Translations under genes and position numbers: made by a program | Assembly: GCF_036321535.1 (NCBI RefSeq) | Contig: NC_087436.1 | Span: 67,272,001 to 67,336,000, forward strand | Direction of reading: 5' to 3' | Length of the DNA stretch: 64,000 nucleotides | Source: Camelus dromedarius | Taxonomy: Eukaryota | Notes under the pieces: model-generated | Databases searched by the model: none | What the model saw: the letters and a program-made list of their open reading frames with translations, nothing else | What the model was told of the DNA's origin: nothing | In this document: positions 1 through 64,000 of the stretch, one piece after another | Position numbering within the stretch: the stretch's first letter is position 1 | How the letters are laid out: every line of letters begins with the position of its first letter

Positions 1-339
1 GTCCTTTCTTTTCTCAATAAATGTTAAGGTTCTTGAAGGCAGAGATGGAATGTTCTCTTTTCTCTACATAGATAGAATAAATTTGTTGCATACCTTAAAG
101 TTACCAACAACAACTTAGCCTATAAGTATTTATTATATTTATTAAGGGAAGAACCCTGGAGTCTTGAAATTGGAATCAGAATTATTTTCACTAATTATGT
201 GGAAATAAATCTGTAAAATTAGTCAATATAATTATTATATTAGTCCAATATTTAGAACATGTCAAAATAATCTCATCCATTTGAATTTAGGGAAACATCT
301 AACCTAATGTATTTTTCTGTCCCTCAAATTATTTGCTTT

Positions 340-720
340 TGTGCTGTCTTTGGCCTGGAGTCCACATCTCTCTGATCTTTCAGTGGCCTGTTTCTTCTCA
401 TCTGACAGGTGGATATCAGCTCAAATGTCATCTTATTAAATGGGGCCTTTTGAAGACCTTCTCTAAAGCAGGACCACTCCCATCACACCCAATCCCAATA
501 TGCTTTTCTTTTACTCTGCATAATTTTAATCACTATCTGAAATTATTTTGTTTACTTTTTTTCATTTTTAGTTTTTCTTCTCCCACTAGAATACTAGCTC
601 AATGACGTCAGAGACAAGATCTGTCTTAATCATATTTTTATACCCAGATTAGGATAGATTAGAACAGTAGCCAGAACATAATAGATGTTTAATACATATT
701 TGCTAAATGAATTAATGATT
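340..720 (+). mobile_element. L2 LINE 3' end remnant
   Basis: Resembles the L2 3' end: tcaaatgtca...cccactagaat...tagatgtttaatacatatttgctaaatgaattaatga. Boundaries approximate. Confidence 0.7.
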
Positions 721-1039
721 TATGTGAGTTTAAAATTTTTCTTTTGGTGATATAAACAAAAATCAAGAATATTATGATTCAGAGGGGTTAAAGTGATCTT
801 TCCTACTGCCTGTCAGAAATTCAGAGGAAAATAATATTATACAGATGTATAAGTTGCCCCCAAACTTTTTATATTAAAAAGTATTGCTATAGATGAAAAA
901 ATTACCCGAAGTATTAAGATGAAACAAGTCACTTGAAAGAGATAAAATTTAGAGACATATCCAAAGGAGATTAAAAATTATAGTTATCTGATAAGAACTT
1001 TAAAATAATTATGATAAATATATTTTAAAATTGTAATAT

Positions 1040-1920
1040 AGATTTCTGGATGAAACACGTTAACAAGCACTAAATCTACTTTTCCATTCCCACAGTAAAT
1101 GATTATAAAACTATCAAGAATATATGAGGTGACAGTTTTCAGGTTTTTAGACAATTGGCAGCACAAGACTATGATTCTTAAAAACAGTTAAATACAGGGA
1201 GGGATAGCTTATTCTGCTCGGATCCCCCAACTATACCAAGGAAGTATGGGGTCATGTTGAACAGAGGAGGCTGAGAATGGATTTTGTGGCCTTGAAGCAG
1301 CTGGAATTTATGGAATGGATTCTAGGAAGGAATAAAAGATGTGCTTGCTAAGCAGGATACGCAGAAGTTTGTGAAGGGGACCCCCATGGGCTTTCAGCTG
1401 ATTATTGAGCTGAACATATTCAAAGCAATACTCCATTAAGTAAGCCTAGCAGAAAGAGCCTTCTGTTGGGGTTGCTCATAGCTGAGAGCTGTAGCAGTTT
1501 CACCTGGACTGAAAGCAGAAGCATCCAGATAATGACTTAAGGCAATCAACTGAGAGCTAAGAAAAGCCACAGTTTGGGAGTAAAGACTACAACCGAGGTA
1601 AGAGACATACAACCAAAAATTAATAAAAACCTATCAGGATAAAAAATAATTCTTTCATAATTTAACTTCTGCCCACAACCAAATCAAACATTTTACAAGA
1701 ACATAATGTAATCCAGAGCTTCTATAATATAGCATCCTCAATATTCAATATAGAAAAAAAGAGTTACTAGACACATGAAGAAGAAGGAAAATAACCATAA
1801 TCAAAAAGAGTCTAGCCAATATAAATAGTCAAAAGATAACTAATATGTTGGCCATAAGAAACAAGAAATTTAAAACAACTACTTAAAATACATTCAAAAG
1901 TTGAAAAAAAAAAAAAGAAG
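1040..1920 (+). mobile_element. Ancient L1M 5' UTR region, left part (split by MLT1)
   Basis: Degenerate L1M 5'-end-like, A-rich sequence that continues into ORF1-like sequence after the MLT1 at 2380. Confidence 0.55.
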
Positions 1921-1929
1921 GAAAGAAAG

Positions 1930-2379
1930 AATTAGTTTGCTAGGCTTATCATAACCAGTATTACAAATTAGTGGCTCAAATCACGTACATGTATTTGTCT
2001 CCCATTCTGGAGGGTAGAAAGTCAAAGATCAAGGTGTTCACAGGATTGATTCCTCCTGAGAACTAGCTGTGAGAGGTAACTTTTCTGCTCCTCTCACCTA
2101 GCTGCTTGTGGTTTGCTACAATATTTGGTACTCCTTTGTTTATTGAAGCAGCATATTTTCTAATTCTGCCTTAATTTTCATATAGCATCCTCCCTGTGTA
2201 TGTGACTGTATCTAAACTTCCTCTTTTTATAAGGATAATAGTCATATTGTATTATGGCTCACTCTAAGGACCTCATTTTAGCTTAACTAGTTATATCTCC
2301 AAATAAGGTCACATTCTGAGATCCTAGGAGTTAGGACTTCAACATAGGAATTTTGGGGAACACAATTTAACTCATAACA
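1930..2379 (-). mobile_element. MaLR solo LTR (MLT1C-like) nested in L1M
   Basis: Ends attagtttgctagg... and ...cacaatttaactcataaca match reverse-complemented MLT1 termini. Internal aagatcaaggtgt and ccaaataaggtcacattctgag motifs present. About 450 bp. Confidence 0.85.
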
Positions 2380-3220
2380 GTAAGTAAACAGATTTAGAAC
2401 CTCAGCAAAGAAAAATAATAAAAAATAAAATAAAAATTATATAAGTTACAGCAAAAAAAGTGGAATGAAAATTAACTGAATGAGTTCAATAGTAGATTAG
2501 AGACCAGAAAAAAATTAGTTAATCTGAATACAAACCAATAGGAATTCAGTCTAAAGAATAGGGAAAAACAGCTAAAAAATAAGTAAACAAAACCTCAGTG
2601 ACTTGTGGGGCAATATCACTTAATCTAAATATTTATAAACAGACTTGCAGAAAGAGAAGAGAGAAGATATTGAGAAGAGAAAACTATTTGATGTGATAGT
2701 GTGAAAAATATCCCAAATTAATGAAAAACCATAACCTACAGATCCAAGACTCTCAGTGAATCCTAAACTGGATGAATGAAAACTACACCTAAGTACATCA
2801 TAGACAAAATGCTGAAAATCAAAGATGAAGAGAAATAATTAAAAATTGCCAAAAAATAAGACAGAGTACATACAATGGAACAGCAATGCAAATATCAGTT
2901 CCCTTTTTATCAAAAACAATAGGGCCAGCTGAGTGGAATTATTTTTTAAGTATTAAAAGAAAAAAGCCTATCAACTTATAATTTTACACCTAATAAACAT
3001 ATACTACAAAAATGAGAGTGAAATAAAAATAATTAGACATAAGTAAAAAATGGAATTTGCCTCCAGCAGACTATAGTATATTAAATGCTAAAGGAAGGTC
3101 TTAATCCTTAAAAGAAATGATGGTAGACAGAAGCTTGGATACTCAGGAAGGATTTAAGAGCACTTTATATGGTGCAAAGGAGTAAAGCAGCAAATATTAA
3201 TTTTCCTTAAATAACTTTAT
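2380..3220 (+). mobile_element. Ancient L1M ORF1 remnant
   Basis: cccaaattaatgaaaaaccataacctacagatccaagactctcagtgaatcc...cacctaagtacatcatagacaaaatgctgaaaatcaaag resembles L1 ORF1 (PNLMK.INLQIQEAQ..TPRHII.KL.K). Many stops. Confidence 0.75.
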
Positions 3221-6200
3221 ATACAATAATTCAATGTAATGAAAAAAGAAGCTCCTCAAATTGTTACAAAATCTATAATGTTTTGAGTTTTTCTTTAATT
3301 ATGAAAAAATACATAGAAATAAGTCATACAATCTTAACACTTTAAGAAATGTGATAAATGTGGGATATACTGTGTAATACTGCCTTTTTAAAAATTAAAT
3401 CCTTGTACACATTCACTAAAGCAAAAGTTAATGTGTAAATAGCAAAAATTTTTTTCAAGTTGATATTTGCATAGTAAGTTAATTATTTGTTGGTCCCTTT
3501 TTGAAATCCAGTAGAATTTTAATATGCTTAGAACTGTAGAAAATGATAGTAACTTTATATACTTCAAAAGGGTAATAATGTATCAGAATTGAAATCTGAG
3601 TGCGACATCATTTATGATGCTGAAAGTTGAAATGAATGCTTTGCAAATATTTTCATACTCGAAACTAGTGCACCGGTTGTGCTTTGATAATTCTTAATGA
3701 CTGTGTGTCTGCAAGGTAGATGCAAGCATGAGCATTCGCCTGCTGCTTCTAGTACATCAGTGGTTAGCAAAATAAAAAAAGATAAAATTGGCATAGAGAG
3801 ACTAAAGACAAGTGTAAACACCTTAATCAAGGGTTTTAGGTTTTTTGGTTTTTGTTCTTTGGGATTTTTGTGGTTTTTGCTGTCAGAGGGAGTGAAGATG
3901 GCAAATTGACAGTCAAAGGGAAGTCAGGAGGTGTAGGGAAAAGCGTTATCATGTGCACAGTCTTTTGACTCCCTCTTGGCCACTTAAGAATAGGCCTTAG
4001 GCCTGGAACACTTCTTCTTCTACAAAGAGATAAAAGAGCCCACACAGCCTGTATCAGGCTTCTTACCTTGTGTGGCAAAAGCTTTCCCTGTTGAAGGCTC
4101 AGTGAGTTTTCTTTTGTTTTGTTTAAGCTTATACATCACTGTGCACATCATCAACATTAGGTATTTCAGACTCCACAGAGAAGGAGTCTAGAGTCTCCTG
4201 GAGCATGAGAAGAGTGTGCATAAGCCATTTGCTTTGCACTGGCTTCAGGAGAGGGGTTTGGTATCCACTGGCCATGAGGGAATGACACACAATATTGTAG
4301 ATGATCTTTCTCTCTATTCTATGTGAGTAGAGTGTTGTTCCATCCAGTGCTTGACTGCACTATGTTTTTCTTGGTGGCTTTGATACTAAGATGCAATGGG
4401 CAAAAGTGTTTGGAATCCCTGAAATTGGTGACCATTTTACAGTGTGCTCCCTTGGGATGGATGACAGATGCACGATGATCTACTGAACAAGAGATGGTTT
4501 TGGTTTTGAAAGAGAATGTATAATGTTAAATTGCATAGAGTGCTGGTAATTCTGGGTGTGTTGGTATTAAGAGGTATTAACCTACAAAGGTGATTGCCAA
4601 GCACTCAGCTCATTTTATTTGAAACCGTCATGTTCCTTATTTTCTGCTAAGGGGAGCTACTTCTTGAGGAAAAGAGAAGAGTGTGATACCATCTTTCATT
4701 CTCAGACAGCAATGAAGGGAGATTATCTGGCTCTAGAGCCACCTATTTTTTAGTTTAACTAGTAGTTTATGATGAGACCTAATAAAATAATCTCTCATTT
4801 ATTAGGATTATTATTTACTGGAATTATTTATGAGAGGTGAATTGCAACTGAGCCATTTTGAGTCTCCCATTAAGAAATTTAAACTGAATAATAACAGTAT
4901 ATCAGTTCAGAATTTGGAAGAAAGTTTTAGACCCATTAAATGAGGGATGGCTGTATTTTTGGTCTTATACATTACATGAGTTTTGGGTTTTCAGACTTCT
5001 CTTGTTTCATTTTTAGAATTCATCACAGTGTTAAGATACCTGAATCCTTGTTTTCTCCCCTAAAAAATGAGTCTAGAACATTAAAAAATTTATACCAATA
5101 ATAATTCAGTAAGGAATAGATCTTTAGCTGAAACATAGAGCATTTCAACATGGTTATGATGTAGTGAAAGAGTGAAGGCCATGAGGATTTTGTTCCAGTG
5201 AGAACTGAGTATCACATCACTGGGGTCCATTAGGAACACAGATCATGTACACTTAAAGTGAGGATATTCGGATACAAGATAATATGTGAGATAAGAACGA
5301 TGGGCTAGATCACTGCTTACTCGGCATTAAATGCAATGGAAATGACACACTCTGATACCATATTTTCTAGATCCAGACTCAAGCTGTGAAGCTATGACAA
5401 CCCTACCAAAGAGGCCTTTGTGCCCTAAGACTGATAGAAACCAGATACCAAACCACATTGTCCATGATCTTAAAACTCAACATCATATAAATTGTCAACT
5501 GGGCTTATTTCCATGGCAGATTGGAACTGTGTCATCAGACAGGAGTATGTCTGGGATATCTAAGCAATTCATCACCACAGTCAGTTTCTGTCTTATCACA
5601 CGCTTCTGCTTCTGTTGTACTCACTGTGATTATTTTCTGAAATTATCGAAGAGATTATAGATAGATAAATTTTCTGCTCATTTTTACTATATCCACAGTA
5701 TCCACAGCAGTGCTGTGTCTTCTGTAGCAAGAACCGTGCCTAACACTTACCAAATCTGAAAGACCATGAGTAAATACATGGTTGAAATACTAGAAAGAAA
5801 CTAAGTTATTGCTGTAAAATGTACAAAACGTATGTACCATTGGAAACACTTCTGATTGCTTTTTTTTCCTAATGAATTGAATCTTTAAGAAGCTTGCCTC
5901 ATGACCTATGACTAGGGTCCAGACACACCAAGGGCCTGATGGAGCTAAGCAAAATCTATTTACATTCAAAATTTTAAGAATTACCTAGGTAATACTGACA
6001 GACTTCAGTAGGCATTATTTCAATATGAATTTGTAGATGGTTGCCCAGAGGACATGAGGTATAATTTTAATGATTGCCATATGGGATGCTTAGGTAACAC
6101 CTCATAAGTAATAATATGTTTAAAGAAAATATGTAGGTAGCCCTCTGTTGCACTAATACTTAACTGAGTAGGCTAAGACAGTCTCGGATCCAGAATTCAC

Positions 6201-7696
6201 CCATTCATGCTAATATGATAGAATATATATCAAGGCATTCAAAGATTAAAGGAAAAATAATTATTTATTAATAGTTAATAAGGATCTGTTTTGTATTAGT
6301 TAATCTATTTTGTGTGTCCAAATTTTGTCTCTAATTATATTCCTGTCAGTACTCCCAAAACACCTTTACTTTGTTTAATGACTATTGGTGAGGAAGGCCA
6401 TACTTATGTTGAAATGGACAATACTACACTCTCCTGAAAAAGATAAGGACCCCAAGACCAGGGGAGAAGCCAAGGGTGGTCTCTTATAATTAGCACTTGC
6501 TTAAGGATTCAGGATCCTGACATGTAACTCTACACAATTCATATTAATTAGCTCTACATTTCAATAATGTATTTAAATAAGACAAATAAAAATAATCCCT
6601 TCATTTTTTAGTTTATGACCAGAATATGAATGTTAAAATTAGTTAAATTGTTCAAGAGATCAATATGAAATATGTCCTGGTGTCTTGGATCCACAATTTC
6701 TACAAACTATAGTAGACATGTTAATGTTCAATCTACATTATTTTTTAAAATGAGATAATTAAAGGTATTATATATTGGTCATTGTTGAACCAAAGTACAA
6801 CAAAAGTGAAGACTTTTGTGTTTATGTGAAAAGAGGTTAGTGATGTAACTTGATGGGCTTTGGGATAGATCATCCTCAAATATATTTCTTTCACTAGTGC
6901 CTAGAATTCAATAAGCAGATATTTATTTCTGAATCCTCCATTGTCCCATATTATTGTTTTAACTAGTTTGGAATCTGTTATCAGACACAATTTAAAAGTA
7001 CAGGTATCAATGTATATATTTAGCAGAGTGGGTAAGAAAGAAGTGAAATAAGAAATGGAAGTGTTAAAGATATCAGTTTAAAAGGTATCATGAAGCCCCT
7101 TCTGAAATTATTTTTACTGGAAAAATATTGCCAGGCGTTTTATTACAAATAGGACCCACAATTATTGGAGAAATCTCCATTTGGTGATCAATAAGGGAGG
7201 AAAAATGCCTCAAATATCACATGCTTTCTTTCATAAGGATCAAAAGACATGAAATTTTTTTTTCTCCCAAACATAGTACTTTTAATTATTTGCATGATTA
7301 TTTTATTCTTAATTTCAGTTATAAGTCACAGTGCTATTCATACTTGATTTGGAGAGCAGACTAAATATTTTGGTGTTGTCGCTAACAGCAAGTTGTACAA
7401 TTGAGACATTTAGTTTTGGCACACAAAACTCATCTGATGTTTCATTACAATAAAAAAGGAACCAGGATTTGGCCCTGAGAAACTGAGGGAAAATTCTCAA
7501 ATATCAATTTTATAGACAGTTTTATATGAAAACTTTGGATGTGTTCGTTGCTCCATTTAACATTTGGAAGATTATCATTAGTGCAGCTTTTCTGTGATTT
7601 TTCTAATAAAGCAAACAAATAAACCAAAATTAAATGTGTAGAAATTATAATGTGATGGGAATAACTTTTTTTCTGCTTAATGTTTTAAACTGATGT

Positions 7697-8010
7697 TGTC
7701 CTAGGTAGTATTCCCTGGAAACAGGCTGTCAGTTTGTTATAAGATGAGTTGCATTTAGAATATTTTGGGTGAGTTCTCTCAGAAGACACACTTGTGAAAA
7801 GGTGGAAGTAGTATTGAAAGAGGGAGAAGCTGATCTGTAGTATAGTGGGACTGAGCAATCAACCAATTCTAGAATCTGGTGGATCCAGTTGTCAGCACCT
7901 GGTATCCACTCTGAAGAATGCCAAGGAGGAATATGTTTGGTGGTAAGAAAAATCATCCTGGTGTCTCTTGGGGCTCCTGGTTTAAATAGTAAGTAGGGAT
8001 ATGCAGCAGC
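7697..8010 (-). mobile_element. ERVL LTR remnant (LTR16-like)
   Basis: tgtcctaggtagtattccctggaaacagg...gagttctctcagaagacacacttgtga...agagggagaagctga resembles the reverse complement of LTR16-group LTRs. Confidence 0.45.
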
Positions 8011-9519
8011 CACTGCCTGGCCCTTATTCAGAATTTAATATTTAGTGACTGTTTTGTAGAAACCCGAACATATTAAATCAAAATCAAAATGCAAAGAAAA
8101 AGTTGCTTTTTGTAATATGTTAAATTGTGAGACAATACATGAAGAACCAAACACTTCCAATATTTTTTCAGCTCCGCATTCCCCACATTGTTAGACCTGC
8201 ATAGTGATATTTTTATTTCTTTGCTCTATTTAGGGCACATTATATGATTTCTGGAACTTTTCTGTGATCCCTGAAAACTGAGTTGCCACAAGCAGCAAAG
8301 GACACATTCACCCTTGTTTTTCTTCTCTGCATCCAAACCTTTCTGTATGGTGGGCTGCCTTTCAGCTTACACAAGGTTTACCAAGTCACACCCTTTGCCA
8401 TCACTTTATTTCAGTGCTGTGCTTTGCTTCCTGGGTTTTAATAGGAAGCTGGCTAGTGATTTGTCACATTATGGATCAATGCCCTAATTAGAATTCAACA
8501 CTAAAATATCTTCTGTTTTTACTTCCTATTATAAATACTCATTACTGAAGTGTTACTTGGTTAATTCTTTCCTCAGCTGGCTAAGAAAATTCCTAGGTAG
8601 TTGCATTCCAAGAAGAAAGTTCTTACTCAGGATTCCAGAGTCCCAAGTCACTAAATTCTCTCTTGCTTAAGAGACAAAAAAGGTGAGAAATTGAAAATAG
8701 AGATTCTGAGCCTGGTTGTTTATTAACTAGCAAAGTTGTCGTTATATGTCAAGAGAGAGGAAGAGAGAGAGAGAAAGAGATAATTTGAAAGAGAAAAATA
8801 TTTATGCCACTTCGCAGTCTCAGTAGGGAGAGTTTCAGATTTCCCTAAGTATATCCAAATTGCATCATTTTTTGAGTATGTAATGCTGTTAAAGCAATAA
8901 TACAATGTGTATCTACTCTAAAGGTAACTGCTCTGCCTATGCCTGTGCAGAAAAGATACTTTTCTCCTGAGATTTTTGCAAATAAAAAAATCTGTTTGTC
9001 AGCAAAGTAACAGCTTCAATCAATGTCTCTTTTAGCTTATGTAAGAGATACTGATTAAAATAAGGATGATTCACAGATGGAACATGAAGCACACTGTTCC
9101 CCTTGTATATTAAAGGACAAACAAACAAGGTCTCTTCAGACTTCAATTTTCTGTCAGAACGATCAGAGAACAGTAACTGAGTGGCATCCATTAGGGAGAA
9201 TCAAGGCCAACTATGGCAATAGGTTTTGGTAACTGCCTGAGAGTATCTCATGGGAACTATGAGACTCTGACAAAACAGGGCACTCTTTCTGTCATGTAAG
9301 GCATCTGAATGCTGGCCTTTATTTAAGACTGACATTTGGGTGATTAACTACGTTTTGAACTTTTGTACTCATTCTTTTTTGTCATATTCTCATTCTTAGT
9401 CAAAGAGTAGTCACACCTTGCCTCTCTGATGTGATGTATAGCATTTTAACATCTGTTCCAGATTTTTCTTCTTGATTACACCTGACTCCATGGGGTCCAA
9501 CATACTGGAAATTTTATTC

Positions 9520-10310
9520 AAATTCTGACTGTAAGTGCTCATCAATTATTAAGACTTATCACCACCACTTCTTTAAACTTCTCAAGTCTCTCTCCCTTTG
9601 CTTGCCCCCTCCCTTTCTCTCCCTTTCACTTCCATTGAATTGTTTTAATCCATAATCCCATGTGACTTGACTTATTTCAACAACTGCCTATCTGATCTCT
9701 CTTCCTCAGGCTGCCTACCCTTCAAGATGTTTCCACACTGTAGTCAGAGTGGTCACTCAATATTTCAGCTTCAGTTGTTTGACCCTGATGCTCAGAAGTC
9801 TTCAGTGGCTTTGCATTATTTTTAGTTTTAGGTTTGACTCATTAAAATGATCTAGGAATTCTTTGACCTAGGCTTGCATTTCCAGCTGTACCTCTCCAGT
9901 CTCTCAGCTCTACCTCTTGCCCTGCTTAATGACCTCCAGTTCCACAAGGCCCCCCTCTCTCACCAGCCCTCATTTACATATGACAGTCCCTCTACTTGAA
10001 ATTCCTTTCTGCTTGGGCAACTCTTACGTACTTCAGATTTATTTTCAAATATTATTTCCTTAGGGATATTTTTGTTTATTTTTCCAAGACTAGTTCGGTG
10101 GCTCTCCTATGGCTGCCCAAGCCTACGTGCTGTGTTTACCTCTATAGTAGAACTTACCAAGCTGTATTCTAATCACTTGCTTTCTTGCCATCTCATAGCC
10201 TACGTAACACATTCCTTCAGGACAGGAGCCTAGTATTGTTGGCTGTTACATACTTAACTTCTTGAACAGTTAGTGGATGCAAAATATTTATTAGATAAGT
10301 AGATGAAAAA
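9520..10310 (+). mobile_element. L2 LINE remnant
   Basis: Pyrimidine-rich L2-type sequence (ttccacactgtagtcagagtg, cttcagtggctt) ending in aaatatttattagataagtagatgaa. Confidence 0.6.
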
Positions 10311-10704
10311 ATTAACATGGTTTTATTTATGTATATGTTGAGATTATATTTTCTAGTACAAGCTTGCTTTTATTTTCTCAGAGTTTGACATTTGTGAGAC
10401 TACATAAACTTAGATGCAACTTTGAGAAAAGTTCCCTTTCGTTCAGGGGAGGTGGAGGATACTTGAAATTGATTAAAATTCTCAGAATACATTTTTGCAA
10501 TCCTCAAAGAATGTGTAGCAATATGGAAACTATATAAAACTATAGAGGAAATTTAAGTTTCTTGCACACAAATGGAGTAATCAAAAATAGATGACAACAA
10601 AATTCTACCAGATCTCTTTGGTTTATTTCTGACAGAGTTCTTAAATGAGTATTGATAAGACCTTGGACCATTTCATGGTGTAGCTTTCTCTGAAGGTATG
10701 AATG

Positions 10705-10757
10705 GGACATGTTAACAGTCAAGTGTTTGTATGGACACGTTAACAGTCAGGTGTTTG
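10705..10757. repeat. 28-bp tandem duplication
   Basis: ggacatgttaacagtcaagtgtttg / ggacacgttaacagtcaggtgtttg, 2 mismatches. Confidence 0.85.
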
Positions 10758-11439
10758 AGGAACGCAGAAAGGTGTCCTTACTTGTATCATTAGATGCTGA
10801 GAATCACATAAACTGTAAATCTGAGAAATAATGGGGAACTTGTCACATATGTTTTTAGGGCTTCTTTGGGCAGGCATTTCTGGAATCCTTTTGTAAAGGA
10901 TATACCTGGAATCAACTAGTTAACTCTTTTAGGAGAAACTATAGCTAGAGGAGATGCACTCTGGGAATCTACACTTCTACACATAGAACAACTTTTCTAG
11001 AACCACTGGGTTTCCATTTAGGGGAAAAGAAACATAACAAGAAAAGGAAAAGTTATTCCTATGACTTATGTATTCTGGTAAACATTAAAAACTTCTGAAA
11101 GTATTGAAAGAAAACTGAACTTGGGTTGGAAAGTCTTGATTTCACGCAAGATTTACTATTTAGCTGTTACTCTTAAAGTTAAGTCACAGAAAAGAATCAC
11201 CTGATGATTGTGGAAGCTAACATTTTGATCACAATTTTTTTAAAGAGTAACTTAGCAGAGTAAGCCACAGAATGGGAAAGGCATAAGGGCAACTTAATAG
11301 TGAGCTAGCTCAGCTCCCAAAGCTGCCTCTCTGCTGAAATTCCAGCAGAGAATAGAGATCATATGGGGTAGAGAATCACTCCAAAATAATAGTGGAGACT
11401 TTCTCCAGTGTAAATTAATCAGTATTGTTCTGAACTAAA

Positions 11440-11830
11440 AGCCAAGGAATATATATTGAATTTCTGCTCTTTGTCAGGAACTTAGGTCTATGATACATTT
11501 ATGAATTGGAAAAGAAAACAAATGAAAAGAAAATATTGCTGCCATTATGGAATTTACTTCATAGTAGAGGAGGAGACTAAAATAGAAATTAATAAACATT
11601 TAATCAATTATGTGATGATAAAAACTGTGAAGAAAATAAGGCACAGGAATGAGAATAATAAAAATGGGGATCCAGAAAGTCACATTTGAAAGGGAAGGGT
11701 TGCAGATGATGTAAAACGTGTGATGCCCTAGGATAGAAAACTCGAGGAGGTTAGTGCACGAGAGCTGAGTCATCCAAGGGAGTATGGCAGGAACAGGGTC
11801 TGAGGGGCCCACTGGCAAAACTGGATTAAC
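11440..11830 (-). mobile_element. L2 LINE remnant
   Basis: gccattatggaatttacttcatagtagaggaggagac...gagctgagtcatcc...ggcaggaacaggg resembles antisense L2. Confidence 0.55.
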
Positions 11831-12084
11831 TTAATCCAAGTTGAGAATACAATCCAAATTCTGTGGCCCATTCAAACTGTGTTACTAAAATAAGAAAGGT
11901 AAAATATGTAGATACCTGCTAAACCAAAGCGATACATTGGTAAATATCAAACTTGCCAATACAATGCACAGTTTGACAATGTAACAGGAAAAATGTATAA
12001 ACATATCATTTGATTGAAGTGCAAAAATCTTTCATGTCAGAGTTTTAAATATATTTCTCAGAGTTCTTTGTATTTGGACATTCT

Positions 12085-12380
12085 CTTTTTTTAATTTTTA
12101 TGTTTTTTAACATTTTTTAGTTGAGTTATAGTCATTTTACAATGTTGTGTCAAATTCCAGTGTACAGCTCAATTTTTCAGTTATACATGAACATACATAT
12201 ATTCATTGTCACATTTCTTTTTTGCTGTGAGCTACCACAAGATCTTGTATATATTTCCCTGTGCTATACAGTATAATCTTGTTTATCTATTCTACATAAG
12301 CCTGTCAGTATCTACAAATTTTGAACTCCTAGTCTGTCCCTTCCCACCCGTCCCCCTCTTGGCAACCACAAGTTTGTATT
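12085..12380 (-). mobile_element. Young 5'-truncated L1, 3' UTR only (~290 bp)
   Basis: T-rich tail then L1 3' UTR highly similar to the copies at 42.5 kb and 57.7 kb. TSD tttgtatttgg(a/g)cattct at 12067-12084 and 12373-12390. Confidence 0.92.
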
Positions 12381-12419
12381 TGGGCATTCTGTTGTTAGCA
12401 GTTCAAGATAGTATTTCAA

Positions 12420-12610
12420 TATTTCTTTAATGCTTTAAAATTCTCATCTCACTTTTACTTACAATATCCCATTTTGATTTTTACAACAATCTTGGTAGAT
12501 GGATTAGATGCAGATTATTACCCTAGGGCTACAGCAGAGGACACTTTCAATCAGATAATTAAATGACTTTAGCAAAGATCTTTAATCCAAGATATTAGAC
12601 TGTATTATGC
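12420..12610 (-). mobile_element. MIR remnant
   Basis: ttttacaacaatcttggtagatgg...attattaccc...taattaaatgactt resembles the antisense MIR core. Confidence 0.4.
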
Positions 12611-14389
12611 TCCCTCTTTAATAGGTTAATTCGATGGTATCAAACTGAATTTACACACACATGTATGTATATATTTCATCAAAAAATACTTGGTAAGTTG
12701 ATTATATACTTTCTAATGACTTCAAATTTCTAGCAAAGTATCTCAATTTTTAAATATTCTATTTGATTTTCCAAATTTGAAATGTCTATTTAAAATAGTT
12801 TGAAACTGATATTTTAAACACTCTTTGTTTCAGCAGTTCCCATGAGGAAATTTTCTTAGTTCACACAGCTATCTTAGGCAGTATATCCAGAAGGGTATTG
12901 GCCAGAAACTGCAGCTTGAAAGCAGGCCAACAAGAGGCATTCCTCATCATCAGAGATCCTTGCAGCAGCCATTCAGCAGACAGTTCAGATACAATGAAAT
13001 GGAATCCAGAATCTTCCCTGGTTTAAAACCTCTGTGCTTCATACCTATATGTAGGATCCTTGCAATGGTCATGTCAGTCACAAGAGTCACTGCCCTTAGG
13101 GGAAGCTCGAAGTTCAGAGTTCCTCTCACAGCCCAGAAGCAATTCGTAAATCAGGAAACATTTTTCATGTAAATACTCTTGCTTAGTACTGTAACTGGCA
13201 TTTTGCATTTCTCCTGTCCCAGTGAACAATGGATGAGAGTTAACCAAATGTTGGATACTCTTGCAGCAGAGTCAAGGGCTCGTTATTCCTCATCTACTCA
13301 GCGGGAACTGTGCTCATATGGGGCTAGCTCACGTGGAACTACTGGCTCATGCTGTTTAGGTTTCAAACACCTGAAAGTAGTGAAAGAAGACTATCTTTTC
13401 CAGGGCTTTGGGATTTCCACTCACCTATTCATTCAAAAAATAGAAATACTGAGTGTTTTCTGTTTGCTAAAACCTCTTCCAGGCTAAGGGCATAGCCAGG
13501 GAGCAAAACATCACATTCTTGTAGGAACACAAAATAAAGAGTGTTGAGAGAAAAATTAGGTGGGCTGTCTGGAATAGATTATTTATACCTGCTGATTAAA
13601 CATAGGGTGTTATTTATGTAAATTCTAGAGGCAGAGATGTAAAAGCATGAGTTCACAGAAATTGCAAGATGAAAAGATAATAGCAGATCCTATGAGGAAA
13701 TGGGAGAATGGCCTGACTGAGTAGGCAGTGCTAGCAGGGGCTTGCTTATATTCTGGTTCCCACTGTGAGAATTATGGCAGACCAGTTCTGACTGAAGGGC
13801 CACAAACAAGATGACAGACATGCCAGCACCACTCACAGAAGCCTAGACACAAGCCTGCTTCCTCAGCTACCCAAATACTTATATGTGGGCTTGAAATAGT
13901 AAAGTTGTCACATTCCAGGTTAAAAAGTAATTTCACCCCCCCGCCAAAATCATTTCATTCTAGCCCCTAAAGATCTGAAGTGTCTGATTAAAGAAGATAA
14001 TAAACAAATACACGGTCTTTTCTGAGGCAGCTCCTGAACAATAGGGGAATCTTTCATAGAAAACTGAGGTTAAAAATACATATTATCATGTTCCTATAAA
14101 ACCCACTGTCATTAAATATATAGAAATAATTCATAGGTGTTTGGATTCTTTCTAAGGCAGTCTTAAAAATTCTGCAGAGAAAATGTTTACATATCATTAA
14201 GACTGCATATTCTAAATTTGTTATATTTTTATAGATTAAAAGGAACAGACACTGAAACTATTAAAATGTCAAGGAAGTCTGTAAAATTGAGGCATAAAGT
14301 CTCTCTATTCAAAAGATTCAGTGTTAAATCAATTTTATACACAGAGACTGAGTTCTGTTTTAGTCACAAGTTGAGTGACAGAGTTTGGA

Positions 14390-14640
14390 ATGTGTACTAA
14401 GTACTAAAACACTTGCCCTTCATTCTGTAGGCCATAGACAGCCACAGAATGTTATAAGCAGTGGACAGTATGATCAGATTTGCATTTTGAAAGATCACTC
14501 TGTCAGCACTGTAGGAAAAGAATAGGAAGTGACAAGACTACAGACTGGGACACAATTCAGTATATGGAACAATCCATTGCAGAATAAGTACAATGGGCTG
14601 GAATGATGATGCAACAGAAGTGAAGTAGTTCAAGTGTTGT
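14390..14640 (-). mobile_element. L2 LINE remnant
   Basis: cattctgtaggccatagacagccac...tgatcagatttgcattttgaaagatcactctg is a typical antisense L2 segment. Confidence 0.65.
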
Positions 14641-15097
14641 ACATTAGGGCTAAAAAACATTTAAAAAGAAAAGAGAAGAAAACTCAGAAGTGGGAAGGGA
14701 TGTTGGCTGAAGGAAAAGTCTTATAACTCTTATCTCTCAGAGGTTGAAGAAAAAGATGTTGACTAAATGAAAAAAAATGGAGTATTTGGAAAGATGGAAG
14801 TAAAGATTACAAATTTAAGTGTTGACAGTGGCCATCCTAATAATATAGAGCAGTGTCTTTCTTATTTTAGTGGAAATAATGTCTTTACATCCATAAAGAA
14901 ATTATAGATAGATAGATATTGAAATATATCAGCTTTATATGTGTAAGTAGAAATGCAAGCATACTTTTTTGACCCTTGTGAAAAGTGAGGAGTAGTGAGG
15001 GGAGTTATGGGGACTGCACTGAGCTACACAGGTTATGACATAGCGAAAGGAAGCAAGAAGTACTTAAATCCGGCCTGTCATCATCATGAAGAAGTCA

Positions 15098-15340
15098 TCT
15101 AGTGCAGGGATTGAGAGTATGAACTCTGCATCCAGATGACCTGCCTGGATGTCTATCTCTGTCCCTTATTGGGACAGTAACCTCTGGCAAATCACTAAAC
15201 CTCTCTGCCTCAGTTTCTTTGTCTGTAAAATGGAGATTATAATATTTCTTACTCATAGTGCTTTTATTACTATTAAATTTCTTAATTCATTATAAGCACT
15301 TAGAAATAAACTTTACATACAGTGGGCACTCATTAAAGGA
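15098..15340 (+). mobile_element. MIR SINE
   Basis: Core ggcaaatcactaaacctctctgcctcagtttctttgtctgtaaaatggagattataata, followed by aagcacttagaa. Confidence 0.8.
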
Positions 15341-16699
15341 ATATAGTTTCTTTTGGCAAATGAGTTTCTTCTTGAGAGCCAACTCTGAAGTACTGTCAGT
15401 ACTTGTTTGGATCAATTCATTGGGAAAGATTGGTTACTAACTCAGAAGATCCAGGAGGTATTTGATTGTATATTACAATTACAACTTTCCAGAATCAAAA
15501 TGTACAAAATGATTTTAATCTACGAAAATCATTGTGATTTCTTTTTAATTGAATATTTTAGATTGTTGAGGTAATATGTATTTTAAAGTACTATTTTTCT
15601 AACACGTTCTTGCAAAATGACTTGAAGTATTAGAGGGATTTTGAAGCTTAGTGTTCTACATACCATTAATTGGCCACATTTAGTGTGATGTGCCGAGTAA
15701 TGGAATACCTTTTTTTTTTTTTAAGTTAAATATGCAATTACTACTGGAGACTAGCTATTTTCAAAGCAATAATATAATCACTGCTATTTGGTTTGATTTT
15801 CCTATACTTTAAATTTTAATACAGAAAATAGGAAAACTTGTTAGCTTACACTTTGAAAAATTATTTTTTAACTTTTTATTCCAGTAAATTAAATGCAGGA
15901 ATATACCTTCAGAAATTCCCTTCTTTTTTGTAGAGAAAATTCAGCATCTCAACAAAACTAGTCTCTTCAGAAACTTGCAATGGCTTATTAGTTTAAAATC
16001 ACCAATCTGTACAATTGAATAATACCCAGAGAACAACATATATATATGAGGAAAATCTAATGTAAAAATAATGTTTCTATCATAAGAGCTTCTGATATAT
16101 GCTGAAATTATATCTACATATAATTTGATTAATATGGAATTGTTCTATGCCTTTTGTCTGTGTGTTTCCAAATGGAAGAGTGAAAACTTAATTTCTATTA
16201 TGGAGAAATTTGCTAAGATATGAAGCAAGTGCATATTTGTGGTAAAGGTAAAGCTTTCCACAAAGCAAATATACCTCCATGCAGCTAGGCATCAGGTGGG
16301 AACTGCAGTACCAAGAACAAGCTGCTTACCTGCCTAGTGATGGTTCATAGACAATGATCTTGACAAGCTCTGACTGCCACTTTGAGAAAGCCGTTGAAAA
16401 GGTCAGGAATTGGTTTTGTGTAAGGGAGCACTGGGAGGTAGACACAGTGGCCATCTGAAGGGCAGTTGTTCATGACTACCAGTTTTCATGAGACTTGTTC
16501 ATGAGACAGTCCCATGAGGAACAGAAATACTGGGAAATATTTTGTTAAGGAGAGAGGGGTCAATAGGTATAGATACAGATATAGATAATTGATTTTTAAA
16601 ATATTAGAATATATATTTGAGTAGTTAATATGGCCTCATTTGGGCCTGGAGATATTGGTTAATGCATGATATAATTTTTTCAAAGTTGACATCTTATTC

Positions 16700-18300
16700 A
16701 GATAATGCTTTCAAATTCAGAATGCATTTTGAACATTTCATTAATTGTTTTGCTAAGACATTATTTTACGGACTATATTATGTTGCACTGCGTACCAAAA
16801 AAATTTCATTTAAGTAATATTTTCCTGTTAGAATTTAGATTGTTCTTCTTTCTTGCAACCATAAGTAGTTCACCACTAACCAATATCATGGAAAATGTCT
16901 TCAGAACATATTTCTGGAAGTGTGATTACTGATCATAATGTAACTATGTATCTAATGATTTTCACAGATGTTGCCTTGTTGCTTTATATAAATACTAAGA
17001 AAATTTATACTCTAACTCATAGTGTATCATAGTGACACTGTCACTATTCCCAAACTGATACTGGAATATTTTGTTTATGTGTGTATGCATATTTTATCAA
17101 TGTATTAAATGAAAAAATTTATCTCCTTTGTTTTCATTTGTGACTAAAATTGGTGCTACCATTTTTAATATTGTTGGTCTTCAGAATTTCCTTTTGCATA
17201 GTTTTAGTTTTGTCTTTTTGTTATTTTTCAATTAGGTTGTAGAATCAGTTTATTAAGGGTATTAATAATTTGCATGATACATATTTTATGTTTATTTTTC
17301 TGATTACTTTTTATGAAATTTGTGTAGAAAATTACTACTTTATATAATCACATATATATATTTTCTTTTATCTTTCTGTATTTGTTTACTTTAAAATATC
17401 TAAATTACATTTTAAAGTATTTTATGCTTTATTTTAATCTTTAATATATCTAAAATTGAATTTTATATATGATTTGAAATAGGCATTAATTTTAATTATA
17501 CTTTTTCAAAGGGTATCCATTTTCTTTGAGTTAACTACACTGTTTTGAAGTGCTTTGTTTATTATTCATCACACTATATATATATACGTATATATATATA
17601 TATATACACACACACATAATGTATATAGTACTTTGTTTTGGAACTTTCTACACTGTTTCATTCTCTGTTTATTAATGTTTCAGGAAGACAATTATTCAAC
17701 TATTTTAGACTTAATATGCTCTTTAATATCTGATAATGCTAATCTGTCCTTTTTTTCCCCCCTTATGTTCTTATTCATATAGATGAAATTTAAAATCTGT
17801 CAATGTCCAGTTTTCACATACCCCTCCCCCATATCCCAATTTTAGGGGACTTTTATTGTGGTTTTACTAAACTTTAACAAAGTTGGGGAAATTAATATCT
17901 CAATAGTGTTTGCTACACCCATGCATAATGCAGTGCTTCCATTTGGTAAAATTTTTTTAATGACTCTCCTTAACATTTTGAAGTTTTGGACTTGTAGTAA
18001 ATTTGCATTTCTTTTTGAGGTGTTTTATGATTTTGCATTGTCAGTAGTACTCCACACTACTTGCCTATTCCAAGTTCATGAAGACTGTTTTTATTTATAT
18101 TATAACCTGGAAATTATAAGAAGCTTTCAATTCTAGTTGTTTTTTTAAATGATAATATTTTTTTCAGTTAGACAATGTGCGTGGTATAAAGACTAATAAT
18201 TTTCTTCACCTTTGTAATTATAAATTCGTATTTATCATCTTATTGCATTTTGATATGAAAAATTATAATACGGGAGACCCCTAGGCATCCTTTCCTTCCA
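16700..18300 (-). mobile_element. Highly diverged L1M(E) ORF2/3' remnant
   Basis: T-rich antisense L1-like tract with several degenerate L1M motifs. No intact ORF. Confidence 0.45.
17575..17617. repeat. (TA)n(CA)n microsatellite
   Basis: tatatatatacgtatatatatatatatacacacacaca. Confidence 0.9.
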
Positions 18301-18939
18301 GAATTAATGTTATTAGATCTGGATTGGTATTTCAGTATTTTCTTTGAGACACCAGTCACTTTGAGTCCCTGCAGCTGAGAGTACCAGCTTCCCTGCGCAT
18401 GTTCCAGGTATTAGCGTGGGATCCAGGTCTGGACAATCAGCACATCAAATCTGTCTCACACTGACTAGACCAAGGATGACCACATGAACAATTCTTCATT
18501 CATCATATGATATTTTCTCTATGTCATCTTGTCAGCTTTGGTTTTTGACTTTGAATTTAGTATGTGAACAAAATAAATCTGAAAAATTCAATTATGAGAC
18601 ATTGACTTAAAGTGTTACAAAGAGAGAATCTTTTCTCCATCATAATTCAACATGAGAACATGAATGCTGGTAAATCTAGGTTAAGAAAAAGTTATGTAAA
18701 TCAAAGAAATGCCAAAAGTAGAAGAGTGAAAATATAGAGAATAATTTTCTTGAACCCCAACTGCTCACAGGGAAATTTCTAAAACAGATGAGTTTTCCTT
18801 ATGTATCTGTGGAATGGTTACATGATGGGGTGCAGTAGAATCTGTATGTGCAGGATATAGATAGACATTTGAGTTATATATGTCAAAACATGCTAGGATA
18901 AGCAGATGTAAAGATTTATTCTGCAGCTCCTAAGGCTCT

Positions 18940-19190
18940 CTCTTCTATGCAATGACATAAGGATCCAGGCCAATTCTATCTACAACTTTGTAACCTCAGC
19001 CCACTTTCCCTGTTGTCTCCTCAAAGGCTCACAGTTCTCAACTTGAAGTGTCACATGTCATTTCTGTTTATATATAATTGACTAGAACTGTTAACATGAT
19101 TCATCCTGCTTTGAGAAGACTAAGAAGTCTGCATTTCTTGTATGCCTGGAAAATGGAAGATAACAGTAAGGGTAAATGGTATTAATTTCC
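18940..19190 (-). mobile_element. Old MaLR LTR remnant (MLT1J/K-like)
   Basis: aaggatccaggc...gaagtgtcacatgtcatttctgttt...attgactagaactgttaacatga resembles old MLT1. Confidence 0.4.
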
Positions 19191-19312
19191 CTGACTGTAG
19201 TTAATTAATAGTTTATGTGTTTTCTCACTCAGAGAGGAGGGAATGATTCCAAAGTTTTCTCTCTGTTAAAGCCACTATAATTCTCTTGTTATTTTGACAT
19301 AGGAGCGCCATC

Positions 19313-19318
<6 letters not shown>

Positions 19319-19362
<44 letters not shown>
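19319..19362. repeat. (AC)22 microsatellite
   Basis: Perfect AC dinucleotide run. Confidence 0.97.
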
Positions 19363-19367
<5 letters not shown>

Positions 19368-20017
19368 TGGAGTCAAGCCTGAAATTTGCAAGTTGGTGGT
19401 AAATACGTAAAAAAGAAAAAATGCATGGAAATAAGGAATAGAAACATGCCTGTTTGGGAATTTAATGAATGAAAAAAGACATTTCATGTCAGTGGAGAAG
19501 AGTCCCATTTAGTATTTCTGAAATGCCTGTGGTATCGCAGAAACATGCATTTTATATGATTGTGTTACTTTTAGTCAGGAAAATAACAACAATTACTAAA
19601 AATATAAGTAACGTGGACAAATATTATCACTTTAGAAGAATTTCACATCTAAAATTTTACCTCTTGTTTCTCACATCTTTTTTTTTCATTCCTGTGTTGA
19701 TGAGTTTATTTATAAAAGGAAGTACATTTTTCAAATACTAATAATTGTATGCTGTGATGGAAAACATCATTTTACTATTTGGACATGTTTTACAGTGTAT
19801 GTAATCTAAACAGGGCTGATGATTTCCTGGAGAAAATTGGACCACTAGAATTACTGTAATGTTTTGTTTAAAGTCTATGTAAAATGGATTGTGAAGCAAA
19901 TATGTATGAGTGCGTGCACACACAAAGGCAAGTGCAAATATTTCAGTAACCCTGGCTGTGCAGCATTTTTCTATACTGGATAATGTGTTTATTTTAACTA
20001 TACATCTAATATATCTA

Positions 20018-20023
<6 letters not shown>

Positions 20024-20069
<46 letters not shown>
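20024..20069. repeat. (TA)23 microsatellite
   Basis: Perfect TA run. Confidence 0.97.
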
Positions 20070-20072
<3 letters not shown>

Positions 20073-22564
20073 TTGTGTATTTTATATTGCATATGAATAT
20101 GTTAATACCGACTTTAGGAAAAAATTACAACTAGTGGATTTTAACTATTCATTGAATATTTAGAGGCTCAAGAAGTGAAGTAAGTTTAATTGTTATTCCA
20201 TTACCAAAAATGTACCTTATTACAGCTTGTTCAAGTGAGTTAAAATAGGGATAGAAAGAGGAAGGAGATGGGAAAAGCAAATACAAAAACAGATTGCACA
20301 AAATGAAGAGAACTGATATGAGTATCTTCATAGAACATTAAGATGTGATATTTATATTTATAAAAACTGAATTAGATTTTATCTTTATTTCTGTTACTTC
20401 CTAATAATTCACATTAATTAACTTCTATGTATGTGAAAAGAGCTTTTAGCTTTAGAGGTACAAAAACAAACAAGCGGACTGAATGCAGGATGCCTAGTTT
20501 TAGAAACTGGTTTTAGAAAGCTGACTACTTCCAAGTCATTCTCAATATGTCCAAATATAAATGAGCTCTTGTAGCTCATTACAGATTGCCCATCACAAGA
20601 TTGAATACTAAGTCAAAATGGATTTGAAATAGTAAGAATTACAGGAAGGAAATACTGAAATTATGGAAACAAAAGAAGCCCTTCTTAGAACACTTAAGCC
20701 AATAAGTGGTATAGGGAGAATCCATAAATAAATCTTGGCCACAAATGTCCAGGAATTAGAATAATGCAAATAAATGAATATCAATAAGGTCATTTAATAT
20801 TTTAACTAAACTTATTTATAGAAAAAAATAGCACAAAGCTATGGTGTATTAGTAATTGCATAGAATATATTAATATTAGACTAAAATAATTGAAAACTCC
20901 AATCTCTTGCAGCACACTCTTATACATAGTGTTACATGATTTTAAAAAATACCGTATAAATATATATCATTTGTCCATTATGAGATTATATTCTACATTT
21001 TTTCACTTAAATCACTGTAATAAAATGCATTCATGATGTAGTATAATAGCACTGGAGATGTAGAAAACTACATGAATTAACGTTATTGTTTTGTCTCTAT
21101 TCATCACCAATTTAGTCTTTTATAAACTGAAGAAAAATAGGAAAATGGGGAAAAAAGCTCTTAGGCCTGTCAGGATTAATTGCACTGCCAGTGTTGTTAA
21201 TCTCTCTCTATTCAAAAGAGTACAAAAAAGAGAGCCCCTAAACAAAATTAGGTAAAAACCCAGTAAAGAGTCTCAAAAATACTGGTAGAGTTACTGGTTA
21301 AACCTTAATATCTATTCTTCAGGGACAATTTTTCAACATTTAAACTTCAGAGTATCCCAAGAGGAGGCTTTTTTTGGAAACAAGCTGTAGACATCTGGAG
21401 TCAGAGATTTGCATTAGCAGTGTTAGGTGAAATGTGGGTGGATGTTAGCATCTCTTTTCTTCAGAAATGTTTTGGAACGCTACTGTACAATACTCTGCAG
21501 AGCAGGCAGATTCCTGTAATTATGCCACACAAACCCTCCCATTGCAGGCAATGAAGATTTTACACACAGAGCAAGTGAAAGGCTGTATTTTCAGGGACCG
21601 TTTCTTTAGTGAGTAACAAGAGTGGTGAAATAATAGGGTCTTTTATTTACAGAGTTCTTTAGTTCAAAGAGCTCAAAGGAAGTGGTAGTCATGATCTCAT
21701 TAACGAGCAAAGCAGCTCTGTGAGAAAACATAGGACCAATAACCATATTCTGCATATAGGGAAACTTGGACTTAGAAAGTTGTGTGTGAGACCCAATTAT
21801 CTTTATGTCTGTATGTGATGGGCATAGTAATGGAAATACAACACTGTGAGACCTCCACTGCACAAAGCCATAGCTTGGCTGCCTCCCAGGCAGCCTCCTG
21901 CAGGTTGCTTGATTATACACGGTGGTTGTAGCTTGTCTTAGTTTTCTTCCTAGTCCATATAATATTCCCCACAAGCCCATGGAAGTTCCTATATGTAAGA
22001 CACAATCAGAGTCATAATAAATTTGCTAAAGGTGGTTTCCATACAGGCTTAAATATGATCTTTCCATCAAGGTAATTTAGTTTTATATATGTTGCTTTAG
22101 ATGGATTGATGCCAAGATTTTGTTTGGGTCAACAAAACACTGGTAGAATTTTGCTGTGGTTATAGTAAATCTCAGGTTAGGATAAAATCAAAGCTCTATG
22201 AGAAAGAATTAGAGGGACCTTTAGGAAAAGTTGTAGCATATGCTTTGCTGAAAAGCCAGATTCATTCACTTTCTGTGTATTTATGAAAATAATTATAAAA
22301 TTCCAAGTTAGCGATACTCACAAAGCGCAAAAAATACAGATCAAAGGCAGTTACATTTCATTAATCTTAGAGAAAAATTAAAAACTGCCTTCAGAGTAGA
22401 TTAGCCCATGCTAAAATTTCCTATATTTTCATGTACATTCTCCTGAATCAGTTGTCACAAAGTAACAGTAATCAGTGATTTACTGAGTTTTCAATATCTC
22501 TTGCTGTGCTTCTTGGATAATCCTGAACTGCAACACTATTAAACATTCCAAATGGCTAATTCTT

Positions 22565-24278
22565 TTTTTCTCTACTTTGTTTATTTATGTTTTATAGTCA
22601 TTTTACAATGTTGTGTCAATTTCTGGTATACAACATAATGCTTAAGTTATATATGTACATACATATATTCCTTTTCACATTCTTTTTCATTATAGATTAC
22701 TATAAGATACTGAATCTTATAGTTCCCTGTGCTATACAGAAGAAACTTGTTGTTTACCTATTTTATATATAGTAGTTAGTATTTGCAAATCTCGAATCTC
22801 AGTTTATCTCTTCCCACCCCTTTTCCTCCCTGGTAACCTTAAGTTTGTTTTCTATGTCTGTGAGTCTGTTTCTTATTTGTTAATAAGCTCATGAATGTCT
22901 TTTTTTTTTTTTTTTTTGGATTCCACATATGAGTAATATCATATGGTATGCTTCTTTCTCTTTCTGGCTTACTTCACTTAGAATGAAGATCTCCAGGTCC
23001 ATCCATGTTTCTGCAAATGGCTTTATTTTATTTTTTATGGCTGAGTAGTATTCCATTGTATAAATATATCACAACTTCTTTATCTATTCATCTGTCTGTG
23101 GACATTTAGATTGTTTCTATGTCTTGGCTATTGTAAATAGTGCTGCTGTGAATATTGGGGTGCATATATCTTTTTGAATTAAGGTTCCCTCTGGATATAT
23201 GCCCAGGGGTAGGATTGCTAGATCATATGGTAAGTCTGTTGTTAGACTTTCGAGGAGTTTCCATACTGTTTTCCATAATGGCTGCACCAAACTATATTCC
23301 CACCAGCAATGTAGGAGGATTCCTTTTTCTCTACACCCCCTCCAGCATGTATCATTTGTGGACTTTTGAATGATGGCTATTCTGACTGGTGTGAGGTGAT
23401 ACCTCATTGTAGTTTTGATTTGCGTTTCTCTGATATTTAGAGATATTGAGCATTTTTATCATGTGCCTCTTTAGCCATTTGTATGTCTTCATTGGAGAAT
23501 TACTTGTTTACATTTTATGCCCATTTTTGGATTGGGTTCTTTGTTTTGTTTTGTTTTGTTTTGTTTTGTTATGAAGTTGTATGAGCTGTTTATATATTCT
23601 GGAAATTAAGCCCTTGTCAGTTGCATCATTTGCAAATATTTTCACCCATTTCCTAGGCTGTCTTTTTTATTGTTTCTTTATGATTCTCTTTGCTGTACAA
23701 AAGCTTATAAGTTTAATTAGGTCCCATTTGTATATTTTTTGCTTTTATTTCTTTTGCCTGGGTATGCTGCCTGAGGAGAACATTGCTAAGATTTGTCAGA
23801 AAATGTTTTGCCTATTTTTTCCTTCTAGGGAATTTATAGTGTCTTTTCTTATGTTTAAGTTTTTAAGCCACTTGCTGAAGAGACTGTCTTTTCTCCATTG
23901 TATATTCTTGTCAACTCTGTCGAAGATTAATTGATTATAAGTCTATGGATTTATTTCTGGGCTTTCTATTCTGTTCCATTGATCCAGATGTCTGTTTTTG
24001 TGCCAATACTACACTATTTTGATTACTGTAGCTCTGTAGTATTGCCTGAAGTCAAGGATGGTTATTACTCCAGCTTCATTCTTTTTCTTCAGTATTGCTT
24101 TGGCAATTCTGAGCCTCTTGTGAATCCACATAAATTTTAGAATTATTTGTTTTAGTTCTGTGAAAATTGTCATGGATAATTTCATAGAGATCACATTAAA
24201 CCTGTAGATTTCTCTGGGTAGTATGGTCATTTCAACAACATTAATTCTTTTTATCCAAGAGCATGGGATGTCTTTCCA
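22565..24278 (-). mobile_element. 5'-truncated L1 (~1.7 kb; ORF2 C-terminus and 3' UTR)
   Basis: Minus-strand ORF fragments [13 protein letters not shown]...CWRGC..LLHCWWE and [18 protein letters not shown] are L1 ORF2. TSD ccaaatg(g/t)ctaattctt at 22548-22564 and 24279-24295. Confidence 0.96.
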
Positions 24279-25989
24279 CCAAATGTCTAATTCTTATGTC
24301 TAAGAGTCAAATTTATAGAATTGAAAACACATCTATATTTTAATAACAACTATTTTTATTACTTGAAGAACTTGAGAATAATTTCCATGTTCATGGTTTC
24401 ATAGTCAGTATTCAAAATTTATGATTCAAGTATATTTTGCAAAGATGAGAGCATGTGAACTTAGAATAAATGCTTACGTGTCATCAACCATGATGCTGAG
24501 ATGCTATAATTGAGTTTAAACACTAATATTAGAGTTCTTTCTCCCTGGAATTTTTTCAGCTTTTTCTGAGTTTTCCTAAGCTATAAAATGGAGATATTTA
24601 ATAAGGTTGTTTCATCAATAAGCCAAAGTTATTAGAGTGTTTGGTAAGTACTAGCATTCTATGCTTCAAAAATTTCTATTTTTTATGGAGAAAGCAAAGT
24701 AATGATTGGTTGACAAAATAAAAGTGAGAAGAAAAATATTTATGTAACTTTCCTCAGTGATGTGAATAAAATTCAGTTAATCAGTTGGGTGATTCTCAGC
24801 TAAAATAACCTAAATGGTGAATTTGTCTAGCCCTTTTCTCTTCTACCAAAAGCTATTAAATGGACACTGGAGAACCAGCACAGAAGTTAAATGATTCCTT
24901 CTTGATCACATGCTACCATACAATAGACTGAAGAGTCAGATTCCGTCCTCTGTGCTATCCAGACTCTATACTTAACATGCCATTTATAGGTTCAGAAAAT
25001 TATTTACGTCTATTGGAAATAAAATCTCAAGCATTGTCCAAAGTCTGGAATTACTTTCTGGAATTCTCTTTCTTCCCTTTGGGAGGTGCCAGAATTGTTC
25101 TTTCCTTTGCTTTTCACATAAAAGTGAAAATAATTTAAGATCTTTATCTACACCATGTAATCTGTTTACAGATTGCTCTTTGTGGTTAATGTCTGTAGTT
25201 ACTCTTTTCCCAGATAATGAAAATCTTAATGAAATTGTTGTTGAGAAACTCCATTAGAGTTACCCCAGTATGTATGGCAGCCATGATTCTCCTCTCTTTC
25301 TATTAAGCCAGAGAGTGCAAATCTTAGGAAAAACTGGGTGATTTCAGTGTATCCTTTACATTTGAATTCACTTTTTCTCAAAGGATGTTGTTAATATTAA
25401 ATAAAATTATATATATAAGGTGTCTAACACACAGCAGGTGCCAGTAAGGTCCCATGTCTCTTTTCTTATTTATGGGAAATCCTGGCACAGTAAATAACGG
25501 CCTAACTAGGTTCATCTTGGATGTAAAAACAAATAGATTATTGTAGTTTATTACAAGTGACAATCCTTATAAAACAGCAAGTTTTAACACTAAAATGTAT
25601 TTGCATACATGACTTTAATGGAATATAAGTTAGTTATGCATATTTTAAAAATAAGAATGAAGATATATTCCATAATTTCATGTAAAACAAACATCGATTT
25701 TTGTACGGTATGATTTCAAGTGAAATGTACTTTAAAAGCTGTGCTACCCAACATTATTATCTTTGGACCAAATTAAATTTAAGAGGCTCAATAACAAATG
25801 ATGCACATATTTTTTTTATGAATGTTTCTACAGGCTATGGCCTTGGATTTGAATAACCACACCAAATCCCTTCTAGTAATTAATTATTTATATATATAGA
25901 ATAAAATAGATATATTTAATAATTAATATAAATAATAATATAATAGTAATTTTATATATATATATAAAAACTTTGTGTGAGTACATCAC

Positions 25990-26490
25990 ACATTGGTTAC
26001 CTACTGCTGTGTAAGCAGTTGCCACAAAACTTAACCATCTAGAGAAATGCACATACATATATTTATTATCTCGTATTTTCTTTCTGTAGGTTAGAAATCT
26101 AGACAGTGCTTAAGGTCCTTTGCTTTATAGTCACTCACAAGGCAGCAGTAAAGTTGTGGGCCCAGGGTTTGTGGACTCATCTGAAATGTCAGCTGGAGGG
26201 ATTTGTGCTTCCAAGTTCACTCAGTAGTTTTTGGCAGCATTCTTTTCCTCAGAGTTCCTTGTCACTTGGACCTCTCCAAAGTGAAGATTTAACTGCTTCA
26301 TCAAAGCCAGTAAATGAGTCTTCCAGCAAGATGGAAGTCATAATCTTTTGTAACTTAATCACAGAAGAAGCATCTCATACTTTTACTAAATTCTGTTGGG
26401 TAGTTGTCACTGTGTCCAGCCCACACACAAAGGCAAGGAATTTCACAAGGGCATAAATACCAGGAGGTAGGGATCATTGAGAAATCTCTT
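25990..26490 (-). mobile_element. MaLR LTR (MLT1F/G-like)
   Basis: attggttacctactgctgtgtaagc...tctgtaggttagaaatc...gggcataaataccaggaggtagggatcattg. Confidence 0.65.
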
Positions 26491-26859
26491 CAATTACTGT
26501 TTAAGGAACTTTGAAGTGATACTTTAAATATGTTTCAATATCCAAAAACTTAAATGAAAACTTAGGAATTTGTGTTAAGTCTAAGAAATAATGTACAAAA
26601 TTGAAGCATATTCTAGAAAAAAAACACATCACTGAGATAAATGAGTAGCTCAGATATTTATAACTTAATTCAGGCTCATATGATATAAAAATGATCTAGG
26701 TCTGGTAAATATAAGATTTACTTGAAATGCTTTAGAATCTGTTGGAGTTTACACAATGAGGAACTATTTTTTAATTTCTAGGGAGTATGTATGTTTTTAA
26801 AAATTGATTTTGGTTCTATTTCTTTCTGAATGCTGTACATAAACCCATGCATTTGTCCA

Positions 26860-27010
26860 TATCTGAGTGTGCATACTCTGATACCTTCTTCAGTTCATAT
26901 TTTGGCTCAACTGTGTACTGATTATATGTCTTAGACGAGTGATTTAATTTTTTTGCCTCAGTTTCCTCATCCTTAAATTATAAGGATATTTAAAACTTAA
27001 TGTGCAAAAT
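26860..27010 (+). mobile_element. MIR remnant
   Basis: cttagacgagtgatttaa...gcctcagtttcctcatcc core. Confidence 0.55.
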
Positions 27011-27099
27011 ACATGTTCAGTTAATGAAAAAATTAAGATATAATTTATATAATGATACTTTTTTTCTCACACCTCATGTAATTCTCATAGTTGATGAAC

Positions 27100-27720
27100 T
27101 GATTCATTTATATATTCATCCAATTAATAGCAAAGATTTCTTCATTGTCAACATAGTGCATTAGTTGTTTATATGCTATTATGTACTGGGGATATTGAAT
27201 ATGACATAACATTAACATTTTTAATATTATGGTGATTGGCATTTTACAGGCAGAAACAGGATGTTATAGGAACACAGAGAAAGGCACCTGACTTAGAAAG
27301 GCAAGGGGCTTAGCAAAGGTATACCGAACTCTTGAATCATCTCTAGAATGTTGAGGAGTCCAGTGAATGAGGGGAAAATGGTATCTCTGGTAGATTAAAT
27401 GGTACATGAAAAGGTTTCAATGTATGGGAGTCATTCAGGAATGGATAATGTATGATCCATTCAGGAAAAATAAATTGCTTCTTTTTTATTTTTTTTTTTC
27501 AGAGGAAGGAAGGATTTATTACTTGCAGCAAGTAGGGAGAACAACGGGGATCTTTTCCAAAGCAGTGTCTCCGAAAATTGCTTCTTATAACTGATGAATG
27601 AATACTTGTGGAGACCCTGTAGCAGGTGAGTCTGGAAGGGTAGGAGGGATGGGACTCATGAAAGGCTTTATGTGCTTCTCAAAGGGTTTAATATTTTAGT
27701 AAAAAAAAAAAAAAGGAAAA
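27100..27720 (-). mobile_element. L2 remnant (interrupted by a short retrocopy)
   Basis: ttcatccaattaatagcaaagattt...gatgttataggaacacagagaaaggcacctgac...catgaaaggctttatgtgc resembles antisense L2. Confidence 0.55.
27484..27574 (-). mobile_element. Short polyadenylated retrocopy of a non-L1 (LTR R-region-like) transcript end
   Basis: Perfect 12-bp TSD aaattgcttctt (27472-27483, 27575-27586). Minus strand has AATAAA (27520-27515) 15 nt before a ~16-nt A tail. Confidence 0.85.
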
Positions 27721-29519
27721 TTTTGAATTTTCTTTAAGAAGCAAGGGAATACATTACTGTTTGCTTAATTTAAGATATTCCTCAAAATACTATACAGTGT
27801 GTCTAAGATAATTTTTTCCAATGTTCAAAGATATTAAATTTCTCTATATTGGACTTGGCCCTAGTTAGCCTGACTCTGTATATCTCAATTAGAAGTTTTA
27901 GTCAAAGGAAGAGATGAGTTTACATAATTGGATATGGATAATTATAAATATTGGGTACTCTCAACATTCTGCAATTTTTGAATATATGTTCAGTTTCTAA
28001 TATTTAATTTATGGAAAAATGAAGAGTGATAAATTTAAAGAAGAAGATATATGTATTTAAAAGTTATTTTAAAGTATTAAGTATCTTTATTGGAGAAAGT
28101 ATGGCAAATGCCCATTTAAGATAGAGAATCCATTGTCAATTCCTGATATAAATAGCCAGCATTGTAAACTATTAAGTGAACATATTAGTGATTCATCATT
28201 TCCATAGAAGTCTGTAGATGTTTGGCTGTCATCAATACTGAAGTAATCACTAATTAACCATGGACAGTAGAGTTAAGACAGTTAATGAAATGGGTTGTTG
28301 TCTTCACAAAATCGCCAACTGATGAGATGATTTCAGAGAGTTTCTGAGGAGAGTAAGAAAAGGGATGAAATTCAAATGTGAGCAGTTGACATTAATTCTT
28401 ATGTTCCCTGAGTTGTATAGTTACATAAAAGGTAAAGGAACAGATGCAGAAGAAAGACTTTGGTTTGTATCCCACACATCCTCTTTTTTAGATCTACGAC
28501 TAATGGGCTCTATATCACTAACCACAAGCCTCTATTCAACTTGAATTCATTTACTGAAAAGTTAGGATAATGTTCCTACAACCTAACCTCAGTAGATTAA
28601 TAGGAGAAGCAAAATAAAAGTGATTATACAGCAAATGCAAATGTTCCTGTAAAATATTAACCTAAATTTTTGTGTATGTCATAAGAAAAATTCATTTCAA
28701 AGGAAAATTTCGCTTACATTCAACTTCCCTGAAGTAATAATGAGCTTTGAATTCAATGTTAGGTTCTAATTTCCTTAAATAGAAAGGTTTTATGTAAAAT
28801 CAATGTAAGCTTTATAATAGGATACTTTTATTATGTAGTCTGAGGCCAGCCAGGAGACAGAAGCTAATTTGCTAGTATATTTTACTGAATTTGCTAAGAA
28901 TAATAAGTGCCCACCATGAGATTTTAAAAATCCACTTGGAGCCTCTTTGTCAAAGGCCAGAGGAGTAGAAATCAAGTATTTCCAGGCATAACTACCTCCT
29001 AAATAAACCTTGCAGTAATTAGGAACCCCTAATAAGAGGTTTTCATTGTGCAATAAGATGGATAGAGGCAGGAAGTGTTTATAACCTTGTCTTGAATTTA
29101 ACCAATACTTTGGGCAAGAAGAATGTAATGTTCATCAGAATGTATTTTCTCATTTACGTTAAATCCTTCGAGTCACATATTTAAAATGTAACACAATACA
29201 TTTATATACTAACATCTAACAAAAATAATATAGTTTATGATAAGGTCAGTAAAACATTTGTGATAGATAAATAGATTTGTCCAACAGAAAGCAGCATTCT
29301 TTAACTACTCCTAATTTGGGCAAAGGAAAAGATATTATACTTCTAAAATTTATTTGAAAGCCCTTTTTTGTTAGATTTTGCATTTTCTCAAACTCAATAT
29401 CTATATTAATCTTGTTGACAATATGTTGTTGCTTTTCATTCAAATTAAAATTTAAATAAGGTGATACTTTAAAAAAAATATTTGACTTAGTATCATGAAT
29501 ATTTATATGGCAGACACTT

Positions 29520-29780
29520 ACTTGGACCTCCAAGGGCCCCTTCCAGAAAGCATTCACTTACCAGCTGCAGAAGAGTGATTAGCAGACAGACTCCAATTGT
29601 CTGCACCCTCAGGATCTGCCTTGGGGTCCTATGAGAGGTGCTTTTTTTTTCTAGCGGGGCTCCTAGTCAATGACTGAGGTGCTGGTGGTACAAGAACCTA
29701 AATATTTTTGTCCAACATGCCATTTCTCTGAGGAGTGATCTTTGCTTCAGAACTCCCCTTTGGGCTGGCATGTTTACATT
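29520..29780 (+). mobile_element. ERVL 5' LTR remnant (LTR16-like)
   Basis: ccagctgcagaagagtgattagcagacagactcc...ccctcaggatctgccttgggg...cctagtcaatgactgag, directly upstream of ERVL internal sequence. Confidence 0.5.
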
Positions 29781-29789
29781 CTTTTCCCA

Positions 29790-30960
29790 AGGATGGATTA
29801 AAAAGTGAGGGCAATTAAGAGGCAAATAAAACTAAATATGAGAATCAGAGAGTCTCTTTAGTAATTTACAAGAAACCTCATGTTAGGCAGTAGGTAAGGA
29901 GAAAATGCTAAACATCAACTCTAGGATTTAAATTCAGAATGCTGAACTTAAAGATAATTGAATTCTCAACCCAAGCAAACCAGCTATGCCAAGATCAGGT
30001 CTCTTACTCAGAAAACTTGAGCTGCTGATAGGGATAACTCAAAAGATTTTGGTTCCCCATTCTTTTCATACTTCTCTGTGTGGAAAGATTAAATAAAGTT
30101 TTCCTCAGCAAGGTAACAGGTGCTCCTTTCATGAAATACTCCCACCTCCTCTTAGGCACATTGGACTTATAAGCAGAGTTAATTTACGTTCTGAAGGACT
30201 CTGGATCCCCCAGACATCACATCACATTGAGCTACTGTGTTGAGGCATCATGCTGACTGTACAGCAAAAACAGAGGATTGCTCCAGTACTGGGAGACCTG
30301 TGAGACCCACCTGATTCAAAGGGTGGAATTAAGCTCTACAGAAATTCAGAGACATAAACAATAAAAAAAACTGAAAATTAAAAAAAAAATAAGTAAAAAT
30401 TTAAAAATTCAGGGACATGCCATTTCAATGAAGTATTTAGAGATCTGTTGGTCAGAGGCATGATGGGTAATTCTTTCAAATAAACAGAAAAATTGTACCA
30501 CCTTGTATTTTACTGCAAAGAAGTAGGCACAACATTTAATAGATCCTTACACATTATGAAAGTTAACATTTCACTCATGGGAATGCTGCTCTGGTCCATA
30601 TACAAGGTAACAAGGAAGGCTCTGGGTGTATGCAGGTTGTGATGCAAGCAGTCTTTCCCCATGGGCTAGATGCTCCAGCAACATGTAGTATTGTGCTGCA
30701 TGAATCATTATTTAAGAAAAAAATGCTGTGTGGTGTTTATGGCAAACCCTGGAAAAGACTGAAAACACAGGTCGCTAGAACAAGGCTCTGCAATCTGTAG
30801 CAAAGAATTATTTGTCTATTGAAAACAGCTACTGGCACGTGGCTGAGGACTGATAGAGATAGAATACTTGACCATAGAACACCAAGTAATCTTGGCTCTG
30901 AAGCTGACCACTGTGGTCTCAGTTCTTTTGAACCCATCAAGTCATATGTCTTGGCTGATA
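29790..30960 (+). mobile_element. Degenerate ERVL internal region including a pol (RT) remnant
   Basis: From 30404 it translates KIQGHAISMKYLEICWSEA*, resembling ERVL RT KIQGPATSVKFLGVQWSGAC. Upstream aaagggtggaatt resembles RGWEIN. Multiple stops and frameshifts. Confidence 0.7.
30356..30404 (+). mobile_element. Poly(A)-only retro-insertion
   Basis: 49-bp A-rich tract between 14-bp TSDs aaattcag(a/g)gacat (30342-30355, 30405-30418). Confidence 0.8.
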
Positions 30961-31129
30961 CTGTAGAGTTTTAGCATATAGACCTTAGAAGTCATGAATG
31001 TGTATAAGAAAACAAGACAAAAAAGAAAGAAGAGAAACAGTCTAAAAGTGATGTCCTGATCAACAACACTATTTAAGTAGTAAGTAAAGAAGAAAATTCT
31101 TGTAAATATTTTTCAGCTTTTGGCTTGGG

Positions 31130-31690
31130 GGCATCTGAAACCTTTTCTATCACTGAGGAATTTTCAACATAATGAGTCTTGCAGGTAGTCAAACCCCATA
31201 TCTCACTGTAGAAGTCAGAAAAGCTAGATACAGATTTTTTTTTTCCCGTGATCCTTAAAGCAGGGGAGCTTGTACATGATCTAGATTCAACTGGTCAGAT
31301 TCCTCCCCGTTCTATCTTCAAACTGAATCAGGAGCTAGTTTTAAGAGAAAAGAGACAGAGAAAACATCCCAGTGGTGCTGACAGAAGTGGTAGCATCCAG
31401 ATAACAGGTTCCGCAGCGGCAGCAGCAACTGCCGAAGTCTTCACTCTCCTGCAGCAGCAGCGAATGCAGCCCCAGCTGCAGCAGGACAGCTCTTTTCCAC
31501 GTGGGCCTGGTTCTCGAATCTAATTTCCATCAGTCCAGCAGCTGCCTCATGTCTCTTGTTTCTGACAGTTCTCAAATTTAGTTTAGCACCTTTTTAGTGA
31601 CACCCTTAGCCACCAAACACTCAATAAAAGTGTTCTATGTAAGTGGGGATGAGTTATTTTGTTATTTGCTTCAAATAACAAACTGATATG
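31130..31690 (+). mobile_element. ERVL-type LTR remnant (LTR33-like)
   Basis: ttcccgtgatccttaaagcagggg...tacatgatctagattcaactggtcagat, a GCA-rich middle, and aataaaag near the 3' end. Confidence 0.45.
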
Positions 31691-32499
31691 GAGTAACAGT
31701 GCATGAACAGACTCAGATAAATGAGGAAAAGTAGAATAGGTGGCCTGAAGAAAAATAAAAAAATGTATGTGGAACCCTGTATTCCTCCCTTGCTTTCAAC
31801 CTGTGTATCCAAACTTCTAGCTAGACCCTGCTGTCTTATCTTCTAAACATATTCTCCAAATATACTTTATGTATTTTCCATCTCCATCGATATGACTCAG
31901 TACAAGCCACATCTCTTATTTATTTTTATGAAATGTTTGTGTAAATGTCCTGTCTAGTTCCCAAATTAATTAAAAGCTTTTCGTAAGAGAGTGGCTGAAA
32001 AATTTGGAAATCCAAGAGAGAGATTATAAAGTTTTTTTGAAAGCTTTATTTTCTACTTAAGAAAGCATTAAGTATTTAATCAGATATTAACAGCAGTCAA
32101 TTTCCCAGCCCTCTTTTTTCAGGCCTTGAAGTTACAGGAGAATTGCAAAAGCCTCTTCATCCCCCGCTCTGTTTCGTCTATGAAAAGCAGAGATAAATTT
32201 CAACTGTTGTCAAATTACCTGGAAAAATTGTGTTACTATTTTTTTCTCTCTTGTGGTGACCAGCCTCTTTCAGTTCAGTGATTGACAGAGATACCATATT
32301 ATGCTTTTCCTTTTTCCTGCTGAGCATGTAAAGACTGACTTCCTATATTTCTTAGAAAAGAGATTACAGTGTGGCAAGTCTGGAAAATTCTCATAACACA
32401 GTTGATTTATAAAGACTACAGAATGCTTCCTCTCCCAATTATTACTTCTGTAAGCACATAAAATAAACATCTTAAACTCTTTTCCCACTGCTCTGAGAA

Positions 32500-33000
32500 A
32501 ATTTGGAAAGTTCATAGTTTGGAAGAAGCTGTAATTGAATCTATCTGTGCCTGTGAATTTCAGTTTGTTTTCTTCTATTTTTTTATTTTTTACTTTTTAT
32601 GAAAGGTTTTTAACAGCAGATTTTATTTCTTTAATAGATAATCAGACTACCCTAAATGTCCATTTCTTCTGCTGTTACCTTTATTAAGATACATTTTTCC
32701 AAGAATTTGTCCATTTTTCCACATTGTCAGATTTTTGCCATGCATTTATAATATCCTCTCTAAATATCTTTTTGATGTCTGCAGATTTGCAGTGATATTA
32801 TAGTAAGATCATCACCAATATTAAGTAATTTATCTTTTCTCTTATTATATCAATCTTGGTAGGCATTTATCAGTTTTAATAATGTTATTTCAAACAAATT
32901 TTGGCATCTTTCTTTTGATTTATGTCTTTTTATTTTATGAATCTCTGCTTTTATATTTATTTTTAGATTTTCTACTTTTTTATAAAGACAAAATGCTTTT
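32500..33000 (-). mobile_element. Old L1M ORF2 (EN-proximal) remnant
   Basis: tgaatctatctgtgcctgtga...tttctttaatagataatcagact...ccaagaatttgtccattttt...aatatcctctctaaatatctttttgatgtctgcag is antisense L1M. Confidence 0.6.
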
Positions 33001-33029
33001 TTAGCATAACGAATATGATGATACCCAAG

Positions 33030-33290
33030 CATTAATTTTTAATGTAGGTTTACAAGAAAATGAAAGGAGCAGAAGATTGAGTGTGTCTGTTCTCATTAAG
33101 AACACTTCTCTGAATTAGTTCATAAATTTCTGTTTGTATTTCAGGGACCAAATTTTAATTAAATGAACTCTCCCATGCAAGACAAGTTACAAAATACAGT
33201 TTTTCTTCTTTTGGCAATAGGTCTAACTAAGGATAAGTCAAAAGATGGTGAGAACACATATTGGGATAAGCAGCAAGTAATCTCCACTGG
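33030..33290 (-). mobile_element. Old MaLR LTR fragment
   Basis: tttcagggaccaaa...cccatgcaagacaagttacaaaatacagt...gggataagcagcaagtaatctccac. Confidence 0.35.
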
Positions 33291-36200
33291 ACACTGAAAT
33301 AACAGTAAAGAAAAATAATTAAAAAGGATTATCTCTGGGCTAGAGAGTGAATGTGTTGGAGGTAGTAGAAAACATTTACTTTTAATTACAACTTAGAGAA
33401 AATGCTATAAGAAAACATTCAATAGCTGTTAAAATTGTGTAGAATAAGGATATATAATAACATAGAATGACACAATACATGCATTAATAGACTATATTTA
33501 ACAAAATAATCAGCATGATACTGTTATTTTTGTTACATATATGTGTGTGTATATATATATATATGTATGCATACAAATAAATAAACATACACTATTTTAG
33601 AAAGAAATATGTCCTTTGTTTATTTAGTATTTTTATCCATTTGTCCTAACACATTGCACTATTTACATATGAATTAAAAATTGTGTGTGTACATATATAT
33701 ATATAGTACAGAAGTATATGTAACATAAGCCAGTCACTGAAAATCAAATGTAAATCTGTATGATTCAAATTCAGGTGAAAGGATTCTAGGCTACTATCAT
33801 TAAAGGAATTTTTCTCTTTTCAAAGGAATTCTCTTTTCTGCATAGAAGAATGTTACATACAGTATTTCATGCAGAATATTACATCTGTGCATTGAAGGGA
33901 TATTACAACTTCAAGAAGTATTTAGAAACGACAGTAGTAGTAAATCACTGAGTTTATTATTCAGAAGATCTTGTAAGTAGAAACAATTTTAGTCTCTTTT
34001 TGTTATTGCATCATTAGCTCCACCATATCCAAATGGTAATACATGCAAATATAAGAAAAATGATTAATTACCAGTGTTAGCTCTATATGAAACACTGGTT
34101 GAACTAGATAGACTAGTGAGGAATATAAAATGACCTAGAGAGAAGCCATCTGTATTTCTGTCCAACTCTTTAAAGCATTTCTCCTGCTGTCATTATCACA
34201 GTGTTCAATAACAATGTAACAGAAGCTTTATCACCAGGAAATCATGGATGTATTTAATGCCTTCTTGATATGCTTCTGTTGCCTCTTGAAACATTTCTGG
34301 GATAATTGTCTTTACTAGGCATATTTCCATATCTTCTTGGAATCTACAACATGGATTTTTACAAATCTCTGAAAAGACATCAATATATCAGTCTAAAACC
34401 AAGTCATATACACCAAAAGGCAAGAAATGGAAATTACTGAAATGAATGTTGCTCTCAGTATCAAACCAATGATTCATCTGATTGTGTTTATATAGTTTAT
34501 TACTTGACTGATAGATGCTTTGTATAAAATTGATTAATCAATTTGCTATTTATGGCCAATCCCTATTTCACAAGATTTTTTATGTATTTAAAGTTTAATA
34601 TAACAAATCTTGTCAGGTATCTGTCTCTAGCTTTAGTAATAATTAATATTTTGCCAACATATCTCCCTTATATAATCAATTGTGTAGTTTAGATCATTAC
34701 ATACTCATTTGTGATGTTATCCATTACTACAAAATGTGTGTCAAAATATCTTATGAAACTGAAATTAATTCTGTCAAGTTCAGCTCTCTATATTGTGGGG
34801 TACTTTAGGAATAGTAGAGAATTGTAGAATTGCTCAAAACTCCTGGTGATGTTTTTCTTCTGTTACTATATAGAGATCATATTTTTTAAAATCACAAATA
34901 ATCAACTATGTTATGGACAAAGAAATAGATAGATGATATTAATATTGCTATTCCTCAGCAATCCAGCATCTTCCCAATAGACTTTTGTTATTTTAGTGGA
35001 GTAGCTTTTCTCATTTTTACTTTAAAAGTTTCTAAGAGCTTACATTTTATTTGTGTCATTGTAAGCAGTTTATACTTATTAATTCTAATTTATCTCATCT
35101 GCAAATCTATGTCTTTAATTTAGTGAAATTAGTTCCATTGTTATTTTATAGTCAAATGGTCTGCCCCTGATTCACATTGTTGGTATTATCGACAGTGTGT
35201 TAAGATTTGTTTTTAGCACATTTTTGTACTTTCCCTTTATTCAATTCAATCTGATTTTTCAATTTTCTTTTCTTTTCTTTCCTATCTTTTTTAGGAAGGG
35301 GTAGGGAGGCAGGGGTAATCAAAGGTTTTAATTTTTATTCTTTCCTATTTACTGGTTTGCTATTTATTTATATTTTACATGATACACATATTTAACAGTT
35401 TTCAAGATAAAACAGAAATAATCAAACACTTTAATATTAGATGAAATTAAAATAATAGATGAATTAACCAAAGGATGAAATAATGGATATGGGGCAGAAT
35501 CATCTCATGGGTGCTCAGTATAGAAATGCTGTTTTTTGGAAGAAGACGTATATTCCATCTTGTGTTTTCTTTAATCTGTGTAATATTCAAAATATTTTGT
35601 CTTTCATCTCTTTGGTGTTGATTTCCTCAGAAAAATTGAAGAACAAGAAACAAATCTTGTATTAGCTTCATTAGTAAGCATGCCATTTAATTGACATTGA
35701 ATTGACATTTGGGATAAAATAAAACAAATAGATTTTTTTTGATGTACTGATGCCAAAACAGATCTTCTCCTATGTGGTAAGAATAATAGGTAAAGTTGAA
35801 ATGTAACAAAAGGGGACCCCACAAAAACCTAAGATAGGGCTCAGCTTCAAATTTTAGAACATAATATCATCAAGTTATTTTACATATATATTTATAAATA
35901 TTGGGGCTATTTACCTATTTATAATTTGCTTTCCAATACTATATTTGGAATACATTATAAAGCTTAAAAAAGTAAACTATTTATAAAAAAAATTCCCTTA
36001 AGAATAGGGTGGTTTTGAATTAAACTAAAGAGGTGGCCTCCCTAGTGGATATATATATGTGGCAGTCACTAAGACTGGATTTCTTAGGCTCCAAGAGGAA
36101 ATTTCTGTATGATTTTGTCATGTAACCAGATGACATAATGTACAGACATTGAGACCCGTCATTTCAGGTACAAAACAGAATGAAGGAACACATATTCCAT

Positions 36201-37249
36201 AATGTAACAAGTTTTCCCAATTAACTGAAGGATGACCTTATTACATCCTTATTTATCCCCCCCAAAAAAATGATATTACAGATTACTTTCAGACAATTAT
36301 TTTTAATTTAAAGTTTTGACCCACAAATATTTTTATGACTACTTATGTGGGGTAAAAGTGATGTATCCGGAATGCAAAAGTTTACCTAAAAATTGAGTTT
36401 TCCCACTAACATGTAGGAGAAATAATATTTACAACTTCCACTTATTAATTATTTAATTTGTGCCAAGTACTGTGCTAAGCATATTACATGCAGAACACAC
36501 ATCTAGTGTAAATAGGAGATAGAAGAAATTGGATCCTAAACCAAATTTCTCTGGATGCCAAAGGAAGTACATGCCAGAATACAAAAGCAACAGTATAGGC
36601 AAGTTTAAATTGCACTTTACATTTTAAATATTGTTTTTCTGACCATTTATAAGTTCATATTATTGTTTTTATTTTCCTTTTCGTTTTTTTTAACTCACTG
36701 ATTACCTGGTCCTAATTATCAGACAGACTTCCGTGTCTATATTCACCCAAACCAACTTGACTCACTCCTGCTCTGTTACACTTAAATTCGTCTTAATTAT
36801 GATCTTGTTCCGTGCTACCTTTACTTCTCTTTGGCTACTTGACCAAGACTTTAGGTTCATCTTATACATATGTTGCTCAATTCTAGTCTACCACAACTGG
36901 AATTTTTAACTGTTGTTCAAGGTCATTACCCTTTGGAGGACAATTTTCTTTCTCAACTTTCAAATTTCAGATTTGTGGCCTGAAATATAATATAAATGAA
37001 TCTTGTTCTTACATTCAATAACCTGTATATATTGTTCCTAATTTATACCTTCATGTTTATCATCTGGCTTTCCATATGACCACTTTGATCCATGGTTAAT
37101 ACAACATCTCGGTCTTTGCTCTTTTTTGTTTAAGCTTTTCATTTTATCATGTTGGGATTAAAGGGTTCATATTGAGGGGTGGTTATGATACTTGCAAAGG
37201 ATTTGAAGTTTTCCTATAAGCAAGGGTAGAATTTCAAGTGTGCAGAAGA

Positions 37250-38190
37250 CAAAGTTTATTCCTAAGATAATGGAACTGCTACTGAGGCTTTTTAATTAAG
37301 GGAAGTAATACAAAATCATTTTGTGAAAACTGTCGTATTTTTTTTTTTTATTCATAATGTGTTGACCAGGAAGAAAGAATAGGATAGGAGCATAAAGTTG
37401 GGATCTACTTCAATAAACTGAATGTATAAAGAGGCAGAATCCTGAGCTAAATTTGTAGTACTGTGAATTAAAAGGCAGATATAATTGTGGGTGGCACTAA
37501 AAAGAGAACGCTCTGGTTTATAATATCTTATTTGTTATGGGTGACAAAGAAAAGGTATTGACTAAGGACTATATAAAGTTTTCTTGTCTGAGTGACTGTG
37601 TTGAATGTGTTGAATGTGTTGAATTTGGAATATTAGAAGAATAGGCGTGAGTGGGGAAGTGGATTATGAGTTGCATTTTAGGTATGTTGTACTTGAACGG
37701 ACTAAAAATTTTTGTTCGGAAATGCCTTGAAGCTAGTTGAAAATGAAGTGAAAATTTAAATGAGGAGTCAAATAAATATTGTAAGATTGTTTCAATCTTT
37801 TGGAGGGTAAGTGTTGTCAGAAATTTAAACCTGGAAAACTTTCACATCCAGAGAGTGAGAAGCGAGAAAGCACAGAATGAAGGTGGTGCCTACCCAAAAG
37901 AGCTGTTTTGAGTGGTCTCTTAGTTCTATGTAGATACTTTGGTCACGTTAGTTAGAATCTTAAATAATGTATATGGACACGGGGTAGCACATTGTCATAG
38001 GTGTTTAAGACACTTAAAAAGAAGTAAAGGTGCCAAAAAAGAGTTAGAAACAAGACTGTGTGAATGCAGGGGAAGAGAATTTCCCTGAGTGGAAGCCAAC
38101 ATTGCAAATTCTGACAAGGAGGAAGGTAAGAAAATTAACAGAGAAAATATTGAGTATGGTAATTATTATATCATTAGTGACCTTTGAAAG
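37250..38190 (-). mobile_element. L2 remnant
   Basis: taatggaactgctactgaggctttt...tgagttgcattttaggtatgttgtacttga...tcattagtgacctttgaaag resembles antisense L2. Contains (tgtgttgaa)3 at 37597-37623. Confidence 0.55.
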
Positions 38191-39659
38191 TAGAGTATAA
38201 ACATATACAAATTTAGCAAAGTATGAAGGAAATAGTATCTTTAGAATTTACATCTCTAGCTCCAAAGGATTCTTTTCTCTTTCTATGGTCACTTTTAATA
38301 TTTTGATATAACATCAAAGTGTCATTAATCTTTTTAGCCCTGCTGGAATAATACAGATACTGTGACAGAGTCCAGATACATGTTTTACATTTGTTGGATT
38401 AAAGGCCAGAACTTTTAATTTGGCGAACTGTTCCTTGGATATCAAATTAAATGTTCTGTAATTGCCACTGTGGCAAGTACTTTTTCTTTATGATGTGATC
38501 AGCTCATGCATGTAGTTAAATGGCATATAAACAACAATCAATTCAAATTAAATCGTTCCATTTTTAGATGTAAAACCTACCAAGGCATCTCATATCACAT
38601 AATTGTATAATTCACTTTAATTACATAATGCTCATATGGTGCTAAAAAATTGATAGGCTGACATTAAAGCAAAATGACTTAAACCTATCTTAATGTGAAA
38701 TGCAATGATCACATTACTAATAATAAGATTAGTGCTAAATTTTGGAATTGAATTCCCTAGGAAATTTATGAGTTTTCCCTTAAACAATGTTACCAACATT
38801 CAGAGGAAACCCCAGGAGAAAATAAATTAGCAAAATGTCTATTTATTTGTCACATATTTTTAATATTTTAAAATTCCTTTATTTCCAGCCTGTTGAGATT
38901 GTAAATATATTTGGCCATAAATAGCAGCAATCTCTTTTATAATTAGCCTCCTCTTTAATGATTTATTCAGTAATAAAATAAGCCAGATTCTGGAACTTTG
39001 TTCAGTTCTTCGGGAGTGAAATCTGGCATTACCGAAGTCTTGAGACTAATTGAAAAAAGACAAAATTCCTGCTATCCTGATACTGCATATATTACAGCTA
39101 GAATCAGAAAGGATTTCCTAATTTAGTTATAACCCTAAGACTTCAAGGCAAGAGGACAATTTTTTCTGGCCTATGATATATTTTAAATAGGCTTTTAATG
39201 AAGAGTCAGAAAATACTGATTTTCAGTACTGAACATAAGATATTTATTCAAATAAAAATTGCCCACAAGACACATAACTGGACACAAGACGTAAGTAAAA
39301 GCTGGGCCAAAGCAGGTTTGTTCACTGAGGAAAGTATGTGTGGAGGATTAGGCAGAAAGACAAGATTATCATCTAAGGAATCTTCCAGAAGTTTCCAACA
39401 ACCCTTAACTGCTACTTCTTTGAAAAGATTTTCATAAGTTTTTGTCAGAGGAAACAAAAATGTATTTTATTTTAACATTAAGTTTAAATACATGTTAAAA
39501 AAGCAGTTACCTTACTTGATTTGATTTTCTTTAAAGTATACTTCAAAACATTCATCATGTCTGGACTTACTATATTTTATCAGCAATAAATTTATCTGTG
39601 ACACTCAAAATTTCTCATTTCCTGCCAATTATCTGAGTTCAGTCTGTGTCTCCAAATCT

Positions 39660-40320
39660 TACTTTTTAAATCTTTCTACCTTTCATTATGGAAAATTTCA
39701 CACACTTAACAAAGTAGACATACTAAGATAATGAATGCCGATGTATTCATTTTAATTTTGTATACTTTAACATCAAAACCCCCTAATATCTCCAACATCC
39801 CCAGATTCTTTTCTAAGTAAATTTTGGATAGCACAATATTTCATCTGCAAATATTTAAGTATTAATTGCTAAAAAAAAGACTTTTTAAAATATAGCCACT
39901 ACATTAATAATAATAGTTAATAAAATGTCCAATTAGTTTTCGTTTTACCAGGATTGTCTTTTTTTTTTAACCATTTGTACAAATCAGGGACAAACTAAGT
40001 CCTATACATTATAATTTATCATGTTTCTTTTAATAATTTAATTATTTTTTAATATGTAGATTCTATTTCCATTTCCCCCACCCCCAGAAATTATTTGCCT
40101 CTAACTAGCTGTTTGTCCAATGGGATTTCGTCAAACTTAGATTTACTAATTTCATAATTTAACATCTTCCTTGGGCTTCTCTATTTTCTGTAAATTGGTA
40201 GTTAGACCTAGGAACTCAATCAGATGTGAGTTTCATTTTGTGGAAAGTTTATTTTATAGGAGTTGTGTGTTTCTCTCAGTATGTACATTGGGTCTAGTTT
40301 TACTTTATTTGAGGATACGT
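39660..40320 (-). mobile_element. Old L1M 3' remnant (L1MC/ME-like)
   Basis: ttatggaaaatttcacacact..aaaagtagac...tttcatctgcaaatatttaagt...tctgtaaattggtagttagacctag. Confidence 0.55.
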
Positions 40321-42445
40321 TTGTTTATTTAGTTATGAGATGCATTTTCAAATATATGAACTATAGTCTTCATCATAAAGGTAAAATATGTACGATTAGC
40401 TCTCAAACAATTTTGTCAGGAAATTTACCTGTATATTTGCCTTGTAATTTCCAAATACATGAAAAAAAAAAATTTCAACCTGACTTCCCTCTAGGAACTG
40501 CTTTTATGGTTATTTCTCCTTTTCACTCCTTCAATCCTTGCTGAAAGTCTGCAAACCATAATAAATCTAAGTGCTAAGGAAGGAAAGCAGAATGAGTTGA
40601 AGGCATCAGGAGTCATGGGTATTCTTAGATTTTGAGTATATCTAAATAAACCAAGTTAATAAACTAAATTATAATTTACAAGTAAATAAATATATCTAAG
40701 TAAAATATATTTTTGTTCACAATATTTTATACAATTTTAAGACAAGTAACACATAGTGATTTTTTTTCTTGGAAAAAGTCATGGGTAAAGAAATTTTGAG
40801 GACCATGACTTTATAACCTTTAGTTGGACTGAAATTTAGTACTGAATTCTATGAGAAAATATTTCCTGTGTATTAAAACCTCCCTATGTATAGAGTGACA
40901 AATATATTTCTAACTCACAGCATAATTCATTCACTGGTTAAGAGGAAGTTCAGTCAGTAGTTAAATAGCTCTCATTGACTTAACAGCAATTCTGGAGTTA
41001 TGTTTAGAATTTATGGCACTGTTGGCATTCCTCCTAATATAGCTCAATAACAACACATACCAAAACAAACTTCCATTTTCATTGCAATTATTGACCAAAA
41101 CATATTTTTGGAAGTTGCCATTCTATTTCCTAAGTGTTTATTTTCCACTTACAAATTTTGACTAATGTCATTCATAATTGCTAAGCTGTTTATAATTCTT
41201 TAATATTTGTTAATGTGTAGCAGTGACCACTCAGTCTGTCATGGGAAATCTTTACATTTTACAAAAATAAAGTTCAAGATAACCTCAGGTTGTGCTTCTT
41301 AAACTTGGAGATGCAGCGTTTTTTTAGGGAGTGTCCAAAGCCAAAGGATAAAAATGATGCATCTATCTGGAGTCCTGATTTACTCTGTGATTCCGTTTAA
41401 AATATTTGAGCTTGCATTCTCTTAAAAATAATCACAAGAATGTACAAGTGAAATACAATATGTCAGATAATCTTATGTTTATGTGGACATAATGTAATTT
41501 TTTAAAAAAATGTACAAGACTCAAGTGATTGAAAATTTATATGTGTGTGGGGTGGTGTATGTGTGTGGGGTGTGTTTATGTGTGTATGGTGTTGTTATTT
41601 GAAAATTCAAGATCTAGTTATCTAACTACAGAAATATATTTGAAGTGAGGAGAAATTAATTGGCAAGTCTCAAGGAAAAGTTATTCTGTTTTCATTGGTG
41701 TCCTTAACTGTTCACTCTTTGTCAAAACAGTCATCGCATCACGTTATGAACTTTAATATGTCAGATATCAAGTTTAAACAACCCATTGAGTAAATTTGTT
41801 TAAACTCTTTTTGAACTATATAATTCGATGAGAGCAAGTAGTCTAGCCATTTTATTGGTCTCAATTATTTCAGTATTTGGAATAATACCTGTGAAGACAA
41901 GTAAATATCATAGTTTTTAACATCAAATTAACTGATGAGAATACTTTCAACCAGGTGTTGCAATTTTGTTTATTTATTTTTCTTTGAATGCAAACTATTT
42001 TCCAGGTAGTATGTCTTCTATAACCAGGTCACAAAAAAAGAAGGAAGAGTGTTAGTTTCTTTGAAATCTAAAAATGATAAAAAAAAAAAAAAATCTGTAG
42101 TTAAATTCATTCCACTAGCAGTTAGCTTTTCTTTTTGGAAAAAATCTTTTTGGAACTATTTCCTTAAGAGCACAAGCTGTGAATGAAAGGCCCTTTGACC
42201 TCACAGCAAGAAAACACACTTTTTGAGATTTCCATCAAGAGGAACTTAAAGTGTGCCCCATGCCAACTCTTTGGCATCACTCTGTGCATCTTCTGTTAGA
42301 AATTCTCTAGATATGGATAAAAAAATAGTAAGAAAAATATTTATCATTTGTGTCTACTTACTTAGAGAGTCTGTAATATTTCTGAAATATTATGATACCA
42401 ATATTATGAAGTTTCCCTGTTGTTGAACCTGACAGAGTATTCATT

Positions 42446-43426
42446 TTTTTCCTCTACTACATTTATTTTTTATTGAATTATAGTCAGTTTACAATGTTGT
42501 GTCAATTTCCAGTGTAGAACACAATTTTTCAGTTATACATGGACATACATATATTCATTGCTGCATTCTTTTTCGCTGTGGGCTACCACAAGATCTTGTA
42601 TATATTTCCCTGTGCTATACAGTATAATCTTGTTTATCTATTCTACATATGCCTGTCAGTATCTACAAATTTCAAACTCCCAGTCTGTCCCTTGCCACCC
42701 CTTTTCCCCCTGGAAACCACAAGTTTGTATTCTATGTCTATGAGTCTGTTTCTGTTTTGTATTTCTGTTCTTTTTTTTTTTTTTTTTTAGATTCCACATA
42801 TAAGCGATCTCATATGGTATTTTTCTTTCTCTTTCTGGCTTACTTAGAATGACATTCTCCAGAGACATCCATGTTGCTGCAAATGGTGTTATGTTGTCCT
42901 TTTTTATGGCTGAATAGTATCCCATTGTATAAATATACCACACCTTCTTTATCCAGTCATCTGTTGGTGGACATTTAGGCTGTTTCCACGTCTTGGCTAT
43001 TGTAAATAGTGCTGCTATGAACTTTGGGGTGCAGGTGTCTTTTTGAAGTAGGGTTTCTTATGGATATATGCCCAAGAGCAGGATTACTGGGTCATATGGT
43101 AAATCTATTCCTAGTCTTTTGAGGAATCTCCATACTGTTTTCCACAGTGGCTGCACCAAACTGCATTCCCACCAGCAGTGCAGGAGGGTTCCCTCTTCTC
43201 CACAGCCTCTCCAGCATTTGTCATTTGTGGACTTTTGAATGATGGCCATACTGACTGGTGTGAGGTGATACCTCATTGTAGTTTTGATTTGCATTTCTCT
43301 GATAATTAGTGATATTGAGTATTCTGTCCAATCCAAAAATGGATTGACCTAAACAAGCAATTCTCCAAGGAAGAAATACAAATGATCAATAGGCACATGA
43401 AAAAATGCTCAGTATCACTAATTATC
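42446..43426 (-). mobile_element. Young L1 with 5' inversion (twin priming), ~1 kb
   Basis: Minus-strand ORF2 C-terminus ([17 protein letters not shown]...CWRGCGE; MWYIYTMGYYSAIK) to ~43320, then plus-strand L1 ~43346-43426. TSD acagag(t/c)attcatt at 42432-42445 and 43427-43440. Confidence 0.95.
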
Positions 43427-43786
43427 ACAGAGCATTCATTCTTAATTGAATCAAGCATCTAAAATTTGTAAACATAACACAGTAGCATTACATTTAAGCC
43501 TTAACAAAATGAGACAGTAATTTTAAATATGTTTGGTTAGGTTATGCTATATATTATATTATCAGAGTTAATAGGATGAAAAGTTTGCGTTATTTTTAAG
43601 AGAAAAAGAGGAACTCTTTTAGGGTATTTCTCCAGAGTCCTAAAGAGTGTTGCTCCATCTACTCTCCATGTAGTGATCTCTCATGGAAATGTCTCTGAAA
43701 CTATATTTAGCATGGTTCACATTTTTATTTAGGAAAAAATGTTTCCTGTGGGGAAAACTTAACTCTGTGACATTGGATAGTATCTT

Positions 43787-44192
43787 TGAGGTAATTAACT
43801 TTTGTGTCAACTTGACTGGGCTACGGGATGCCCAGATAACCAATAAAACATGATTTCTGAGTATGTCAGTGAGGGTGCTTGGAACGGGATTAGCATTTGA
43901 ATTGGTGGACTGAGTAAAGAGATCTGCCCTCACCAATGTCAGCTCGTATCATCCAACCTCTTAAGAGTTTGACTGGAACAAAAAAGGGGATGAAGGGTGG
44001 ATTACCTTTTTTCTTCTACAGCTGTAATGTCCGTCTTTTCCTGCCTTTGGACATTGGAGTTCCTGGCTCTTAAACTTTAGATTCAGACTGAATCACACTA
44101 CTGGCTTTTCTAGTTCTCCAGCTTGCATGAGCTAATTCTTATAATAAATTTTTGTATTGGTTCTGTTTCTCTGTGAAACCCTGACTGATAAA
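43787..44192 (+). mobile_element. ERVL solo LTR (MLT2-like)
   Basis: Start tgaggtaattaacttttgtgtcaacttgactgggcta. End attggttctgtttctctgtgaaaccctgactgata. Confidence 0.85.
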
Positions 44193-45799
44193 ATTTCTTT
44201 TCTCCCACACTTTCACCATTCATTAGGGTCTGTGAGGCTTATTCTGGAAAGTAAGGAATTATGTAATTCTAGAGCTCATGCACTTTTTATTCTTTAGGAA
44301 TAAAGTTAATCAGGGATGCTGTTAGAGAGAATATTCATATTTTGGCTTAGATTTTTTTTTCTCAAAGCAGTTGAATTATCTGTATTATCACTTAAGTTAT
44401 TAAATATAAATGGCCAATTATGTATTAGTAGCAACTGTTAGTCTTGTAATCATCAAAGGAACTTCTGCTATTATAGGTAAAATCTTCGGAAGTTATCACA
44501 GACTTGATAGCATATTAGCTAAGCATGGGGGTAAAAAGACAACTGAGGAATAATATTCATGCCACCAGCATATGTTAGGGTCAACTTTCTCTCATTGTCT
44601 GTTTCTCTTACTGTCTCAGGAGTAGCAAGCCCAGGATTAAAAATTTAAAACTATTTTATGATCTAGATGATTCTGAACTTCTGTCATAAGGATTTAATAG
44701 ATACAATGGTAGATTTATTATGCTTTACTCTGTGGTAATGATAGTTTAGACTACAAATACTATCTTAAAGCTGAAAAATACTTTTTAAAAGACTAACTAA
44801 AGGATGGAAAATAAGAGGAATTGCTTGTCAATAATGTTTATAATTGAATCCAAATTATTAAAAGTTGCTTTAGTAATCAACACTTTATTTCCTAGAATAA
44901 TAATGAGAAAAAAAGCTTTGATTTTATTATACAGTTTTTAAACTTTATAATCAGAATAGGTTTAGAGTGGCATAGTTTTTTAACATCCAAAGACTCTTAG
45001 TTAAACAAACATTGAAAGTAAACTTTAAAGAATATGAATATAAAGAAAACTGCAGACATCCAAGGATATTGCATTTTGATTTTTCTTACCTCCATTGTTA
45101 GTGAAAATAAAACTGAACCCTGGTCTGAGAAGCAGGCAAGGAAGAAATTACAAGAGGAATCAAAGGAAAATTACTCCACCTTCCAAACGTAGCCACTCAC
45201 CAAGAAATACAGTTCTCTCCTTGTTTTATGTGGTACCAGAATTTTGCAGAAAGTTCCCTACTTAGGTAGAGCTTGTCCTAGTGATTTTCACAAGAAACAG
45301 CATTTTAGACAAATGTTTCTCATTGTTCCTCTGAAATTTGGAAGATCACAAAATAATGGTCACTTTTGGAAGAAAGTATTTTTATCTTGGTTTATAGACA
45401 TTTTCTGATTGTTTTTGTTTTAAATGAATGGAGCCCTGCACCTAAGATTTATAGAGTCTAAAGATAGTGGGCGTACTGTCAAATTAATCTGTGTGATTTA
45501 TTACAAATCTGAGGATGCCCCCTGATCATGCAGGGTCTGCGAGCATGGTCCTAATGGTTAATGTGACACTACTTGATCCACTGAACTTCCACCCTTAGGG
45601 CTTTAAAATCAATTTGTGGAACTCTTGAGGACACCATTAACTCCAACCAGCACTGCAGTACTTGCTTTTGGCTTTTATCTTCAGCTGCCTTTTTTCAAAA
45701 TAGCCACACAAATAATGATGTCTCATGAAAACAGCTGATTAATAAATAGGTTATCTGGGCTTTAGTCAAAGAGAATATTTTAAAAGAATATATTAGATC

Positions 45800-46155
45800 T
45801 TAATTATTGTTCAATGGGTAAAGTTACAATTATACAAGATGAGTAAGTTCCAGAGATCACCTGTACAACATAGTGCATATAGTTAACAATAAGGTATTGT
45901 GTACTTAAAAATTTCTTAAGAAGTCAAATTTCATGTTAAATGTTCTTGCCATGCACATAAACACCCCAAATCCCACCACCTGTCAGAAAAAAAGAAAGTT
46001 CTCAGAGACACAAGGTTTTAAAGTTGATATATTTGTTTATTATCTTGTTTGTGATGATGGTATCACAGGTGTATGCATTTATCTATTCTTACCAAATTGT
46101 ATGCATTGGTTTTGTGCAGTATTTTTGTACACCAATTATACCTCAGTATAGCTGA
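45800..46155 (+). mobile_element. L1MA/MB-type 3' end
   Basis: gatgagtaagttccagagatcacctgtacaacatagtgcatatagttaacaataag...tatcttgtttgtgatgatggtatcacaggtgta...caattatacctcagtatagctg. Confidence 0.8.
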
Positions 46156-46204
46156 GGGAGAGAGAAACTATTTATAGCAAACATGCAACTTTATTGCTTT
46201 TTCA

Positions 46205-46270
46205 GAAAAAAAAAGTAGGAAGAGGAAAAGAAAGGAGGAGGAGGAGAAAGAGGAAAAGGAGGAAAAGAAA
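46205..46270. repeat. Polypurine (GA-rich) low-complexity tract
   Basis: gaaaaaaaaagtaggaagaggaaaagaaaggaggaggaggagaaagaggaaaaggaggaaaagaaa. Confidence 0.85.
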
Positions 46271-46418
46271 ATACTTACTATTTAGGGTCAAAGAAACTGA
46301 ACATTCATAAAACCAAACAAATTATTGGGAGTCAAATCCGAGCCAACTGAAACTGTAAAACCAGTTATTTAGTATCAGATGGATCATAAAAAAATGTATT
46401 GGGTTGAATTTTTACAGA

Positions 46419-46680
46419 TGTCAATGACCAAAGACCACCAAGAACATACCTGTAGTTGAACAAGTTGGGCTTATTACTCATTGCAGTGGGAGAGAAGGAA
46501 CATCATGGGGAATTGTGAGGCATCTCAGCAAGAGGGCATTCAAAATAACTTGTTATAGGATTTGGGCTTGTGTTACCAAGATTTGGGGGAGGATTTAAGG
46601 AAGCAAGGCTTTGCTTTGTATTGGATGTTGCCAGGAGTGGGAGCAATTCTGATTTGGGTATCTTAATAAATCATATCATT
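46419..46680 (-). mobile_element. LTR fragment (MER76-like, family uncertain)
   Basis: tgtcaatgaccaaagaccacc...tgtagttgaacaagttgggcttattactcattgcag resembles an antisense LTR U5/R with a degenerate poly(A) signal. Confidence 0.5.
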
Positions 46681-46689
46681 CTTCAGTGG

Positions 46690-46890
46690 CGCAAGAATGA
46701 CTTTCAAGTGAATGAGTCCTGAAATTTTAGCTCTGCCATTTATGAAATTTTAGCTCTAAAAATAATTTCACTCACTATACTTCATTTCCTGGCCTAAGAG
46801 ATGACAACTTTAACATTTATCTTATTGATTTTTTAAAGAAATACGTGAAATAATGTATGTACTATGTCTGACACATGGCACTTTTTCATA
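46690..46890 (+). mobile_element. MIR remnant
   Basis: gtcctgaaattttagctctgccattta...gtgaaataatgtatgtactatgtctgacacatggcac. Contains a 15-bp duplication tgaaattttagctct (46720-46734, 46743-46757). Confidence 0.45.
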
Positions 46891-47849
46891 ATAGCTATTA
46901 TTTTACTAATAAGTACTTTAAAATTAGCTATTTTATAAAGTAAGAGTAGTATAGGAAAAAAGATGGAGGGTAAGGTTGTGTTTTCTGTTTCTTGATGTGT
47001 AGAGATGACTCTTTTCCATGCACAGTGACCCTGACTTGATTGAAAGGAGGAATATGTTCTCAGAGTTTCACTCAAAGCCACATTAAATAAATGATGGCCC
47101 AGCATGTTAGATTTAAGTTGTTTCATATTTCACCAGAATCAGAAATAGAATCATAGAAAGAGTAACTTGATAGATCTCATAGTGACTTTTAAGGTAAACA
47201 AATCATGTACATACATCAGCCTGGAAGAAATAATTCAGTAACAGGGCTTTAAGTGTATAATATTAATGATACATTTTCCACTTTAGTAGTAGAGTGGGAG
47301 AAGAACAAATACATAGTTATTTATTTCTTGGCTTTAAATTAAAATCTAGAAAAACAATTGGAAACACGATATAAACAAAACAATTCTCCCTTCCTCTGTT
47401 TTTTATTTTTAGTATGCATTCACTTATTCATGCATGCATTCTACAAATATATTTAAATATATATTATGTAAAAGGAAACAATCTAGGAGTTTTATTTGAA
47501 CAAACAGGTGAGACCCTCTTAGAGCTTACATTTAGCAGCCTCAAACCTTTCTTGGCAATGTTGAAGGAGCAATTTTAGCCATTGTGGCTGATCCTAGTCA
47601 CAAACTGAAAAAGAATGGAATATAGAAAAAAATCACAAAGATACAGTTTTTATTTTATATGCTCTTTTTTTAAACTATTTATTTTTTTTTAAATTACCAG
47701 CTTAATCACTTTGGGCTTTCTCTTTCTCTGTTATCATAGGTATGTATCACACAGAGTTGTAGATATAGACCATCAACACCAGCTGCATCTATTTAAACTT
47801 GTTATCAAAAGTTAACATCATTTTAAACACCTATAAGGGGTACATGAAT

Positions 47850-48465
47850 TTGAAAAGTCTTTAAGGGAGGACAATTTCATAGAACACCATCTTAGATAAG
47901 GCCTTTGTCTATTGTGTGTATTACTACAACAGTCTACCAACCAGTATCCCTAGCACTTACTGGGTATATCCCCTTCCAATCAGTTATTTAGTGAAAAAAA
48001 ATCCAATATTACTGGAGCAGTCATGATTATGTCATCTTGCATGAAATCCTACATGAGCTTCCTTGAATCTTCTGAATAAATTATCCACTTCTGCCCTTTG
48101 CTTATGCCTTGTCATTTTGCTTTCTTGCTCCCTATGTTCCAACCTGATTCATTTACTTGGGATCCTAGATCAAGTTTTGTTGGATTACCCTTATCTGAGC
48201 CTCAGCACTTAATGTTTAGTCTGACTAAATCAATTAGTGCATCACCTCTGTGCCACAGGCAATGTTACGGGCTTTCCTGACCTTCCCATTTTATCCCTCT
48301 CTCTAGTAACTACTTAACATACTTACATGTGTTTTTTGTTCCTATATCTTTTTTCCTTCACCATGTGAGTTACCTGAGGGCAATTTGTTTTTCCAGTGCC
48401 TAGATCATTCCTTGGAATATGTAGATGCAAAATATATATTTGTTTAATGAATGAATGAATGAATT
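47850..48465 (+). mobile_element. L2 3' remnant
   Basis: ttactacaacagtctaccaacc...tccagtgcctag...aatatatatttgtttaatgaatgaatgaatgaat, the L2 (ATGA)n tail. Confidence 0.7.
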
Positions 48466-48502
48466 TGTTGAAGTACCACTGTACATAGTACCTAACACTC
48501 TA

Positions 48503-49563
48503 CAGGTCCATAATCCTTTATATGAAACCCAAAGAACCAGAAGTGTTTCAGAATTCAAAACTGTTTAGACAGGTGTCTGCTCAGAAAAGTAAAATGATAC
48601 ATATTATCTAACAATCTAGTCGATTTGGGGACAGTAGTAAGTAATGAAATAGGTTAATGTTTTTGGATGAACACATAGGAATAATCCTACTAAATGGAGT
48701 AAATAAATACTCATAAATAACCTCATACCAAAGAGGAATAAGTAAATACTAGTAAACAGATATGATGCAGGAAAAACAGATGTGGGGCATGAGAAGGGCT
48801 GTGTCCCAGGCTTCGGTTGAGCCCCTGGGATCTGCCCCACTAGGTGTGGGTCCTTGGCTTTGCGCAGGAAAGAATTCAAGAGTGAGCCACAGTTGAGTAA
48901 AGGTAAATTTATTTAGAGAGATACTTGAAAGGCAAGAAAAAGGCCAGGAGGTGTGGGGGTTTGGTGCTCAGATTAGAGTAAAAGTAGGTACATACTCCAT
49001 AGACAGAATGTGGCCCATCTCTGAAGGTGGAGAGAGAGAGAGGGCGGCAGCCACAAGGTGCCATGTTGCCAGTTTTTATGGGCTCAGTGGCTTCATATGG
49101 TAATAAGTGGAAGGACCAGTCTAAGTAGCCTGGGGAAGGGGCTGGGATTCCCAGGAAGTTGGCCACTTCCCACTCTTTGACCTATTGTGGCTAGCCTTGG
49201 GACTGTCATGGTGCCTGTGGGCGTGTTATTTACCATACTATTATATTCTAATGGGTGTATAATAAAGCTCAAGTTCTGCTAGAAGTCAAATCTCCCAAGT
49301 CTTGAGCCTCAAGGCACGTAGAGGGTTGAATCTTTAGCCATCCTAATGTTAATTATTGTGTTATTCCTTGAATGGCTGTGCCCTGCCCTCTTCCTGTCTC
49401 AGATACATTCAGTTGAAGTCAGATTTTACTCTCAGGAGTTTATATTAAATCAATTTGGCTGTCAAATGAGCTACCAAATTAAAAAATAAATAAATCCAAA
49501 CAAAGTCTTTGATTTCTAGGCCTTTCTGGATTTTAGAATTACAGACTAGGAATAGTGGGTCTT
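48503..49563. mobile_element. TcMar-Tigger non-autonomous DNA transposon (MER46C-like), split by an ERV1 LTR
   Basis: TA|caggtccataatccttta... and ...taggaatagtgggtctt|TA form degenerate terminal inverted repeats with TA flanks. Confidence 0.7.
48763..49401 (-). mobile_element. ERV1-class solo LTR (639 bp; MER41/MER4-group-like)
   Basis: TG...CA termini with imperfect inverted ends (tgatgcagg / cctgtctca). Perfect 4-bp TSD gata (48759-48762, 49402-49405). Minus-strand AATAAA near 48910 followed by ctcttgaattctttcctgcgcaaagccaagga. Confidence 0.92.
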
Positions 49564-52109
49564 TATGAGTGTATGCATTTTGCTACCACCTCGTAAATAT
49601 TGGCTTTTGTATGTTTTAAATATATTCACAATCTAGATAAAAACGTGTCTCAAAGCTTCAGACTTTGTATATTTTGCTCACTAAGAGATATATTTTTCTT
49701 ATGACTCACAAGACTACCTGAATTTATTCTTTTCCTGGTTATCTAGTGGTACATTTACATTTTTCTTCAAAATTAAAATAAGTTTCTGTATATGGTAGAA
49801 ATATTGACACTTTGCATATTTGACAAAAAATACTTTAAAGTGTTTTTCCTCATTTTATTGTTAATTTTATATAGACATTCAATAATTATTTTATCTCAAA
49901 ATGTCATTCCCTCAATGTTGTATGTCTGTGATATATATATATATATAAATATATACACACACACACATATATGTATACACATACACATAGGTTATTTTCC
50001 TTTTACTCTGTTGCCAATATGTCAAAACTCAGACCCTGAAATTTCTTTTAGAATAGATCCCAATTTTCTCCAATACATGTTACTTATAATTTCTCCCTTT
50101 CATTCATTTATTCAATCATTGGATAAAATGAAGTGTAATTTTTCAGACACACCAGTGCTTCTGATACATGCCACTCACTGGAGCAATTCCTCTTATGTAG
50201 TACATTCACAGAGCAACTCTTAAACAACTTTCTCCATACTTACTAAAGTTGAATTTAGTCACTAGAACCAATGTGGTTAACTTGTAGACAGGGCAGATTT
50301 TGTGTGTCTGTGATTTTTTCAAGTTACTTCACTGCCACTGTGACATGGTCTTGAAAATGTTCTACTATAAAGATATGAAATTTTTTATTAAAAAAAGATT
50401 ATAGTCCATGTTAAACCACTTCTCTAAGAGACTAGAGGAAAGAAATTAAACTGATTCTGCTTGACCCCAATATGTGGTTGCAGACCACCAGTCTAGTAGC
50501 TTGGCTTTGTACATACTGCAATTTGATATAGTAGTTGAAAAGTGGCCAGCTAACAGGGAATTGCAGTAATCAAGTTGTTGGGGGGAAAAATATCAACGTA
50601 CTGAACAGACTTTCAATCTTATTATAAGACCAACACAAGTAAAGACAGGCAATGGTCCCCTGCCAGCAGCAATGTGGAGAGGAGGATGGGGGGAAAAAGT
50701 GACTTCATAGCTCTAAAGTAAAAAATATAATGCAAAAAGGACTCTATGTGTCTACATGAATCCTAAAATCACAAAATTAAAATTTGCCGTTTCTGTCAAA
50801 TGTAAGATGAAATGATTTAATTATAAAGTCACTTAAACAGTTAATAAAATTTTATTCTTATTTGTGAGTTGAATTTTAAGAAATTTGATTATGTTACAAA
50901 GTTACATAAAACTCAGAAACGGTAGCATAGTGTCTGAATGTTTAAATATAAGTAAATGCTAATGAGTTACTTTATGTGGGTCAGTTACATAAACCTTTTC
51001 AAATATGAGTATCAAGAGTAGTTTGGATATTGGAAATTAAAACAAACCAGATTTGAGATCTTTCTTTCAATCAGCAGGGTACTTTGTTTCTAGTAGGAAA
51101 AAAAAAAAAAAAAAAGAGGAGGAATTAGGTGAAGGAAGATCAGAAGAAAGAGAAAAAGAAGAGAAAAGGAAAGAAGAATTATGCACAAAACAGTGTTGAC
51201 TGCTCTCCTGAGGGCAGCTAAGGCCTAAATCAATCTGAGGCTGCTCTTGAAATGCAGGCATACGTTTCCAAGCATTATATTAAAATTTCATGATCAATAA
51301 TGCTGAAAGCTGCAGAACATACAAGCCAAATAAGTGCTGACAATTCACCAGCATCTGAATTTAATAAAATGTCATCCTCCAGCCTCAGCAGTAGTGCCAG
51401 GAGGAGATAGCCGTCCTGATTAGAATCTGTCAAATGAATCTCCATTTGTCAGGTAATAATAAACTCAGGATAGTACCTTTTGTTCCAGGTTGCATTTACT
51501 CTCCAAAATACAGCAGTCAGTTCATATTCTAATAGAATTCTACTGTTTTCAACACCTAGTCAACAAATCAAAGGCCTTTTTTTTTTTTTTCCCTTGAGGG
51601 AAAAGTCCAATATTATTTACAGACTTTGATACTGTATGTAGATAACATCCAGACTTGAGGATTATCCTCTCTCCATTAAGGAGGTTTGGTTCCAGGGGAT
51701 CTGCTTATGTACTCACACACCACCCACCCTGTTTTCATGTGTGGTTTCATCGTCTTTGGAATTATTCTCATTACTTGTTAAGAACATGGAAAATGTCGCC
51801 TTCCATACTTACTGAAAAAGTCAATAAATACTATTTTATGTAAGATATTCTGCATAGAACCAGGCACTGAGGTTAATATTTAGAAAAATCATCACTTTTG
51901 GCTTACAAATCACTTCCATTCATTTGAAGGATAATTCATAATGCCAGGTTAAACCTGAGGAAACCTAGGAGATAACACATCTGAGTGGCCAGAAATATGA
52001 TTTCTGTTGTCCTTTTTGTTATTGAATAAATGGCTTGAGAAAGAATGAAAAAGAATGTGATGAGTTTTTTAAAAAATTTGCTTCACAAAAATGTGGTTAC
52101 TTTATTTTT

Positions 52110-52191
52110 TAATCTATTGTTAAATATTGCTATAATCTTGTAATTACTATTAATCTATTGGTAAATATTGCTATAGTCTTATAATTACTAT
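52110..52191. repeat. 41-bp tandem duplication
   Basis: taatctattg(t/g)taaatattgctata(a/g)tctt(g/a)taattactat x2, 3 mismatches. Confidence 0.92.
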
Positions 52192-54586
52192 TATCAGAAT
52201 AGTCCTAGCAAGTATATTAAAATGGGCAACTCATCATCCTGTCCATGATTATCATTCTATTCAATTTATTCTATTCTATCTATTCAAGGATTGATTTGGA
52301 TATCTATTTATTTATTTCATTTGGTCAATTAATATTCATTGATAATCTGTGTATCCAACTCTATGCTCAGCACCTGAAAGGTCCCTTATCTAGAACAGAT
52401 TCAAATAGTTGGTTGAAGATTACAGAGAAAGCTTTTAACTCTGAAAGCTATGATTTTTTGAGAAGAAACCTGTAAGTAATAATATGATTCTTTTTCTTAA
52501 TTAATATATGACTTAGTGTGATTTGTTTTCAGCCAATAGTATATGTTTTAACAATTGTGAGTCCACCTCCAGGATGAAAATAAATGTTCTAATTTCTCAA
52601 AATCAACTAAGAAAATGTGGCATTCACATAGACTCTGGGTATGTAAAGCAGTGAAATGTGTTGCATGGAAAATTTACCAAGGATAGAAAAGTGAGAGGAG
52701 ATAGAAGTGTGCCATAACTAATGAGGAACATGAAGATGAAAAACGACGTCACTAAAAATAAGCTCAAGTTGGTTATTTTCTTTTACCAAAATATGCTCTA
52801 TTACATTGAAGAAGGTTTTAGATATGATGTTTTGATTCTTCTCCTCTGTACTGTAACCAAGTCATAATTAATTAAGCACACATATTAGAAAATGAGTATT
52901 TCTATTTTCCAGAGAGGTGCTTGATAGTATGCTGATTTAAGAAAGTCTTAATATGGATGTGAGTTAAGTTACTGATATTTTGCTAGGTCAATCAGGTTTT
53001 TGGTTGTTTTTGCAGCACGTAAGATATGTAATAAACCTCTTTATTTAGGTTTTTCCTACATTTTTGTTTGTATAACAGTAAGCAGCAGGGCGTAGGATTG
53101 AAACGCTAACTCTGAAAGTTGTTCTTGCTGTCTGTTACTTTTCCTATTACTTATTGCGGGTGAAAGGAAAATCAAGTCAATAACTGTAAATTCATCTTTT
53201 ATCAACCCCTCTTCTTCACAAATGCTTTTATTTACTGCCTCTTTCAGCAGGGGTGGCTGTCATTAGTGACTAACAGGATGGAATCATGATACAAATTTTT
53301 CACCAGTACCTATTATTCATGAAAGTTTGTGGGCCACAAAGATGGAAGTCTTGATCCTTGAGTGTAAATTTTATCATTTCTTTATTTCAAAGAATTTACT
53401 GGTAATTTGTGTATTAAGCTAGGAAGAGTGGCCCAAAACCCTAAAATTTATAAACATTAAGATTTTGGCAACATAGCTTATTTAGGTAAATATAAGTTTG
53501 CTTATATATTTAAATTGTAGTTATACATTTAAAATATATAATAAAATGTATTTAAATTGGACTTAATTTTCATGGTTGGACTATGGGGATAGAACAGCAT
53601 GGACTAGTCATTTTTGTTCTTAATACATTTCTGTTCTGTTTCTCTTTCTCCTTCTCTTTCCAATCATTGTAAATTTGTGTGAATTCAGTTATTCTACATA
53701 TTTGTTTTGTCCTTCTATCCATAGCAGTGTTTATCCATTTGCCAGCCACCTCTAACTTTCATACTGAGAGCAGCAGAACTATATTAATAGTGGAATCTGC
53801 AAACAAGGTGAAATTCAAACAGTTTTGTCGAATTCAGAGTAACTTTACAGTTATAATGACTATCTGCCCAGATGCATGTAGCTTACTCTTCTGGATTTAT
53901 ATGGAAGTATACTTTCCTGATTGCCATGGATACCATTTAATTAATAACCTTCCTGCATCATGTGAATTATCTAGGTGAGAAATCTGTCCCTTGTTACACA
54001 GAAGGCTAAATTTTGAAGTTAAATTTTTAGTATACTCTCTATTCATAACATACAAGTTAGATTTGGCAAAAGTATGCACTACTTTTGTAAAACATGTAAA
54101 TATATTTTAATGTTGCCAAATTATATCAGTAGGTCCTGAAAGCAATACAGATTACTGTATAAATGACAAAGCAATAATTTGATTTCATAGTCAGTATGTG
54201 TGTGATGTCTCTGGAAATTGTGTTTCAAATTGGTGAGATCTTTTTCTGATTCCTTGCTGAGTCATTGAGCCCTAGTGTCTGACAGTGCATCAGGGGAGGG
54301 TAATGACACTAGTGGGGTATAATTACTTAGAACACTATCTTCTATAGGGGATGGAAACTTAACATGGGGTCTTTTGTTCATCTCTTCCTTCCTGGATCAT
54401 CACCTTGGAGATATTTGACTTGTTCTTTTCATTGTCTGGAACATCTGTAATTATTATTGGTCCATTCAACCTTTGTGCCCTCTCCTATCTTCCTTTCTGC
54501 CAGACAGTTTATAGTATGGGCCACTCACTTACTTTGAGTGTCGATAGTACATTTTTGCTTTTCATAATTTTTTTTTCAGTTTTAAA

Positions 54587-54780
54587 GAAGCTAAGCTCTA
54601 TATCCTTGCTTCTGTCTCTCTCTACTCCAAAACTGGGGGCTACAGTTTTCCCTGTGACCTCACATTTCTAGCAGATCCTTCAAAAGTTGTTGATCTTCAC
54701 TTTGTTCAGTCTTTTACTTGTTGTTAGGTTGGAGTGACAACCCACAAGCTTCTTACACGCTGGACCACAAATTAGAAGTC
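54587..54780 (-). mobile_element. Extreme 5' end of an L1M (L1MB/MC-type), inverted relative to its body
   Basis: Reverse complement gacttctaatttgtggtccagcgtgtaagaagcttg...gtcactcc..cctaacaacaagtaaaag resembles the start of L1M 5' UTRs. Confidence 0.6.
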
Positions 54781-55001
54781 TTGCTCATACTGTTAAACAG
54801 TCAGTGGTCAGTTAGAAACAATAATATCTTTGTCATCATCCTTGAGACAGTCCTTGGAATTCAGTTACAGAAAATGGTGACTGAGCAGACAAATTTATAA
54901 TTTTCATTATGACACCAGCAGTGAACATGCAGCAGCTGAAATTAGAATAAATACTTACATATGACTTTAGTCATCCTTCACATCTCTTGGTAGTAGAAAG
55001 T

Positions 55002-56545
55002 CAGGAGCAGAAACCTCCACAGGACCCAGTGCCGAGGTAGGAAAACCAAAACTGCAATTGATGACTTGTTGGAGGCTCAGGGTGGACAAGTCTGAGAATT
55101 AAAACTCCTGGAGGGCTCAGTAATAGAGGCCTGTTGGATTTTTTATGGATTTTACCTCCAGGAGCCCCAGCATGTTTTCACAGTAAAGATCAGAGAGAAA
55201 TCCCCTCATGCTTCTCTGCAGGGTGAGGAGGAAAATAGCCATTTGAAATTTTCTCTGAGCATTCTGTTCTTCTTAACATGGCCTGTCCTTTAGGAGAAAC
55301 TATTTACCAGAGCCTAACCAAAGGGAATGGAAATACTCAATTCCAGTTTTGTCTAGTCTCCCTGTTCCACTTAAGGGTAGAGAAAAACTCAGAAGCACTG
55401 GTGAAGGCCACATCCTAGGGACACACGCTGTCCCTAAAAGACTGGGAGCTAACCATAGGACTATAGAATATATTCCGTCCCTCACACCTTACACAATATT
55501 ACTAAAGTCCTATTTACTGCATTTCCTTTTACCCTATTTATCATGGCTATCTTTCATCAGTACATTACAAGACATACTAAAGGCATGAAACACAGTTTGA
55601 AAAGAGAGCAAACATCAGAACTAGACTTAAATATGGTAGGAATGCTGAAAATATCAGACCAAATTTTTTTAAAACTATGATTAATATGCAAAGGACTCTA
55701 ATGGAAAAAATAGACAATCTCCAAAAATAGATGGGTAATATAAACAGTGAAATGAAAATTCTAAATATCAAAAAGAGATGTTAGAAATCAAAAACACTGT
55801 AACAGAAATGAAGGGTACTCATTGGGCTCATTAGTAGAATGACCACAGCTGAGGAAATAATTTCTGAACTTGAGGATATGTCAGTAGAAACTTCAAAAAC
55901 TGAAAAATAAAGAGGAAAAAAAAATTGGAGAAAAGATGGGACTAAATATGCAAGAACTCTGGGACAACCACAAAGGTGTCATATAGGTGCACTGGGAATA
56001 CTAGAAAGAGAAGGAAGAGAGAAAGAAACATAATAAGTATTTGAAATGATAATAAATGAGGATTTTCTTAAATTATTTTCAGACACAAAACCACATTTCC
56101 AGGAAGCCCAGAAAATACAAAGCAGGATAAATGCCAGACAAGTACAATTAAACATATCAAATTCAAACTGCACAAAATTAAAGAAAAGGTTTTTGAGCAG
56201 AGGCAGAGGAAAAGATACCTTAGTTATAGAGGAGAAAGAATAAGAATTACATCAAACTTTTCTTCAAAAACCATGTAAGTAACAAGAGAATGGAGTGAAC
56301 TACTTAAAATGCTAAGAGAAAATTCCCAACAACCTAGAATTTTGTATACAGTACATTTTCCTTCAAAAGTGAGGGAGAAATACTTTCTCACAGGAACAAA
56401 AATTGAGATTTGTTTGTAGTAGACCTTACTTTCAAGAAATGTTAAAAAAGTTTTTCAGAGATAAAGAAAATTATACAGGTCATAAATTCAGACCTACATA
56501 AAGAAAGAGGCTTAGAGTGGAATAAGCAAAGATAAAATAAAAGTA
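55002..56545 (+). mobile_element. L1M (L1MB/MC-type) 5' UTR and ORF1 remnant
   Basis: ORF 56046-56243 (MIINEDFLKLFSDTKPHFQEAQKIQSRIN) resembles L1 ORF1. aacctagaattttgtatac and ccttcaaaagtgagggagaaata are ORF1 C-terminal motifs. Confidence 0.85.
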
Positions 56546-56685
56546 TCACTTACATGGCTATCAGTTTTGTTTTATAAATCACCCATGTCGAGGCAGATTC
56601 CAAGGGGAGAAATAGACTTGCAGTGTAAAAGATGATCTTGCTATAAGTCATAAAAAGTAAAAATACAGATGAGGATTTAAGAAAT

Positions 56686-57086
56686 TATATGATTAGTTTT
56701 ATGTATCAACTTGGCTAAGTTACTATACCCTTTGTTCAGACATTTTTCTAGATATTTCTGTAAAGGGTTTTTAAAAATGAGATTAACACTTAAATCAGTA
56801 GACAATGAGTGAAGCCAGTTACCCTTCATAATGTGAGGGACTCTCATCTGGTCAGCTGAAGGCGTTAATAGAAAAACACAGACCCCCCCTGTAAGAAGAA
56901 GGAGTTCTGCTAGGAGACCACCTTCAGGTTTGAAGTGCAACTCATCCTTCAGTCTTCAGCCTGCCAGCCTACCCAAGCCTATGGGATTTGCCAGCCATCC
57001 ACAATTATAAACAAATCTTTAAAGTTTTCTCTATGTATACACACATCCTGTTGGTTCTGGTCTTCTGAAGAACTTTGACTAATACA
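56686..57086 (+). mobile_element. ERVL solo LTR (MLT2B-like)
   Basis: gattagttttatgtatcaacttggctaag...cctgttggttctggtcttctgaagaactttgactaataca. Confidence 0.85.
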
Positions 57087-57686
57087 CTAAGAGATCCTTT
57101 GGAACAATTTGTCATTATCAGTGTGCATTCTCCTCCAAATGCGTATCTTTAGGTTAAGAAAAGCAATGATGATCCAAAAATTCCAGAATTTGCCTGTAAA
57201 CACAAAACATCATTGAAAACAAGAAGAGTAAATAGAAGATATGTTAATTTTAAAGCATCTCTGAATGTTATCTTTTAAACGTATTTTTCCTTCGTACTTA
57301 AAAGCCTTTAACAATCCTTTTCATTATTTGCCCTCTAGATATACACATTTAATATTTTTCAAATAATGGGATATAAATAAATATTCACTAATTTTTTATA
57401 AACAAAAATAAATTCTCAAATTTAATTTAAACTTAAAATTTCTTCAGCCTAGCAATCAGCATTTCTAGAAACACTGATTATGAAATTCCTTAGGAATACT
57501 GACAGATATTACAGATTTATTCAAGTAAAGCGGTTAGCTACTTAAAGTTTTCTAGCTGAATTTAAATATAAAATTCTGGAATCTTCAGTAAAAATACAAT
57601 AGGTCCAGTCTCCATTAATGGTTGAACATGCATTGGTGCCTAAAACTAGCCAAAGATTTCTGGATTTTATGAGGCAATATGAGCAT

Positions 57687-57920
57687 TATTTTTTTAAACA
57701 TTTTTAAACATTTTTGATTGAGTTATAGTCACTTTACAATGTTGTGTCAAATTCCAATGTAGAGCACAATTTTTCAGTTATACATGAACATATATATATT
57801 CATTGTCACATTTTTTTTGCTGTGAGCTATCACAAGATCTTGTATATATTTCCCTGTGCTTTACAGTATAATCTTGTTTATCTATTCTACATATGCCTGT
57901 CAGTATTTACAAATTTTGAA
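57687..57920 (-). mobile_element. Young 5'-truncated L1, 3' UTR only (~230 bp)
   Basis: Highly similar to 12085-12325. T-rich tail. TSD only weakly discernible (caatatga / cgatatga). Confidence 0.9.
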
Positions 57921-57949
57921 CGATATGATACTGTATTGATCTAAATGCA

Positions 57950-58400
57950 TCAGTATTTTATTTAACAAGTATTTATTTAGATACAGTGCTTAGCACAAGA
58001 AATCCCATGTAAATTAAGTAATTGCTCTGTCTTCACTTAGCTTACGGTATAAGAGGAAATACAGACGAAAAGATGATTATAGAATAGATGATGAGTAATA
58101 TGAGTAATAAGTGCAGGGTCTATAGGAAGCAATGAGGGTAACTTGTCATAATCTTGGTCAGGAGTCAGCAACTGTCTACATGTTGAAATATTCAGATATG
58201 CTACAAACGAGATATAGGAGAGGTAAGAAGAGACAGGACAGAAGCACTGTATTAAATTGAGAAATTATATATGCAAAAATTCAAAAATAAGAAAAATCAT
58301 AGCAAGTTCATGTTTTCAAATAGTTCAGTAAAGCTGGATAATATAAAGAAGGGAATTTGTAAGGATGAAGTCTTTAGAGATGAGCTGAGAAATAGCACCA
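57950..58400 (-). mobile_element. L2 remnant
   Basis: tttaacaagtatttatt...tgctctgtcttcacttagcttac...gtgcagggtctataggaagc. Confidence 0.5.
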
Positions 58401-58719
58401 ACCCAGAATCATGAGACATGGAATGGTTGAGAGGAATTTTTGATAACATGTGTTGAACACTTTATACAAGGAATTATTATAAGTTATGTATTTAATTTGA
58501 ATAAACTGAAGTTATGCAACATCATAGATAAAGGGAAAAGTCAAGATTTTCATCAAGGACTGTATGATTTAAGAAGCCTTTTATGAAATACCTGCAAATG
58601 TAGTACGTTAAACTCAAAGATACTTAGGTGTGCATATACTGGAAATACTTCAAAGAAATTTCCACTGACTGTGCATATTTCATTATTATGGCATACAATA
58701 GATAGCAGTATTATTTATT

Positions 58720-58950
58720 ATAGTCTTGTGGTTTAGTATAATAATTATATACATAAGAATCTAGGATCAGATTGGGTTACTACTGGCTAGCTGTGTGATT
58801 TTGAACACTTTGTATAAATGTTCTGGTTCTCAGTATCCTTTCAGTAGATAACAGTGGTAATAATAATTTCTACCTCATTAGGTTGTTCTAAGAATAAAAG
58901 TATTAAGACAGGAGACCAATTACTAACACATGTTAAGCTTGCTAAGACAG
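58720..58950 (+). mobile_element. MIR remnant
   Basis: ggctagctgtgtgattttgaaca...tctcagtatcctt...taataatttctacctcattaggttgtt. Confidence 0.65.
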
Positions 58951-59172
58951 TAAGTGTAACTTATTTTTATCTGTGCCAAGTACATATGATCATTTACCTC
59001 TGGTCTTTTAATTTTCAGCGAGATTTTTTTGTCCCAATTTCCCTTGGCTAATGAATATTTTGATATGCATGCATACTAACCCACTAGAAGAACCAAGAAT
59101 ATTTTTCTTAAAATATGTTTTAATATAATGCATTAATTATTATTTATAGAATGCATTACTTATATATATGTA

Positions 59173-59670
59173 TATATATGGCAGAATAATGATCCCTCTG
59201 AAACACTCACGCTCTAAAAAAAACCTGTGAATATGTCACTTTATATGGCAAAAGGGGCTATGCAAATCTAACTGAATTAATGATTTTGAGATAGAAAGAT
59301 TACCCTGGGTTATCTGGCTGGGCCCAACACAGTCACAAGGGTCTCTAAAAGTGAAAAGGGAGTCAGAAGAAGAGGTCAGTATAAGGCAATGTTAGAAAAA
59401 CAGTCATCATTGCTACTAGCTTTAAAGGTGGAGGGAGGGGACCACAAACCAAAGAATGCTGGCATTCTCTAGAAGCTGGAAAAAGGAAGGAAATGGATTT
59501 TTCCCTAGAGCCTCCAAGGGGGAAAACATCCCCTGTGGACACCTTGATTTTAGCCCAATGGGACCCTTGGTGGAGTCTGATTTACAGAACTTTTAAGATT
59601 TATTAAATTTGTGTTATTTGAGCTGCTAAATTTGTGATCATTTGTTATAGCAACTATAGAATACTAATAC
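59173..59670 (+). mobile_element. MaLR solo LTR (MLT1D-like)
   Basis: ggcagaataatgatcc...acctgtgaatatgtcact...tctagaagctggaaaaaggaaggaaatggattttccctagagcctcca...tttgttatagcaactatagaatactaatac. Confidence 0.88.
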
Positions 59671-59720
59671 TATATATATATACACACATATACATACACA
59701 CACACACACACACACACACA
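59671..59720. repeat. (TA)n(CA)n microsatellite
   Basis: tatatatatatacacacatatacatacacacacacacacacacacacaca. Confidence 0.9.
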
Positions 59721-60772
59721 TTCTTTCATTGTTCTATAGCTCCAAGAAAGTGAAACTGATGATTATATTGAATTTTATATCTTTTTCTGCTGGCAGCCTA
59801 ACAAAGAAATGAGTCACAGATGAGTCTGATTAATTCATCTGAATATATTTGCTATGTTAATAGTATACAAATAATTCAAAAATATGTATTTGAGGGAACA
59901 TATTTAGGATTACTGTTGGACATAGCATGAGAGACCATTAGCTTCATTTTAATTGGGGAGAAGACATTATACAAGTAAATTCATAAATAGTGTAACTATT
60001 AATAAAGCTACATCAGTGGAATTAAAGGAGTATCACTTGTTTGAAAATCACCAGAAGACTTTTAATGATCAAATGTGCCTGAATGACTGTATTCAACCTA
60101 CTAATATTATTTTCCAAATGAACATATCTTTTAAAAACTATAAACCTTTTAAGTGCTTTGAAAAAGACATGGTGGGTTCCTTGGAAAGTGTGAAATAGTT
60201 ACATTTGTGAAGCACTCCCTTTCTTCCTATCTCTCCTTTCTTGTCTCTTTTCACTTCAATATCCACTGCAACCCCAGAGAGGAGGGACTTCCCTTGTGAC
60301 AGCCCATCTGGTCAGTGGCTTCATCTGGACTTCTCTATTTTCCCACTACTAAAACTCCTTTCTTCTTCTTTAAAAATGGCCTTTCCCAGCTTTCAAATTG
60401 TATGCAGACTTTAAGTGAAGAAGGTTTACCTGCTTATATTAAAGCATTGGCCTGAGTGAGAGACATCTAATTTAACACACACATCTAGGAGCCTGCTGGA
60501 ACATTCTCTGAGGTCAGAGACTGGCAGGCTCGTCTTTGCCATCTTGCTCTCCCTTTGTGTGCTCCAGGGCACTGGTATCTCCCAGAAGGAGCTTTTACAC
60601 AAGTCAAAGACTGATAATTTCAATAATATACATTTTTATAAAACTATAACTTATTTTTAATGGTGAAAATGTAGATGAGTCCTCCTTGCTCTTAGAGTTC
60701 ATATTACAGATCTTTTGAAATCACATCATGGAAATAAATATATATTTTCCTTAATCCAGGCATGCAACTGGA

Positions 60773-62781
60773 TTTTTTTTTAAATCAAAGTATAACCGGT
60801 TTACATTGTTGTGTTAATATCTGGTGTGCAGCATACTGATTCAGCTATATATATATTCCTTTTCATATTCTTTTTCATTATAGGTTATTACAAGTTATTG
60901 AATATAGTTCCCTGTGCTATACAGTAGGGCATTGTTGTTTATCTATTTTGTATATAGTAGTTTGTATCTGCAAATCCCAAACTCCCAGTTACCGCTCCAT
61001 CCTCCCCTCTCCCCACTGGTAACCACAATTTTGTTTTCTATGTTTATGAGTGTTTTTGTTTTGTAAATAGGTTCAATTGTCTCATTTTTTTCAGATTCCA
61101 CATTTAAGTGATGTTGTATGATATTTTTCTTTCTCTTTCTGGCTTACTTAACTTAATATGATGATTTCCAAGTCCATCCATGTTGCTACTAACAGCATTT
61201 TTTATGGCTGAGTAGTATTCCATTGTATAAATCTGTCAATGGATATTTAGGTTGCTTCCATGTCTTAGCTATTGTAAATAGTGCTGCTATGAGCATTGGG
61301 GTGCAGGTATCTTTTTGAATTAGAGTTTCTTCCAGATATATGCTCAGGAGTGGGATTGCTAGGTCATAAGGTAAGTCTATTTTTAGTTTTAAGAGGAATC
61401 TCAGAAACCATTTTCCATAATGGCAGTGCCAAGCTACATTCCCACCAGCAGTGTAGGAGGGTTCCCCTTTCTCCACAGCCTCTCCAGCATTTATCATTTG
61501 TGGGCTTTTTAATGCTGGCCATTCTGTCTGTTGTGAGGTGATACCTTATTGCAGTTTTGATTTGCATTTCTCTAATAATTAATGATTTTGAGCATTTTTC
61601 ATGTGCCTTTTGGTCATTTGTATATCTTCATTGGAGAAATGTTTATTTATGTCTTCTGCCCATTTTTGGATTGGGTTGTGTGTTTTTCTGTTATTGAGTT
61701 GTATGAACTGTTTGCATATTTTAGAAATTAAGTCCTTGCCAGTCGCATTATTTGCAGATATTTTCTCCCATTCCTTAGGTTGTCTTTATGTTTTGCTTAT
61801 GGTTTCTTTGCTGTACAAAAGCTTGTAAGTTTAATTAGGTCCCATTTGTTTATTTTTGCTTAATTTCTATTGCCTGGATAGACTGCCTAGAAGAATATTG
61901 CTAAGATTTTTGTCAGAAAATATTTTGCTTATGTTTTCTTATAGGTTTATAGTGTCTTGTCTTATGTTTAAGTCTTTAAGCCATTTTGAGTTTATTCTTG
62001 TGTATAGTGTGAGGGAGTGTTCTAACTTCATTGATTTACATGCGGCTGTCCAGCTTTCCCAACATCATTTACCTAAGAGACTGTCTTTTCTCTATTGTAT
62101 ATTCTTGCCTTCTTTGTCAAAGATTAATTGACTATAGGTGTGTGCGCTTATTTCTGGGCTCTCTATTCTGTTCCGTTGATCCATATGTCTGTTTTTGTGC
62201 CAATACCATGCTATTTTGATTACTGTAGCTCTGTAATATTGTCTGAAGTCTGGGAGGATTATTTCTTCAGCTTTATTCTTTTACTTCAGTATTGCTTTGG
62301 CAATTCTGGGTCCTTTGTGATTCCGTATAAATTTTAGGATTATTTGTTCTAGTTCTGTGAAAAATATCCTGGGTAATTTGATAGGGATCACGTTAAATCT
62401 ATAGATTGCTTTGGGTAGTCTGGCCATTTCAGGCAATATTAATTCTTCCAATCCACGAGTATGGGGTATCATTTAATTTCTTTTAATTATCTTTAATTTC
62501 CATAATCAATGTTTTATAGTTCTCCATGTGTAAGTCTTTTACTTCCTTGGTCAGGTTTATTCCTAAATACTTTGTTTTTGTTTTTGTTTTTGTTTTTTGA
62601 TGCAATTTTAAAAGGGATTTTTTTTTTTTACTTTTCTTTTCTGAAATTTCATTAGTTAGTGTAAAAAAATGCAACAGATTTCTCTGTGTTAATCTTGTAT
62701 CCTGCTACCTTGCTGAATTCATTTACTAGCTCTAGTAGATTTTTGTGGAGTCTTTAGGGTTTTTCTGTATATAGTATCATG
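60773..62781 (-). mobile_element. 5'-truncated L1 (~2 kb; ORF2 C-terminal half and 3' UTR), older subfamily
   Basis: Minus-strand fragments [30 protein letters not shown] and [23 protein letters not shown] are L1 ORF2. Frameshifted. T tail at 60773. TSD only degenerate. Confidence 0.95.
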
Positions 62782-62929
62782 CAGTAGGTTCTTAGTGAAA
62801 TATCCATTTTTGTTTCAAAAATTAAGTTACATATATATTTTTCATATTAAATAATATTGAATAAAAATACACATTTCCAAGGCTAGCAAGAAAGCAACAC
62901 CCTCTTCTACCTTATTAAAACAACTCTGC

Positions 62930-63290
62930 TTTTGCAATATGACTGGTTCTAAGGGATGGATCTTAATGGAAGTCAAAGAGGAAAACTCTGTTTCACATTT
63001 CCCCAACTTCAGTTGCAGCTAAGGTTGGACATATGGTACAGATCAGGCTAATGTGACTAAACAGAAGCTCACTCTGGGGAACTTTGGGGAACTAGGAAAA
63101 CATCTGGCTTCTGGAAAAACATTTTATTTTCTCTAAAAAATGTGTGGATACCAGTGGAGTCTACTTTCTTTCTTCCTGCCTTGAAGATAGAATAATGACT
63201 GGATATGCAGGAGCCATATTATGACCATATGGGAAAGGCCAGAGCATCAGTTAATGTTGGATGTGATATTAATTCTTTGCAGCCAAATAC
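62930..63290 (+). mobile_element. Old MaLR LTR remnant (MLT1J/K-like)
   Basis: cacatttccccaacttcagttgcagctaaggttggacatatg...tcttcctgccttgaa...gcaggagccatattatgaccat. Confidence 0.55.
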
Positions 63291-63416
63291 ATTCTTAATC
63301 AGTACAAAGAAATACGGGCAACTTAGTTCTACTCCTTAAAAAGGCTAATGAATAAGAAAACAGAATCACCTTGAATCTATAATAAAAGTTAAACTTAAAG
63401 AACAGAATCAATTTTG

Positions 63417-63713
63417 TGTGGACCTTTTAGGGTTTTCTATACATAGTATCATGTCATCTGCATATAGTGACACTTTTGCCTCTTCTTTTCCAATTTGGAT
63501 CCCTTTTATTTCTCTCTCTTGCCTGATTGCTGTGGCTAGGACTTCCAAGACTATGTTGAATAGGAGTGGTGATAGTGGGCAGCCTTGTCTTGTCCCAGAT
63601 TTTAGTGGGAAGCTTTTGGGTTTTTCACCGTTCAGTACTATGCTGGCTGTAGGTTTGTCATATATAGCTTTTATTATGTTGAGATAAGTTCCCTCTATAC
63701 CCACTTTGGTGAG
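63417..63713 (-). mobile_element. Isolated internal L1 ORF2 fragment (reverse transcriptase core), no 3' UTR or poly(A)
   Basis: Open 98-aa frame with [18 protein letters not shown] and YADD. Perfect 15-bp TSD acagaatcaattttg (63402-63416, 63714-63728). Confidence 0.95.
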
Positions 63714-64000
63714 ACAGAATCAATTTTGAATGTTTGACAAATAAAAATAGGTTATGATAAACTTAACTAAGTTGTTACAGCTTTTGTAATGGGAAGAAGA
63801 AAGTAAGCATTGTTTTTTGCCCTGTTAACGCTTGAAATTTTGTATTTCATAACAATTTTGAGGCTTTTTTCATTATGTGAAATCATGGTGAACTCTAGCT
63901 GCTCATACAAAAGAAAGCTTGATGTGAAAGAATAGAGAAAATGAGGGCAGTTACTGGCCATCTGCAGTTTGTATGTATTAGCAGCTACACATGCATTTAT

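Follow-up and report, generated by a model that had tools for sequence, protein, structure and literature searches.

A stretch of 64,000 nucleotides from the Camelus dromedarius genome (the window) contains, at 63417..63713 on the reverse strand, a 297-bp fragment of L1 ORF2 that is truncated at both its 5' and its 3' end and enclosed by a perfect 15-bp target-site duplication. Judged from its junctions only, this tailless fragment very probably arose by internal priming on an L1 RNA. The type has already been described in humans; the locus is a clean further example of a known by-product, real but ordinary.

Anatomy, coding content and age of the fragment

The duplication consists of identical 15-mers at 63402..63416 (the copy at the L1 3' junction) and 63714..63728 (the copy at the L1 5' junction), spaced 312 bp apart. 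Since the neighbouring bases differ on both sides, 15 bp is the complete length of the repeat, and the perfect target-site duplication claimed in a preliminary description of the window (15/15 bases) stands. In a chance control, matches of at least 13 bases occurred in 0 of 712 mismatched junction pairs. The entire space between the repeats is occupied by a single colinear piece of L1; there is no pair of inverted and non-inverted segments. The fragment contains neither a 3' UTR nor a poly(A) tail, as had been described, and breaks off 1,980 nt short of the L1 3' end, measured on a reference copy. The four A residues at its 3' junction are the target's own, and no further A accompanies them. 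A poly(A) signal normally lies 10-35 nt ahead of the A-tail. The AATAAA nearest to the break starts at base 204 of the 297, and a retrocopy of a prematurely polyadenylated L1 RNA was rejected as an origin, as there is no signal near the break and no tail.

The insert matches positions 91-165 of the 205 in the Pfam domain RVT_1 (E 4.8e-14), and its open ORF2 frame carries QGCPLSP and YADD, in agreement with the preliminary description. It begins directly past the DAEKAFD motif that the family sequence encodes upstream, which we take to be the first catalytic motif of the reverse transcriptase. The description of the insert as covering the reverse transcriptase catalytic core is thus correct for QGCPLSP and YADD but not for DAEKAFD, which is absent, so that only part of the core is included. 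The fragment lacks a promoter and a complete reverse transcriptase and is therefore a dead-on-arrival fossil.

Compared with the majority sequence of 116 spanning copies, a set that includes copies picked as most similar to it, the insert carries 5 changes in 297 positions (1.7%). The median copy differs at 10 positions; the insert is at the young end of its L1 family. Selection maintaining the open frame was rejected, since three of the five changes alter the protein and two are silent, and since 25 of 29 close copies have the same frame open and without indels. At the camel rate of 2.5e-8 per five-year generation, as used in PMC8605555, the insertion is about 3 million years old, an estimate with a wide error, as it comes from five changes and depends on which element was the source, and one that becomes older at slower rates. 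For an insertion of this age, a 15-bp repeat without any mismatch is expected. The argument that the perfect duplication and the open frame mark a recent event is weak, given the distance from the majority sequence and the equally open close copies; the fragment is probably a few million years old.

Junctions and probable internal priming

L1 homology spans 63412..63714, so that five bases of the left repeat and one base of the right repeat are common to L1. The borders of the fragment are ambiguous by five and one bases for this reason. The five bases at the 3' junction (63412..63416, reverse strand) read CAAAA in the L1 sense and open the duplication; they form a microhomology between the target and the L1 RNA and are the putative priming site. 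Of 29 close genomic copies, 28 read CAAAA where L1 continues beyond the break and one reads CAAGA, and CAAAA occurs at 37 of 3,772 positions (about 1%) of the reference L1 copy. At the opposite end, a T precedes the 5' junction in 29/29 copies, giving the 1-bp microhomology at base 63714. The best 40 genomic matches, the locus itself aside, show 96-97% identity and mostly span the interval 63412-63714. On the forward strand, which would be the nicked one, the endonuclease-type target at 63724..63730 can be read as TTTTG/AA or as TTTT/GA. As either side could have supplied the last G of the repeat, the nick may be TTTT/GA, with a duplication of 14 bp. TTTT/G is counted among the endonuclease sites in Table 1 of PMC12016303. 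An L1-endonuclease-like site had been proposed here and holds in both readings, and the remark that the TTTTG of the repeat matches L1 at the junction is borne out by the same five bases in the close copies.

From the anatomy of the fragment and its junctions, which is directly observed, we infer the nick, the priming, the synthesis and the other enzymatic steps as follows. The L1 endonuclease (ORF2p) would have nicked the target at TTTT/GA, releasing a T-rich DNA end that would have paired through 4-5 bases with the internal CAAAA of an L1 RNA rather than with its poly(A) tail. cDNA synthesis would then have proceeded over about 300 nt before 5' truncation, with a second nick at a distance of 14-15 bp and subsequent fill-in producing the duplication. 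Four features support the earlier proposal that priming took place internally, about 2 kb before the L1 3' end: 5 bp of microhomology at the 3' break, a site of endonuclease type, a duplication of 14-15 bp and the lack of any tail A. ORF2p insertions have duplications of 12-18 bp and primers of 5 nt are extended by ORF2p (PMC10830420), while four matching terminal bases are enough for priming according to PMC3649969. The legend in PMC4859970 describes internal priming in the same terms, with a T-rich nick pairing with internal A-rich RNA.

Comparison with known systems places the locus among tailless, internally primed L1 insertions, with which it shares 3' truncation without a tail, a duplication, and complementarity between the target and the RNA at the break. 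Canonical target-primed reverse transcription is matched in the endonuclease site and the 12-18-bp duplication but not in the poly(A) tail. Endonuclease-independent L1 insertions are likewise truncated at both ends and tailless; they have neither duplications nor endonuclease sites, as described for Alu in PMC5402677, whereas both are present here. A close likeness is to the tailless retropseudogenes of PMC5322556, which are 3'-truncated, have no A-tail, carry a duplication and sit in targets that can pair with an A-rich site inside the RNA. Those were human, unlike the camelid host of this copy, and their consensus TT/WAAAAWW is close but not identical to the present target, in which the break base is C or A and four A residues are followed by TT. 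The internal priming insertions of L1 and Alu reported by Srikanta et al. 2009, as cited in PMC5402677 and PMC4859970, also combine 3' truncation with a duplication; the endonuclease is reportedly not always needed in that class (via PMC5402677), and at the present locus the site is of endonuclease type and filler is absent. Twin priming, which yields 5'-inverted L1s, similarly involves internal priming with microhomology (PMC2912911), but here a second, tail-primed segment is absent and the strand that would directly prime the fragment is the one with the endonuclease site. In bioRxiv 2024.08.27.596794 and in PMC12016303, the term "internally primed" is used for twin priming.

Tailless copies elsewhere in the genome

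We compiled 159 loci from four genome searches, excluding the window's own locus, and removed five duplicates to leave 154. The sample includes five loci (L138, L139, L144, L145 and L242, on C67 and C6) that share a 5' end and resemble one segmental duplication, probably of a single insertion. The L1 3' end is reached by 132 of the 154 copies, some of which carry later insertions or deletions, and 11 are inverted segments of twin-primed elements. Six copies (3.9%, 95% interval 1.8-8.2%) are tailless with a duplication, defined as 11-18 matching bases with one mismatch allowed; repeats of at least 11 matches arose in 1 of the 712 mismatched junction pairs. They are L012/L049 (C37 near 10.943 Mb), L030 (C12 near 43.956 Mb), L085 (C18 near 31.384 Mb), L107 (C16 near 21.131 Mb), L114 (C37 near 38.668 Mb) and L115 (C15 near 47.764 Mb). 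Two further copies (L113 and L222) are tailless without a repeat, and one (L121) is nested.

The six copies contain 0.4-1.9 kb of L1 each and show partial 3' pairing; L012 and L115 both have TGGA at the break against TAGA in the target. When the opening five bases of each duplication are compared with L1 in register for these six and the window's fragment, 26 of 35 positions agree. The expectation is 12.2, and 26 was reached in 0 of 100,000 draws; the test is biased upward because the duplications were delimited by maximal extension. Endonuclease-like or near-consensus sites were seen by eye in five of the six others (TTCTT/AA, TTCT/AA, TTTCT/AC, TTTGT/AA and TCTGT/AA), the exception being L114. 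The break positions of the seven cases are all different.

Several other sampled copies have unusual ends. L019 (C15 near 39.566 Mb), L028 (C3 near 62.194 Mb) and L225 (C3 near 107.695 Mb) are 3'-truncated and preceded by poly(T) or a tiny reversed L1 3' end, resembling the twin-priming variants with a 5' homopolymer in PMC2837659; L019 has a 5' poly(T) and no resolved repeat and is counted separately among the 154. L211 (C21 near 5.734 Mb) is a long L1 that ends about 180 nt before the 3' end; its 10-bp repeat, identified by eye, opens with T residues, and the element's 5' junction includes a few bases that resemble L1 just beyond the element's 3' break.

The preliminary description had placed the fragment in a rare class. 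This is not supported, as six of 154 other copies share the build and 5,593 human L1 forms truncated at both ends and carrying duplications were reported by Noll et al. 2015 (PMC5322556, from a relaxed screen with data not shown). Since a tail was detected in 90.7% of human germline L1 polymorphisms (PMC12016303), a tailless share of 4% is not clearly outside the human range. A limited literature search found no report of tailless L1s in camelids, and supplements may list such loci. The suggested search for other tailless fragments with the same end found none: a single exact-pattern genome search, by estimate sensitive to about a quarter of such events, detected no second copy breaking at this point. 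Its eight pattern matches (18 with a reversed-pattern control) were the locus itself, five chance matches outside L1 and two ordinary long L1s, which speaks weakly against a hotspot at the break.

Alternative explanations and implications

A separate, older L1, truncated at its 5' end, lies on the same strand at 60777..62781 and is 77-79% identical to the young family. The two are not one L1 split by the intervening 630 bp of non-L1 DNA; this was rejected because the fragment is 97% identical to the family, the two pieces overlap by 42 nt in L1 coordinates, and the duplication encloses the young piece only. Around the older element, no duplication longer than 6 bp was found. Further L1 3' fragments of differing ages occur in the AT-rich window at 12103-12380, 22593-24278, 42466-43431 and 57701-57892, and an Rfam search of the window returned 0 matches.

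The main competitor of internal priming would be a normal, tailed L1 of about 2.3 kb, 5'-truncated on insertion, that later lost its last 2 kb, from the internal CAAAA to the point where the duplication starts. An end-joining deletion could use the same 5-bp microhomology, and internal deletions do occur in the sampled copies L071, L078, L226 and L231. Noll et al. (PMC5322556) raised the same ambiguity for Alu monomers and regarded internal priming as hard to separate from recombination between internal and terminal A-runs. Such a deletion could have ended in any register of the tail, yet it would have had to stop precisely where the duplication begins, with every tail A removed, and the same exact ending would be required at the six further loci, which makes this history improbable. 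We give a lower chance, and consider it quite unlikely, to the patching by L1 RNA or cDNA of a staggered double-strand break that arose without the endonuclease. PMC5402677 cites a proposal that internal priming can occur at staggered breaks in the absence of the endonuclease, and L114 has no consensus site; the window's fragment, in contrast, has a TTTT/G site, a 14-15-bp duplication and no filler DNA.

The older neighbour offers another route: it might have retained the 2 kb at the 3' end of the incoming RNA in an RNA-DNA hybrid, which would have set the priming point. Its orientation and its distance of 630 bp would suit this, as would a 5' end lying 42 nt inside the break. However, its identity of merely 77-79% speaks against such a hybrid, no comparable neighbour was present in the flanking DNA examined at any of the six other tailless copies, and 5' ends in the same 100-nt zone around YADD are common (6 of 53 sampled copies, a post hoc count). 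We hold this guidance to be very unlikely and take the position of the older L1 as coincidence; if it were true, resident L1 copies would shape the structure of insertions beside them. An assembly artefact is hardly credible. In its favour, the coverage by reads and contigs stops at the left junction. The left flank was present in 19 of 24 public runs, all from one organism and 14 of them possible sources; two runs of another organism had almost none of its words. Four runs were assembled on the left flank and through the left junction: X16, X20 and X22 gave no contig, and X15, a run not flagged as a potential source, gave one. This contig shows the left junction in its filled form, without other letters; on the insert side it has fewer than the 31 letters required for bridging, and no empty allele was seen. 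The insert is also marked by five substitutions, and none of the other copies among the 116 has more than two of them.

Internal priming is thus the reading we prefer for the fragment. The locus can be used as a presence/absence marker and alone is of little weight. The sample carries more: about 4% of young copies spanning mid-ORF2 lack a tail but have duplications, and most of these sit at endonuclease-like sites, with three to five of five bases paired. The figure is valid for copies reaching mid-ORF2 and not for all insertions. Insertion callers that demand a poly(A) tail would miss such copies, and the sample points to internal priming as a regular side path of L1 in this lineage, not a rarity.
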